64,000 nucleotides of DNA from a virus. Taxonomy: Duplodnaviria; Caudoviricetes. A program made the translations under genes and the position numbers. The DNA is taken from the IMG/VR virus record IMGVR_UViG_3300037067_012889, positions 192,001-256,000 of that record; one strand, given 5' to 3'. Every line of letters starts with the position of its first letter. Within the stretch, counting starts at the first letter, position 1. Shown piece by piece: positions 1-64,000 of this stretch. The notes under the pieces were generated by a model, which was not told the origin of the DNA, made no database searches, and worked only from the letters and a program-made list of their open reading frames with translations.

Positions 1-1
1 C

Positions 2-226
2 GCAAACGCAATAGCTAAACTAATTAAGCCGATTATCCCTCTGACGTGGGATGCTTTTGAGAACTACTGCTTAAATAGTATAACCCTGAGTTATCAAGAG
101 CAACAAGAAATACAAAAGTATATCCAGTGGCGATGCACCAGCCCAGAATTAAATATCTCTAGCCTTATGGGCAAGAGCGAGCAGAAAGAATTCAACGAAA
201 AGCTAAAACGCCTAGGTATTAGTTAA
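2..226 (+). CDS. thyX: 3' end of probable flavin-dependent thymidylate synthase (partial)
   Basis: Frame 2 reads ANAIAKLIKPIIPLTWDAFENYCLNSITLS...MGKSEQKEFNEKLKRLGIS*, resembling ThyX C-termini; the N-terminus lies outside the window. Confidence 0.6.
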   Translation, partial: ANAIAKLIKPIIPLTWDAFENYCLNSITLSYQEQQEIQKYIQWRCTSPELNISSLMGKSEQKEFNEKLKRLGIS

Positions 227-256
227 TTGTTATTTCTACTCGTGCCATAACAATAT

Positions 257-445
257 ATGGCATTCACAGATGATATGTTCCTGCAGTTATTGCGATCAGG
301 TCCTGTCAGTCGCCATCAAATACCTGTTAACGGCGGCGAGCTATATCGTATGATCCAGCGTCTATCAGAACGCGGATTCAAGGTTTATCGTATCGATACC
401 GGTGGCAATCCAACCTGGAAATTGGGAGAAGAACATGCTGACTGA
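257..445 (+). CDS. small hypothetical protein (possible winged-helix)
   Basis: 62-aa ORF co-directional with its neighbours. Confidence 0.5.
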   Translation: MAFTDDMFLQLLRSGPVSRHQIPVNGGELYRMIQRLSERGFKVYRIDTGGNPTWKLGEEHAD

Positions 446-764
446 AGTAGAAGCACGTCGTGCAGGCGAAGAACTCTTACGCAGACTCAATGGATCTGGA
501 TGGGAACTGTGCGTTCATGAAAATTGCGGTTGGCATTACTATTGTCACAATGGTCTTCTGTCGGTATACGAAAACGGTGTCGGCAAGTATTTCACACTCC
601 TCAGTGCCGACCCAAACCTTAAAGCATGCGGCGAGATTTATTGGACAGAAGAAGAAAGGTTTGACGATCCCAATAAAGCCGTTGAACACCAAATGATGCT
701 CGCCAGAAATTTTCTCAACAAGATACGACGTGTGGTCGATGGCGTTGAGAAGAGGCTTCTGTAA
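435..764 (+). CDS. hypothetical protein
   Basis: ATG at 435 preceded by GGAG and overlapping the upstream stop. Confidence 0.6.
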   Translation: MLTEVEARRAGEELLRRLNGSGWELCVHENCGWHYYCHNGLLSVYENGVGKYFTLLSADPNLKACGEIYWTEEERFDDPNKAVEHQMMLARNFLNKIRRVVDGVEKRLL

Positions 765-765
765 T

Positions 766-1206
766 CTAGCGATGCGGTGTGGGGCCTAGACGAAAAGGAT
801 AGGCTGGATACCCATAACTGACTGGGTATCCGTAATTCGGACGATAAGCAGGTCGATATATCGGATACGTATAATTATCGTGATAGTGATAACGATAATT
901 ATAGTATTGGTGCCACTGTTGACTCTTAAGTTGTTCTTTCGCCAACCTTAAGGCTTGGGCCTTCTCTTCTTGTTGCCGTTTCTTCTCTTGCGATAGCATG
1001 TAGGCTTTCACGACTACAGCAACGCGTGTTGGCGTCATATTGTTGAGCTTTTCTTCCCATACCGCGATTTTATCCTCGTCGAATCGCAAATCGACTGTCA
1101 GATAGGCAAGTAGCCATTCCTTTTGTTGTTCTGTGGTCATAGCGTCGATATTAGTTGTATACGGCGTCTGTGCCATCATAACCATTACAAGGATTAGCGT
1201 GTTCAT
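766..1206 (-). CDS. secreted hypothetical protein with Tyr/Pro-rich tail
   Basis: Hydrophobic N-terminus; YRP/YGYP-rich C-terminus. Confidence 0.65.
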   Translation of the reverse strand: MNTLILVMVMMAQTPYTTNIDAMTTEQQKEWLLAYLTVDLRFDEDKIAVWEEKLNNMTPTRVAVVVKAYMLSQEKKRQQEEKAQALRLAKEQLKSQQWHQYYNYRYHYHDNYTYPIYRPAYRPNYGYPVSYGYPAYPFRLGPTPHR

Positions 1207-1472
1207 TAGTCTATCTCCACTTCCATAAATTGTTTATGCAACTCTAATAGCTTATCGTAGAATATTCTGATACCTTCATCATCGTGAAGAGCTTTTGCGT
1301 CTGCGATATTTCGAAGCTCTTGAGCCATATATCCATACAGCTTCTCCATTTTTCGCGTGTTTTCTAATGCCTTTTGTAGCTGCACAGATTGCTTATGATT
1401 TTTGACGATATAAAAAATCGAGATAGCACTACAGCCCATTACGATCATATTAAGAAACAAAGTCACTATCAT
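1206..1472 (-). CDS. small membrane-anchored hypothetical protein
   Basis: N-terminal TM segment; stop abuts the next start. Confidence 0.6.
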   Translation of the reverse strand: MIVTLFLNMIVMGCSAISIFYIVKNHKQSVQLQKALENTRKMEKLYGYMAQELRNIADAKALHDDEGIRIFYDKLLELHKQFMEVEID

Positions 1473-1710
1473 TTTCTACCTAAATGGCGTTTTCTTGTCG
1501 CCCAAATTGTCCAAACATGCAAGCAGTTAAAACACCTATACTCTTGTCGTCGTGGCGACTGTTTTACTAGATAACAAGCACACTTACCACAAACTGGACA
1601 ACGTTCAAGTGTTGGTCTAGGCTTACTCATTACCTATATTTACGAACTATTTCCTACATAATTATATCGCCAAACGTTGTTTGTTTTAATTGAATGTTCA
1701 AATATATCAT

Positions 1711-1926
1711 ATGAAACTCAGGCAATTATCAGAAGACGGCGTCACTAAAGAACGTAAGCAAACGTCTGCGCCAAAGACTAGGGTTTGGCAAACTGACTCT
1801 CACCAGGGAAAGAAATGTAATGCGGCCAAGTCTGTTGGCCCAGAAGCTAAACCATACCGATGGGGTACTGGTAAACCAATGTCCGGAGATGGTTATAAAG
1901 AACACATTCTCCCTGTTGGACATTAA
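1711..1926 (+). CDS. small hypothetical protein (MKLRQLSE start)
   Basis: ATG 1711, fills an intergenic gap. Confidence 0.45.
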   Translation: MKLRQLSEDGVTKERKQTSAPKTRVWQTDSHQGKKCNAAKSVGPEAKPYRWGTGKPMSGDGYKEHILPVGH

Positions 1927-2156
1927 TCCATCGTATCTGACATATTCTTTTCAAACCAGCCGTTCCATCTTTGGAGTTCTTTTTGCCAATGTTCAGGCAT
2001 ATCTTCTTGGAGCATAATCTCGTCAATGTTTGAGTTACTTCGCATAACAGACCATTGCCCCGGTGGTAGTTCCTTATCATTAGAATAAATCGTAGCAGCG
2101 GCTTCAACTTTGCTACCATCGATGCTATGGAATTGAATAAAGCATACGCTAGCCAT
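1923..2156 (-). CDS. hypothetical protein
   Basis: 77 aa, GGAG upstream, coupled to the upstream gene. Confidence 0.55.
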   Translation of the reverse strand: MASVCFIQFHSIDGSKVEAAATIYSNDKELPPGQWSVMRSNSNIDEIMLQEDMPEHWQKELQRWNGWFEKNMSDTMD

Positions 2157-2823
2157 TGCTATCTCCGAGCATGTCTAAGCATTCCGGTACTCGAAGATTA
2201 TAACGCTCACGTTGCATTTCAAGCACTTCAGACGCAATTGTGCTAAGCGTACATTGCAAGATAGCACGTCGGCCCGCCTTGCTGTCTAATAGATATGTCA
2301 GTGGAGGTGCAATAAAATCGTTATTATGTATGAGCTTCGTCTTAATCCATTTGTGGCATCTCGACGGTTTTGGTTCTCCGTTAGCCTCAATTGGCGAATC
2401 TCTATATATAACAAGGAATTCTTTATATAACTTCCAGTCACAGATTATTAAGGCATCAGGCCGCGTTCGTTCAGCATTAATATATCCGACGACCAAATGA
2501 TCAATCCGTGCGTCTGTGAAATCGCGTACGCCACATAGAACGGTTAAGAATCCAAGATAAGACGCATTACATGTTTTTTCTTGGATTCTGATATTGCCAT
2601 TAACAATCAGATCGATTTTTTGAGTTCTATCATCGTCTGTATTGACTCTATCATCAATATCACATCCAGCACCATAGAAGCCTTCATAATAAGGAACGAG
2701 CAGTTTGTGATTTTCTTGTGATATCATGAGTCGTTCCTCAAATGTCATGGTGCTGGCAAGTATATGACTGGTGCTGTTAATAATGGAACGTTTGATTTTT
2801 CTCCGCGATCGTTCCAATACCAA
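2149..2823 (-). CDS. hypothetical protein, possible PD-(D/E)XK-like nuclease
   Basis: Motif D..QKIDLIV...IQEK; start uncertain. Confidence 0.5.
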   Translation of the reverse strand: MVLERSRRKIKRSIINSTSHILASTMTFEERLMISQENHKLLVPYYEGFYGAGCDIDDRVNTDDDRTQKIDLIVNGNIRIQEKTCNASYLGFLTVLCGVRDFTDARIDHLVVGYINAERTRPDALIICDWKLYKEFLVIYRDSPIEANGEPKPSRCHKWIKTKLIHNNDFIAPPLTYLLDSKAGRRAILQCTLSTIASEVLEMQRERYNLRVPECLDMLGDSNG

Positions 2824-3473
2824 AACATGAAATACCCCATACGACCTAAGATGATCTGATCTAGTGTCGCACTCTTGTTCATTCGATCTTGCAATTTTGC
2901 TGCTTCAGAGATGCTATCGACACCAAGATAATCGTATGCTGGCTGTCTGAATTCTTTTGGTAGCCTGTCTTCCTTCTTGGGTGGATGGTATTCGTGCGTA
3001 GTGCTATGCATCGTAACCATTACACCATTTTCACACGACGTAGCTAATGCTATCCGTATGACCGCTAACCGTTTAGATGTCTCGTCTACGGCTTTCTCAA
3101 AATCATTTTGATATTTCCTTAGATCGACTTGTCGCAAGAATTTACAAAAGAATTCATCAGTTTGAGATTCATTCAATACTTGCACACCATGGTGATAATA
3201 ACAATGATAAATACCTAAGATCTCTCTAGAAAACAGAGTACCACAAAATGAGCTTTCTGGCATATCGGCTAAGAGATTATAGACACGTCTAACTTTAGCT
3301 TCCCACGCCGGGCTAGTAGATGGCCAATCGATGGTGACTATATTACATGCAAGCTGCCATCGATCGTCTGTAGGAGTAGATGCCTCATGAACTACGATTT
3401 CGTTCTTTGGCTCTTCCGGCCCCTGGTACTTCTGAAGCTGATACAGAATAGATTTCATATTGTTCAAATACAC
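2745..3473 (-). CDS. hypothetical protein
   Basis: 242-aa ORF in the minus-strand gene run. Confidence 0.6.
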   Translation of the reverse strand: MYLNNMKSILYQLQKYQGPEEPKNEIVVHEASTPTDDRWQLACNIVTIDWPSTSPAWEAKVRRVYNLLADMPESSFCGTLFSREILGIYHCYYHHGVQVLNESQTDEFFCKFLRQVDLRKYQNDFEKAVDETSKRLAVIRIALATSCENGVMVTMHSTTHEYHPPKKEDRLPKEFRQPAYDYLGVDSISEAAKLQDRMNKSATLDQIILGRMGYFMFWYWNDRGEKSNVPLLTAPVIYLPAP

Positions 3474-3486
3474 AATATGATTCTAT

Positions 3487-4224
3487 TTATGCCGCAGATT
3501 TCAGAGAATTGAAAATCTGTAAGAGCGGCCTTGTGTCGATATTCTGTTGCTGCGCGATTCTTGGTGTTGCTCGCCAAACGTTCGCCAACCCTCTGAAATG
3601 CAGCTCATCATGTAAAATCATCACATAACGAGTGATTAGACTGTCTGTCGGCGTGAAGTCTCCTCGCAATACAACACATAACTTTTCGACTGGTATTCCT
3701 TGATCGTATACGATTGTCATACCATGACCAGGATAAATCTGGTACATTTTTCCAGATTTACCACAAACGCTCACAAAGCCATTTCGAAGAAACCGACGAA
3801 ATTTGTCATCGCCAAGAAGCCTATGAAGCGTCTCACGAGCGCGCAACTCTCTGACATCAGAGGCAATTTTGGCCGGTGTGCGCGAAGATATGATAGCGGG
3901 ACCTTGTCGTCGTTGCAAAATCTGACGAAAACGATCGCTAACAGACAAAGGAGGTTCAAAAGAATGTTGCCAATTGTAAGTGTAATTATCGCCCCATTTG
4001 TTATGTGTGGCCCAATCGTTATAAAATCCGCGTGTGGAAGTGCCATCCGTTGCGAAATTAATGCAATAACTGTCGTGTAATATGTTCTTATTGTACTTAT
4101 CAAACGTTTTGATAATTGGAGCCGAAGTTGAAGTCGAAATACCACTCTCATACCAATCATACACAGCGGCAGTAGTGCATAATGGCATCGTGTAGTATCC
4201 AGATGTTAATTTATAATTAACCAC
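3487..4224 (-). CDS. hypothetical protein (neighbour of GG-terminated protein)
   Basis: 245-aa ORF with a globular-looking C-terminal domain (RARETL..LLG...F...GFVSV.GKSG..Y...LC). Confidence 0.7.
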   Translation of the reverse strand: MVNYKLTSGYYTMPLCTTAAVYDWYESGISTSTSAPIIKTFDKYNKNILHDSYCINFATDGTSTRGFYNDWATHNKWGDNYTYNWQHSFEPPLSVSDRFRQILQRRQGPAIISSRTPAKIASDVRELRARETLHRLLGDDKFRRFLRNGFVSVCGKSGKMYQIYPGHGMTIVYDQGIPVEKLCVVLRGDFTPTDSLITRYVMILHDELHFRGLANVWRATPRIAQQQNIDTRPLLQIFNSLKSAA

Positions 4225-4225
4225 G

Positions 4226-4567
4226 TCAGCCTCCCATAGCCATTTTAATCGGCAAGAATATGACTTGTTCGGCCATCGGGTCGAACTCTTTCATCTCATC
4301 TGACGAAGCTTTTCCACCAACGCCGACTTTATATGGTTTCAATCCTTGCTTTGTCAAGTCGTCAAACATCTCCTTCGCGGCCCTGATTTCCGCCAAGCTA
4401 TCAGAATCCCAAACGACACGTTTGTCGCCATCTTTCCAATTCACGATATGAAATATGCCATGCTTGGGGGGCGGAACAACGTCGTCAACGACGCGCAGCA
4501 ACTCTGGGATATTGATCTTTACCATTGCATTGCAACTGTCGATGACCGGTACTTCTATGAAACTCAT
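4226..4567 (-). CDS. small protein ending in di-glycine
   Basis: 113 aa ending ...EFDPMAEQVIFLPIKMAMGG*. Confidence 0.7.
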   Translation of the reverse strand: MSFIEVPVIDSCNAMVKINIPELLRVVDDVVPPPKHGIFHIVNWKDGDKRVVWDSDSLAEIRAAKEMFDDLTKQGLKPYKVGVGGKASSDEMKEFDPMAEQVIFLPIKMAMGG

Positions 4568-4569
4568 AA

Positions 4570-4992
4570 TTATCGCCCTGCTAATCTTCCTAAAAATCGA
4601 TCAGTCCAAGATTCTCGTATAAGTAGCTCTGCCGTATCGTATGGTGGTCTGATCAAATCTTTACCGTTTTTGATAACGACGCCATCTCGCTCTTTTTTGT
4701 AGTTGTGATTCTCAATTACCTCTCTCATACACACTGTTCTTGGTTCTTCTGACCAAGCAGCGATAGTAGGACACAATTCTTCTTCTGACGTACCATTGAA
4801 TCTACCAGATTCAACGATTTGCCCATCTTTGACAACACGCAAGTGCTCGTGCTTGCATTTCGGGCAAACAAGAGTAATTCGCCGATTGATAGATACGTCT
4901 AATTTGACAAGAATAAATCCACCGCAACCGCCGCCGCTAATAGTGCAGTGAATTTCCTGCCAGATTTTTGGACTTCTCTGCGACATCATCAC
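4570..4992 (-). CDS. Zn-ribbon hypothetical protein
   Basis: HC..SGGGC and CPKCKHEH motifs. Confidence 0.7.
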   Translation of the reverse strand: MMMSQRSPKIWQEIHCTISGGGCGGFILVKLDVSINRRITLVCPKCKHEHLRVVKDGQIVESGRFNGTSEEELCPTIAAWSEEPRTVCMREVIENHNYKKERDGVVIKNGKDLIRPPYDTAELLIRESWTDRFLGRLAGR

Positions 4993-5330
4993 TTCCCTGT
5001 GGTGAATTCTTGCAACGCCTTGAATGTTTCGCCAATCTCGATCTTGTTGACAGAAATTTCAGCATCGATCTTGGCATCATCGACAACGGCATTTACTTGG
5101 ATGATAGTGCCACGCTTCGAATCGATATAGTTGAAAATGCCACCTTGGTTCATCAGTCGCGTCCAAGCTTGGAACCAGACACCACAAGGAACAGCCACTT
5201 TAAGGCCGGATGAATCGGCATGGAAATGAATTTCGCCTTTGGCTTCGTGGATGCGAATGTCGCCAAGAACGGTCGTATCCTTGTTAGTAGCCTTAGAAGC
5301 ACACACCGTAGTTTCGCGCTCTCCTCCCAT
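4989..5330 (-). CDS. hypothetical protein
   Basis: AAGGAG RBS before ATG 5330; stop overlaps the next start. Confidence 0.65.
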   Translation of the reverse strand: MGGERETTVCASKATNKDTTVLGDIRIHEAKGEIHFHADSSGLKVAVPCGVWFQAWTRLMNQGGIFNYIDSKRGTIIQVNAVVDDAKIDAEISVNKIEIGETFKALQEFTTGK

Positions 5331-5465
5331 AGCATTCTCCTTATCAAGATAATAACTAGAATCGCCAATGAAGGCGGATATCACTAAAATACATCTCTAT
5401 TTTAGCATATCAAATAACGTCGGTCAAGTCCTGCAGTCGTATGAGATTCCCAAATTTCAAATATA

Positions 5466-5810
5466 CTACCAATCACCACCAGCACCACCGCCGCCGAAAT
5501 CTCCACCGCCGCCACCGAAAATACTGCTGCCACCACCGAGTATATCGAGATTCAATGAACTATCGTCCGAAGGCTCATCGACTGTCGATTTCGGCATATA
5601 TGATTCTTGTACTGCAGTGCTGTGATGCCCTGCCAGCATCGTTCTGACTTGTTGCTCAGTGTCGAAGTAAAATCGCCCACGACTCCAACTACCATCTCGT
5701 TGGAGATACAGAGCCTCACTACCAGATTTGTTTAAGCAATACCATTTGTTCCAATATTGCTCATCAACATCGGGTCCGGGCGTAGCTTGCTTGATTTGTA
5801 CTTGATCCAT
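5466..5810 (-). CDS. hypothetical protein with Gly-rich GGDFGGGGAGG.W tail
   Basis: Tail nearly identical to that of the upstream TPM protein. Confidence 0.65.
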   Translation of the reverse strand: MDQVQIKQATPGPDVDEQYWNKWYCLNKSGSEALYLQRDGSWSRGRFYFDTEQQVRTMLAGHHSTAVQESYMPKSTVDEPSDDSSLNLDILGGGSSIFGGGGGDFGGGGAGGDW

Positions 5811-5831
5811 CCTGTAGTCCTGTAGTCACCT
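5811..5831 (-). repeat. orphan 13-nt CRISPR repeat 3' handle plus 8-nt duplication
   Basis: Plus strand cctgtagt-cctgtagtcacct equals the 3' end of the array repeat (AGGTGACTACAGG on minus). Confidence 0.6.
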
Positions 5832-5858
5832 ATATAGGATTATCAAATTTCGAATACG

Positions 5859-6647
5859 TTACCAACCTCCACCGGCTCCACCGCCGCCAAAATCGCCACC
5901 ACCGCCTGAATAACTGTCGCTTCCTCCGCCACTACTGCCGCTGCTGCTGCTTCCACTACCAATGAAACTGCTACCGAAAGAATCGGAACTAATCGCAATT
6001 ATGACAATAACAATCACTATAATCACAACGATCACGATTATAGTGATGCCAAACCAAGTAGACCAAAAACTAGCAACTGCGGCACCGGCAACGACAGCTG
6101 TGCCAGCGCCGACAGCCCCTGGTACTACACGACCATGTATATTGGCGTCGATAGCTTCGATCGCTACTTTAATACCGGCATGAAAATCGCCAGCCTTGAA
6201 TTGTGGCTTCACCTGATCGGCAAGGATATGGCGGCACACAACATCGGTAAGCGTCCCTTCTAACCCACGCCCAACAGTTATCCAAGTCTTATGTTCTTTA
6301 ATAGCGGCGACAAACAACACCCCATTGTCTTTGTCTTTCTGTCCCAACTTCCATCTTTTGGCCGTCTCGATTGCGAATTGACTAATATCCTGTCCACCTA
6401 AAGTTGGTATAGTCAGGACAACAATTTGGTTGCCAGTTTCTTTCTCCTGCCTAAGAAGTTCATTGCTTAGGCTCTCAACTTGGCTCACCGACAACACTTT
6501 GGCATCGTCATTTATTGGACCACGTAATGTCGGCGTTGCAGCCGCACGTGCAGATTGCATCACCGGCATTAACAACATCGCAAGCATGCCGACAATTGCG
6601 ATTACGACGAGCAATTCAACTAATGTAAAACCGTTCGTGCGTTTCAT
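5859..6647 (-). CDS. TPM-domain membrane protein with prepilin-type N-terminal cleavage/methylation leader
   Basis: GFTLVELLVVIAIVGMLAMLLMP leader; TPM motifs (ETGNQIVVLTI, WKLGQKDKDNGVL, VGRGLEGTLTD); TM helix; Gly-rich tail. Confidence 0.88.
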   Translation of the reverse strand: MKRTNGFTLVELLVVIAIVGMLAMLLMPVMQSARAAATPTLRGPINDDAKVLSVSQVESLSNELLRQEKETGNQIVVLTIPTLGGQDISQFAIETAKRWKLGQKDKDNGVLFVAAIKEHKTWITVGRGLEGTLTDVVCRHILADQVKPQFKAGDFHAGIKVAIEAIDANIHGRVVPGAVGAGTAVVAGAAVASFWSTWFGITIIVIVVIIVIVIVIIAISSDSFGSSFIGSGSSSSGSSGGGSDSYSGGGGDFGGGGAGGGW

Positions 6648-6657
6648 TTAGTATCTC

Positions 6658-7263
6658 TCAGAATTCGACTTTTGGTGCAGTCTTCGCAGCTTCTGTTACT
6701 TCAAAAAGTTCTGCTCGTTTGAATCCGTGCACGTTAGCGACCATTTGACTGAACAGACCACCAACAGTAATGTTATATTCCTTCACAGCTTTATTATATC
6801 GGTGGCGAGCTTCATTAATACGATTTTCTGTACCTTCCAGCTGCGATTGAAGATCTAAGAAGTTCGTATTAGCTTTCAATTCAGGATATTGCTCCTGAAC
6901 TAGAAGTAGCCGTGACAGGGCCGATGACATACCGCCCTGCGCCTCTGCAAACTTTTTCATCTGTTCTGGGTCGGTCGTTGCGGCGTTAATATTTACCTGC
7001 CCGACCTTCGCACGTGCTTCGGTAACATCATTGAATACGTCATGCTCGTGTGTAGCATATCCCTTAACAGTGCTGACGAGGTTCGGTATCAGATCATACC
7101 TACGTTGAAGAGTAGATCCAATATCGGCCACCTTTTCCTGAACAGTATTGAATCCGGTATTGAGGCTACTATAAGTGCCCCACCACGACAACCCAATAAT
7201 AATGATGATGAGTAGTACGACGCCAACAAGACCCAATGCAACGTATAAACAACCCTTCATCAT
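6658..7263 (-). CDS. lemA: LemA family protein
   Basis: LQRRYDLIPNLVSTVKGYA.HE and YPELKANTNFLDLQSQLEGTENRI motifs. Confidence 0.95.
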   Translation of the reverse strand: MMKGCLYVALGLVGVVLLIIIIIGLSWWGTYSSLNTGFNTVQEKVADIGSTLQRRYDLIPNLVSTVKGYATHEHDVFNDVTEARAKVGQVNINAATTDPEQMKKFAEAQGGMSSALSRLLLVQEQYPELKANTNFLDLQSQLEGTENRINEARHRYNKAVKEYNITVGGLFSQMVANVHGFKRAELFEVTEAAKTAPKVEF

Positions 7264-7312
7264 ATATCTCCTAGACCAATTTAATAGTAAAATACATTAT
7301 ACAAGCTGGAAT

Positions 7313-7538
7313 CATGCAATATCTAGGAGCGAGCGATACTCTCTATTCCTGTTTTTGTTTACAGAAATATTCCTGTAGTCACCTGGGAACGAGCGGTACT
7401 CTCCATTGCAGAAAGGCGGATGGTCAAGATCGGGCTTCCTGTAGTCACCTGGGAACGAGCGGTACTCTCCATTGGAATGAGCTGTGCGAGCAATGGGCCA
7501 ACTCCTGTAGTCACCTGGGAACGAGCGGTACTCTCCAT
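7313..7538 (-). CRISPR. CRISPR array A: 3 perfect repeats plus 1 degenerate terminal repeat, 3 spacers
   Basis: 35-nt repeat cctgtagtcacctgggaacgagcggtactctccat at 7372, 7438 and 7504; degenerate copy at 7313-7346; spacers 25, 31 and 31 nt. Confidence 0.93.
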
Positions 7539-7583
7539 TACGCCAACGGGTTGACGGTCATAATAATACCACTAGTAAATCTG

Positions 7584-7922
7584 TCAGCTACATCGCACTC
7601 TACAATATGCCATGACTCTGTCATATATATAACATACGTCTGGTAAAAGCCAGATTGAATCGTCCCAAAATATCTGACCTTCTAGACCTTTCACGGTCTC
7701 TTCGACACATGAACAGGATACATATGTTACCTTCGATTCGCCAATAGTCAATGTGTTTCTATTCGAACGAATCGTAGGAATACCCATTTGGTCGAAAGAT
7801 CGCATATGCTGACTTAGCAGATCTTCGGCATATCGCTGGAAACAGGCGACCACTACGACATTCCGCTCTCCACGACGAACGGAGTCTATCACATCCTGGA
7901 TCAATTGTCGGCTGAGACCCAT
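7584..7922 (-). CDS. hypothetical protein inside the CRISPR locus
   Basis: 112-aa ORF between arrays A and B. Confidence 0.6.
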   Translation of the reverse strand: MGLSRQLIQDVIDSVRRGERNVVVVACFQRYAEDLLSQHMRSFDQMGIPTIRSNRNTLTIGESKVTYVSCSCVEETVKGLEGQIFWDDSIWLLPDVCYIYDRVMAYCRVRCS

Positions 7923-7939
7923 CAGTTCTCGGTTACGTT

Positions 7940-8473
7940 TCAGGCCGGTTGTGTTTCGGTCTCCAACAACGCTTCCAATTCGGCAATTTTCACGTTCAAC
8001 GCTTCGTTTTCTTCTTCGAGTTGTTTAATACGCGCCATCAGTTGGTCGATGATCGCCCTTTGGCGCACCTTCTCACGACGAGCTTGCGTAAGCTGGTCCT
8101 CGATTTGCCGTTGCTTCGGGCTACGTTTGGCCGATGGTGCGAGCCTGTTGCCCGAGATCATCTTCTGCCTCATCTTCCAAATCTTGCCATCAGCCCATTG
8201 CTCCTTACGTGGATAATATTCAAGGAGCTTTTCAAGTTCAAGGAAACTCAAACAGAGATCATCAACGTAGTCGTCCAGCAGGTCTGCTAACTTAAGGTCG
8301 TCAAGAACGTCGTTGTCGGCACGAAACTCCTCGTCGTGATAGACCCTGCTGAGCAGGACGATACGCTTATAAGCGTTAGCGCCGCTCCTCTCCCTCAATT
8401 TCCTCGCTTCCAGCAAGTTTGTCTTGTAGAGCTTGCTTGAGTTTTGTGGGGTCTGATCTGTCGAGTTCATCAA
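7940..8473 (-). CDS. helical hypothetical protein with C-terminal coiled coil
   Basis: 177 aa, GAGGAG RBS, heptad-rich C-terminus. Confidence 0.7.
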   Translation of the reverse strand: MMNSTDQTPQNSSKLYKTNLLEARKLRERSGANAYKRIVLLSRVYHDEEFRADNDVLDDLKLADLLDDYVDDLCLSFLELEKLLEYYPRKEQWADGKIWKMRQKMISGNRLAPSAKRSPKQRQIEDQLTQARREKVRQRAIIDQLMARIKQLEEENEALNVKIAELEALLETETQPA

Positions 8474-8609
8474 TAGTTCTCCTCATTCGTTTGTGGAAGT
8501 GTGCCAATGAAGCACAGTCCTTATTGCAATACTTACGACCCTCTTGCAATGGCATCTTGCAGATTGGACAGAAGAAACGAACAATATCAGCCTGTTTCGT
8601 AATTTCCAT
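8376..8609 (-). CDS. small Zn-finger protein
   Basis: CPICK...RKYCNKDC; overlaps the next ORF, so uncertain. Confidence 0.45.
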   Translation of the reverse strand: MEITKQADIVRFFCPICKMPLQEGRKYCNKDCASLAHFHKRMRRTIDELDRSDPTKLKQALQDKLAGSEEIEGEERR

Positions 8610-8619
8610 CCTATCCTGC

Positions 8620-8859
8620 CCTGCAGCCACCTAGAAACGATCACACTCTCTAAATACTGAGTTATCCAGAGAGCAGCAACCTGTAGTCACCTGGGAACGA
8701 GCGGTACTCTCCATCAACTTCGCACGCGGCTAGCACGCGTCCAGCCTGTAGTCACCTGGGAACGAGCGGTACTCTCCATCTGTCCCAACGCATCAGACAC
8801 CAACGCATCAGACAGACAACGCCGCCTGTAGTCACCTGGGAACGAGCGGTACTCTCCAT
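8620..8859 (-). CRISPR. CRISPR array B: 3 perfect repeats plus 1 degenerate terminal repeat, 3 spacers
   Basis: Repeats at 8680, 8745 and 8825; degenerate copy at 8620-8653; spacers 26, 30 and 45 nt. Confidence 0.93.
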
Positions 8860-8895
8860 TACGCCAACGGGTATTAAAGCATGCCACTAGTAAAA

Positions 8896-8972
8896 AGGTG
8901 ACTCTGGCGAGGGCTAACACGGTACGTATTGCCCGCAGCTATTCTCGCCTTCGAGACGTACAGGACGCCTCT
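8896..8972 (-). ncRNA. putative tracrRNA copy 1
   Basis: 77-nt element identical in 4 copies; two predicted stems; split complementarity to the repeat 3' end. Confidence 0.8.
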
Positions 8973-8985
8973 AAATTGATTCAGT

Positions 8986-15516: not shown

Positions 15517-18500
15517 TTAAGCAGTCTTTTGTGTCGCTTGTACTAGAGATAATTTACAGCATCCGGCGAGCATTGGTGTTTGTGATGTTGGGCGTTTGGT
15601 AATCTGACCCTCTTGGAAGAAGTCGATCCGCAATCCTTCCGATTCAGCGAATCCTTTCAACGATTGCAGCCATTTCTTATATACACCCTTTTCAATCGGC
15701 TGCCAAGAAGTATGTGTGTAGCCCTCCATAAAATTCCACGAGAATAATACGTATCCTGATTTCTTGGCAGCAGCGATGGCAAGATAACAAAGTTCCTGCC
15801 AATATTCTGTTCTCGATTCAACCATACCCATGGTTGCATCATAGCTAATGACACGTGGATTCTTCCATCGATTCCACAGCTTGTGAATGGTCAAGAATTC
15901 ACGATCAGAATGGGCACAAGCTCCTTTTGGTGCTTTATCGATTGCATCTTTATCAACATTGTGGTAAGTGTTTGGACCGAGTTCAACACCGGCGTCGACA
16001 AGATGCTTATGCTCATACCATTCTTTACCGCCAAGAGTCCAAAATTCACAATCAGAAAAAGAGGTAAGGCCGTAATATCTCAGAGCCTTGACTAGGAACT
16101 CACGATACTCATTACGGCCAGCATATTTACCGCGTTTAGCTTTCTTATATGATCCATGGATAAACCAATCAGGCCGTAGTGAACGAATCTGCTTATCAAA
16201 TTCAGGATCGTAACACCTACTATTCTTATTAGTGTAATCACTAAGCCTGCTTGCGTAACGCGCTTCGTCAGCGTCATCGCAATGCTGCTTAGGTTTGCAT
16301 TCATCTTTACCCGCCAACCGCAGCAATATGCTCTTCATAACCATTGCTGTGTCCTCGAACCAATCGGGACGTAGTGAGCGAATCTGCTTATCAAATTCAG
16401 GATCGTAACAACAACTATTCTTATTAGTATATCTAAATATTGCCCTGCCAAATTTATTACTTGGTTTTGGCTCCCATCTATTAGCTAGTCTCAACAATTC
16501 AGCCTTCCTAATCCTTGCTGTGTTCTCAAACCAGTCAGGACGTAGAGAACGAATCTGCTTATCAAATTCAGGATCATAAGATCCGCTGTTCTTGTTGATA
16601 TAGGCACTCAATTTGCCAGCAAGCAATCTTTCCTCACGATTTATTGAACTGCCCTTTGGTCTCCGTTCTTCTTTTCTCCTTGCCAATCCTAACAGTTTGA
16701 TTTTAGTGGCTGCTGCTGTATCCTCAAACCAATCTGGACGCAAGGCACGAATTTGCCTGTCGAATTTATAATCATAACTCGTAGACTTATTAGTATAGCT
16801 ATACAAAACCCGGCCTAATTGTATTTCGTCGGCATCATCGCTTGTGGTTCGTGGCCTGGTAGCCCCTTTTTCAGCCAGCATAACAAGATGTTTTTTCTTT
16901 TCAACAGAAGTTCTTTCAAACCAATCTGGCCGCAACTGTCGAATCTTACCATCGAAGACCGAATCATAATTACAAACATTTGCTTTACAGGTGTAACCTT
17001 GTAACGCAGAAGAAAGCTTAGAATCGGTAGTACGTGTTGGTCTTGGTGCCCCGCTAGCAGCAAGAGATAATAACACTTCCTTCTTTTCGGCTACCACATT
17101 AAACCAGTCTGGCCGCAGTTGGTGGATTTCAATATCAAAAGCATGATCATAAGTTCCGCGATTTTTATTCAAGTAGCAGTTTAATGCTGCTGATAACTGT
17201 CTCTCTCGTAAATTTTTAGAGTTACCACGCGGCCTTCTTTGGCCATGTTTTGCAAGCGCCAACAATTCTGATTTCTTTTGGGCTGTTTTTTCAAACCAAT
17301 CTGGTCGCAGAGTTCTGATAGATCGATCAAAAGCAGAATCATAGCATGAACTCCTCTTGCTTGTATAGCTTGATAATGATCGACCCAAGCGCCTATTATT
17401 TTCATCTTTAGTGTGCATCGTCGGTCGTTTTGAGTTTGGTACTCTCGCTAACGCTATTAAATCGTCTTTGTTCTTTTGAACCGAGTCTTCAAACCAATCT
17501 GATCTAAGTCTTCGTATTTCAGTATCGAAAATCACATCATAATTCTTTTTCTTATTAGTGTATTCGCCGAGCCTACCAGCAAGTCGTTTCTCTTCATGGT
17601 CTACAGCATCTCTATTTGGTCTTTTTCCTCCGCTCTTCGCTAGTTCTATCAACTTCCTTTTGTTCTCTCTCGCCGAATTCGCATTAAAGCGAATCAAGAT
17701 CCTTTCAATCTCGTCAAAATCATCTAGCCCGTTGATGATTCCAAAGTAATCGGTGATGCCGATTACTTTCAGTTTACTGATAGCTTCTTTGACCTCTGGA
17801 TCATTCATGAACTCTTTGAACGATAGCTTGCTAAGCCGTTGGTCGCGTTTGCGGATGATTTCTTCTAACGCTACACGATCGTTTTTGTCGATGACGTCAT
17901 ATTGCATCAACAAGCTTATAGCTAAAATTGGAGTTATGGCAACGCCGTGCTTGGCACATTGCTTACAGAGCATTTCAATCAACTCATTAGCAGACGCACC
18001 GGCGGCGGACTCTTGCAGAATTCGCTGTAAAATTTCGTTGTTCTGCAGCGAATTAATTTGCAACCTGAATTCGTCTCTTTCCTTATTTATTGCAACTCGA
18101 CGACGCTGCGGCAAAGTCAACATAAATGTATCGGTGAAGTCAAGGCCGCTACAGATCGCCTTAATCCTGATTGCGATTTGCAGGTTGGCATTCTTGACCA
18201 CATCCTGGTCTTCATCATCGAGGCTTACCTCAAAGATAACGACTCTTGAAAGATTTGGCGACAGATGCTTCGGGTTCTTCTTGTGGCGTAACGCACGCCC
18301 AACACACCGTTGGATAAATCGTTGCAGAGAACTGGTGAGACGCGGATTAAATGTTTGAGCACATTCAACCCAGTCCATACCTTCGTCAAATAACTTGATA
18401 GCTATGACAACATCATAATCTCTCGGAGAATCTATAATAGCATCAAGCTTAGCTTTGCGCAGATGCTTGTGGTTTGAAATAAGTGTCTTACCGTCATCAG

Positions 18501-19461
18501 ACCCAAAGTTGAGAATCCGAACACCTTTACATTTACTGAGCAGGAGCTTCTGCAAGTCGAGTGCTTGCTTGGCACCATCAACGTACATGATAGTCGGCAA
18601 AGGATGTTTTTTGTATTCATCGATATATGCCTTCAATAATTCGGGATAATCCATGGCCCCCATGAGGCTCGGTTTATTTGATATATCTTCAGTCTCAGCG
18701 AGACGGTCGAAGTCAGATTGATTAACAGCACGATAGAATCGAAGGAATACTCCGAAGTCGGGGCAACATCCATCATGATAATGCTCCTTCAAAAGCCGTC
18801 GAAATCGGCTAAACTCCTCAGATGTTGGCTGGCCACCATCGCTACGAAAGTCTGTGGCTGTGAATGCGTGAACTTCGGAGCATCTATCAATACATTTCCT
18901 CAGGATTGAACCTAATAGATTCTCGTCCTTCATATCGCTGTGATGAACTTCGTCGACGAGCAAAACCACATCTGACATATCGATGGTTTCATCATCCAAA
19001 GCCAAATCAAATGCCTTATAACTAGAAACGCGAACCGTGCCACCTGGACCATTCAGAAATCGTTTCATCGACGCAGATTTCTGTATCTGGCTCTCTTTAA
19101 CACTTTCATACGACAAGGTATATGTATTTATTATCTTATTCTTGTCTTTTTCAACAGCACACCAATCGCCATCCTTGGTATATTTAGTGAAATTGTGATT
19201 GATTCCCAGTTGCGGTGTGATGACGATAACTTTCTTATGCCGTCTGACAAAAGCAGCATAAGCAAGCATCACGTTGGTTTTGCCGCTGCCGGTTGGAGAT
19301 TCAACCAGCGTAAGACGATTCTGCTTCATATGGCCGATCATGCCACATTGATATCGCCGCAGAATTATAGGTGATTGTCCCATCTTCTCAGCGAGAACGA
19401 TGGATTTGGGTGCTACTTTACCAGCAAGGACGCCGTTTCGAATAGTAATAGTTGAATTCAT
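15517..19461 (-). CDS. SF2 (DEAD/ResIII-like) helicase with 8 LRPDWF repeats and a C-terminal domain
   Basis: Walker A SPTGSGKT, DEVH, TAT, FDEGMD, QRCVGRALR; 8 repeats of ~60-65 aa. Confidence 0.88.
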   Translation of the reverse strand: MNSTITIRNGVLAGKVAPKSIVLAEKMGQSPIILRRYQCGMIGHMKQNRLTLVESPTGSGKTNVMLAYAAFVRRHKKVIVITPQLGINHNFTKYTKDGDWCAVEKDKNKIINTYTLSYESVKESQIQKSASMKRFLNGPGGTVRVSSYKAFDLALDDETIDMSDVVLLVDEVHHSDMKDENLLGSILRKCIDRCSEVHAFTATDFRSDGGQPTSEEFSRFRRLLKEHYHDGCCPDFGVFLRFYRAVNQSDFDRLAETEDISNKPSLMGAMDYPELLKAYIDEYKKHPLPTIMYVDGAKQALDLQKLLLSKCKGVRILNFGSDDGKTLISNHKHLRKAKLDAIIDSPRDYDVVIAIKLFDEGMDWVECAQTFNPRLTSSLQRFIQRCVGRALRHKKNPKHLSPNLSRVVIFEVSLDDEDQDVVKNANLQIAIRIKAICSGLDFTDTFMLTLPQRRRVAINKERDEFRLQINSLQNNEILQRILQESAAGASANELIEMLCKQCAKHGVAITPILAISLLMQYDVIDKNDRVALEEIIRKRDQRLSKLSFKEFMNDPEVKEAISKLKVIGITDYFGIINGLDDFDEIERILIRFNANSARENKRKLIELAKSGGKRPNRDAVDHEEKRLAGRLGEYTNKKKNYDVIFDTEIRRLRSDWFEDSVQKNKDDLIALARVPNSKRPTMHTKDENNRRLGRSLSSYTSKRSSCYDSAFDRSIRTLRPDWFEKTAQKKSELLALAKHGQRRPRGNSKNLRERQLSAALNCYLNKNRGTYDHAFDIEIHQLRPDWFNVVAEKKEVLLSLAASGAPRPTRTTDSKLSSALQGYTCKANVCNYDSVFDGKIRQLRPDWFERTSVEKKKHLVMLAEKGATRPRTTSDDADEIQLGRVLYSYTNKSTSYDYKFDRQIRALRPDWFEDTAAATKIKLLGLARRKEERRPKGSSINREERLLAGKLSAYINKNSGSYDPEFDKQIRSLRPDWFENTARIRKAELLRLANRWEPKPSNKFGRAIFRYTNKNSCCYDPEFDKQIRSLRPDWFEDTAMVMKSILLRLAGKDECKPKQHCDDADEARYASRLSDYTNKNSRCYDPEFDKQIRSLRPDWFIHGSYKKAKRGKYAGRNEYREFLVKALRYYGLTSFSDCEFWTLGGKEWYEHKHLVDAGVELGPNTYHNVDKDAIDKAPKGACAHSDREFLTIHKLWNRWKNPRVISYDATMGMVESRTEYWQELCYLAIAAAKKSGYVLFSWNFMEGYTHTSWQPIEKGVYKKWLQSLKGFAESEGLRIDFFQEGQITKRPTSQTPMLAGCCKLSLVQATQKTA

Positions 19462-19466
19462 AGTTT

Positions 19467-19495
19467 GTTATAGCACGAAAACAGGGAATTATTAA
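19467..19495 (-). promoter_or_regulatory. phage promoter, probably giving a leaderless helicase mRNA
   Basis: TTAATA-N17-TATAAC ending 5 nt before ATG 19461. Confidence 0.65.
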
Positions 19496-19510
19496 CTCAG
19501 ATATTCTAGT

Positions 19511-21001
19511 TCAGTCATTCTTAAACCAATCTGGACGCAGAGCACGAATCTTCGCATCAAAATCTGCGTCGTACGTTTTGCAGCTTTTGTTTGTGTATCT
19601 GCGCAACGTATAATATAAAGCATGCATTGCGGTCGGTTTCGCTTCTCCGTTTTTAGCTATCTCTAGAAGACTTTGTTTCTTTATAATTGTATTATCAAAC
19701 CAATCAGGCCGCAGCTTAGATATCTCCGCATGAAATTCCGGGTCATAACAATTACGGCCTGATTTCTTGCAAGTGTATCTAGTAAGTGCTGCACCCAATT
19801 TATCAGTCGGTCTTATGGCTCCGCTTTTGGCTAATTTTGTCAGCTTTCGTTTGGTTTGGCGTATCGTCCCACATGCTACCCTAAACCAATCGGGGCGAAG
19901 GTTATATATTTCTGCAACAAACTCAGAGTCACTGTGGGTTTTTAAATCTTCAGCTAAACGCCCAGCCAAACTCCGCATATGTGGGTCTTTTGACCTGACA
20001 TGTGGCCTGTCTTTCCCATTTTTAGCCATTTCTAGCAATTCTGATCTTCTAACTTCAGGCAGCAGGCTTTTTGGAAACCAATCTGGACGTAGCTCTTTTA
20101 TTGCTGCAGAAAATTCTGGGTCAAAATAATAGCCTTTGTGGATGAAGTTGTTTAACCATCTTGAAAGTGAAAATTCGCCTTCAAATCTTTCACTCCTGTT
20201 CTTACATAGCTCACGCGGCCTATCGGCACCATCAGTAGCAAGCTTTAGTAATTGCTGCTTGTAAATGTTGATACGATCAAACCACCCTGGACGCATTTCG
20301 CGAATCTTAGCGTTGAATTCTGGATCGAAAACGCCGCTATTTTCATTAGTATATCTCTGCAATGCCGCCCCCAATGCAATCTTGCAGTTCGGCTTCTCTT
20401 CTTGCTCTAGTTGTGCTAATTCAAACAACAATCGCTTATTTCTGTCTGATCGATGCTCCAGCCAATCGGGATGTAAAGCACGCATTTGGGCATCAAACTC
20501 AGCATCATAATCATTACTATTTTTATTAGTATAGTTATATAGAGCGGATGCCAATCTCAATTCATCGGACGCATTTTTGCTGGATGAAGGACGTCTCGAC
20601 ATCGATAACAACGTGCTTTTGATTTCCTCTCCCGAAGTTTTAGGTTTGGTAGGAAACCAGTCTGGTCTCAAAGCACGAATTTCATCATCGAATTCAAGTT
20701 GGCAATATCTGCTGCTGCGGTTTGAAGTATATCTTCCCAACGCCTGGCCAAGTCTTGTCTTCTTTGTTGGTTTAGGTGCTCCACTTTTAGCTATTTGTAT
20801 CAACAATCTAGTATTTTCCGCGACAGAATCATAGAACCAGTCGGGTTGCAATCTACGAATCTCTGCGTCAAATTCAGCATCATAAGACAAACCAGGAGTA
20901 GTATATCTTCGCAATGCCGCCGCAAGCTCATACTCCTCAGATCCTCTTCTTGAGAGAGTAAGACGAGGCTTTCTGACCGGCAGATATTCAGATTCAGCCA
21001 T
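19511..21001 (-). CDS. protein composed of 8 LRPDWF repeats
   Basis: 8 copies of K..LL..A..G..RP....L...L..YT......YD.EF...IR.LRPDWF. Confidence 0.85.
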   Translation of the reverse strand: MAESEYLPVRKPRLTLSRRGSEEYELAAALRRYTTPGLSYDAEFDAEIRRLQPDWFYDSVAENTRLLIQIAKSGAPKPTKKTRLGQALGRYTSNRSSRYCQLEFDDEIRALRPDWFPTKPKTSGEEIKSTLLSMSRRPSSSKNASDELRLASALYNYTNKNSNDYDAEFDAQMRALHPDWLEHRSDRNKRLLFELAQLEQEEKPNCKIALGAALQRYTNENSGVFDPEFNAKIREMRPGWFDRINIYKQQLLKLATDGADRPRELCKNRSERFEGEFSLSRWLNNFIHKGYYFDPEFSAAIKELRPDWFPKSLLPEVRRSELLEMAKNGKDRPHVRSKDPHMRSLAGRLAEDLKTHSDSEFVAEIYNLRPDWFRVACGTIRQTKRKLTKLAKSGAIRPTDKLGAALTRYTCKKSGRNCYDPEFHAEISKLRPDWFDNTIIKKQSLLEIAKNGEAKPTAMHALYYTLRRYTNKSCKTYDADFDAKIRALRPDWFKND

Positions 21002-21654
21002 TAGTTAAACCAATCTGGGCGTAGTGCACGAATCTTCGCATCGAAATCTGCGTCATATGTCTTGCGTGATTTGTTCGTATAATTGATCAAAGCACGACCA
21101 AGACGCTGCTCTTCCATCGCAGCACCATAAATCTCCTCAGCATTAATTGCTTCTTCGAGACCATTTGTCCGTATTGGATTCTTTTGATACTTAAGCCACG
21201 CATTGCTATTTGGACGTGGCGCACCGCTTTCAGCCAACTTTAACAACTCTTCTTTGGTCATTGCGGTGCTTGGTAAAACTGCGGGCAATAACGCACCATC
21301 GGCATCAAACCAATCTGGACGAAGAGTACGAAGTTCTTTGTGAAAATCGGCATCGTAACTATTGGTACAACAATAGCGTTTCAATGCCAGCCCTATGCCT
21401 TCTTTCTTACTTGGCCTCTCAGCACCGCTTTCAGCCAGCTCTAGTAGCCGCCGCTTCTTTTGATCCGGTGTCTCTGGTCTTTCTGCCCCACTTTCGGCCA
21501 ATTCTAACAACCGCCGTTTGTTCTCGATATCGGGTTTGCTGGTTTCGATTGGCTCGACCGTGACCTTTAAGCCACTCTTTTCAAGCTTCCTGAGCAAATC
21601 CTTCTGATAGCTAAATAATTCGAACTTTTTCTCGGCCACGTTGATATCTCCCAT
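21001..21654 (-). CDS. LRPDWF-repeat protein (2 full repeats plus a duplicated half-repeat)
   Basis: KRRLLELAESGAERP occurs twice; start set at MGDIN because the track start lies inside the promoter palindrome. Confidence 0.75.
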   Translation of the reverse strand: MGDINVAEKKFELFSYQKDLLRKLEKSGLKVTVEPIETSKPDIENKRRLLELAESGAERPETPDQKKRRLLELAESGAERPSKKEGIGLALKRYCCTNSYDADFHKELRTLRPDWFDADGALLPAVLPSTAMTKEELLKLAESGAPRPNSNAWLKYQKNPIRTNGLEEAINAEEIYGAAMEEQRLGRALINYTNKSRKTYDADFDAKIRALRPDWFN

Positions 21655-21695
21655 ATAATAAATGCACCTGGAACGTTCCAGGTGCATTTATTATA
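21654..21695. repeat. perfect 42-bp palindrome
   Basis: tataataaatgcacctggaac|gttccaggtgcatttattata. Confidence 0.95.
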
Positions 21696-21718
21696 GCACA
21701 ACGCCATAAGTTTGTCAA
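21690..21718 (-). promoter_or_regulatory. consensus sigma70 promoter
   Basis: TTGACA-N17-TATAAT with extended TG. Confidence 0.8.
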
Positions 21719-21730
21719 TTGGTATCCAAT

Positions 21731-22111
21731 CTAATCCTTGTAGACCGCTGGCTTAACCATGCGATCATCCTTGACTACGGGCAGCTCGTTGGGGATGATA
21801 AAAATCCCCCTCGTACCATCCGGACGGCGTAGCTGCATGCCATGCCTACCGAGTAGGTCACCAACAGACCTAGTGAGGCCATGCGGGTCTCCTGGTGTGC
21901 TAGTTAGTCGCCATTTGGTATCAAGGCCAGAATCCTTTAACACCCTGGCAATCGTACAACTCTCAAATCTGTCTCCGGGCTTCCAGTTGAGTTCCTTAAT
22001 AGCTGCCGCCAAGCATTCAAGAACAATTCCCATGTTCTTTCTGCCGCCCTTTGCTACCGGTTGTTGAGCATGTCGAACGCCATCGAACTTAAAAGAAGTA
22101 CTCATCTTCAC
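21731..22111 (-). CDS. hypothetical protein
   Basis: 126 aa, GAGG RBS. Confidence 0.65.
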   Translation of the reverse strand: MKMSTSFKFDGVRHAQQPVAKGGRKNMGIVLECLAAAIKELNWKPGDRFESCTIARVLKDSGLDTKWRLTSTPGDPHGLTRSVGDLLGRHGMQLRRPDGTRGIFIIPNELPVVKDDRMVKPAVYKD

Positions 22112-22228
22112 ACCTCTTGTGATTAATTGCAGTGGGGAATCCCATTGCCTTCACAATTCAAATACATTCAGATATTCTATCACCTGCAAAGGGCCGCAAT
22201 CGCTATGCAAAAGATTGCAGTTGGTATT

Positions 22229-23029
22229 TCAATCGAGATTAATAACTCTCAATTCTTCAAACTGCATATCTGGATTAGCTTGCTTATGTAGATTAGTTCT
22301 ATATATCGTCAGCTTCTGGTTAGGATATACTACATCTTGACCAGGAAACTTTTCTATCCATTTAGCAGCCCATGATGTAGAGATATTCATCATTTTGTTT
22401 TGTGGTATTCTACCGATATATAACCAATAATTGGATGGTATAAACCAAGCTGCAGTATAATCGTATGACACTCCCTTATAATATTCTTCATTTGGTCCTA
22501 TTTCACCGAAATGAACGTATCCTCTTCCAGCCTGTTTTATGACTTTTTTCCCGTCAATTATCAAATCTGAACTTGCGACTGAGAGAATAAAGGTATCACC
22601 AAGTTGATCGATATAAGTCGTGAGACCACACCTAAAGAATTCTTCGCCTGGGCGTCCTTCTGATCCACATGCTAAACGTAAATTGTCTATTACCCACTGA
22701 GGATTGGCGATTCCTCTTTTAGCCATATGATCAAGTACCACAAACTGATAACCGCAATATTTTATACGACCAGCAATCTTACCAGTTGTGTCACAGAAAT
22801 CGAGTGGTGAGTGTTTACGTCCAGGCATATGTAATTGGACTATTTTAAGAAACGATTTAGATAATTGCGAGTTAAAATATGCTTGCAATATTTCACGTCC
22901 ATATTGTCTAGCCAACACCGTATCCATCTTGTTATATTTAAACATACCAGCATGCGATGGGCGTGCTTCCTCATTTGGACCAAATTTGCGATTAAATGAT
23001 CTAGTGTAATTATTGATTTGTATGTCCAC
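22229..23029 (-). CDS. hypothetical protein
   Basis: 266-aa ORF. Confidence 0.65.
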   Translation of the reverse strand: MDIQINNYTRSFNRKFGPNEEARPSHAGMFKYNKMDTVLARQYGREILQAYFNSQLSKSFLKIVQLHMPGRKHSPLDFCDTTGKIAGRIKYCGYQFVVLDHMAKRGIANPQWVIDNLRLACGSEGRPGEEFFRCGLTTYIDQLGDTFILSVASSDLIIDGKKVIKQAGRGYVHFGEIGPNEEYYKGVSYDYTAAWFIPSNYWLYIGRIPQNKMMNISTSWAAKWIEKFPGQDVVYPNQKLTIYRTNLHKQANPDMQFEELRVINLD

Positions 23030-23099
23030 TCACATAACCGCCTTAGGCAAAATGTTATATTGAAGTTGCTATTGAAATACCTAAAGGCACATATACAAC

Positions 23100-23123
23100 A
23101 TGAGCCGGGATTTCCCGGCTCAT
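23100..23123 (-). terminator. hairpin downstream of the TROVE gene
   Basis: atgagccggg-attt-cccggctcat. Confidence 0.6.
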
Positions 23124-23143
23124 ATGTTTAGTACCGACGACTA

Positions 23144-24535
23144 TTACTGGTTGCTCGATTCCATCGTCGCAACAAACTTCAAGAAGTGTTCAGACCAACC
23201 AGAGATTTCAGCAGTCCAAATACCCTTGTAATTGACACCGTGCGACTCCGAAGAGACATCGATGACATAGTTTCTCTTACCATGCGGCTTCGGTTGTCCT
23301 GAATTAGGATGATCGCAATCTTGCGAATCACTGAAAATCATCAATCGGTCCGGAGCTTCTTCCTCACCTCTGATGAAATTACAGACCTGTCTAGTAAAGA
23401 TGCCGCCACTACCAAGTTCGCTACTTGCATATAGGATCTTATCAGCTAACGCAAAACCACGAAGAGCTTCGATTTTCTTTGTTGCGTGTATGCGTCTGGT
23501 ATCGTCACCAGATGTAGCATAAATGGAAACATGATCGCAACACTCCGCCGCCAAAACTGCCATCGAAGCAGCCGCATCCATCCGAGTGAATTCAGATTTG
23601 CCTGATAACTTACTGGCCATAGAACCAGAAACGTCGATAACCAGAGTTGAAAAGCCATTCAATCGTGGCCACGTCTTCGCACACCGATACATCAGATCTT
23701 CGATTTCTCTGGTCCAATTAGACGCATACTTGCGAGCCTTTAGAAAATCGATCGGTAGCAGCATATCCACTTTACAGTTTGCGAAAGCTTGGGCCATCGC
23801 ATCGCGAGACACTCCCGCTTCCTGCATATTTCGTAGATTCTTTAGGAATGCATAGGCCGGAAGCTTTTTGCTCTCGATCAACCGTTCCCAAACCGCTCGC
23901 TTTTCATCGACGTCCTTTGCCGCCGACATACCGACTTCCCACGTGTCGGGAGTCTTAAGCTCATTGGCGATAAGCCGCTTATACAAATCGTGTCGATCAC
24001 CAGTCGGCTTCGCGTGACACAGGAATAAGACATCTCGCAACTTCACTTCCTTGTCCAGCTGGTTATACTTGGCCAGCTGATATTCGTCGAACTTATCAAA
24101 AGCCTTTGCCAAGCCTCTTTTCACAGCGGCCGGAAGTGATTTTTTGTCGTTGTTGTCGGCCCAGTACATAGCGACAAATTCTGCCATCTCGTCAGGACGA
24201 TTACATATCTTCGCTAATGTCTCGGCCACATCTGGCATGTGATTACGAACCATTTCGCGGACAATCATGAACGGCACATGCCGCAACTTTTGTTCGTATC
24301 GTGCTTCCACAGCCAGACTACCAGCATTTTGTACCTGTGGCACCAGTGCTTTGATTTGGTTTACGACCTCTTGACCGTCACAATAGGCATTCTTCTCCCA
24401 TAATAGACACGTCATCACAAGACGGCGTAAAGTCGCTTCTACATCCTGCTTTGCCGCATGCGGACCATAACCGCCAGCCAGTCTATTGTCATCGTAGACA
24501 TGCGACTTCTTCGTTTTCTTATTGGTGGTCGCCAT
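23144..24535 (-). CDS. rsr: TROVE-domain Ro60/Rsr RNA-binding protein with vWA domain
   Basis: FDEYQLAKY, KLRDVLFLCHAKP, TPDTWEV.MS, LKNLRNM, vWA VIDVSGSM and FSDSQ motifs. Confidence 0.93.
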   Translation of the reverse strand: MATTNKKTKKSHVYDDNRLAGGYGPHAAKQDVEATLRRLVMTCLLWEKNAYCDGQEVVNQIKALVPQVQNAGSLAVEARYEQKLRHVPFMIVREMVRNHMPDVAETLAKICNRPDEMAEFVAMYWADNNDKKSLPAAVKRGLAKAFDKFDEYQLAKYNQLDKEVKLRDVLFLCHAKPTGDRHDLYKRLIANELKTPDTWEVGMSAAKDVDEKRAVWERLIESKKLPAYAFLKNLRNMQEAGVSRDAMAQAFANCKVDMLLPIDFLKARKYASNWTREIEDLMYRCAKTWPRLNGFSTLVIDVSGSMASKLSGKSEFTRMDAAASMAVLAAECCDHVSIYATSGDDTRRIHATKKIEALRGFALADKILYASSELGSGGIFTRQVCNFIRGEEEAPDRLMIFSDSQDCDHPNSGQPKPHGKRNYVIDVSSESHGVNYKGIWTAEISGWSEHFLKFVATMESSNQ

Positions 24536-24554
24536 AGTAGCTCCTATTTTCTTA

Positions 24555-24755
24555 TCAAACCATCGGGACTATTGGCGATGGATCTGGCCAAAATGTCCCA
24601 TCTTCTAATTTGAACGCGACCCAAACAAAATGTTTGCAGTCACTGGTGTCATGATTCGATTTCAGACGACCACATATACAAAGCTCATCGACAGTCTTAC
24701 GATCGTCTTTGATACATTTGGCGCTTGGTGCCATGTTGCGCATATCTATCTCCAA
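24555..24755 (-). CDS. small Cys/His-rich hypothetical protein
   Basis: CICG..KSNH....CKHF. Confidence 0.5.
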   Translation of the reverse strand: MEIDMRNMAPSAKCIKDDRKTVDELCICGRLKSNHDTSDCKHFVWVAFKLEDGTFWPDPSPIVPMV

Positions 24756-24765
24756 CCATTAGAAG

Positions 24766-24902
24766 TTGCTGCGGGAACAAGCGAAGCAGGCTATAAAGCG
24801 CTCTACCAACTGAGCTACACCCGATTTCTCGGATAGTTGGATTCGAACCAACGACCTCTTCGATTTCAAGTCGAAGTAACCCACCTCTACGCCACGCAGC
24901 AA
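24766..24902 (-). ncRNA. Y RNA (YrlA-like) with permuted tRNA-like domain
   Basis: Terminal stem TTGCTGCG/CGCAGCAA; T arm GGTTCGAATCC precedes D arm TAGCTCAGTTGGTAGAGC; lies upstream of TROVE. Confidence 0.85.
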
Positions 24903-25055
24903 TTTGTGAACCGAACTCGACAGCATCCGTCACAGGAGACACTCTAGCATTATTAACTGGGGTCTCTGGTCGAAGTATCTGCACGAGATCGGTCCATTCG
25001 CATCAATCTTCAATTCTCGCAGTCTATCGGGAACTGCAATTAACATGTTTCAAAA

Positions 25056-25143
25056 TTGCCGCAGGAACAAGCGAAATGAGTTATGCCCTTTCGGGCGGTT
25101 CCGATTATAGTCGAAGTAACCCATCTCTTCCGCCATGCGGCAA
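25056..25143 (-). ncRNA. short Y RNA-like paralog lacking the tRNA domain
   Basis: Same terminal helix and CGCTTGTTCC motif; GCCC-GAAA-GGGC hairpin replaces the T, acceptor and D arms. Confidence 0.75.
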
Positions 25144-25209
25144 ATCGTAAGGGTATAATCCATCACAGTCGCAATGCCGTGAGTTCGTATACCCCTTTAT
25201 TATCAAAAA

Positions 25210-25345
25210 TGCTGCGGGAACAAGCGAAATAGGCTATTGTAAGCGCTCTACCAACTGAGCTACACCCGATTGCTCGGATGATTGGACTCGAACCAATGGC
25301 CTCTCGCTCCGATTGCGAAGTAACCCATCTCTACGCCACGCAGCA
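25210..25345 (-). ncRNA. Y RNA (YrlA-like) with permuted tRNA-like domain
   Basis: Paralog of 24766-24902 with compensatory changes; starts just after a -10 box. Confidence 0.85.
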
Positions 25346-25350
25346 GCTTC

Positions 25351-25379
25351 TTAATAGCACGAAAATGACCAATGATTAA
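25351..25379 (-). promoter_or_regulatory. promoter for the Y RNA/TROVE unit
   Basis: TTAATC-N17-TATTAA with TCGTGC. Confidence 0.65.
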
Positions 25380-25547
25380 TTAAATACGTCCATCTCCTCT
25401 ATGTCAAGGACACATATAACAAATCAGAGGTTCATTTCTTGTGTCGATCTTTCCAATGCGGATCGTTTTCCGGATTCGCCGGAGAATAATTACCGTCCTC
25501 TAGAATGAAAGCGACCCACCTGAACTGCTTAGCTATTCTCCTAATAT

Positions 25548-26003
25548 TTAGTGCAAATCACTGCGTATCTTCATGAGTATCTTGCCCAACATGTTCTGCC
25601 CCTCTCCCTCACACATTCCCCAATAATGATCGCACCAGTTGTTGCCCTCTATTAGTTCAGAATCGCCAGTTGCTAAAAGCTTGTCTCTCAGATCTGGTAT
25701 GTTGAACTTCTGGCGGATTAGATCTTCCATTATCACAAGTTTTATTGATTCCCAATCAGGCCGCAGTGATACACAACTCCCTGTCCTCTTCGCCTGTCCG
25801 GGTGTCATTCGTGCTATCTCTTCCCTTTCAGACACGTTCATCGTCTTCGCGGCCTGATATGCATTCTCAACGGAGAGATATACTATTCCCTCCATCTCTA
25901 CCCTGCAGGGATAAAAATTCGATAGGAACCGATTCTCTTCAGAAAAACTCGTTATGGCTTTCATTGAGATTGTCCTGAGTATTCTAAAAATGTCAAATCT
26001 CAC
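25548..26003 (-). CDS. NADAR (YbiA-like) family protein (probable start MKAITSF)
   Basis: FLSNFYP, SVENAYQAAK, LRPDWE, LLATGD.ELIEGN.W.D.YWG and GQNMLGKILM motifs. Confidence 0.93.
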   Translation of the reverse strand: MRFDIFRILRTISMKAITSFSEENRFLSNFYPCRVEMEGIVYLSVENAYQAAKTMNVSEREEIARMTPGQAKRTGSCVSLRPDWESIKLVIMEDLIRQKFNIPDLRDKLLATGDSELIEGNNWCDHYWGMCEGEGQNMLGKILMKIRSDLH

Positions 26004-26017
26004 TAAAGGATGATCAT

Positions 26018-26260
26018 ATGCCCATTAAACCAGGACGCTATCGACATTACAAGGGTAAAGAATACATCGTAATAGGTGAAGCTACCCACACCGAAACCAA
26101 AGAGCAAATGGTCATTTATCAGCAGGATTATGATGATTTCAAGTCCTGGGTTCGTCCAAAAGAGCTATTTGAAGGTACGGTCGAAATAGGTGGTGAAGTC
26201 GTTAACAGATTCACATATGTCGGACCTTGGTGCTGCTGCCATTGTGTTGACCCATGTTAA
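26018..26260 (+). CDS. DUF1653 domain protein
   Basis: PGRYRHYKGKEY.VIG.A.HTET.E.MVIY...WVRP..LF. Confidence 0.9.
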   Translation: MPIKPGRYRHYKGKEYIVIGEATHTETKEQMVIYQQDYDDFKSWVRPKELFEGTVEIGGEVVNRFTYVGPWCCCHCVDPC

Positions 26261-26278
26261 TTCATTCGTGCATCACTA

Positions 26279-26479
26279 TCACCTCTCGGCGACTTTAGCC
26301 CAGAATTCCGTCATATCACCAAGACCTTCATCGAGATGAATGGCTAGATGCTCTCTGAGCAAGTTGTCATCGATATCATATGCTGGCTCGGTGTGCATTT
26401 TGATGCCTAATTCTGCCGCTACTTCGAGCATCAACGGAACACGGTCTTTGGTACAGTTAGTAAGGAAATGGTCGTCCAT
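26279..26479 (-). CDS. hypothetical protein
   Basis: 66 aa, coupled to the upstream stop. Confidence 0.55.
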   Translation of the reverse strand: MDDHFLTNCTKDRVPLMLEVAAELGIKMHTEPAYDIDDNLLREHLAIHLDEGLGDMTEFWAKVAER

Positions 26480-26991
26480 TAGTCGTCGTCCATATCTAAA
26501 TTAAGTTCGCAACAGCCGCCTAGAACCTGTGCAGACCGAGATTTCCGCCCTGCATGTTCTGTGAATTTTGACGACAAAGTTCGTATATCGGACGTCACTT
26601 CACGAGCTACGACATTGCGACAATTCTCACAACGTCCGTCTTTCGTCACTGGTGGCCTCTGCCAGCAGAACCGGCACACCATTTCTTCTTCTTTCTTGAT
26701 GTCCTTCTTATTTGCAGTGTTATGCAGGCTTTTATATCGTTGGTCGCTAAAACCATACTTCCTGTTTACCTCGTAAACATCACAGAATTCGTCTGACGTT
26801 ATGAGATTTCTAAATAAATAGCAATACTCAACCGGAACAGAAAGCGTATATTGTTCCCTGTAGATGGTCAGCACGACATGTCTACCCAATGGTATGTCGC
26901 CTTCTTCATGCAGCCATTTCAAATTATGCTCAACGCTTTGGGCTATCTCACTAGCACGTTCTTTCGATATTGTCAACTGTGAACAAATCAT
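26479..26991 (-). CDS. hypothetical protein with Zn finger
   Basis: CRFC...CENC. Confidence 0.6.
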   Translation of the reverse strand: MICSQLTISKERASEIAQSVEHNLKWLHEEGDIPLGRHVVLTIYREQYTLSVPVEYCYLFRNLITSDEFCDVYEVNRKYGFSDQRYKSLHNTANKKDIKKEEEMVCRFCWQRPPVTKDGRCENCRNVVAREVTSDIRTLSSKFTEHAGRKSRSAQVLGGCCELNLDMDDD

Positions 26992-28187
26992 GATTCTGGC
27001 TGATCTACGAGATTTAAACCAAGACCAAGGTATCGACGCATCGCATCAGCTATTTGGATCGGCTTTGTTGAATAAATCACATTTTTCTTAAGTTTAAAAA
27101 CATCGCCACATCCACACTTGCGCATCAACTCAACCAATTCACTATCGTGCATGAGATCTGAATTGAGGAACGCATCTAGTGTATCTAACCCAAGATATTC
27201 TCTGTCCGGTCGCCGCAGCCGCAAGTTTCTTTGCAGTTTACGTCCTTCTGGTGTACCGTCCATCGTCAGGAATAGAAACGTCGTAATCAAAACAGCACCG
27301 GGCACCACCATACATGTAAAATATCCGATTTTCTGATTACCAAAGATGCATTCAAGAAGAAACGTATCTTTATTGTATGATCTGATCGTAGCTCCTCGCT
27401 TCACAGACTGCCAAACAGATATGAACGCTTCTGTCTGTCCTCTCTCACCCATCTCTTGCATGCCGATGCGTTCAATGAGCCTATCAATCGCATGTAATTG
27501 GGCATAAACTGGCAGTTCCATATCAGGTCCTATCAGTTTTATGTTAAGCTTCTCCCATTTCGGATATGAATTTGTGGGGTCCGTTATAGCATATGCAACC
27601 CTATCACCGACCGGCAAATGAAACGTCTTCGACTTACTTATTCTCGACATGTCGAGCGATGAACGACTACGTTGATTGTATCCTTTGAAGAAGTAGACGC
27701 TGTCGATAGTGTCTATTGAAATAACGTACTCAAAAAGGTCTCGTATTGTTTTGTCGAAGATGTTTTGCAATTCGCCACGAACACATGATTGTAGGTCGAA
27801 TAGCTGCTCAAAGTCTACTTTCTCGCGACTCGATAGTATTCCGCTTGCCCGCTTGATGCCCTTACATACCTCCCACAGCACGGGATAAATAATGGACCAA
27901 AAAAGCTGTGCGGGACGTTCATAATCCTCAATTTTAATGACGGTCGCGTCAAGTACCCTCTGTGCTTGACGCAGTATCTTCTGGTCAACGTCGCCACCAG
28001 TGTTTGTTATGTTCATTGGCCTTGATTGGGCCATATCGAGCACTCGTTTGTTCCGATCAAGAAAAGACCGTATAGTAGGATTCATAGCACCAAAATGCGT
28101 AAGGAATCCGTCCATAACAGATCTTACGTTATGCGCTGCTTTTCTATCGTATCGTCTTGGCTTCTGCTTCGGAGTCATAATGACCAT
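26988..28187 (-). CDS. hypothetical protein
   Basis: 399-aa ORF with an HAIDRLIER motif. Confidence 0.75.
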   Translation of the reverse strand: MVIMTPKQKPRRYDRKAAHNVRSVMDGFLTHFGAMNPTIRSFLDRNKRVLDMAQSRPMNITNTGGDVDQKILRQAQRVLDATVIKIEDYERPAQLFWSIIYPVLWEVCKGIKRASGILSSREKVDFEQLFDLQSCVRGELQNIFDKTIRDLFEYVISIDTIDSVYFFKGYNQRSRSSLDMSRISKSKTFHLPVGDRVAYAITDPTNSYPKWEKLNIKLIGPDMELPVYAQLHAIDRLIERIGMQEMGERGQTEAFISVWQSVKRGATIRSYNKDTFLLECIFGNQKIGYFTCMVVPGAVLITTFLFLTMDGTPEGRKLQRNLRLRRPDREYLGLDTLDAFLNSDLMHDSELVELMRKCGCGDVFKLKKNVIYSTKPIQIADAMRRYLGLGLNLVDQPES

Positions 28188-28193
28188 AGTAAA

Positions 28194-28826
28194 TCAGATG
28201 ATTGTTGGTCTTTCGCATATGTGATCCGGATTGAAATAGAGATAGTCAGGATATGACGGAATTGGTTTGAACCCGATTCTGGTCCAATACGCCGCAATTT
28301 TCTTTTGTGCGGCATCTAACTCGTCATCAGACACAGATCCAATTTTAGGTAGATTGTATTTGTCATCGAATCCCGGTTCGCTCAAAATGAGACGTGGTTT
28401 CATCACGACAGCGGCGTAGCCGTCAGCTATGATGTCGAGTAGATGCCAGATTGCAGCCAATCCTATCTGATGGCCGCGATATTCCGGCACTATCTTGATT
28501 TGATCGAGACAAAAGATGTTGCCCGGTTCGAGATCGAGTTCCTCGGCAAAGCCAAATTTATCGCCGACAACTTTACTAATCATCTCCTCATATTCAGCGC
28601 CGTAATCACCAGCAACGTTCAACATATCAACAATATTACCAGCATAATAACATGGCACAATCGCACCATCAACCTCGCCGATCACCTTATGTTTTTCATT
28701 ACCTAATTCGGCATGGACCTCTCGAATGACGTCTTGGGAGTCATTCCTGTCGAAGTTGATACAGAATGGGCCGATAGAAAAAGAGATCAAAATGGCTTCT
28801 TCACTAATGTTCGTATTCTCGGACAT
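28194..28826 (-). CDS. GNAT-fold acetyltransferase-like protein
   Basis: LDQIKIVPEYRGHQIG (acetyl-CoA motif) and YWTRIGF. Confidence 0.7.
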   Translation of the reverse strand: MSENTNISEEAILISFSIGPFCINFDRNDSQDVIREVHAELGNEKHKVIGEVDGAIVPCYYAGNIVDMLNVAGDYGAEYEEMISKVVGDKFGFAEELDLEPGNIFCLDQIKIVPEYRGHQIGLAAIWHLLDIIADGYAAVVMKPRLILSEPGFDDKYNLPKIGSVSDDELDAAQKKIAAYWTRIGFKPIPSYPDYLYFNPDHICERPTII

Positions 28827-29010
28827 GTCTAGCTCCTCTAATTTAGTTCATGATCTTGTGTATAGAAAGCAGGCTTCGGAAATGTCGGACTGGCCATTGC
28901 CAAAATGGCTTCCTCTCTCGTATAGCCCTGATCCAAAAAGAATTTGATAATATCCTCTTCAGACATATACTTGGGCTTATTATCGCTTGTATCGCTCACG
29001 ATTTGTCTCC

Positions 29011-29565
29011 TTAACTGTCGCTACCATTGTCAACCTCGAAATCCATTTCTTGTAGTTTCGGCGGTTCTGGTTCCGGATCACCAGGGAAACGTGAAGGCAT
29101 CGACCTGCGATAACGGCGATCATCTCTCGCCCTGCACTTCGGGCAAAGAGGGTCTTCACCGCCACCATGCTTCACATCCCTGTCTGTCTCGCCGTCGTCG
29201 AACATCTCGTCGCATTCTTCGCAGCAATGTTCGTGTCTAGGTCGAAGAATACAAGCGTCGATCTGGTACTTGTAATGAGCTTCACCGAGATTACGAAGCG
29301 CTTCACACATATCGTTATGAAATTTCTTAGCTGGTCCTGTGACCTGCTTGCCATCAAGATGCTCCATCATTGCTTTATAGACCGACTTGTCGAAAGCCTC
29401 ATATTCTTCCATGAAACGCTCCGCTGCGGCATATTTCATCCGCAACTTCTTGCACTCTTCATAGAGAAAACGAACACGATCTCGCGCATCGGAACTTATA
29501 GAGCGAAATTCCTTTGCCATCCGTTCAATCTCTTCTTCTGTAGTAACTGTCCAATCAGACATCAT
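29011..29565 (-). CDS. hypothetical protein with Zn ribbon
   Basis: CEEC...CPKC; AGGAG RBS. Confidence 0.65.
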   Translation of the reverse strand: MMSDWTVTTEEEIERMAKEFRSISSDARDRVRFLYEECKKLRMKYAAAERFMEEYEAFDKSVYKAMMEHLDGKQVTGPAKKFHNDMCEALRNLGEAHYKYQIDACILRPRHEHCCEECDEMFDDGETDRDVKHGGGEDPLCPKCRARDDRRYRRSMPSRFPGDPEPEPPKLQEMDFEVDNGSDS

Positions 29566-29571
29566 AGCTCC

Positions 29572-30837
29572 TTAAATAACGGGTTTCAACGGTAATGCCA
29601 TAGCTTCATCGAGAAGAGGAAAGAAGTCCTCTCCCCATGGAATAAAACGCCAGAAGTCGATATCTTGATAAACACCGTCGCGGAAATAACGCCAGATCTC
29701 AACACCATTCTTCTTGTAGCAGACATGGACAAGATCATATTGCTCTTCTGGAGCACTCTCTGGCAATTCTTTCTTCATCCTGTCGCTTTCGCGAAACAAC
29801 TCTCGCCAGTTCGCATTCGGCTCATTGAATTTCTGCATCATAGCATCAGAAATTTCTTGCTTCTTGTCTTCAAGCTCAATCTCGTAAGGCTCTTTCCATT
29901 CAAGAGCCGGATCGGTGAGTTGAGTAACAATCGTTTCCTGATAATCCTCACCAGTTGTATCTGTGAAAGGCTGTACAAACACCGGACGATTACTGAACTT
30001 CTGCAGATAGATGTGGATGTGGCGATGTTCGCGAGGAAGCTCTAAAGCTGATTGCATAATTTCGTCCCACTTTGTTTGGAGATACTGTTTGAGAGAATGT
30101 TTAAAGACATCAAGAGGGTAATGACGCTTGGCAAAATTCGTCCATTGGCAGATAAGATGAATGTTTCCTTTGATGTGACCTCGCTCCGGATCAATACGAT
30201 CGATACTCATCGCATTCATATCATTGAACGCATGAGTCATCTTGACACCGGTAATAGCACACTTACCTTGTTGAGCTTCATATAGAGAAACGACATAATC
30301 GAGATCAATATCAAAATCCCTTTTAGGTCCTGATTTCGGATCATGAGGGCCTGGCTTAAGCGCTATCGCCCTACCGATACTAAGCAAATGAGACAACCAA
30401 GTTCGCGGAGTCTTGCAGACTCTAGCACGATGCATCGCCTTACCTTCTGGCGTATGATATAGCTTACGATTTGTATCTCGCAACTGTTCTCTGTTCGTAT
30501 CCTTCCAATATTGAACCTGTTTACGCAATTTGTCTCGATTTTTCTTGCGATATTCAGCAAGATAGACCTTGAAACAAGGAACACAAACATTGGCTTTCGG
30601 CCTGAATTCGACCTCAGTTTCAGGTTTACCGCATTCACGGCAAATCCGTACTTCTGGCTTAACTTGCGGATGGAGAATGCCTTTGCGAAGATCTCGCTTA
30701 TAGGCGGCTTGACAGGTCTTGCAAGTAGCACGACCTTTAGAAAAATGATCTAGTGGTCTTGGTTGACCACATTTTCGGCAGATTCGAGTCTCAGGTGTTG
30801 TTTCATCCATACCTCTATTAAAATACAGATGAAGCAA
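29572..30837 (-). CDS. Zn-finger/HNH-type (homing) endonuclease (probable start MDETT)
   Basis: Tandem CxxC fingers; QQGKCAITG...SIDRIDPERGHIKGNIHLICQWTNFAK. Confidence 0.8.
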   Translation of the reverse strand: MLHLYFNRGMDETTPETRICRKCGQPRPLDHFSKGRATCKTCQAAYKRDLRKGILHPQVKPEVRICRECGKPETEVEFRPKANVCVPCFKVYLAEYRKKNRDKLRKQVQYWKDTNREQLRDTNRKLYHTPEGKAMHRARVCKTPRTWLSHLLSIGRAIALKPGPHDPKSGPKRDFDIDLDYVVSLYEAQQGKCAITGVKMTHAFNDMNAMSIDRIDPERGHIKGNIHLICQWTNFAKRHYPLDVFKHSLKQYLQTKWDEIMQSALELPREHRHIHIYLQKFSNRPVFVQPFTDTTGEDYQETIVTQLTDPALEWKEPYEIELEDKKQEISDAMMQKFNEPNANWRELFRESDRMKKELPESAPEEQYDLVHVCYKKNGVEIWRYFRDGVYQDIDFWRFIPWGEDFFPLLDEAMALPLKPVI

Positions 30838-30850
30838 GCTGTCAAGTATA

Positions 30851-31177
30851 TCAATGTTCCAGATCTTCTACTGCACCAACTATATCTTTTGCGGCCTTGG
30901 TCACTGTTGTGACCAATTTGTCTTCGAAATCCTTTATAGTCGCTTCAACTTCATCTAACTTATCTTGGATCTCTGGCAGCTGCAGGTCCTCTAATTTTAC
31001 CACCAATGGAGCGATTTGCTCTTCCAGCTTATTGCAGATTGATATACCACACTCTGCTACGGCGGACATCAGCGAATCGCACCCCCAAATTATTGTGGCG
31101 GCTAGATCGCCACCAGCTACCTTTGATAAAAGCTCATCCTTCGACCATCCACGAAGCTGCGAATAATCTTCTAACAT
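30851..31177 (-). CDS. hypothetical helical protein
   Basis: 108 aa, GAGG RBS. Confidence 0.6.
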   Translation of the reverse strand: MLEDYSQLRGWSKDELLSKVAGGDLAATIIWGCDSLMSAVAECGISICNKLEEQIAPLVVKLEDLQLPEIQDKLDEVEATIKDFEDKLVTTVTKAAKDIVGAVEDLEH

Positions 31178-31258
31178 TTTGATACCTCATTTGTGTTATG
31201 CCCCGTATATTTACACAATCGTGATATATGCATTTGCCTATTTAGTACGACACCTATG

Positions 31259-31292
31259 AAAAGAGCCGGGTCGAATTTCTCCGACCCGGCTC
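31259..31292 (-). terminator. intrinsic terminator after the major capsid gene
   Basis: 11-bp stem gagccgggtcg/cgacccggctc followed by TTTT on the minus strand. Confidence 0.8.
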
Positions 31293-31334
31293 CATGTTTT
31301 CAGCAGGATACCCACACTAGGTAGGTGCCGAATC

Positions 31335-32942
31335 CTACAGATTGGTTACATTGATCGTGCCATAGTACAGGCCACCATCTTCAATGAGCTTCTTGCCATA
31401 ACGTGTCATTATCCCCTTGGTGGGGGTATGGCTGTTCGGGTCGAGTACTGTCGGGGTGCTCAACAGAGGAATGTATGGAGCGTAGAAATATCCCGCATCC
31501 AGTACACTGGCACCCTTGAAGCCCAAGAGGATCTTGCAGTTCGGGAAGAGCGGATCCTTGTACAACCGCAGCTTGCCCTGGATCGTTCCGGCATTCATGA
31601 TACCGATATCCACGCCCTCTTGAACGAACGCGTCTGACGACCGGAAGTCGTTCAACTGTTCGAACTTGGAGCTGATATCGGCGGAGGTCACCATCCAATT
31701 CGCCGGGCCACGCAATGTGGTCCTGTGGATGATGTTCGCAACTTCGAGCACCTTGTAGAGCAAGGCGATGTTGCGATCTGTAAAGTTAACAGATGCCCCA
31801 GCTGCCGTGGCGAAGTTGTGAGTAGCACGAATGGCGGCTGCTATGATCAGATCGTTGATGATTTCACGGTCGATCTCGGCAACCATCTCGTCGGCCATAA
31901 GGTCTGTCAAGGTGCTCTCGGCGTCGATGTTGTGCACCGACTTGAGATCCTGGGCAGCTTCCAGCGACCAGCTCGTCTTGAGCTTACGGGTGACAGCCGC
32001 AACGCTGTCACTGTCGATGCTCAAGGTGACTTCGGGCTGGAAGGGATTGGCTTCGAGGTCGTACTCGTAGTTAACACGAGCAATGGCGTCGGCTGGCAAA
32101 GGAATGCCGCCACCCATTGTGACCTGAACCGCACCGGTTGTGTGGCTGAAAACTGTAGCACCAGGAGTTGTGGTGTCAACAGAAATCGTACCCATCGTAC
32201 CGCTGCAGTCACCGACGACCACAACATCGGGATCACCAGAGGCGTCGAAGCTGACGCGGAGGCAAGGAACGGGATTGTCGCAATCGGGGCCAGCGGCAGC
32301 CAGATTGTCATAGACTTCGACAACAACCGTCCCGGCGAGGACTGGCCGGTGAGCCAACGTCTGGGTGATGACCATTCCACCGGGCTGAATCGTCGCGTCT
32401 TCGCCATGAACTTCTTGCGAAGAGTAGTACGGATCCAACGCCCATCCGTTCTGCTTCGCATAGGCTTGCGAAGTGTTCTGACGCATGATCTGGGTACCAG
32501 CGATTGTCTGGCCCTTTGTCATGGCGTACTTGTAGCGGATGTAGAAAATCAAGCTGGCAGGCTGGCTCATGGGCTGCACACCAACGAGATTGTCGGCAAT
32601 CAGCTTCGGGAAGCTCTTGCGGAGCAAAGGCAACGCAAACCGTGTAAAGTCGGCGATGTTGCCGGTGGTCGTCTGATCTTCCAAGATCAGCGAGCGGCCA
32701 GACGGATTCATGTGCTTGTGCTGATTCTCGAAAATGGCCGCCATCAAACCCATCTTGCTCTGACGGATTTCGCGGCATTTGTTGAGAACCGGAGCCCAAC
32801 GCTGAACCATGGGGTTCTTGTTCGACTCATACAACACTGTAGCGCGATGCGGATCGGACGCTTCGGTGATGGTTTGGCGGTTGCGGGATTCGGTCAAATG
32901 ACGACCCTGAACTCGGGTCTTGTTCTGGCGAGTTGCCAACAT
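31335..32942 (-). CDS. major capsid protein (T4 gp23-like)
   Basis: LVGVQPMSQP, TRKLKTSWSLEAAQDLKSVH, AEIDREII, YAPYIPL and GIMTRYG motifs. Confidence 0.97.
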   Translation of the reverse strand: MLATRQNKTRVQGRHLTESRNRQTITEASDPHRATVLYESNKNPMVQRWAPVLNKCREIRQSKMGLMAAIFENQHKHMNPSGRSLILEDQTTTGNIADFTRFALPLLRKSFPKLIADNLVGVQPMSQPASLIFYIRYKYAMTKGQTIAGTQIMRQNTSQAYAKQNGWALDPYYSSQEVHGEDATIQPGGMVITQTLAHRPVLAGTVVVEVYDNLAAAGPDCDNPVPCLRVSFDASGDPDVVVVGDCSGTMGTISVDTTTPGATVFSHTTGAVQVTMGGGIPLPADAIARVNYEYDLEANPFQPEVTLSIDSDSVAAVTRKLKTSWSLEAAQDLKSVHNIDAESTLTDLMADEMVAEIDREIINDLIIAAAIRATHNFATAAGASVNFTDRNIALLYKVLEVANIIHRTTLRGPANWMVTSADISSKFEQLNDFRSSDAFVQEGVDIGIMNAGTIQGKLRLYKDPLFPNCKILLGFKGASVLDAGYFYAPYIPLLSTPTVLDPNSHTPTKGIMTRYGKKLIEDGGLYYGTINVTNL

Positions 32943-33033
32943 ATGCAGATTCCTTATGTGAATGATGCGTATCCAGAAGTTAGATCACAAACCTAAGTGG
33001 TTGCGTCTTGGCTATCTAGATATCGAAAATTGT

Positions 33034-33744
33034 TCAGACCACCTCGTCCATGGTCGATGCCACTTCAGCTGGGCTGCGTGGCGGACGCATGGTATTGACT
33101 GGTGCTTCTTGCTTTTCAACGGTGGTCGTCTCAACATTCTCCTTAAGAGTACGCTGAGTTGTCCGTCGTTGAGCTGCATTACGAGAAGCATCAATCCTGG
33201 TGACGCCATTGCTTGGTGCGACTTTTCCTTCGGTCAAAGTGTGCTCTAAAGCACGGTTACGCTTTAGAACCCGCTCAGAAATCTGGATGCATCGCTTGGC
33301 TTTGGCGTTCGCCTTGTCGCGTTCCTCTACGAGATGCTCGGCTAGCTTTTTGAACTTTTCGATTTCGGTCTTAAGTTCACTGTTCGACTGGCCATTAAGC
33401 TCAATGCCCTCTAAGAGAGCATAGATTTTTTCGAGCTTGGCGACAGCTTCAGTTTCCCTATTGGCCGACTGACGCATTACGAGCTCTTCGATAGTAGAGT
33501 TCTTAGCTTCCAAGAAGATTTGGAGCCGACGAGCAAGTTCAGCCTTGTGGGCTTCAACTTCCTCAAAGCACACCTTCTTTGCCTTCACAAGGCGTGCCTG
33601 GAATTCAGTGTCCGACTGCTCCTTCAGCTCATTTGCGTGGTTGTCGATGGCTTCGCATAGTTGTGCAGAAACCTCAGCTGACAAACCACATTTTTGCAAA
33701 AGCTGTTTGATCTTATCCATTGTTAAGTCAACTCCATGTTTCAC
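33034..33744 (-). CDS. prohead scaffold/core protein (gp22-like)
   Basis: Coiled-coil, Glu-rich, immediately upstream of the capsid gene. Confidence 0.7.
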   Translation of the reverse strand: MKHGVDLTMDKIKQLLQKCGLSAEVSAQLCEAIDNHANELKEQSDTEFQARLVKAKKVCFEEVEAHKAELARRLQIFLEAKNSTIEELVMRQSANRETEAVAKLEKIYALLEGIELNGQSNSELKTEIEKFKKLAEHLVEERDKANAKAKRCIQISERVLKRNRALEHTLTEGKVAPSNGVTRIDASRNAAQRRTTQRTLKENVETTTVEKQEAPVNTMRPPRSPAEVASTMDEVV

Positions 33745-33794
33745 TGTGAACTAATCGTTCTGATATTATTTTTGACCAAAATGCAACAGTACTA

Positions 33795-34054
33795 CTACTG
33801 TTGCATCACATCGCACATATCTCCAACCAACATCCACTTTGCTGGTTTATGGCAAATGACACATTCTCCAGGGGAATCTGACGGTTCTTTATCACCTTTC
33901 TCAATCCGCCCCCCATTTTCAAAACCGCATGCCGGATCAGTGCAAGCACGGGTCCAAAGATTACCCTCGGCGAATCCGACATCCATATATCCAGTATCTT
34001 TACAATGTGTACAAGGCTTCTCACCATTCAGACAAAAAACGCATTTTGCTTTCA
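33795..34054 (-). CDS. small Cys-rich Zn-binding protein (start approximate, MKAKC)
   Basis: Four CxxC-like pairs. Confidence 0.5.
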
Positions 34055-34236
34055 TGTGGTTTATTCTTCTGTTTCTTCTTGCCCCATTTGATGAATTTAT
34101 CTCTGTCCGATGGACACAGCAACATCGACATCCGTTTTGTCGGGTCAGCTTTAATCCAATGTCCTTCACTAAGCTTTTTCAGTTTCATATGTATAATAAT
34201 TTTGTAGAAACATAATACAGCCACAGAGGGACAATA

Positions 34237-34446
34237 ATGGTTGAATGTGAACATTTACAAGAATTTCTTGATTGTGAACTTGACGTCATTAAACGACATC
34301 TAGCAAGGCATAAATGGTTCAATGCGATCCCAGATGAAGGAGAAGGAATCGCCGACTTTATCAAGAAGTATGGTTGGCTAATGCGTGAGCTATATTGCGG
34401 CTATGCATGTAAAGATAAAGATGTATGTACAATAATGAAGCACTGA
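34237..34446 (+). CDS. hypothetical protein
   Basis: 69 aa, GAGG RBS. Confidence 0.6.
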   Translation: MVECEHLQEFLDCELDVIKRHLARHKWFNAIPDEGEGIADFIKKYGWLMRELYCGYACKDKDVCTIMKH

Positions 34447-34473
34447 CAAATAGAATTATATTGGTAGAAATAA

Positions 34474-34866
34474 TTACGGTGTAGGAGGTAATGTGTATTG
34501 TCCTGGGGTGCCCGGCGCACCGATAGTTACACCAGTATTAGTTATCATTCGCAAAGCGGTCATCATTATACTAGAAACAGTAATCCCAGATCCAAATCCA
34601 ACCACCATCTGTTCTTTGCCAACGACAGAGCCATAAACTATTAGTGCTGTTCCAACCACTAATAAAGCAATACCAACTACTAGCGTCTTGCTCTTATACC
34701 ACACTTTACCTCCACGATCCTCGTTTACCGCATCTGCAAATCCTTTTGCCCATTCTCTTCGTTGCTTTGGATCACTATAAGTACACTGTTTATGTAGATC
34801 AAAAGCCTGCCATCCCTCCCAATATTCTACAGATTTTGAAAGACCAGTGCTGAAAAGTGTAAACAT
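34474..34866 (-). CDS. 2-TM membrane protein, holin-like
   Basis: KVWYKSKT followed by two TM helices and LRMIT. Confidence 0.55.
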   Translation of the reverse strand: MFTLFSTGLSKSVEYWEGWQAFDLHKQCTYSDPKQRREWAKGFADAVNEDRGGKVWYKSKTLVVGIALLVVGTALIVYGSVVGKEQMVVGFGSGITVSSIMMTALRMITNTGVTIGAPGTPGQYTLPPTP

Positions 34867-34878
34867 ATTATTGCACCT

Positions 34879-35325
34879 CTATCGCCGTCGTGTCCTTCTA
34901 TGGATAGTTTTGGCCGTGGTATTCTGATCTGAAGAACTATCAACACTAACCGTGACCTTATCTATCTTCTTGTCGCCTGTTGGCTCCGGTAATGATGGAA
35001 CCAATTCCCATCCATTTGCATCAACTGGAGTATATTGCTTTGGTTTTGTCTCTACTCCGCATGAGCATTCTGGCCCGGTGCATTCTGTGCTGGTGCATTC
35101 TGGTTCATTGTTTGGTATAACAACTGAATCTGTCCCCTGGCTACCAGGACTACCCGGATCCGGATCTGGTTTCGGCTTGAATATGTGCGGCCGTGGCTTT
35201 ACTGGCTCAACTACATCTGGTGGTGTTGGTACTTCATTAGCACCGGCATCACTCTTAAAATAAAATAGCAGCCAAATGCCGATAGCTAAGAACACTAGAG
35301 CGACGACAGGTAATACATTCTTCAT
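34879..35325 (-). CDS. membrane-anchored Pro-rich protein
   Basis: N-terminal TM, low-complexity linker. Confidence 0.6.
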   Translation of the reverse strand: MKNVLPVVALVFLAIGIWLLFYFKSDAGANEVPTPPDVVEPVKPRPHIFKPKPDPDPGSPGSQGTDSVVIPNNEPECTSTECTGPECSCGVETKPKQYTPVDANGWELVPSLPEPTGDKKIDKVTVSVDSSSDQNTTAKTIHRRTRRR

Positions 35326-35328
35326 TTT

Positions 35329-35589
35329 TTACGCTCCTGTGTCTGCGATTAGAACCTTATGTTCCTCACGCAAAGGATATCTGAGTGGAAACCATTCCGT
35401 TGCTCCGCAACCTCTTTTATCAAAGCCAGCATCAAAGAACACACAATGATGCTCGTGTTCGTATGCATTGCCAGCAAGACGAACAGCCCCATTACCAACC
35501 ATATTTCCTGTACCGCACTTGCATAATATTTCGTGCTGAATCGTTTTTATCTCATAAAGTTTCAAACGTTCTTTAATAACATCGGACAT
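35329..35589 (-). CDS. small Cys/His protein
   Basis: CKCG...HEHHC...CG. Confidence 0.55.
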   Translation of the reverse strand: MSDVIKERLKLYEIKTIQHEILCKCGTGNMVGNGAVRLAGNAYEHEHHCVFFDAGFDKRGCGATEWFPLRYPLREEHKVLIADTGA

Positions 35590-35591
35590 GA

Positions 35592-36275
35592 TTAAAACCT
35601 ATAGAGATTAGGTAATGTAAATTTTTCGTGTGTTACGCCTGATGTTATAAGCTGATCACGCCAAAAAGCACTGCCGTCATCACGTGAATATTTTTTCAAT
35701 GGATGTTGCCATTTTTCATCATCTGGGAGATAACCGTACTTCCGTGCGATATCCCCGGACACAATTTGCAAACCGCCTATAGCACGCTTTATTGATATCG
35801 GCGTAAATTGTGTTTTGTCGATATCAAGTATATTTGGTGTTACCATTTCACACTTAATAATAGTGTTTATAGCATGTATTGTGTAACGTCTCCCACAAGC
35901 CAAAAGCGTATTGGGGTAATATATACCATCACCGGGAAACGGATATAATGTGTCAAGACAATTATCACCGAATATATGATCACAATCAGCAAACCATACA
36001 ATATCAGCATTCGTCAATCTTGCTGTAATATTGCGACCAATTGGCCTCTGATATACCATCTGGGCGGTCATCGGTATGAAATTCCATCTTATCCACGGTC
36101 TATCTATTTTCTTGAAATATTCAAGTATAATCTCGGTGGTATGATCTCCTGCAATATAGATTATAGTCGCAACGACCGTAGTCTTCCTGGTCTCATTAAG
36201 AACGAGAGAGCTAAGATGGTAATTCAATAGGGATGCATATTTTGGACCAAAACAATGGCTTATAATTTCAATCAT
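35592..36275 (-). CDS. GT-A fold glycosyltransferase
   Basis: GRN....T.ADIVWFADCDH (DxD motif). Confidence 0.75.
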   Translation of the reverse strand: MIEIISHCFGPKYASLLNYHLSSLVLNETRKTTVVATIIYIAGDHTTEIILEYFKKIDRPWIRWNFIPMTAQMVYQRPIGRNITARLTNADIVWFADCDHIFGDNCLDTLYPFPGDGIYYPNTLLACGRRYTIHAINTIIKCEMVTPNILDIDKTQFTPISIKRAIGGLQIVSGDIARKYGYLPDDEKWQHPLKKYSRDDGSAFWRDQLITSGVTHEKFTLPNLYRF

Positions 36276-36438
36276 TTTTGATAAATCTCAATCGTTCTAC
36301 CGCACGCACAGCATTCAAAGTAATCAGGATTTGAGTTCTCAAATAAATGCGTCGGATCTTTACATATATGAAAACCGAACACACAGAATATCTTACCAAT
36401 AGCTGGAAATGCACCAGAAAAACATGCAACAAAATGGT

Positions 36439-37380
36439 TCATTTGTGGCTATTCCACCATTTAATTGTTTGCTCTAGTCCTAAATCAAACGGTGTCTCTG
36501 CTATAAATCCGAATTCGTTTAGTGCCCGCTGTACATTCAAACATCTACGCGGCTGCCCGTCCGGTTTAGTGAGATCGTGGTATATTTCTCCATCAAATCC
36601 GATTAACTTGGCAATTTTAACAGCCAAATCATATACCGTGATTTCAAATCCTGCACCTATGTTAACTGGTTCTGGGTGATCATATGAGCGTGTCGCCATA
36701 ACAATCGCCCTTGCACAGTCCTCAACATATAAGAATTCGCGACTAGCTTTACCACTTCCCCATATGACGACTCGATCTTCGCCCTTGTCTTTTGCTTCTT
36801 GGAATTTGCGAATTAGAGCTGGTATAACATGTGAACTGCCCGGATCGAAATTGTCGCCTGGACCGTATAAGTTGACTGGCAGTAGATAGATACCATTCAT
36901 ACCATATTGCTGCCGGTAAGCTTGCAACATTACCAGCAATGTTTTCTTTGCAATCCCATAAGGTGCATTTGTTTCTTCTGGATAGCCGTTCCATAAATCT
37001 TCTTCGCTAAACGGGATTGGTGTTAACTTGGGATAAGCACATATCGTACCTATTTGTACGAATTTCTTAATTTTATTGCGGCGTGCATGCTCTATGAGAT
37101 GCGTCCCCATTATCAAATTGTGATAAAAGAACTTGCCCGGATTATCTCTATTAGCTCCGATACCACCGACCAATGCGGCTAAATGTATGACTACATCTGG
37201 CCTCAATTCCTTATACATTTTCGCTACATTAGTCTCATATATTAAATTGTAATTCTTAGTCCCGATAGCAAACAGATTATGATCTGGGACTCCGGCAAAG
37301 CGTAGCATACTTTGGACGTTCTTACCAACAAAACCAGAACCACCAGTCACAACAATACGATCGTTTTTGAGGTCAACCAT
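36439..37380 (-). CDS. fcl: GDP-L-fucose synthase
   Basis: [46 protein letters not shown] and KPDGQPRR motifs. Confidence 0.95.
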
Positions 37381-38380
37381 GTTTTGCGTCCTGTAACATT
37401 TTTTCATCTGTTGCCAAACGCATGTCATTGTCCACCATCATCGCAACAAGTTGCTTAAACGTTACTTTTGGCGTCCACCCAAGAACATTTTTAGCCTTCG
37501 TCGGATCGCCGAGTAAAAGATCGACCTCTGTCGGCCGAAAATAGCGTGGATCTATTTCGACATATTTATTCCAATCCAAATCAAGTAATGAAAACGCTTC
37601 TTCTACAAATTCTCGAACTGATCTGGTCTCACCTGAAGAAATTATATAATCGTCCGGAATACTACGCTGTAGCATAAGCCACATAGCTTCAACATAATCA
37701 CCAGCATATCCCCAATCTCTCTTGGCATCTAGATTACCGAGAAACAACTTATCTTGTGTGCCAAGCTTAATGCGAGTCGCCGCTCGCGTTATCTTCCTTG
37801 ATACGAATGTCTCGCCGCGTCTTGGGCCAGTGTGATTAAATAATATGCCGTTACAGGCGAAAATGTCATAAGCTTCTCGATAGTTGATCGTCTGCCAATA
37901 TCCGAATACCTTTGCGCATCCATATGGGCTTCTCGGATGGCAAGGCGTTTGCTCTGTTTGCGGTGTTTCAATCACCTTGCCATACATCTCACTACTAGAA
38001 GCTTGATAGAATTTGATGTCTTTATCTGCAATTCTAATTGCTTCAAGTAGTTGTAACGTTCCTATAGCTATCGATTGCGTTGTATAAACAGGTATATCGA
38101 AACTAACACGCACATGAGATTGTGCTGCAAGGTTGTAGACCTCATCTGGCATTACCTTCTTGACCAGATCGGACAAGCCTATACCATCAGTCATATCGCC
38201 ATAATGCAGAAACATCTGTGCATTCTTAACGTGTGAATCCTGGTATATCGATTCTATACGTGCAGTATTAAAACTGCTGGATCTGCGTATCAATCCATGT
38301 ACTTCATAACCCTTAGAGAGCAATAGCTCACATAACATCGATCCATCTTGGCCGGTTATACCGGTTATAAGCGCTTTCAT
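37373..38380 (-). CDS. gmd: GDP-mannose 4,6-dehydratase
   Basis: [37 protein letters not shown] and [11 protein letters not shown] motifs. Confidence 0.97.
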
Positions 38381-38393
38381 ATTGCCTCGATTA

Positions 38394-39164
38394 CTAGGCA
38401 GCGTCAGCTAAATTCACACTGCGCAATACAAACGATCCCATAGATGGAACAGCTTTCGAGCCGCCAATCCATGCATCGTTTCCAGCACCGTGCGAATTTG
38501 GGGTATGGACTTCGATCCTTCCGTTCTTGACACGCAACATATCAAGAAATACTGCGTGACTCCACCAATCATAACCAACATAACAACCCCATCCCTGCAA
38601 TAACGCTGTAACTGTCTCAGCCCAGACATTCTTGCCTCCGAGATCCCACCATTCAAGCGGCATATAATTCTTCCGCTCATCATCGTATCTCGGATCCCAT
38701 TGTGACTTCTTAATCTTATGTTGTGGTACAGTCAACCTAGTCGCGATGCCGTGTGCTGATGCATATTCAAGCGCTCGATCTAGATAATATCCACTATTAC
38801 TATAATCAGTGCATTCAGCAAGAGATTCCGGAGATAGTTGAATGAACGGCTGGTCCATTGTTGCACGAACGGCCATTACTGATTGGCTCAAACTATATGC
38901 CCAACAAAACCCAAGGCCGTTTTGATAGTCCGCCTTTGTGTCACTAATCCATCGTTGACCAATAAATGAGCCAGATGACGTCATCTGATCGATACGGCCG
39001 TTCCATTCACTTTCTGGAATAATCGGTACGTGCTCAGCAAATACTGCCGCACACGCAAGACCGCCGATTTCTGTCTGCCGTGGTAATGCACCAGCCAAGA
39101 ATCCGGCACCTTCACTCTCAGACACAACATCGAGATAGTTGTCGTCATTGATATATAAACTCAT
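38394..39164 (-). CDS. papain-like (C1) cysteine protease
   Basis: [10 protein letters not shown] (Cys), SHAV (His), PNSHG (Asn). Confidence 0.8.
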
Positions 39165-39547
39165 TTGCCGACTTCCTTTTTAAGTGCGTCTAGTTTTGTT
39201 GGACATGGCATAACAGTAATTTTTCCATTGATCCATTTTTTAGCTAGCACTGGTAGATCTATCTTGCTAGCAGTGATAGCATCAAGATATGGTTTAGCTT
39301 CTGCAGATTCCTGCTTATCTTTACCAAGAACATTAGCATCCCATACAGAAATATCAAGTGATGGTGCCTTTGCATACAACTCGACCATATCTTGTGACAA
39401 CGGTTTTTGGGTCGATGTTTCACGAACAATCACTGCTTTAGAAAGTGCACCAGATCCAAATGGTATTAGATCTGGCCTTGTGGTCATAACTAGACCAGTT
39501 GCCAGAAATAACACAATGAGAATTGGCGGTAATACTTTCTTCGTCAT
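39161..39547 (-). CDS. membrane-anchored hypothetical protein
   Basis: N-terminal TM/signal segment. Confidence 0.65.
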   Translation of the reverse strand: MTKKVLPPILIVLFLATGLVMTTRPDLIPFGSGALSKAVIVRETSTQKPLSQDMVELYAKAPSLDISVWDANVLGKDKQESAEAKPYLDAITASKIDLPVLAKKWINGKITVMPCPTKLDALKKEVGK

Positions 39548-39939
39548 TGTACCGGCACCTCCACAACAATGCCATCAGTAGTTGTGACTTTCACAGTTTT
39601 TGTAGCTGCCGCTTTCGCCGCTGATGCTATTGCAGCAACAGCATCTGCTTGTGTTGATTTCCATTGCTGTATTGCGTTCTGCCAAAGCGTATCAGCAATG
39701 ATATCACATGCTTTTACAGCATCGGGTGATATCATAATAGCATTAATCTTGCTCAATGACTCGATATAACTCAGGTCGGTAGCCAATTGTGTAGTGTTAA
39801 TTGTAACACCCTGAGTAGTTGTCGTTGCTGTTGTCGTTGTGGCAGTTGTCGCCGGTGTCGTTGTCCATAGATATCGTACCCATATGATGAGTGCGATTAC
39901 CGCAGCTGCAATAAACCCGAAACCTAACATTTGAACCAT
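39544..39939 (-). CDS. membrane protein with Thr-rich linker
   Basis: TM segment followed by poly-Thr. Confidence 0.65.
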   Translation of the reverse strand: MVQMLGFGFIAAAVIALIIWVRYLWTTTPATTATTTTATTTTQGVTINTTQLATDLSYIESLSKINAIMISPDAVKACDIIADTLWQNAIQQWKSTQADAVAAIASAAKAAATKTVKVTTTDGIVVEVPVQ

Positions 39940-39994
39940 GACATTACCCTTTGCTGGTTAAAAGTCGAGTGAAGTCATTTCTAGGCAACGACCA

Positions 39995-40633
39995 TTATTT
40001 CCAGACACCAAGCTTTTTCTTCTTTGCTTCATCTTCAAAGGCTTTCCATGCCTTTGGAGCTTCTGGTAATAATTTTGCCATGCCAAGCCGCACCTGCTCT
40101 GTATTCAAGCACTGTCCAGAATTGCCATATATTACACCCACAATCAGCTGCGCTTCTGCCGGTTCTTCTGCTGATTCTTCATCACTTGATTCTACAATAT
40201 CTTCATCCGACTTTAATTGTTTTTCTAGTTTGATTTCTTCATCAGTAGTTGCGAATATACCCTGACGTTGAACTCTAATCGAAGTACCAGCCAGACGTTC
40301 TAAAGAAGTACGACTTTGTTCAGCGAGTGCTCCATCAGATGGCGAACAAATATTTATCAAGTTTATTGTTCTTACTCGTCGTTGACGTTTACCGAGACGA
40401 GATTCTATACTGGTACCAGTAACAACTTTAGAGACTGTATACTCACTCCATTTAATTGGACGCGGCTTTGGGGTTCTACTACAAGCGAAATCACGGCACG
40501 AACCGCCGTGAAAGACCCATCCACCAAATAAGAAAATTGCTATACTGACCCATACCCACCACGGTATGAATTTTACAGCAGCAGCTATCTTATCGGCAAT
40601 AGCGGCCAGAATTGCACTAATTGCAGTTAGCAT
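39995..40633 (-). CDS. membrane-anchored thermonuclease (SNase)-like protein, catalytic motifs degenerate
   Basis: VSKVVTGTSI, INLINICSP, LNTEQVRLGMA and EDEAKKKKLGVW motifs. Confidence 0.7.
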   Translation of the reverse strand: MLTAISAILAAIADKIAAAVKFIPWWVWVSIAIFLFGGWVFHGGSCRDFACSRTPKPRPIKWSEYTVSKVVTGTSIESRLGKRQRRVRTINLINICSPSDGALAEQSRTSLERLAGTSIRVQRQGIFATTDEEIKLEKQLKSDEDIVESSDEESAEEPAEAQLIVGVIYGNSGQCLNTEQVRLGMAKLLPEAPKAWKAFEDEAKKKKLGVWK

Positions 40634-40772
40634 ATAAACCTCAGATAGTTAACTTTGATTTATTTACTATCTGAATTATCTACTATATCTTAAGAAAGCA
40701 AATTCATGTCTTATAATTCGTCATATGAATCGCCACAGACGTCTTCACTATGAGTATGAATGGTGTTTGATA

Positions 40773-40806
40773 TAGATCACTTACGCATTGATGCGTAAGT
40801 GATCTA
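40773..40806. terminator. 16-bp inverted repeat downstream of the 1002-aa gene
   Basis: tagatcacttacgcat-tg-atgcgtaagtgatcta. Confidence 0.6.
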
Positions 40807-40845
40807 AATTACCGGCTAGATAACCTTCCGTGGCATCACATAAAC

Positions 40846-43800
40846 CTAGATTCGATTTTCGCCGGTCTTGACAGGCTTGAGATCGGGTGCCGATTTTGTA
40901 CTAACATCGACTTTGCCGTTCGTATCGAACCCCTCTAATTCCTTACCTTTGCCCTTTGGCTTCTGAGCGCCCTTTTCCTTTGGGGGTTCGCGATGATCCT
41001 GCTTTGTCGTATCATAGTCCTTACTTTTTGGATCGGTAATATCCTTGTCTTCCTGAATTTTCTCAGCACCCTCTTCGACTTCCTCATTCTCTTCAGGTTC
41101 GGGAGTATTGCCAGCCTCAAAGTTAGGCATTTCATCGGCATCTGTCTCCGGGGTTTCTGGCTCTTCTGGCTCGATCGCTGGTTCGGTCACGGGTTGCATT
41201 TCCCCTTCCGGCGCACCGACATCACCAATACCGGACACATCGCCAGTACTTCCAATCTCAAATTCATGCTCTCCGCCCTCGGCACCGGTGTCGACTGAAA
41301 CCGATACTGATCCATCGCTTCCAGCGGTAATTGTAGCTACCGCCTCATCGAGCATGCGATCTTCTTCTTCAGAGATTGGTCTGAATTGCTCAATACCGTC
41401 CGCCAACCACCGTGAAAATGGTTTGCTGTCACCCTTCTTAATTCCGGCAGCGGCCAACGCACTCTCAAACAAGTTTTGCGGAACCGGCACATTCACACTG
41501 CCATCTTCACTAAGTATTACGAACGGATCAGCATAATCAAGAATGAATCGAACTCCATCAAGATCACCCTTCATGCCTTTACCAGATTCATCGTGCTCAA
41601 GCCACACAACATTTCGACGAACTTTCGATTCGTTGGTTGGAGCATTGCCAGTAAATCCAGCATCAGCTTCCGGCGCTTCGCCATCAATTTCAGAAACACT
41701 ATTACCGCTTGGCTTCTTACGTTCAGTTTTGTTCAAACTAGAGCGACGAGGATTGCGCCGACGCATCAGAGTGCCGCTCTTATATTGGTCTTCTGCAATT
41801 TCTCTGAATTGCTCGACAACTTTGTCAACTGTAGCATTGATCCTGTGTTCGGGAATGCGAATTCCAGACGCAGCAATGGCTTCCAATGCTAACTTATGTG
41901 CATCGACGTCATCAATGTCGGCTTCTTTCGATTCCACCAGCTTAAACATTTGGGAAACAACATCCGACATCTCATCACGGAGTATCGATCTGCCATAATC
42001 AGCACCCATATTCGAGACAAAATCAATCGATTCGCCCATGGCGTATGGGTCGTCACATTCAGTCTCGCATTCCTCTTCGGTTTCACACTCTTCGTCCTTG
42101 TCGTCTTTCTTTCCTTCCTTTTCGGCAATCTTCTTCTCTAGCCATTCCTTATCTTCAGAAATTCCAAGGGCTTTTCGCGTCAGACGTTCAGCTAACGATC
42201 CCTTGCCTTTCTTTTGCTTACTATCGAGGTTGATATTAACATCCTTGTCTGCCTCTTCCTCTTCATCACCAAGACCAAGTTCGTCCAAGTCCTCGTCACC
42301 TTCGTCTTCGTCGCCAAGACCGAGAGCTTCTAAGTCTTCTTCTCCACCCTCTTCTCCGCCCTCTTCATCCTCAAATTCATCTCCACCGAGATCTTCACCC
42401 CCAAGTCCTGCATCTTCTTCTGGTGCGGCACTAGAAGTTCCGCCAATCTGAATTAGCGGAGAATTGATGACGATATTCGGTTGACCCGGAGTACCACTGA
42501 GTTCTTGGCCAAGATCATCCCCTACCTCCTCGCCAAGCTCTTCTCCAGCATCGATACCGGCGTTTGTCTCGGTACCTTGAGTATCGTAATCATTCAAAGT
42601 ATCCATAGCTTCAAGCTCTTTATGTGCAGAAGCTAATGTTTCGCGGACCAAATAAACAGTAGCGTCATCGACTTCCGATTCCGACAGTTTATTGATCAGT
42701 TCGTCAACCTTTTCCTTTAACTCCACATCCTCTTGAATCTTCGGGCTATCGCGGAGTAGTCCAAGCGCAGTACGATAGGCTTTCACCTCTTCATCGCGAG
42801 GCGACATAGCTTCATTGAATGTCATATTCAAGAATTTGTCATAATCGCCATCGAAATCCTTCGTGTGCTCAAGAACGGAAACATTTTCAAGCAACGTTGG
42901 GTGCTGTGCCTTGGTAGCTGTTGCACGCCATTCTTTGATAATCGTATCGCGGTTGATTTTCAGATTCGTGCGATAGAACAAAGTAGCCGTATCATCGCAA
43001 AGCTGCTGGTTCATAACAGCTTTCGCCGCCAAGGTGTTCTCAACTAGAGTCTGGCACTCTTGACGTGTAAGTAAGCAAAACTCTTGCTGCTCAGCCAAGA
43101 AGCTCTTAATACCTTCAACGGCTTCGGCAATCTTGTCGTTATCAATCAGTTTTGCAGTCTGATAAATCCGCTTTTGGAAGCCACTAGACTTGAAGGCTTC
43201 CTTTGCGGTCTCTCGCATATGAGTTCCGACAACTTTTCGGCACGTCCATTCGCTGACTGGTAGTTTCTTGCGACGATCATCGTTGAAAGTAGCACTAACA
43301 ATTCTACCACTTTCAAGTACCACAGAATCAGACAAACTCTCAACCAAAGCTCTGACCAACTGCTGCTTCTGATGGTCGGTCCATACCTTAGATGTTGATT
43401 CTACCCTGAGCTTTCTAACGACACCATCACGAGTGCGGACGACACCAGATGTCGGAATCGTATGTGGCGAGAATTTTTGAGCAGCCAAGTTGTTGAACGT
43501 AGTACGCATTGCTCGTTGGTCATTGGCCTCGATAGCGCTGACCAGACCACGGCAATTTTGCTCAAACAACGACTGTTTCTGTCCCTCGACGATTTTCACA
43601 GGGCGGATATTGGTGATATTGATCTTGCCACCACGCAGATGTTGATGATCGGCAACGTAGTAGGATCCGTTTGACGTATCTTCGATGAATAGGTTGCCGT
43701 CGTTAAGAGCAGCAAGACGCCATTGAGCTTTGATACGCTGCCCAAGCCGACCTACCAGTGACTCATAAATAGCCACTCTACTCTGGGCGGAATTGTTAAT

Positions 43801-43854
43801 TGTTCCAAGAAATTTCCGGCTATCCAACACAAGGCAATCGGCTTTGGTGGCCAT
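40846..43854 (-). CDS. large acidic head-module protein (prohead core-like)
   Basis: 1002 aa directly after the portal gene; long Glu/Asp/Gly tracts. Confidence 0.75.
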   Translation of the reverse strand: MATKADCLVLDSRKFLGTINNSAQSRVAIYESLVGRLGQRIKAQWRLAALNDGNLFIEDTSNGSYYVADHQHLRGGKINITNIRPVKIVEGQKQSLFEQNCRGLVSAIEANDQRAMRTTFNNLAAQKFSPHTIPTSGVVRTRDGVVRKLRVESTSKVWTDHQKQQLVRALVESLSDSVVLESGRIVSATFNDDRRKKLPVSEWTCRKVVGTHMRETAKEAFKSSGFQKRIYQTAKLIDNDKIAEAVEGIKSFLAEQQEFCLLTRQECQTLVENTLAAKAVMNQQLCDDTATLFYRTNLKINRDTIIKEWRATATKAQHPTLLENVSVLEHTKDFDGDYDKFLNMTFNEAMSPRDEEVKAYRTALGLLRDSPKIQEDVELKEKVDELINKLSESEVDDATVYLVRETLASAHKELEAMDTLNDYDTQGTETNAGIDAGEELGEEVGDDLGQELSGTPGQPNIVINSPLIQIGGTSSAAPEEDAGLGGEDLGGDEFEDEEGGEEGGEEDLEALGLGDEDEGDEDLDELGLGDEEEEADKDVNINLDSKQKKGKGSLAERLTRKALGISEDKEWLEKKIAEKEGKKDDKDEECETEEECETECDDPYAMGESIDFVSNMGADYGRSILRDEMSDVVSQMFKLVESKEADIDDVDAHKLALEAIAASGIRIPEHRINATVDKVVEQFREIAEDQYKSGTLMRRRNPRRSSLNKTERKKPSGNSVSEIDGEAPEADAGFTGNAPTNESKVRRNVVWLEHDESGKGMKGDLDGVRFILDYADPFVILSEDGSVNVPVPQNLFESALAAAGIKKGDSKPFSRWLADGIEQFRPISEEEDRMLDEAVATITAGSDGSVSVSVDTGAEGGEHEFEIGSTGDVSGIGDVGAPEGEMQPVTEPAIEPEEPETPETDADEMPNFEAGNTPEPEENEEVEEGAEKIQEDKDITDPKSKDYDTTKQDHREPPKEKGAQKPKGKGKELEGFDTNGKVDVSTKSAPDLKPVKTGENRI

Positions 43855-43934
43855 GTACTAACTCCCTATTGACTGCAAAAGCCTCCGACACTCGGAGAGT
43901 TCAATTGGCTTATATAATAATGTTTGCCTAGAGC

Positions 43935-45863
43935 CTAAACGGGTAGATCCTCTTGACCAATATCAGTATCAACATTCGTCATAACTGGCTGATTTTTGAT
44001 GATACTCCTAATTTCAGATATAACTTCGTCGCGATCTATTTTAGGCACAGACCATGCAACTAATAGCCCCTTATCCTCTACGTCTTCTGTCAACAATTCT
44101 TCATCTTTTTTAACCGTTTTCGTCAACCCGTCCAATTCTTTAGATTCCAATAGATATTGAAACGGACTAGAAAACGTTTTTGCGCGTCTAGACATCTTGA
44201 TAAGATTACTATATCGTTTCTTGCGATAGGCATCTCTACGTATCTCAAGAATCACTTTGTGCTCTTGCCGTTTATTTTCTAGTGTAAATTCCTCTTCACC
44301 TTCTTCCTCTTCACCTTCTTCACCGCCGCCTTCTTCTTCACCACCCTCCATACCTTCCAAATCCTCATCACCACCAAGATCTACATCCTCACCACCCATT
44401 TCCAGATCTTCATCCCCGCCAGCTCCACCGGCCATTCCACCAAGTCCGCCAGCACCACCGCCCTCCTCGCCTTCCTCGCTACCACCTTCTTCCTCCTGCA
44501 TCTCCTCCATTTCTTCAATCTCGTCTGGCGACAGATCGGTAAATCTGGTAACAATCCACTGTTTTGGAAACCAGCCGATTTCTTTAAGATCGGCCATTAC
44601 ACCGACCCTAGTTGCCCATGTCTCCATTCTATAGAGATCATCAAGTGCAGAACTCGATGCTAACGATAAACTAAATCCCTTGATATCTTGAACAGAATAT
44701 CCACGTAGAGCGAGATGTATAATTCCAATCTTCTGTAAACTCAATGCTATTTCAGATTGCACCCACTGCACGGCCTTGGCAAATTCTGCATCTGATTGTG
44801 CTAATGACTTTTCATTAGGTTCACCAGCACCTTCGCCAATACCTACACGAGCAAACGGAATCTTCAACGGAGAAATCATTTTCTTCTTAAAGTACTCGAT
44901 ATCAGATATCTTATCCATATTCTCACCACCTGGGAGAATATCTATATCTGGCCCAGTACCATCTGGTCGCATTGGTAAAAAGAAATCATCCTCTTGAACG
45001 ATTGGCGAAAATCGTTCGTCGAATGTCCCTGTGGTGGGATTATAAAATCTCTGTCGCTTAAACATCCTTGCGATGCTCAACAAATATTCCGGAACCTCCT
45101 TGGGAGGAATCATTCCGACAGGAATCTTATATTTCCGCTTTTCCGGGCCTCTTGTAATACGATAGATTAATGAAGCATCTTCCATCAGCCTCAATTGTTT
45201 GAATGGTTTTCTAGAACCATCTATTATAGCTCTACCATATGGCGCATAAACCGACTCAAAATTCGTAAGACGCATATGCATACACGACCAGGGATGCATA
45301 AATACTGGTTCTGGATACATATCATCTTGATAGAAAAATCCCACCAAATCACCAAATCGCGTCTCAATTCTGGTGAAATTATAGATATTCATAAATCGTA
45401 ATGATGCTACGCCTGTGCGATTTCTGTCTGTTACTACCTCAAAAGCAGCATCACCAAATTTACACAAATATCTCGCCGCTGGTCTTAACCATCTGTCGAC
45501 TAGTAATGTGTCAAAGAATAATTCCTCTAGTTCTGCTTTAATTCTCCTATTCGCGGCCCTAATAATCAGCCCATGCTTATATTCTGGATCTATAAGCGAA
45601 CATTCATCCGAGTAGAGATCTAATGCCAGACTGATCTCACCGGTTTGGTCCATCTGCTCATAGTCTTTATATCTCTCCAAGCGGTTGATCTGAAGATTTG
45701 TTTGTTGAAGAATCGCGTTCTGGCTAGAAAAATCTAAGAAATCTCCACCGACTGCCAATTTATCTATAGATGATTGATCTTGTAGAATCCGTTCTTGCTG
45801 ATATATACGGTTAGATCGAGTAAATTCTCTGATGCGGTCCCAGACTAACCAATTGGCTGGCAT
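43935..45863 (-). CDS. portal protein (T4 gp20-like)
   Basis: KQLRLMEDASLIYRITRGPEKR, EDDFFLP and DIEYFKKKM...LKIP motifs. Confidence 0.95.
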   Translation of the reverse strand: MPANWLVWDRIREFTRSNRIYQQERILQDQSSIDKLAVGGDFLDFSSQNAILQQTNLQINRLERYKDYEQMDQTGEISLALDLYSDECSLIDPEYKHGLIIRAANRRIKAELEELFFDTLLVDRWLRPAARYLCKFGDAAFEVVTDRNRTGVASLRFMNIYNFTRIETRFGDLVGFFYQDDMYPEPVFMHPWSCMHMRLTNFESVYAPYGRAIIDGSRKPFKQLRLMEDASLIYRITRGPEKRKYKIPVGMIPPKEVPEYLLSIARMFKRQRFYNPTTGTFDERFSPIVQEDDFFLPMRPDGTGPDIDILPGGENMDKISDIEYFKKKMISPLKIPFARVGIGEGAGEPNEKSLAQSDAEFAKAVQWVQSEIALSLQKIGIIHLALRGYSVQDIKGFSLSLASSSALDDLYRMETWATRVGVMADLKEIGWFPKQWIVTRFTDLSPDEIEEMEEMQEEEGGSEEGEEGGGAGGLGGMAGGAGGDEDLEMGGEDVDLGGDEDLEGMEGGEEEGGGEEGEEEEGEEEFTLENKRQEHKVILEIRRDAYRKKRYSNLIKMSRRAKTFSSPFQYLLESKELDGLTKTVKKDEELLTEDVEDKGLLVAWSVPKIDRDEVISEIRSIIKNQPVMTNVDTDIGQEDLPV

Positions 45864-45870
45864 AGTATTC

Positions 45871-47259
45871 TCACAGATATCTTACAAAACACAATTTTTC
45901 ACCACCATATTTTTTAATGTAGCCGTATTTATCAGCGAACTCGTTTTCTTTTAATCCCATTTTCAGAGCTCTATTATATAATGTCTTTTTATGCATAACA
46001 TGACCAGAAACATCTATATACCAATAACTTGCCGCTACTCTATGGTGTAGTTGGAAATTGCTAGCTTTATAAATCGTCCCAACATGACCGACAGTTGTAT
46101 CGGAATAAGCTACTACGATTTTGCATGATAATTTTTTAAGACATTTCGCAATAAACCAACTTGCGAAATTCTTTTTTTGATATGATGGATGTATACACAA
46201 TCTGGATAGTTCACGAACTTCGCCATCTACTAACCCAAATTGACCCGCTGTATTTTGCCGAAGTGGTGAACTGAAAACAGCACATGCTATCATTTTTCCA
46301 TCGTATTCTGCACTAATACAAAATCCGCCGCGACCTTTACCAATATAATGGTATGAATCCAGAAATAAACGGACATCATTCGTTGGTGGATTAAGTCTAA
46401 GCGATATTTCTGAAAAATCAAAATCCACATCTTGCGTATTTATACCCAGTCTTGATTTTAACTTATCAGCTACCTTATCCTTACAATAAAACTCGTGTTC
46501 CCAAATATATAACATTTCATATTCGGGAAAATATTCAGAAATATATGTAAATTTAGCCCTATCTCGGCTAACAACTCTAGCAAGCTCATGCCAATAATCA
46601 CCCTGACATTCAATAAGAATTTTATGTTCGCCATATGTTATTAGGCAATCGAAGCTATAATAACCAATTCGAGTACCAGGTCCTTCTCGCTCGTAATTGA
46701 TATTTAAAGTGTCAAGTATGTCATATAAAATCAGTTGTATAGAACTATGTGGTCTGTGTTGAGCAAATGATTTGGCTATTGCTATTTTATAACGTTCAGA
46801 TGCTTTCACATCGCGCAATTTATCCTTCGACGCAGCAATAGCAGATAATGTCTTTAATTTATAGTCACTATCACGCCATAACGCTTTTACTGACTCAGAC
46901 GCCTTTTGTGTAAGTGGACTATTAGAAAAGCTATGTGTATTCCTTTTTAGAGATACCTTATGCTTCTCTTTAAATATTGGATCCCTCAACAATTCCGCTG
47001 TACTTGCAACCCTATCAGCACGGTATTCTTCATTTTCCCATTGTTGCTTCATTCTAGCAGATATAGCTGCAGACTCTTTTTTCTTTACACATGATGGACA
47101 CAACCAAGGCATCTGATTATCGACTACTTCATTCTTAACTCTAATAGTTATTATCGCCAATTTTCCGCAATTATCGCAAGAACATATAACTTTGGGTCGT
47201 CTACATCCAGGTAGAATATCATAGCCATACTTGTCTGATGTTGCTTGCCAATCGATCAT
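45871..47259 (-). CDS. Hef-like endonuclease: Vsr/DUF559-type nuclease plus Mom-like GNAT domain
   Basis: YSFDC...LIECQGDYWH...RD..K...IWEHE; YHY.G...RELSRLC...AYSDT..GH.GTIYKASNF. Confidence 0.75.
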   Translation of the reverse strand: MIDWQATSDKYGYDILPGCRRPKVICSCDNCGKLAIITIRVKNEVVDNQMPWLCPSCVKKKESAAISARMKQQWENEEYRADRVASTAELLRDPIFKEKHKVSLKRNTHSFSNSPLTQKASESVKALWRDSDYKLKTLSAIAASKDKLRDVKASERYKIAIAKSFAQHRPHSSIQLILYDILDTLNINYEREGPGTRIGYYSFDCLITYGEHKILIECQGDYWHELARVVSRDRAKFTYISEYFPEYEMLYIWEHEFYCKDKVADKLKSRLGINTQDVDFDFSEISLRLNPPTNDVRLFLDSYHYIGKGRGGFCISAEYDGKMIACAVFSSPLRQNTAGQFGLVDGEVRELSRLCIHPSYQKKNFASWFIAKCLKKLSCKIVVAYSDTTVGHVGTIYKASNFQLHHRVAASYWYIDVSGHVMHKKTLYNRALKMGLKENEFADKYGYIKKYGGEKLCFVRYL

Positions 47260-47285
47260 ATCTTATATACAATACTGAATCGTTC

Positions 47286-48200
47286 TCACTTCGGATAATG
47301 TTCCACAGACTCATATAACAAGGCCGTAGGGTCGATAAGACCAAACCCACTGATGATATTCTTACCAGTCTGGCCAATACTTATTGTCGATTGAGATAAC
47401 AAACTGACTATCTCGTCTCTGGTCAACACAGATCTGCCATCTTTTTTACGTTCTGAAGCTATAAGAGCTATAATACCAGCGACAAAAGGACATGCCATAC
47501 TTGTCCCACTTAGCATTGCCATATTATTTGGTGGCCAGCACGATATGATTTGATCTCCTGGTGCTACTATATCGACACGATCACCACGAGACGAATAATT
47601 TGGGACATGTCTATTACGATCAATAGCACCAACACCAATCGTTTCAAGATATCTGGCAGGATAATTAACAGAATCTAATGCCGGTCCATTATTACCAGCA
47701 GCGCAAACAATGCATGCCTTTTTAGAAACTGCAATAATGGTGTTATGAAGTATGTCTGTCGACATCTTTGTACCAGCACTTATTGAAATGACATCGGCAC
47801 CGTTCGTCATCGCCCACCCAAGACCATTTATTACTGCTTGATCTTGGCATAAATTATTATCGGCCACAACTTTACATATCATCAATTGGCATTCAGGTGC
47901 AACACCAACCACACCAAATTTATTACTGCGTGCGCCAATAATACCAGCACAGTGGGTACCATGCCCGATTTTATCTTCAATGCCATTTGTGCTTCCTGTA
48001 AAGTCAATACCCTGAACTACAGCACCAATAAGATCTTGGTGATGTTGTGCTATTCCAGTATCTAGAATAGCTACTTTTATACCTTGGCCCTTCGTTATTT
48101 TCCAAAGATCTGGGATACCTTCACATATCAAACCCCAGTTCACAGTCTCTGAGAGTGTTCTGTCTACGACGAATGGAGGTATATTAAAGGTATCTTGCAT
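47286..48200 (-). CDS. subtilisin-like S8 serine protease
   Basis: ILDTG, GHGTHCAG, AAGN and SGTSMACP catalytic motifs. Confidence 0.95.
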   Translation of the reverse strand: MQDTFNIPPFVVDRTLSETVNWGLICEGIPDLWKITKGQGIKVAILDTGIAQHHQDLIGAVVQGIDFTGSTNGIEDKIGHGTHCAGIIGARSNKFGVVGVAPECQLMICKVVADNNLCQDQAVINGLGWAMTNGADVISISAGTKMSTDILHNTIIAVSKKACIVCAAGNNGPALDSVNYPARYLETIGVGAIDRNRHVPNYSSRGDRVDIVAPGDQIISCWPPNNMAMLSGTSMACPFVAGIIALIASERKKDGRSVLTRDEIVSLLSQSTISIGQTGKNIISGFGLIDPTALLYESVEHYPK

Positions 48201-48225
48201 AACGCTTACCCAAGATATCTTTGTG

Positions 48226-50157
48226 CTATCTTAGTATTAGCGTATGCTTCTTATTTGCAACAGGAGGTGCAGATTCTATAGTAATTGGTAATGCGCCGAG
48301 CTGCTCTGCAAATCTCAATATCTCACCAGATACACTGATGTCTGGCGACATCTCAACATATCCAGATACCGGGGCTAACATTGTGGGATCAAGTTTAATA
48401 TGACTATTATCTGAGATATTCAAATCGGCTTGCATCGATTCTTGGAACGGAATCAAACCACCAACAATCTGTGTGGCAGCGTCATTAAGGCCAATCATCG
48501 CTAAACCGAGACTAATAACTAAATCGTCATGATTACCAGGGCCGTCTTCTGCCTCCGTTTTATTTGTATCGCGCCCCGATCGATCCTTCTTGCGAACATA
48601 AATCTGCAATTGCTTCAACAAACGGCGGCTATAAATCTTATAACCACCTTGCGGTTGCAGATAGTCTATCAACGCCTTATTTAATGTTGGTTTCGATGCT
48701 TGCCCGGTGTAGAAACCATATTCGGCAAGTTTGATGTGATTCTTTTTATTTGAGGCCGATGGCTTATCGTTTATATCTTTCTTACGCCACAAATTTGGAT
48801 ACATAAGATCATATCGCATATCATCTATAAAAGCATCACCACCATTATTGCGCTCGATAACCATCAAAGCATTATTGTACCAGCGACCAATATAATCTGC
48901 TAAAAGCTTGAAATGCTTCGGCAGAGTTCGTATCATCATCTCGGCCACTTGTTCTTGGGCATCTATATCAAGAACTTGTAAACCGAAGTAATCACGCCCC
49001 TTACCGGTCGCTATATCGATTCCTATTGAATATCGATGTGGCTGTTCACCCGGATCTATAAGACGCCTACCCTGATATGTGGGCCGAGTACCATGTACTG
49101 GTTTTTTCCATATCCATAAGCCCTCATCTTTATCCAACTCACGTTTGTTCCCGTTAAAATCAAGCATTAAATGCTCATTTTTAACGGGATGCACATATGT
49201 CTGTGCTCCCTTGACACGCTTATATGCGTCATTAACTGTTGTTGAGAAGTAGGCCAAAACTTTGAGATCGAGGATCGTATCGCCAGATCCGACAAATTCA
49301 GCTAATATTTCTTGTCTGAACTTCCATGTCTCACCGCGCTCTTGAAGACCACGATATTGTTCTTCCAACCACGGAGACCATTTTGGACCATATTTTTCTA
49401 TCTCTTCGGGAGTTACGCAGTCGCGAATACCGGCAGTTGGCGATATAATCTTCAATTCACCAGTCATATCATCGCGATAGCGGATCTCCCAATCCATATC
49501 CCACCAATCAATATTGATTGGATGAAAGTCATTAAATCCGGCAACTGCGTCCGTCCATGTGCCCCAATACCAACCACCAACACCGGATGTCGTCGAGACT
49601 ACTATAACACTACCACCATGTATCAACGTAGGTTGACCAGCTGCCCACATCACACCCATATTTGGAATAAACGCAGCTTCATCGATAATATTCAATGACG
49701 AAGCATTGGACCGCAATACGTCTGGGTTTGAAGTCAGCGATCTAATACGAGATCCGTTCGGAAATTGTACTTCGTGTTCATTCTCTTTTACCGGCTTCCA
49801 GGCATCTTGCATCCATTGAGGCAAATACCTAAATAAGAAGATTATGTTCTCACGAAGAAAATTGATAGCATCCTCGTCAGTACGAGATACTATCAATATA
49901 GTCTTATTTGAAAAGAATAATGCAAACCATAACGCAAAAGCACCAGCTATTTTACTAGCACCGGTTTGTCGCGATTTTTTGAAAATATTGAACCGATATT
50001 TGCGAAAAGCATGCAATGCCTTAATTTGATATTTAAAAGGATCAAACGGCAATATGCCAGCTGTTGGATGCTTCGTTTTGCCAAAATTCTTAAGAAAGAA
50101 TATAGTCGATTTTTGGCATCGGCGCACAACTGCAGCTTGTGTTGCTGTCAAACCCAT
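48226..50157 (-). CDS. terminase large subunit (gp17-like)
   Basis: KSRQTGAS, IIDEAAF, VSTTSG, IGIDIATG, IERNN and HDDLV motifs. Confidence 0.95.
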   Translation of the reverse strand: MGLTATQAAVVRRCQKSTIFFLKNFGKTKHPTAGILPFDPFKYQIKALHAFRKYRFNIFKKSRQTGASKIAGAFALWFALFFSNKTILIVSRTDEDAINFLRENIIFLFRYLPQWMQDAWKPVKENEHEVQFPNGSRIRSLTSNPDVLRSNASSLNIIDEAAFIPNMGVMWAAGQPTLIHGGSVIVVSTTSGVGGWYWGTWTDAVAGFNDFHPINIDWWDMDWEIRYRDDMTGELKIISPTAGIRDCVTPEEIEKYGPKWSPWLEEQYRGLQERGETWKFRQEILAEFVGSGDTILDLKVLAYFSTTVNDAYKRVKGAQTYVHPVKNEHLMLDFNGNKRELDKDEGLWIWKKPVHGTRPTYQGRRLIDPGEQPHRYSIGIDIATGKGRDYFGLQVLDIDAQEQVAEMMIRTLPKHFKLLADYIGRWYNNALMVIERNNGGDAFIDDMRYDLMYPNLWRKKDINDKPSASNKKNHIKLAEYGFYTGQASKPTLNKALIDYLQPQGGYKIYSRRLLKQLQIYVRKKDRSGRDTNKTEAEDGPGNHDDLVISLGLAMIGLNDAATQIVGGLIPFQESMQADLNISDNSHIKLDPTMLAPVSGYVEMSPDISVSGEILRFAEQLGALPITIESAPPVANKKHTLILR

Positions 50158-50726
50158 TATTCATCGCCCGCTGCTGGCTGATCTAGTATCTTCTGTAATT
50201 CAATATCAGTACCAGTTATTGATATGTTGTTTTGTGTATTGCTACCAGTACTTTTAGTAGCAGATAACAGTTTAGAGCGTGAATCTAACAACTTTACTGC
50301 ATGTCCATTCGTGTCAGCGAGAACAGCAAGTGCTTTGACCAATGACATAGTGTCCGTTTCTGCATCGGCATTATTTCTCACTCGTGCTAATAATATGTCG
50401 ATCACAGTATCGATTCTTTTGCGATCGCTCTTTAGATTAGCTTGAACCTCTGTATAATCTTTATCGAATTTGTCGGCTATTATCTTAAGATCGGATAATA
50501 CCATTGGCGTCGATTCTATTGGAAGAAGATCTGGTTCATCTTCTTCCATATCAATCTTCGCATCACTCATTTCCAGATCTGGAATAACGATATCGGTCGA
50601 TGAATTTTCCACTATATCTGGTGGTAGATCTTCAGATATATTCTCTACAACCGAATCTTCTTGCTCTAAATCGCTTAATAGAGACTGTAGCTCGTCATCC
50701 ATACCTTGTACAGCGTCGTCGCTCAT
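50157..50726 (-). CDS. hypothetical protein, possible terminase small subunit
   Basis: Helical protein immediately upstream of terL. Confidence 0.55.
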   Translation of the reverse strand: MSDDAVQGMDDELQSLLSDLEQEDSVVENISEDLPPDIVENSSTDIVIPDLEMSDAKIDMEEDEPDLLPIESTPMVLSDLKIIADKFDKDYTEVQANLKSDRKRIDTVIDILLARVRNNADAETDTMSLVKALAVLADTNGHAVKLLDSRSKLLSATKSTGSNTQNNISITGTDIELQKILDQPAAGDE

Positions 50727-51760
50727 TAATTCCCTCGTAAATGCTTAATAAGATTCAACAACCATTCAGAATCGTATTGATTAGGTCTCTGCGATAACCT
50801 TGTTGCTATCCTACATAACGATCCAAGATCAGTCATGCCATTTAATGCATCCTTGCATTCAGATAATAATTTTCCATTATTATTGCACAAAAATTCGATA
50901 GCTTCTCGAAATTGCTCTGGGTGTGCCTTATTATGCTTAATCTGCTTCTGAAGCGAACGTCTACCACGTGATGTGGTAGTTGGATCATTGTGGTCTGCTG
51001 GCTCGTGATCTGTCTTATCATCTACTTTTCTACCAGGACTTGAAATTCGTGGTTCTACTTTCTTTGGTCGTAATTGCCGCTGAACACGCTTATTGATACT
51101 GGTTGGACTGGTTTCAGCGATAAATCGATTGAAATCATCAGCAGTTATAGTTTTCTCATCGATCATTCGAAGTATGTTCTTGACTGATTCACTAACAGGT
51201 GCCGGGGACCACCAGCCACCACCACGTTGTTCAAGTTCTCTTTCAGTCAGAGAAAATTCATTCGCGCCTTCCCAGGCAGTCATTGCGGCCTTCAATAGGT
51301 ATTCATCCCCAACAACTCTATTCAGTGTCTCATCTTGTTGCCAGTTAGCACTGTGTGTCTTGCCGTTATAAATAACCAATATTGACCCACTGACATCGTC
51401 CGGATTTTCTGTTATCGACACCCTGATTGGCTTTGTCTCAGTACTTTCACTTACCGATTTCTCGTCTTTCTTAATCTCTTTTCTGACTTCCTTCTCACCC
51501 TCTTTATAATGTTCAGTCTCATCTGGGGCGAGTTCGTGAAGTATTTTTAGAAATTCGCCAGCATGTACACGCTCTTCGTCAGTCACACTAGTCAGTACCT
51601 TTCTCACAAGCTCGTTATCTGTCGCTTCCACAATTTGCATATACATCTGTGCCGCCTCATATTCTGCGGCTATAACAAACCTAATAGCTCGAATAAGTTC
51701 CTCGGCAGTCAATTTCCTACCATTCAAAGGCTCCGAAAATGGCGATGCGAAGTTTGGCAT
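50726..51760 (-). CDS. ferritin/rubrerythrin-like N-terminal domain fused to an unknown domain
   Basis: ELIRAIRF.IAAEYEA.QMY...DEERVHAGEF. Confidence 0.75.
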   Translation of the reverse strand: MPNFASPFSEPLNGRKLTAEELIRAIRFVIAAEYEAAQMYMQIVEATDNELVRKVLTSVTDEERVHAGEFLKILHELAPDETEHYKEGEKEVRKEIKKDEKSVSESTETKPIRVSITENPDDVSGSILVIYNGKTHSANWQQDETLNRVVGDEYLLKAAMTAWEGANEFSLTERELEQRGGGWWSPAPVSESVKNILRMIDEKTITADDFNRFIAETSPTSINKRVQRQLRPKKVEPRISSPGRKVDDKTDHEPADHNDPTTTSRGRRSLQKQIKHNKAHPEQFREAIEFLCNNNGKLLSECKDALNGMTDLGSLCRIATRLSQRPNQYDSEWLLNLIKHLRGN

Positions 51761-51932
51761 TATTCTTCATCCTGCACTGGAAATGTCTTTGGAAATTTAA
51801 ATGGCTTATATAATCTGTCCTTAAGATGCTCCATATCAGTATCAGTTTTCAAATCGTCTGGACTAAGATCTGGGTCGATATCAGGGCCTTGCTGGATATT
51901 TGAAGGCCGCTTTGGAAAGAAATAATCATCCA

Positions 51933-52967
51933 CTACTCTTCATCCTGACAAAGGAATTGTTTCCTCAGTTGTTTGTCATGTTCACCTTCATGACTTAATG
52001 GCGAATCTGTAAATTCATGACTCCGCAACCTTAATAATTTGATAAAACTATTGACCTGCACGCGTGACAACCCAGAATGCTCAACCAATTTACCAATTAA
52101 TCCATCATATGGTTTGTCGTCTTTCTTAATTATGTGATATAATGCCCGCACACATCTCATATGATCCGCATTATATTTGCAGATTTGAGACGCCTCTATA
52201 AAAAATCTCTTTAGACGGTCTTCGTCTACCCTGTTTGTATTACACAAATGGTCTTTATATGCCGACGCGTTTTTCCTATCGCGTCCTTCCTTTTTTACAA
52301 ATGCTAAAATCACGGTGCGGCTGACCTGCGACCACATATTAAAGACTTTAGAATTACCTCTAAATAAAATCGTCTTGGAACCGCCGAACGTGCCTTGTTT
52401 TGGTTCTACATCTGGATGGCTGCTAAGAGCAGCACCACAATATGGACATCTGGGAGGATTCTTCCTATCACGATAAATAATAGATTTTTTACTACCCGGA
52501 GGATTATATTTCGGATCAAATAATTGCTCAAACGTTATAATATTATATTCTGATTCTGCTGGGATATATAATGCTGAGCTAATTGGCCTATCGGGATTAT
52601 AGCAAGTTCTACAGTGCGGCTTGGCTCTAAATTTGTACAGTGTCCGTTCAACTTGAACCCATGCCGTTTGGACTAAATCGCCAAAAGCAGATTCCTCCTG
52701 ACCTGGATAGATCATATGCAAATTCTGTTTCCTGATAATCTGTTTTATCAGTTCAGGTGCATGCGTCATTATCGAATCACGAATAGCGACATCTGTACAG
52801 TTGGTCCAGATATATCGACGCAGCTTGTCTTCTACACACTCATTGATGAAATAATGTTTCTTCGACAATAATCCCGGATCATCTGGAAGGACCTCTTCTG
52901 TGTCGTCTTCTGGTATTTCTGATAGCTCTTCTAAATCAGTCGCATCTAAATCGTCTTCAATCAACAT
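51933..52967 (-). CDS. sigma-factor-like protein (possible late sigma) with Zn-ribbon insertion
   Basis: HYF N-terminus, GDLVQTAW....LYKF ... SKVFNMWSQVSR..IL (region 2-like) and C-terminal HTH-like segment. Confidence 0.55.
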   Translation of the reverse strand: MLIEDDLDATDLEELSEIPEDDTEEVLPDDPGLLSKKHYFINECVEDKLRRYIWTNCTDVAIRDSIMTHAPELIKQIIRKQNLHMIYPGQEESAFGDLVQTAWVQVERTLYKFRAKPHCRTCYNPDRPISSALYIPAESEYNIITFEQLFDPKYNPPGSKKSIIYRDRKNPPRCPYCGAALSSHPDVEPKQGTFGGSKTILFRGNSKVFNMWSQVSRTVILAFVKKEGRDRKNASAYKDHLCNTNRVDEDRLKRFFIEASQICKYNADHMRCVRALYHIIKKDDKPYDGLIGKLVEHSGLSRVQVNSFIKLLRLRSHEFTDSPLSHEGEHDKQLRKQFLCQDEE

Positions 52968-53033
52968 AGCTTATCCTCCGAAATTATTTACTCATAGAGG
53001 TATAGTATTTTATTGGTATTTGACTAGACACAA

Positions 53034-54671
53034 TTGAAAGTAATTATGATCGCTAAGATATTAACAAATAAAACTATCCAATTAACCAATATAACAGCAT
53101 GGGAAGAGGAGATAGTAGACAAGCGATTTAGTGCGATGCAGCCGAATGCACGCTTCATCGATTTATCTGGCGGCTCAAGCTGGGATGGTATCTATCGCAA
53201 ATACAACAGAGGCGATAAGACAATAGCTAGACCTTTTCTTGGTGAGCTTCGCGCATTATGCAAAGACAAGGACTTAGTCTTGGTAGTTGAGGACAAAAGA
53301 AAAAGGTCAAAATATAAGCCAATAGATAAATCTTTAATCACCGAAGATTTCTTGCCCGGTATTAAATTAAAACCATTCCAGATCGACGCTATCAAGACGA
53401 TATATAATGCAGAAGTAGGAATTATTAATGTTTCGATGGGTGGTGGCAAAGGCGAATTAATTGCCGGTATGTGCAAAGCACTGCCATGCCCGACAGCCAT
53501 CATCGCAGAACAAATACAAGTCATAGATCAGCTAAAGTCGCGGCTGAAATTGCGCGACGTCTGTAGCGAACCTGGATTATTCTACGCTGGCAAAATGCCA
53601 GCTGGTGAATTAATTATTATTGGCTCAATACAATCGCTTGTCAAGCCAAAGAAACGTCCAGAAAAGCCATTATTAGAGAATTTCAAAAACAGCAAATCTG
53701 GAACTGCTGAAAAGAAATTCGAACACGCACTGGCCAACTATGAAATAAAAATCAAGGCATTCCGAAGTAGGACAAAGAAGGCCGAAGCATTACATAAACT
53801 AATTGGCGCATGTGAAATGATTATCGTCGATGAAGCAGATCTTGCAACATCAACAACATATAAGCACCTATTTAGGTACTGGTTCAAAGGCCGAAGACGT
53901 TATGGGATGACTGGTACTCCATATGATGAAGACAAGCCAGTTGAAAAACTCGTCCTACAAGAACACTTTGGATCTGTAATCTATACACAAAACAGAGAAG
54001 ATGTAGAAAAGGTCGGATTAACAGTACCAGTATCATATTATGCATTAGCATATGGAGAGGATGGTCATAAAGATGAAGCCTCTGCTTTTGATATAGCCAT
54101 CGATGAAATGATGGTACATAGCGAGAAATTTCACAAATTCATCGCAGCGTTATGTAAACGATTCACAGACGAGGGAACACTAATTCTGGTCGAGCGAGAT
54201 GATCTAGGATATGCATTACAAAAGCTTATACCAGATTCCGATTTTATTCACGGCAAGACAACACGGAAGAGAAGACCAGAAATCTTGAAGGCTTTCGAAG
54301 ATCGAAAGCTAAAGGTCTTGATAGGTGGGAAAAACGTCAGGCGTGGCATGGATTTGAAGGGCGGTTGTGAGAATTTAATACTGGCTACTGGTGGCAAACT
54401 TAGTTCAGAGTTTAAGCAGCGAGTAGGTCGCGCCGCCAGATTAAATCAGAAAGGTAGTGCAAGGGTATTCGATATTTATTTTCTATGCAACAAATATCTT
54501 TACGCACACTCGCGCAAGCGAGTCAAGGCAGCAGTAGCAGCTGGCTATGTTTCGAAGGTCATATTTAAAGATGGTAGTGTGGATGGTGAGAAATTCGTGA
54601 AATCTAGATTTCGCAAGCCAAAGCCTAAACTAAAGACGAAAGATTTGCCTGGACAAAAGAAGTTATTCTAA
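53034..54671 (+). CDS. uvsW: UvsW-like SF2 DNA helicase
   Basis: LKPFQ, MGGGKG, IVDEAD, GMTGT and QRVGRAAR motifs. Confidence 0.85.
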   Translation: MKVIMIAKILTNKTIQLTNITAWEEEIVDKRFSAMQPNARFIDLSGGSSWDGIYRKYNRGDKTIARPFLGELRALCKDKDLVLVVEDKRKRSKYKPIDKSLITEDFLPGIKLKPFQIDAIKTIYNAEVGIINVSMGGGKGELIAGMCKALPCPTAIIAEQIQVIDQLKSRLKLRDVCSEPGLFYAGKMPAGELIIIGSIQSLVKPKKRPEKPLLENFKNSKSGTAEKKFEHALANYEIKIKAFRSRTKKAEALHKLIGACEMIIVDEADLATSTTYKHLFRYWFKGRRRYGMTGTPYDEDKPVEKLVLQEHFGSVIYTQNREDVEKVGLTVPVSYYALAYGEDGHKDEASAFDIAIDEMMVHSEKFHKFIAALCKRFTDEGTLILVERDDLGYALQKLIPDSDFIHGKTTRKRRPEILKAFEDRKLKVLIGGKNVRRGMDLKGGCENLILATGGKLSSEFKQRVGRAARLNQKGSARVFDIYFLCNKYLYAHSRKRVKAAVAAGYVSKVIFKDGSVDGEKFVKSRFRKPKPKLKTKDLPGQKKLF

Positions 54672-56230
54672 TGACTAGAAAGCAGATCTTAAATTCATTA
54701 CAATACTTAGACAATATCGATTGGCTTGAAACCAAGAAAAGATTTGGCTATGTAGAGTCGACAAAACTATCCAATAAGCGTGTTGTTTATAAATGTCCGT
54801 CTTGCAGTAGATTATTCGAAATAACCTATAAAGAAATCAAACGCAAGAGCCAGCCAGGATGCAAAGAATGCGCATTAGCTGCAGTAAGACAGCAAATTAA
54901 CGAATCTATCAAAGCCAATTATATTGAACATCCAGAGCTAATACAACAGATAGCCACACGTGCTAAAAGAGATTGGGATGGTGTAAAAACAAAAGTCGCG
55001 GAAGGCGTGAAGCGTATTTGGCAAAGACCAGATTTTGTTGAAAAGAAGAGACAAGAGTGTATATCTAGAAATAAGATAATCTGGTCAGAAGAAAACAGAG
55101 CAACGACAATTCAAAAAATACGCGACGCCTTTACACCAGAGCAACTGTTAAAATCATCTGATAATTCTCTTGCTAATTGGCGCGATCCATCTTACGCTCA
55201 AAAAATCGCTGATTATTGGGATGACTCTAATCGTCAAAAAACGTCGCAAGCATCTAAGAAGATGTGGATGCGTGCCGGACATAGAGACAAAATGGCAGTC
55301 ATTCGCATCACCCAGCCTCGCACATCTTCTATTCAAGAAATATTATATTCTATTTTAGACGATCTGGGTATCCAATACTACAGAGAATACAGCAATAAGC
55401 CAGCAGACAAAGAGTGTCTTGTAGGACCATACACATTTGATTGTGTTATTCCTAGAGGAAATAAGACAACATTATTAATAGAATGCCAGGGAAACTATTG
55501 GCATTCTATTAGCGGAAGGTGCGTACGTGATGAGCAGAAAGCTTCATACATATCAAATAACTTATCCGCACAATATGAATTAAAGTGCTTATGGGAACAC
55601 GAGTTTTCATGCAAAGACAAGATAATCGAGACTCTGAAATATTGGCTCGGAATATCTGCTATAGAGCAAATTGATTTCAACTTCAACGACATATCGATTA
55701 AGCTCGCTCCGCCCGCAGACTATAAGCCTTTACTTGGAAAATATCATTACCTTCCAAACGCAGGTCGTGGTGGCATTGCTTATGGTGCTTATCTTAAAAA
55801 TGAGCTTATTGCGGTTTGTGTGTTTTCACCATTAATCAGACAAAATATTTCAATCCAAGATTATGCAAAAAACGAAGTAAGAGAATTGTCGCGCCTCTGT
55901 CTCCATCCAAAATATCGCAAAAAGAATTTTTTATCGTGGTTTGTTTCATCTTGTTTGAGATTACTGGATAAGAAATATCGATGCATTATTTCTTATTGCG
56001 ACACGACATATAACCACACTGGCGCAATCTATAAGGCGTGCAACTTCATATTAGATAGTGAGGTGCCGCCAGATTATTGGTATGTCTCAACTGATGGATG
56101 GATTATGCATAAGAGAACATTATATGGGCACGCGATAAAGATGTCTATGACTGAATCTCAATATGCAGAACTAAACAACTATCACAGAGTATATGGTGAG
56201 AAGAAATTAAGATTCATATATAGTCGCTAA
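54671..56230 (+). CDS. second Hef-like endonuclease with Mom-like GNAT domain
   Basis: Paralog of 45871-47259 (TSSIQEILY, LIECQGNYWH, RELSRLCLHP, GAIYKACNF). Confidence 0.75.
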   Translation: MTRKQILNSLQYLDNIDWLETKKRFGYVESTKLSNKRVVYKCPSCSRLFEITYKEIKRKSQPGCKECALAAVRQQINESIKANYIEHPELIQQIATRAKRDWDGVKTKVAEGVKRIWQRPDFVEKKRQECISRNKIIWSEENRATTIQKIRDAFTPEQLLKSSDNSLANWRDPSYAQKIADYWDDSNRQKTSQASKKMWMRAGHRDKMAVIRITQPRTSSIQEILYSILDDLGIQYYREYSNKPADKECLVGPYTFDCVIPRGNKTTLLIECQGNYWHSISGRCVRDEQKASYISNNLSAQYELKCLWEHEFSCKDKIIETLKYWLGISAIEQIDFNFNDISIKLAPPADYKPLLGKYHYLPNAGRGGIAYGAYLKNELIAVCVFSPLIRQNISIQDYAKNEVRELSRLCLHPKYRKKNFLSWFVSSCLRLLDKKYRCIISYCDTTYNHTGAIYKACNFILDSEVPPDYWYVSTDGWIMHKRTLYGHAIKMSMTESQYAELNNYHRVYGEKKLRFIYSR

Positions 56231-56315
56231 AAGACAATTCTAAATTAAGAAATGTAATGGCTCGCGCTATAAAAGATTGATAGGCTGGCGACTTTATTAC
56301 TTTGGAGGGATATAG

Positions 56316-56534
56316 ATGTTAGTTAAGACACTGCAAGACGAGAACAATCTAAAGACGATGGATGATGTTATGGCGTTCTGCATTAAACGAGGTGCCACAG
56401 AAATCATTTTTGAAAAGCGTGATGGTGAGTGGCGTATCGATGTCAACTATTGCCCTAATCCGAACGCCACACACCAAAAATATTATGATGTCGATTTGCG
56501 TCCCCGATGTGCTAAGAATCAGAATAATGGATAG
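56316..56534 (+). CDS. hypothetical protein
   Basis: GGAGG RBS. Confidence 0.55.
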   Translation: MLVKTLQDENNLKTMDDVMAFCIKRGATEIIFEKRDGEWRIDVNYCPNPNATHQKYYDVDLRPRCAKNQNNG

Positions 56535-56727
56535 CTCGTCTAGGTTTCGGCGGTACATACAGTTTTAAACAAGCTACATTGTAGTTTTCTGTATGTTTTC
56601 CATCTGTATCGCTATATATGCATGTAGCTGTTTCGCCATCTTCAGTAAAACTTTCTATCATCATTCTGCGGCTGCCAGATTTAAGAACAACAACATCACC
56701 GACCTCTAATTTTCTTTCTTCAGACAT
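56512..56727 (-). CDS. DUF2158 (YodC-like) protein
   Basis: VGDVVVLKSG...M.I......C. Confidence 0.75.
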   Translation of the reverse strand: MSEERKLEVGDVVVLKSGSRRMMIESFTEDGETATCIYSDTDGKHTENYNVACLKLYVPPKPRRAIHYSDS

Positions 56728-56751
56728 TTCAATTTCTCACTTTCTCGTCAT

Positions 56752-59700
56752 CTAGATCTGGCAAGTATCTCCATCACAAAACTTCGTACCGATAGCATCG
56801 TCCATTAAGTCTTTATCGAAGTTAAGAGGTTTCAACTTCGCATTATATGCAGCAACTTCCTCTGGCGTAGCTGGCTGATATGGCTGCTGCGGGTATCCGT
56901 TATTTTCTATCGGCAAGAAGCTAACACCCTTCAATTCATCGTCAAATGATTCGAGAACAAACGGAATATCTTTTGCTTCTTCCGGTTTGAATTGAATCGT
57001 GCAAGACACTTGATTATCGGCCCAATATCTCTGATAATCAACGGCATTCTTTGTTTGCTGCCAAATCGAAATTTCAGATACTGATGGAACATCTGGCTCT
57101 GATACACCAAAACGAACAACACTAGTCTTGTCGTCAGTAACCGCTTTCTCTACGTGATATCCGGCCTCAAGCAATGATTTAATTAAGGTGCTATCACTCG
57201 CAACACGAACATTTCGCCAATATGATCTAGTTGGTGCGATAGTGAAATGTATACCGGCAGTAGCGCCAGCCAATAATGACACAGATCCACTCGGTTTAAC
57301 ACTAGTACATTTCAGAGATTTACTCACGCACAGCCACTCAGAATAAATCTCATCCCAATGCCGAACAACTTCGTAGCCCTTATTGCAGAAATCTTCTAAA
57401 ACCTGCCGACGACCAAACTTGGCGAATGCTTGGATGATACCACTTTGCGACAGCCCGATGCGCCGATTACGCAAAAGAACAGAGTTTGTCTTTTTGCAAT
57501 GCGTAGGTAGAAGCGTTACCGTTTTGGCATAAAGATAAGCAAACTTCAAAGTGCGATGATAATCAGCAGCATCTTCGTGGTGTGCTGGAAACGTTTCACA
57601 TAAGCAGCAAAGTTCAGCATCTTCTAACGATTGCTCGCCGCAATTACCTACTTCACAACCTTCAACAACAATTCTGTGTTCAGACGGCTCTGTCAGGCAA
57701 TATGTATCACCTTTTCCGATTGGTTCGACAGATACAACATGAGTATATCTGCCCGTATTCGAATTGTTCGAGCCGCGATGCTCTGAGAGCCATTTGCGTG
57801 CTTCAAGCATCTTTTCTGGTTGAATAAATCCGATCTGATCAAGAAATGCTTCTACTTGCTTACGACCAGAGATAATTAACTCCCAACCAGTCTTACAGTC
57901 ATAAAGTTTCTTACCGCCCTTACCATCATTCATCAATTGTTTATGTGTTTCTCTGCGGAATTTAACAGAACTAGCAATACCAAATTGCGAGAGCAATAAC
58001 CGGCAATCAAGCAGCAACTCTCTATTAGCTTGCCAAATTCTGGCAGATATTGTACCATTATCTGTTATATGTATATATCCGTCAGCAGATGCAAAACCAC
58101 GTAAAAACGCAGCAACTGTTTCACGAGTACCACACCAGACTGAATTTGGTACAACATGCTTAGCACCAGAATCAACACCATCGGACCTCAACATGCGGCC
58201 AAGAACGTTCGATCCGATCGTCATTTCATCGTGCTCGAAATATTCTTGCTCACGATGCCATCCAGCATAAGCAGGTGTCTGGTTCGACGACATGTTATGA
58301 GCGGCATATAATTCGAACATCAGACCTCGCAGTTTCGGTAATACTACATCAATATCACTCTCATAGCATGTGCACTGCGCTCGAATTTGACCATCTTTCT
58401 TTGGCGATAGCGAACCATCACCAATAGTCCAACCAGCTAATTCAGCATATGCTGGGTCGTGATATGTACCAAAATGCACAGCGTGATTAAGAGGTATCAT
58501 ATCTCCGATTTTCAGATCACGTAAGAAGGTCCGTTGCTCATCATAATGAACCTTCTTTTGCACACGTTGTCTTGTCAGAGTAATAAATTCGTGTGTAGCA
58601 GTTGCATCGATACTTGATCCATCACTGAATCTGACACGGAAGAGATCGACACCCATACCAGTTCGATATACGTTAGTAGCTGGTACCAGACCGTTCTTAT
58701 TGACAATACGCATTTCTCCATAAATCGAAAGTGGGTCGTTACCAAGACTATGGTATTCATGCTGTCCCGTTGCCATCCATATGTCTTCCAACCTTGCATA
58801 CCCATCGGCTGTTAACAACCGCGTATCGCCAGTAAAGCATGGGTTTGTACCAATAGCTCGCTTGTCGATTCCTTCTTGACGGCCATCAATTGCACGTCCA
58901 TAATTCTGCACATTATCGAGCCATAAACATCCAGGCTCTCCGTTACCAGCAATCTGTTCAGCAACGCGGCGATAATCCATACCAACTTTAGCAAATATTG
59001 AATTATTAGATGCCCAGCGATGAGAATTAAGCTGCTCACTGAACAGCGTTTTATCCTTCATCTGCATGTAATCCCAATCGGCCGGATCACCCAATGCAAT
59101 TTCGCTGCTGCGACGAACGTTACCAGCAACAACACATCTGCCTATAAAGTTCATGAAATCGACGATATCAACACTGGTAATAAGCCGACTTTTGCGTCTT
59201 AATATATTATGAAATTGCTTCGTAACCATTCTATGTAAATCTTTTAAAGTATCCGGACCACTGGCTTTCCCTCCGAATCCTTTAATCTCAGAACCTGCTG
59301 GACGTATCAATGAATAATCAAATCGTACTATCCCAAGCTCCGGCCTAACAGTGAATGATTCAATTAATGCTCGTAGCGAATCAACCCAACCTTCTCGCGA
59401 ATCTTCAATGACCCATTCAGTCTCAAGATCATGCGGCTTAACAGCAGTTACCTTATTTGCACCTCTCGTATCAAATCCGACGCCAACACCGAGCATTGAC
59501 ATATCCATCACGAAACAAAATTGCCATGCCGGATCTTCTGTGATATCCTGGGTACTACAAAAACCACAATTATTTAATGCACTACTACCAACTTTCCACA
59601 TATGTGGTGTGCCCATCACCCACAAACCGCGACCAGGTGGCAAAAATTTGAAGTCCCACATACGTTGGAACATCTCTTGGGCAGATTTCTGTGCCTTAGC

Positions 59701-60087
59701 TCGCGTCCAAGGTAACGCCATACCACCGAACGCAACACCATCTTTCTTCTCTTCACCATCGCTATTCTTCTCCTCGCCGTTCTTTTTCTTCTCGCACCAC
59801 ACCCGTTGTATTTCATAGCAACCTTCTACAACCCGTTGCAGCATATCGACGAATGTTTCTTTTTTACCATCGTCCTTGAGCCGTGAATAAGTGCGATAGA
59901 AGACAAATTCACCAAGTCCATTGTATCCGAATTTCGGCTTCTTGCCAGTGAATTTAGCTATGAACTCTGGGTCGAGTTTGAACGGTGAATTGTCTTTAAC
60001 TGTCTTGCGGCCATTTTTAGAAACCGGATTCCTCATAGCAGTCTTTGGTGTCGGTTTTACTAACGTTTGCACAGCGTCATTCTCCAA
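56752..60087 (-). CDS. nrdJ: class II (B12-dependent) ribonucleotide reductase with intein
   Basis: PPGRGLW, ALNNC, VVAGNVRRS, RWASNNS, NP[intein]CGEQSL, CCL.E and TSVKPSG motifs. Confidence 0.95.
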   Translation of the reverse strand: MENDAVQTLVKPTPKTAMRNPVSKNGRKTVKDNSPFKLDPEFIAKFTGKKPKFGYNGLGEFVFYRTYSRLKDDGKKETFVDMLQRVVEGCYEIQRVWCEKKKNGEEKNSDGEEKKDGVAFGGMALPWTRAKAQKSAQEMFQRMWDFKFLPPGRGLWVMGTPHMWKVGSSALNNCGFCSTQDITEDPAWQFCFVMDMSMLGVGVGFDTRGANKVTAVKPHDLETEWVIEDSREGWVDSLRALIESFTVRPELGIVRFDYSLIRPAGSEIKGFGGKASGPDTLKDLHRMVTKQFHNILRRKSRLITSVDIVDFMNFIGRCVVAGNVRRSSEIALGDPADWDYMQMKDKTLFSEQLNSHRWASNNSIFAKVGMDYRRVAEQIAGNGEPGCLWLDNVQNYGRAIDGRQEGIDKRAIGTNPCFTGDTRLLTADGYARLEDIWMATGQHEYHSLGNDPLSIYGEMRIVNKNGLVPATNVYRTGMGVDLFRVRFSDGSSIDATATHEFITLTRQRVQKKVHYDEQRTFLRDLKIGDMIPLNHAVHFGTYHDPAYAELAGWTIGDGSLSPKKDGQIRAQCTCYESDIDVVLPKLRGLMFELYAAHNMSSNQTPAYAGWHREQEYFEHDEMTIGSNVLGRMLRSDGVDSGAKHVVPNSVWCGTRETVAAFLRGFASADGYIHITDNGTISARIWQANRELLLDCRLLLSQFGIASSVKFRRETHKQLMNDGKGGKKLYDCKTGWELIISGRKQVEAFLDQIGFIQPEKMLEARKWLSEHRGSNNSNTGRYTHVVSVEPIGKGDTYCLTEPSEHRIVVEGCEVGNCGEQSLEDAELCCLCETFPAHHEDAADYHRTLKFAYLYAKTVTLLPTHCKKTNSVLLRNRRIGLSQSGIIQAFAKFGRRQVLEDFCNKGYEVVRHWDEIYSEWLCVSKSLKCTSVKPSGSVSLLAGATAGIHFTIAPTRSYWRNVRVASDSTLIKSLLEAGYHVEKAVTDDKTSVVRFGVSEPDVPSVSEISIWQQTKNAVDYQRYWADNQVSCTIQFKPEEAKDIPFVLESFDDELKGVSFLPIENNGYPQQPYQPATPEEVAAYNAKLKPLNFDKDLMDDAIGTKFCDGDTCQI
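57643..58839 (-). mobile_element. intein with LAGLIDADG endonuclease (399 aa)
   Basis: Starts CFTGDT, block B TATHEF, LAGWTIGDG and FLRGFASADG, ends VGN before Cys+1. Confidence 0.92.
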
Positions 60088-60755
60088 TCATTGCCCAGTA
60101 TGGCCTTTGCTTGCGATGAAAAATCTTCGTCTTTTATCAATTTGATGGCAAGGCAATACAATTCTGAATCAGATGGTAATAAATTACGTTCACTCGGTGC
60201 GACTACAATCAACTTCGACAAAGCCATTACACACGCAGACGACAATGCTATATACGACGTTGTGATATCTCCTGCTTGATACCATTTGACAATATTTCTA
60301 AATGTATCAAATGATTCACGTCCTAGGAGTACACTAACCGTCGATCTATTATTACATCTAGACACGACAAAATCATGTACCACATGAAATCGTTGTATCT
60401 TATTATGTTCATCCGATGAACATGTCTGCATACGATCATAACAAATATCCATCATATTATTCTGAAAAAATACCGACAGACCTTTATGTAGTAATTTCTT
60501 TTCCTTGACATGTTCTACAGCAAATCCAATAAATGCTCTTGCTGTCGATCTATCTAGACCCCATTCATCTATCTTTTGTGCCAGTTTTGTGGCGTAGCGC
60601 CACTGGTATGTTTTCTGAGGACTTGTATTTTTTGGGAATGCTAGTTTTATACCATGTAATGCGAATGCTTCTTGACACCATCTCCATGTACGAGACACAG
60701 TTGTATTTGGTTCTAGTATTTGAGTCATTTTGTCCACCTTGCGATAACACTCCAA
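60060..60755 (-). CDS. hypothetical protein
   Basis: 231-aa ORF. Confidence 0.65.
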   Translation of the reverse strand: MECYRKVDKMTQILEPNTTVSRTWRWCQEAFALHGIKLAFPKNTSPQKTYQWRYATKLAQKIDEWGLDRSTARAFIGFAVEHVKEKKLLHKGLSVFFQNNMMDICYDRMQTCSSDEHNKIQRFHVVHDFVVSRCNNRSTVSVLLGRESFDTFRNIVKWYQAGDITTSYIALSSACVMALSKLIVVAPSERNLLPSDSELYCLAIKLIKDEDFSSQAKAILGNDWRMTLCKR

Positions 60756-60770
60756 TACAAGAAGACACTC

Positions 60771-61064
60771 ATGACAGAATCAGAAAAAACGGGTATCGAG
60801 AAACCACAAGAGATCGTTGCTAATGAAGGCCAACAAAAAGATGCACGAGTAGAGTTTGAACAGCGATTTGACTTTTTTATGACCCAATTCCGCACAGTTT
60901 GTGAAGATGCCGACGCACCACTCGCGATTGCAATTGTTGTAGACGCAAAAAACCCAACAACGCCGTTCGTTTACAGCCATGGCCCTATATACGATCAAGC
61001 ATTGATTTTGACCAAAATCTTACGAGAACTTAAGAATAAGATATTTAAAGAATTATCAGCCTAA
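60771..61064 (+). CDS. hypothetical protein
   Basis: ORF from ATG 60771. Confidence 0.6.
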   Translation: MTESEKTGIEKPQEIVANEGQQKDARVEFEQRFDFFMTQFRTVCEDADAPLAIAIVVDAKNPTTPFVYSHGPIYDQALILTKILRELKNKIFKELSA

Positions 61065-61474
61065 GGATCGACAAATAACCTGGCTATCTTTGCACGTAGC
61101 GAATCATACGGTATCGCTTCGTAGCATTCTAAAAGCGTCTTACCTATAACATTGTGCTTGTCAATCTCTAGATGATGTACAAATAAATCTAAGGCCGGTG
61201 GGCATCTAAGACTAATAAATGATTGTCCCCATGTCTTATCGATCTGATCTATAATCGGCTTAACTAAAACATCGGAATCTTCACCACACGTACTACGAAT
61301 TGCACCTTCGACGGATGCTAATACTTTATCCTTGGAATTACATATATATGCCCGTGTTGGATCTTGATCAAAGACAATCAACCACAATGGTATGACTTTG
61401 TCATCAAGAACTGGCCAATCATATTTTGTCGTTAATGATTCCACCGGTTGTTCGTCTTTCAATATCGTTGTCAT
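61061..61474 (-). CDS. hypothetical protein
   Basis: 137-aa ORF. Confidence 0.6.
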   Translation of the reverse strand: MTTILKDEQPVESLTTKYDWPVLDDKVIPLWLIVFDQDPTRAYICNSKDKVLASVEGAIRSTCGEDSDVLVKPIIDQIDKTWGQSFISLRCPPALDLFVHHLEIDKHNVIGKTLLECYEAIPYDSLRAKIARLFVDP

Positions 61475-61787
61475 CTAATACTACCCAATAAATCTCAATA
61501 GTATCTGTATCTTCTAGAGCTTCAAATTTGTGCCATACACCAGGAGGAATGTCGGTACACATACCATCGGTCAATATGATTTCATCTAACGTATGTTCAC
61601 TAAAAATCGTTACTTTCAACTTCCCTCGAAGAACAAAGAATCGAGAGAACTTACACTGATGAATATGCTCAGAACAATAGCCTTGTGAAATTGGTAGCAG
61701 CCTGTTGACTTCTACCTCATTAAAACTAAATATGCATTGAGTCGTGCCCCACCTCTTACCTTGCACGGGACCCATTGGTATATGCAT
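61419..61787 (-). CDS. cupin-domain protein (mannose-6-P isomerase-like); on the minus strand although the track lists +
   Basis: K.WG, CSEHIH, FFVLRGKL and IPPGVWHKF motifs; plus-strand CAT at 61785-61787 and TCA at 61419. Confidence 0.8.
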   Translation of the reverse strand: MHIPMGPVQGKRWGTTQCIFSFNEVEVNRLLPISQGYCSEHIHQCKFSRFFVLRGKLKVTIFSEHTLDEIILTDGMCTDIPPGVWHKFEALEDTDTIEIYWVVLDDNDIERRTTGGIINDKI

Positions 61788-61799
61788 TTTGCGGTTTCT

Positions 61800-63422
61800 T
61801 TATACTCGTGATTTCTCATAAAAGAATTTCACGTTCCTGTCGCCTTCAACAATAATCTCATTTATACCAACGCCAGTCGAGTTACTCGGGTCAGCAAGTT
61901 CGTTTGTTTGCAATATATTGTTTGCGGGGCTAAACAGATCAACGTACGAAACACCATCGACATTTGATACTGTCTCGATGATATCCGAGACGTACAACGG
62001 CTGTCCAATGTCTCTATTATTTACATTAAAGAATGCATCCAAAGCCGCATTGACATTCGTTCTAACAACAGATGCATCAGCATTTCTGTTTACAACAACA
62101 GTCATATCTGTCGATATGGATTTTATTGCTCCATCAAGTACATTTACTGTATCGGTTAGTACATTATATGCGCTAACATAAGTAGCTACCGCTTGTTTTA
62201 GACCCAAGCTTGGTGTGACTAAACCATCGGAACCATATGCAAGTATATATAACTCTACCAAATTAGCGTTTAAATCAGTTCGAATTGTCGCAACACCTTT
62301 TGCAACAGACCCATATACCGGGCTAGCGAAACTACTAACGACTTGTGCGTAATCAGAAGCTGTCGTAATACTAGCTGGTCTATCAGACGCAAATGCTCTA
62401 ACTACGAAATCTCGTGGTGCACGTTTTCTAGCTTGGTCAAGTGTTTCCCTGTCAGTGCCACCAGAACTAGATACTAAATTTCTGAAAGTAATCTGAACGG
62501 GTGCTGTTGCACTAGATGGTGTCGTCGGTGCTATCGATCTAGATTCATTTATAGCATACGCGCCAATTCTGCCCCTTACACCACCACCAATACGATAATT
62601 AACTACTATCTCTTGGCCCGCTAATGGGGCCTTACCGTTCACATTGTCGCCGAACAATAAATCAACTCTATCCGAATAAAAAGTTGCATTTACCACTTCT
62701 GCGTCAGCTGCATACGTCTCCAATGGATTTGTTGTAACTAACCACTGTGTGGGCATGTCACCAGAATAGACATTGACAACAATAGGTTCCTCTAATATAT
62801 CGGTCGCCTTGATGGTATATTGTTGATTAGATCCACCCGGACTATATAATGTGGCTGGCCCCGCAAACTTCCCTTCAATGCCATATCCGATCACACCACG
62901 TTTTCCAGCAGGAATTGTAATGTTGCTTGTGAAATCACCAGGCGCACGAAACAATTCATAATATAATGGTTTCCCATCTGGGCCAGTCATAGTAAATCTC
63001 GTACCGGCCGAAATATCTATGTTGATAGTTAAAGCAGATTGTACAGAAACTTCAATATCAACGACAGCCGGTGTTTGCGATTTTATAGTTTGGTTGATTA
63101 AAGCTAAATGCTCTATCAAAGCTGTTTCGGTTTGGCATGTTGGAAGAAATGATTCATTTGATAGCAGATCTGCTCGAAGACTCAGTTTAGCCGTATTATT
63201 GGCTTGTGTCTCCAAAAGCATCATTATCCCGCTATGTGCGACCCAATCGTTGAAATCGTCGGGATAGTAAGACCTAATATACTCTATAATTGCACGTCTC
63301 GAAGTATCAAAATCCAACGCACTGAAATCAATTCGACGCAACTTGGCCGGTGGCAGCATGACGCTAAACTCGTCAGGCGACAGCGGCAATGTAAACATTG
63401 TGTTTTCTAGTTCATTGCTCAT
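61800..63422 (-). CDS. baseplate wedge protein (gp6/baseplate J-like)
   Basis: DFSALDFD, FGDNVNGKAP, YRIGGG..G, GGTDRETL and T.SDY motifs. Confidence 0.9.
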   Translation of the reverse strand: MSNELENTMFTLPLSPDEFSVMLPPAKLRRIDFSALDFDTSRRAIIEYIRSYYPDDFNDWVAHSGIMMLLETQANNTAKLSLRADLLSNESFLPTCQTETALIEHLALINQTIKSQTPAVVDIEVSVQSALTINIDISAGTRFTMTGPDGKPLYYELFRAPGDFTSNITIPAGKRGVIGYGIEGKFAGPATLYSPGGSNQQYTIKATDILEEPIVVNVYSGDMPTQWLVTTNPLETYAADAEVVNATFYSDRVDLLFGDNVNGKAPLAGQEIVVNYRIGGGVRGRIGAYAINESRSIAPTTPSSATAPVQITFRNLVSSSGGTDRETLDQARKRAPRDFVVRAFASDRPASITTASDYAQVVSSFASPVYGSVAKGVATIRTDLNANLVELYILAYGSDGLVTPSLGLKQAVATYVSAYNVLTDTVNVLDGAIKSISTDMTVVVNRNADASVVRTNVNAALDAFFNVNNRDIGQPLYVSDIIETVSNVDGVSYVDLFSPANNILQTNELADPSNSTGVGINEIIVEGDRNVKFFYEKSRV

Positions 63423-63862
63423 ACCGCAGCTCCTGGCGCAGGGACTGATGTGATCAATAAAAATTCTTCTGTTGGATCGTAACTCATATTACCAGTTATA
63501 ACGATTTTCAACAATAAATCCTTAGGGACAGTCGTTAGCTGTACTCCAACATTAATTAATCTTGGTTCGTTTTCATTTATTGCTGAAATCATATCAGATC
63601 TTAGATCAGATAACACTCTATCCGTCATTGGTTCGAATACCGTAGAACGCAAAGATGTCCCAAATTGCGGCCTTTGTACGCGTTCACCACGCAACGTAAG
63701 TAATAATTGCAAGACGTCATTCTTTATGAGCCGCATATCGACTTGACGCGGCAATATCCCATGATAGCGATTAGGCTCATTATCTGTCTTACTTGTATTA
63801 GCAGAAGACTGAACGGCACTGAGAAAGGGCGGGTTAAACCCGAAATATGTCGCTTTACTCAT
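63419..63862 (-). CDS. baseplate gp25-like protein
   Basis: LLLTLRGERVQRPQFGT.L...VFEP and EPRL motifs. Confidence 0.9.
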   Translation of the reverse strand: MSKATYFGFNPPFLSAVQSSANTSKTDNEPNRYHGILPRQVDMRLIKNDVLQLLLTLRGERVQRPQFGTSLRSTVFEPMTDRVLSDLRSDMISAINENEPRLINVGVQLTTVPKDLLLKIVITGNMSYDPTEEFLLITSVPAPGAAV

Positions 63863-64000
63863 GCTGATATTACCTCACCATCTGTGCGACAGCCATGATG
63901 TTATTTTCTAGATTAGATGCAGTCGTAGCTTGTTCATTTGCTAGTACAACGAGTGCATCCATCTGCACTATAAACTCAGATAGCTTAATTCGTAGCGAAT

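What the first reader, a model, noticed from the sequence alone, without database searches (positions are those of the whole stretch)
15517..21654. 18 copies of a ~60-aa LRPDWF repeat over three adjacent proteins, one fused to an SF2 helicase
Seen: consensus K..LL.LA..G..RP-(variable)-E..L...L..YT.K.S..YD..FD..IR.LRPDWF, 8 times in the helicase, 8 in 19511-21001 and 2 in 21001-21654. The scaffold is fixed and the basic segments are variable. The helicase also ends in a ~200-aa alpha/beta domain, perhaps a degenerate Rossmann/methyltransferase fold. Known: helicase-associated (HA) repeats have a similar size and context. Inference: a modular nucleic-acid-binding repeat array, with stand-alone repeat proteins as specificity subunits or decoys.
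Basis: partly seen in the sequence, partly recalled or inferred. Interest (0 to 1): 0.7.

Follow-up and report, generated by a model that had tools for sequence, protein, structure and literature searches.

The report
Phage helicase with HA-like repeat arrays
A 364-kb phage has a three-gene operon in which a DNA/RNA motor protein and two partner proteins carry 18 copies of a small, basic, fast-evolving three-helix module related to the poorly studied "helicase-associated" domain, and the motor ends in a methyltransferase-like domain. The module is common in large phages, but what it binds has never been tested.

Summary
Three co-oriented genes (15517-21687, minus strand) hold 17 complete LRPDWF repeats of 57-68 aa, one first repeat that lacks helix 1, and one extra lone helix 1. 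There are no other copies in the 363,885-bp phage.

Each repeat folds as three helices (AF2 pLDDT 90). The arrays are strongly basic. The family is large: 1,284 cluster representatives, mostly stand-alone arrays or SF2-helicase fusions from large phages.

Pfam HA (PF03457) does not detect the window's repeats, and profile-profile comparison is not significant. However, relatives carry LRPDWF and canonical HA repeats side by side in one array, so I read it as a divergent HA-like module and not as a proven member.

Between orthologous helicases the repeats are 42% identical, against 77-79% for the flanking domains.

The operon has one of only two perfect sigma-70 promoters in the genome.

Best reading: multivalent nucleic-acid-binding (probably DNA) tails for an early-expressed translocase/methyltransferase. 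Binding, substrate and the role of the stand-alone arrays are untested.

The scan had already noted the same module in sister phages. I class it as a new variant of a known kind, of moderate interest.

The parts
21690..21718 (-). Perfect sigma-70-type promoter (TTGACA, 17 nt, TG-n-TATAAT) at the head of the operon
   Evidence: It scores 12 of 12 with an extended -10. It is the only such site in the window and one of two in the 364-kb genome. It is conserved in sister phage L001.
21660..21689 (.). 30-bp perfect palindrome directly after the -10 box. It could be an operator, an RNA hairpin, or the terminator of the upstream gene.
   Evidence: It is unique in the window. It is conserved in L001 with a compensatory double change that keeps the symmetry.
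21001..21687 (-). Small repeat protein (P0003, 228 aa as ORF; probable GTG start at 21639). It has an N-terminal ~50-aa domain, an orphan helix 1 (21466-21522), one full repeat (21307-21465), and one repeat with a ~40-aa insertion (21007-21264).
   Evidence: The last repeat is nearly identical in L001 and in two L002 paralogues.
19511..21001 (-). Stand-alone array (P0002, 496 aa). It has a conserved leader MxESEYLPV(K/R)(K/R)P, a first repeat without helix 1 (20834-21001), and 7 full repeats (19523-20833). pI is 9.4.
17677..19461 (-). SF2 DExH helicase core plus linker (P0001 residues 1-595). Walker A (GSGKT), DEVHH, TAT and QxxGRxxR motifs are all intact.
   Evidence: Pfam ResIII/DEAD/Helicase_C, phrog_16 DNA helicase E 7e-25, and invariant motif residues in alignment A7.
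16162..17676 (-). Eight LRPDWF repeats of the helicase (P0001 residues 596-1100). Net charge is +33 and pI 9.7. Units 6-8 share 86-90% nucleotide identity over the helix-3 part.
15517..16161 (-). C-terminal domain of the helicase (P0001 residues 1101-1314) with a class I SAM-dependent methyltransferase fold.

Best explanation
The three genes form one operon of a jumbo phage, probably expressed early. It encodes a DExH SF2 translocase whose C-terminus carries eight small three-helix modules and then a SAM-methyltransferase-fold domain. Two separate proteins in the operon are built from the same module.

The module is a divergent, phage-borne relative of the helicase-associated (HA) domain. I infer that each unit is an independently folded, positively charged nucleic-acid-binding bead, and that DNA is more likely than RNA. 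An array of 5-10 beads on flexible joints would hold the motor and its methyltransferase-like domain on the polymer. The fast-changing face (the loop after the RP motif, one side of helix 2, and the loop before helix 3) would set which sequences or structures are preferred. The stand-alone arrays would bind the same kind of polymer, either beside the helicase or in competition with it.

Shown: the repeats, their fold, their charge, the family's range, the mixed arrays, the accelerated divergence, the methyltransferase fold and the promoter.

Inferred: binding, the ligand, methyl transfer, and cooperation between the three proteins.
For: - 19 profile hits lie in these three genes only.
- A four-repeat AF2 model has pLDDT 90.3 with three helices per unit, but pTM is only 0.53, meaning confident units with a loosely defined mutual arrangement.
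- 783 unique repeats give a fixed hydrophobic/Gly/Pro scaffold. High entropy sits at profile positions 23-33, 36, 39, 40 and 43-48. Positions 21-48 are almost free of acidic residues. Mean net charge is +5 per repeat, and 99% of 179 stand-alone arrays have pI above 8.5, with a median of 9.9.
- The family has 1,284 representatives at E<=1e-3. Of 220 inspected, 168 are stand-alone arrays, about 45 are SF2-helicase fusions and 6 carry the C-terminal domain.
- Mixed arrays exist. L006:8201-9175 has 2 LRPDWF units followed by 3 canonical HA units (PF03457, 100.8 bits). Helicase L016:133-2964 has 3 LRPDWF units followed by 2 HA units (63.9 bits).
- Relatives P0054, P0051 and P0060 open with a canonical HA half-repeat in the slot of P0002's first unit, which lacks helix 1.
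- The HA domain has an NMR structure, 2KTA. The title of its paper says it 'indicates domain binding to DNA' (Mills 2013, cited as reference 64 in PMC12191111).
- Other fusion partners are DNA-directed modules, such as the I-HmuI NUMOD-like domain.
- The helicase motifs are intact.
- The C-terminal domain has a methyltransferase fold with an invariant Gly-Gly loop after strand 1, D70 at the end of strand 2 and D108 on strand 4.
- Window versus L001 orthologues: helicase 77% identical, repeats 42%, C-terminal domain 79%. dN is 0.14, 0.55 and 0.13 respectively.
- The promoter is a perfect consensus match, one of two in the genome.
Against: - No binding data exist for this subfamily.
- Pfam HA does not hit the window proteins.
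- hhalign against 6 or 12 true HA repeats is not significant (E 0.46 and 0.17).
- The top structural neighbours of the C-terminal domain are mostly RNA and small-molecule methyltransferases. It lacks the (D/N/S)PP(Y/F) motif of DNA amino-methyltransferases, which weakens the DNA reading.
- Synonymous sites are saturated, so fast divergence cannot be attributed to positive selection.
Confidence: 0.6

Rival explanations
1. RNA machine. The repeats bind RNA in the manner of PPR or PUF proteins, the DExH core acts as an RNA helicase or chaperone, and the C-terminal domain methylates RNA (host or phage rRNA, tRNA or mRNA). The stand-alone arrays would be RNA-binding co-factors.
For: The best structural neighbours of the C-terminal domain include many RNA methyltransferases: PH1915/RlmI/RlmO, RlmM, RsmH, TlyA, fibrillarin, FtsJ/MRM2 and Trm enzymes. 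There is no DPPY-type DNA methyltransferase motif. DExH SF2 enzymes include RNA helicases.
Against: The helicase matches PHROG 16 'DNA helicase' and ResIII. Fusion partners of the repeat elsewhere are DNA-binding modules. The only experimental hint for the HA fold is DNA binding. Structural matches to the methyltransferase fold are generic: spermine synthase is tied at the top, and DNA methyltransferases appear among the viral hits.
Confidence: 0.2
2. Protein-binding arrays. The three-helix units are a scaffold for protein-protein contacts, for example binding or decoying host defence or replication proteins. Rapid change would reflect an arms race with protein targets.
For: Repeat regions diverge about four times faster than the flanking domains. 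The number of array genes per phage varies widely: 13, 19 and 50 repeats in three related phages. Stand-alone arrays share conserved leaders that look like docking pieces.
Against: A uniformly high positive charge and an acid-free variable surface are typical of polyanion binders. The constant link to helicases and DNA-binding modules points the same way.
Confidence: 0.1
3. Non-specific DNA-coating or condensing proteins. The stand-alone arrays would act like histone-type proteins, or like internal head proteins packaged with the genome. The helicase-borne copies would simply provide grip.
For: Arrays have very basic pI, are repetitive and are often multi-copy. A conserved N-terminal leader could be a targeting signal.
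Against: A perfect host-type promoter suggests early rather than late expression. High variability at defined helix positions is not expected of a purely electrostatic coat.
Confidence: 0.07

Closest known systems
SF2 helicases with C-terminal helicase-associated (HA, Pfam PF03457) repeats; NMR structure 2KTA of Bacteroides vulgatus BVU_0683(627-691)
   Same: A ResIII/DEAD helicase is followed by tandem ~60-65-aa three-helix units. Stand-alone arrays also exist. LRPDWF and canonical HA units sit in the same arrays in relatives. NCBI names one relative 'helicase associated domain-containing protein'.
   Different: The sequence signature differs: K..LL.(L/M)A..G..RP ... LG.AL..YT ... YD.EFD..IR.LRPDWF, against W...F..f..f...hG ... 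LG.W...QR ... L...Q...L...GF.W in canonical HA. PF03457 does not detect the window's units, and hhalign is not significant. The family is phage-borne and fast-evolving, and here it is followed by a methyltransferase-fold domain.
Single-chain motor-methyltransferase enzymes (Type ISP restriction-modification, e.g. LlaGI/LlaBIII).
   Same: A helicase-like ATPase and a methyltransferase-fold domain sit in one polypeptide, with a DNA-reading part between or after them.
   Different: There is no nuclease domain and no target-recognition domain. The methyltransferase-like domain lacks the (D/N)PP(Y/F) motif. The reading part is a repeat array. The system is encoded by a phage, not by a defence island. 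Not tested here beyond the domain searches.
Modular repeat readers of nucleic acid (TALE, PUF, PPR). Comparison recalled from general knowledge.
   Same: Tandem helical units have a fixed scaffold and a few hypervariable surface positions (36, 39, 40 and 43 lie on one face of helix 2).
   Different: Units are three-helix bundles of ~60 aa on flexible joints (pTM 0.53). The variable positions use a broad alphabet (3.4-3.9 bits) with no small code. No sequence or convincing fold match was found.
Class I SAM-dependent methyltransferases such as PH1915/RlmI/RlmO, RlmM, RsmH and TlyA, and the aminopropyltransferase spermine synthase
   Different: Identity is 7-14%. No Pfam, NCBIfam or PDB sequence match exists. 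There is no K-D-K-E tetrad and no DPPY motif. The substrate is unknown.

Membership tests
Pfam HA (PF03457), helicase-associated domain | Match to the PF03457 model at or above its gathering score (28.4 bits) | tested here: not met
   No hit for P0001-P0003 or for any of the 18 units, and none in the whole phage at E<=10. Some relatives score 20-29 bits, but only on a canonical HA half-repeat at their N-terminus.
Pfam HA (PF03457), helicase-associated domain | Profile-profile similarity to canonical HA repeats | tested here: not met
   hhalign of A1 against 6 HA repeats gives probability 0.1 and E 0.46. 783 repeats against 12 HA repeats gives E 0.17, with only a 22-column piece aligned in register. 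The HA alignments were shallow.
Pfam HA (PF03457), helicase-associated domain | Unit of about 60-65 aa with three helices | tested here: met
   The AF2 four-repeat model has pLDDT 90.3 and three helices per unit.
Pfam HA (PF03457), helicase-associated domain | Fold match to the solved HA domain 2KTA | tested here: inconclusive
Pfam HA (PF03457), helicase-associated domain | Tandem copies C-terminal to an SF2 (ResIII/DEAD) helicase, and in one array with other HA units | tested here: met
   The P0001 architecture shows this. Mixed LRPDWF + HA arrays occur in L006:8201-9175 and L016:133-2964.
Pfam HA (PF03457), helicase-associated domain | Binds DNA | not testable with these tools
   Only indirect support: pI and net charge, and the title of Mills 2013 (the paper itself is not held).
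SF2 DExH helicase | Motifs I (GxGKT), II (DExH), III (TAT) and VI (QxxGRxxR) intact | tested here: met
   The sequence of P0001 shows them. G58, G60, K61, D170, E171, H173, H174, T201, A202, Q384, G388, R389 and R392 are invariant in A7. Pfam ResIII, DEAD and Helicase_C match.
Class I SAM-dependent methyltransferase | Seven-strand Rossmann-like methyltransferase fold | tested here: met
Class I SAM-dependent methyltransferase | SAM-binding motifs (Gly-rich loop after strand 1, acidic residue at the end of strand 2) and catalytic competence | tested here: inconclusive
   Invariant E39-x-W-T-L-G-G, N68-V-D70 and D108 fall at the expected strands of the model. No residue-level superposition or ligand test was possible. 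No Pfam methyltransferase model matches.
DNA N6-adenine / N4-cytosine methyltransferases | (D/N/S)PP(Y/F/W) motif on strand 4 | tested here: not met
   Strand 4 reads (V/A)I(S/C)(Y/F)D(S/A)T with no PP.
TALE / PUF / PPR-type coded repeat readers | Rigid superhelical array with a small residue code at fixed positions | tested here: inconclusive
   pTM 0.53 despite pLDDT 90. The variable positions have 3.4-3.9 bits of entropy, so no small alphabet is used. There is no fold match.

The most novel reading that the evidence does not exclude
The arrays are sequence-reading devices. Each three-helix unit would read a short stretch of DNA or RNA through the hypervariable face of helix 2 and its flanking loops, so that an array addresses the translocase and methyltransferase-like domain to chosen sites. 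The interchangeable stand-alone arrays, which carry conserved docking leaders, would re-target or block it. This would be a natural, rapidly re-programmable targeting system in jumbo phages, distinct from TALE, PUF, PPR and CRISPR.
Probability: 0.1. Interest if true: 0.85.

Novelty: new variant of a known kind. Interest (0 to 1): 0.5.

Why it matters
HA-type repeats are among the most common helicase appendages with no known function. This phage branch has more than a thousand sequence clusters and is invisible to the Pfam model. It evolves about four times faster than the enzymes it is attached to. It is combined with different effector domains: helicase, methyltransferase fold and homing-endonuclease DNA-binding modules.

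If the arrays bind nucleic acid with any specificity, they would be a new class of natural modular targeting domains. They would also be a clue to how jumbo phages mark or protect nucleic acid early in infection. If they bind non-specifically, they are simply grip-enhancing tails. Either answer is reachable with simple binding assays.

Tried and rejected
- Sequence searches of the repeat profile against PDB gave only a chance-level hit, Noc (E 5.8).
- Scans of the 18 units against Pfam and of P0002/P0003 against NCBIfam and PADLOC gave nothing useful. PADLOC showed only generic helicase similarity to PbeA and Cas3.
- tblastn of P0002 against 50,697 GenBank phages found no match.
- The search for related loci with A1 or P0002 failed: no conserved stretch, or no confirmed locus. 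A degenerate DNA pattern for three consecutive PDWF motifs worked instead. Three of its 18 loci (L003, L005, L013) were unrelated simple repeats.
Gene neighbourhoods of the metagenomic proteins therefore could not be read directly. Linkage of P0218 to P0008 rests on adjacent NCBI locus tags.
- The paper on the HA NMR structure is not held.
- Foldseek of the four-repeat model against PDB gave no hit at E<=1e-3.
- INT_rpt (PF14882) gave no hit in the genome.
- The third homologue search, on the helicase core, returned only close relatives and said nothing about HA-bearing cousins.
- Complex prediction was run with the leader part of P0002 as partner against P0003 and the helicase linker. It gave no verdict (score 0.27, mark 0.32, controls not run). 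This is neither support for nor evidence against docking.
- dN/dS could not be computed because synonymous sites are saturated.
- Idea rejected: that P0003's orphan helix 1 always pairs with the first repeat of a P0002-type array (the one lacking helix 1). Sister phage G459 keeps the orphan helix but has no leader-bearing array.


Full report
**Setting.** The window is bases 192001-256000 of a 363,885-bp viral record that is judged complete. Earlier notes of this scan describe it as a jumbo phage with a nuclease-dead Cas12f system and a Ro60/Y-RNA locus close by.

**Observation.** Three minus-strand ORFs lie head to tail: 21001-21687 (228 aa, P0003), 19511-21001 (496 aa, P0002) and 15517-19461 (1314 aa, P0001).
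- A motif scan finds 2 + 8 + 8 units ending in LRPDWF or near variants, spaced 57-68 aa apart. MAFFT aligns them with F50 and W61 invariant and eight further columns at 90% or more.
- A profile of the 18 units finds 19 stretches in the whole phage, all in these genes, with E from 1e-16 to 1e-28.
P0002's first unit lacks helix 1. P0003 carries an extra lone helix 1 in front of its first full unit.
- P0003 most likely starts at the GTG at 21639, behind GGGAG. The upstream ATG at 21687 lies inside a hairpin.

**The repeat unit.**
- AlphaFold2 on a four-repeat stretch of P0002, with 63 aligned four-repeat stretches from this and related phages, gives pLDDT 90.3 and three helices per unit. pTM is only 0.53, so the units are confident and their mutual arrangement is not.
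- From 783 unique repeats the family consensus is K8, L11-L12, A15, G18, (R/K)21-P22, L34-G35, L38, Y41-T42, Y49-D50, F53, I57-R58, P62, W64-F65.
- The most variable positions are 23-33 (the loop after RP), 36, 39, 40 and 43 (one face of helix 2), and 44-48.
- Positions 21-48 are nearly free of acidic residues. The mean net charge is +5 per unit, and the median pI of 179 stand-alone arrays is 9.9.
- This pattern is what one expects of a polyanion-binding surface. That is an inference, not a measurement.

**Range of the family.**
- The profile finds 1,284 cluster representatives at E<=1e-3 among 1.84 billion, and 451 at E<=1e-30.
- Of 220 retrieved proteins, 168 are stand-alone arrays of 3-13 units (mode 5). 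About 45 are SF2 helicases with the array at the C-terminus, and six carry the C-terminal domain described below.
- Contigs with the repeat are mostly viral, 100-570 kb long. None of 50,697 GenBank phage records has a match.
- Other fusion partners include an I-HmuI NUMOD-like module shared by P0096, P0110 and P0112.

**Is it an HA domain?** Direct tests fail.
- PF03457 finds nothing in the phage at E<=10.
- None of the 18 units hits it.
- hhalign against true HA repeats that I collected from Bacteroidota genomes gives E 0.46 and 0.17.

Indirect evidence is stronger.
- In L006:8201-9175, two LRPDWF units are followed by three canonical HA units (100.8 bits).
- In the helicase L016:133-2964, three LRPDWF units are followed by two HA units (63.9 bits).
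- Several stand-alone arrays begin with a canonical HA half-repeat exactly where P0002 has its unit lacking helix 1.
- One of these is named 'helicase associated domain-containing protein' by NCBI and passes the Pfam cut-off on that piece.

I therefore treat the repeat as an HA-like module, probably a divergent branch, and do not file it as a proven member.

**Helicase.** P0001 residues 26-400 match ResIII, DEAD and Helicase_C, and also PHROG 16 'DNA helicase'. Motifs I, II (DEVHH), III and VI are intact and invariant among 14 relatives. No solved structure is close in sequence.

**C-terminal domain.**
- Residues 1101-1314 have no Pfam, NCBIfam or PDB sequence match.
- They form a family with stand-alone ~215-aa proteins. 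The family also includes proteins made of five repeats plus this domain without any helicase.
- One stand-alone copy is the gene next to a repeat array, judged by NCBI locus tags.
- AF2 gives pLDDT 87.3 and pTM 0.85 with a seven-strand alpha/beta fold.
- Invariant residues fall where SAM-binding motifs sit: E39-x-WTLGG after strand 1, N68-V-D70 at the end of strand 2, and D108 on strand 4.
- There is no DPPY-type motif.

Activity and substrate remain open.

**Evolution.**
- The orthologous helicase of a 388-kb sister phage (L001) is 77% identical in the helicase part and 79% in the C-terminal domain, but only 42% in the repeat region. That is about the level between any two repeats, and positional correspondence is weak.
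- dN is 0.14, 0.55 and 0.13 for the three parts. dS is saturated, so selection cannot be classified.
- Repeat content differs widely. The sister phage has 13 units. This phage has 19 profile hits. A 234-kb relative has 50 units in about ten genes, including two helicase fusions.
- Inside the window, helicase units 6-8 share 86-90% nucleotide identity over the helix-3 part. The last units of P0002 and P0003 share 80% over 86 nt, which points to recent duplication or conversion.
- In contrast, two parts are conserved across paralogues and phages: the last unit of P0003-type proteins, and the leader MxESEYLPV(K/R)(K/R)P plus first unit lacking helix 1 (ending LQPxWF) of P0002-type arrays.

**Expression signals.**
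- A 12-of-12 sigma-70 promoter with an extended -10 lies at 21718-21690. It is followed at once by a 30-bp perfect palindrome.
- Only two such promoters exist in the 364-kb genome.
- Both elements are kept in L001, with a compensatory double change in the palindrome.
- P0003 and P0002 overlap by one base, and P0001 follows after 49 nt. I infer one operon read by host RNA polymerase, probably early in infection.

**Mechanism.** The best-supported picture is a DExH translocase held on nucleic acid by a flexible string of basic three-helix beads, with a methyltransferase-like domain at the end. Free arrays of the same module are made from the same transcript. DNA is favoured by the helicase family, by the DNA-directed fusion partners, and by the single experimental hint for HA. 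RNA remains a serious rival because of the methyltransferase neighbours and the lack of DNA methyltransferase motifs. Protein-binding and DNA-coating roles are less likely but not excluded.

**Docking test.** One complex prediction asked whether the conserved leader of P0002 docks onto P0003 or onto the helicase linker. It gave no verdict.

**Earlier notes.** The scan had already flagged the same module in sister phages. One note's coordinates fit the L001 locus that I analysed. It had also proposed plug-in docking of arrays on helicases in other phages. My data agree on the family and its fast change. They add the methyltransferase-fold domain, the mixed-array link to HA, the family statistics and the promoter.

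**Verdict.** This is a real and statistically solid feature. It is a new variant of a known but uncharacterised kind, the helicase-associated repeats. Interest is moderate, because function remains inferred and the module is widespread.

Noticed in passing
window 21660-21718 (minus strand); L001 3333-3390: A perfect sigma-70 promoter is followed directly by a 30-bp perfect palindrome. It is one of only two perfect promoters in the 364-kb genome. The palindrome is kept in the sister phage through a compensatory double change. It could be an operator, a 5' RNA hairpin, or the terminator of the upstream gene overlapped by the promoter.
   Followed up: partly
window 20834-21001 (P0002 residues 1-56); L002 ORFs at 85, 2422, 3735, 8606 and 9916; P0007, P0008, P0013, P0014, P0021, P0126, P0195: Stand-alone arrays of this clade share a conserved leader MxESEYLPV(K/R)(K/R)P and a first repeat that lacks helix 1 and ends in LQPxWF. 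Helicase P0118 also starts with MSEYLP. Other clades have their own conserved leaders, for example MLKxWQ..LE...GW. These may be docking or capping pieces.
   Followed up: partly
window 21007-21090 and 19521-19606: The last repeats of P0003 and P0002 share 80% nucleotide identity over 86 nt and an identical peptide, KTYDADFDAKIRALRPDWF. The same last repeat is nearly invariant in L001 and in two L002 paralogues, whereas internal repeats are hypervariable.
   Followed up: partly
L002, L007 and L015 (IMGVR_UViG_3300037067_015585, 234 kb): One related phage carries 50 repeat units in about ten consecutive genes. These include two helicase-array-methyltransferase fusions and a 688-aa protein made of five repeats, the methyltransferase-like domain and a further ~150 aa of unknown fold.
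   Followed up: partly
L036 350-1504 (G459, about 175 kb into the sister phage): A 384-aa protein has degenerate LRPDWF-type repeats followed by two helix-turn-helix-like units (weak ANT/KilAC hit). It lies far from the helicase operon.
   Followed up: no
window 13764-14402, 23144-24535 and 25548-26003: The neighbours of the operon include a DUF488 protein, a Ro60/TROVE protein with a VWA domain, and a NADAR-domain protein. No functional link to the repeat operon was found.
   Followed up: no
P0187 (C-terminal 127 aa): A helicase-array relative ends in two copies of a KNKGW..W.DFLG motif. It resembles integrase-repeat-type DNA-binding units and is another effector or DNA-binding module attached to the arrays.
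   Followed up: no
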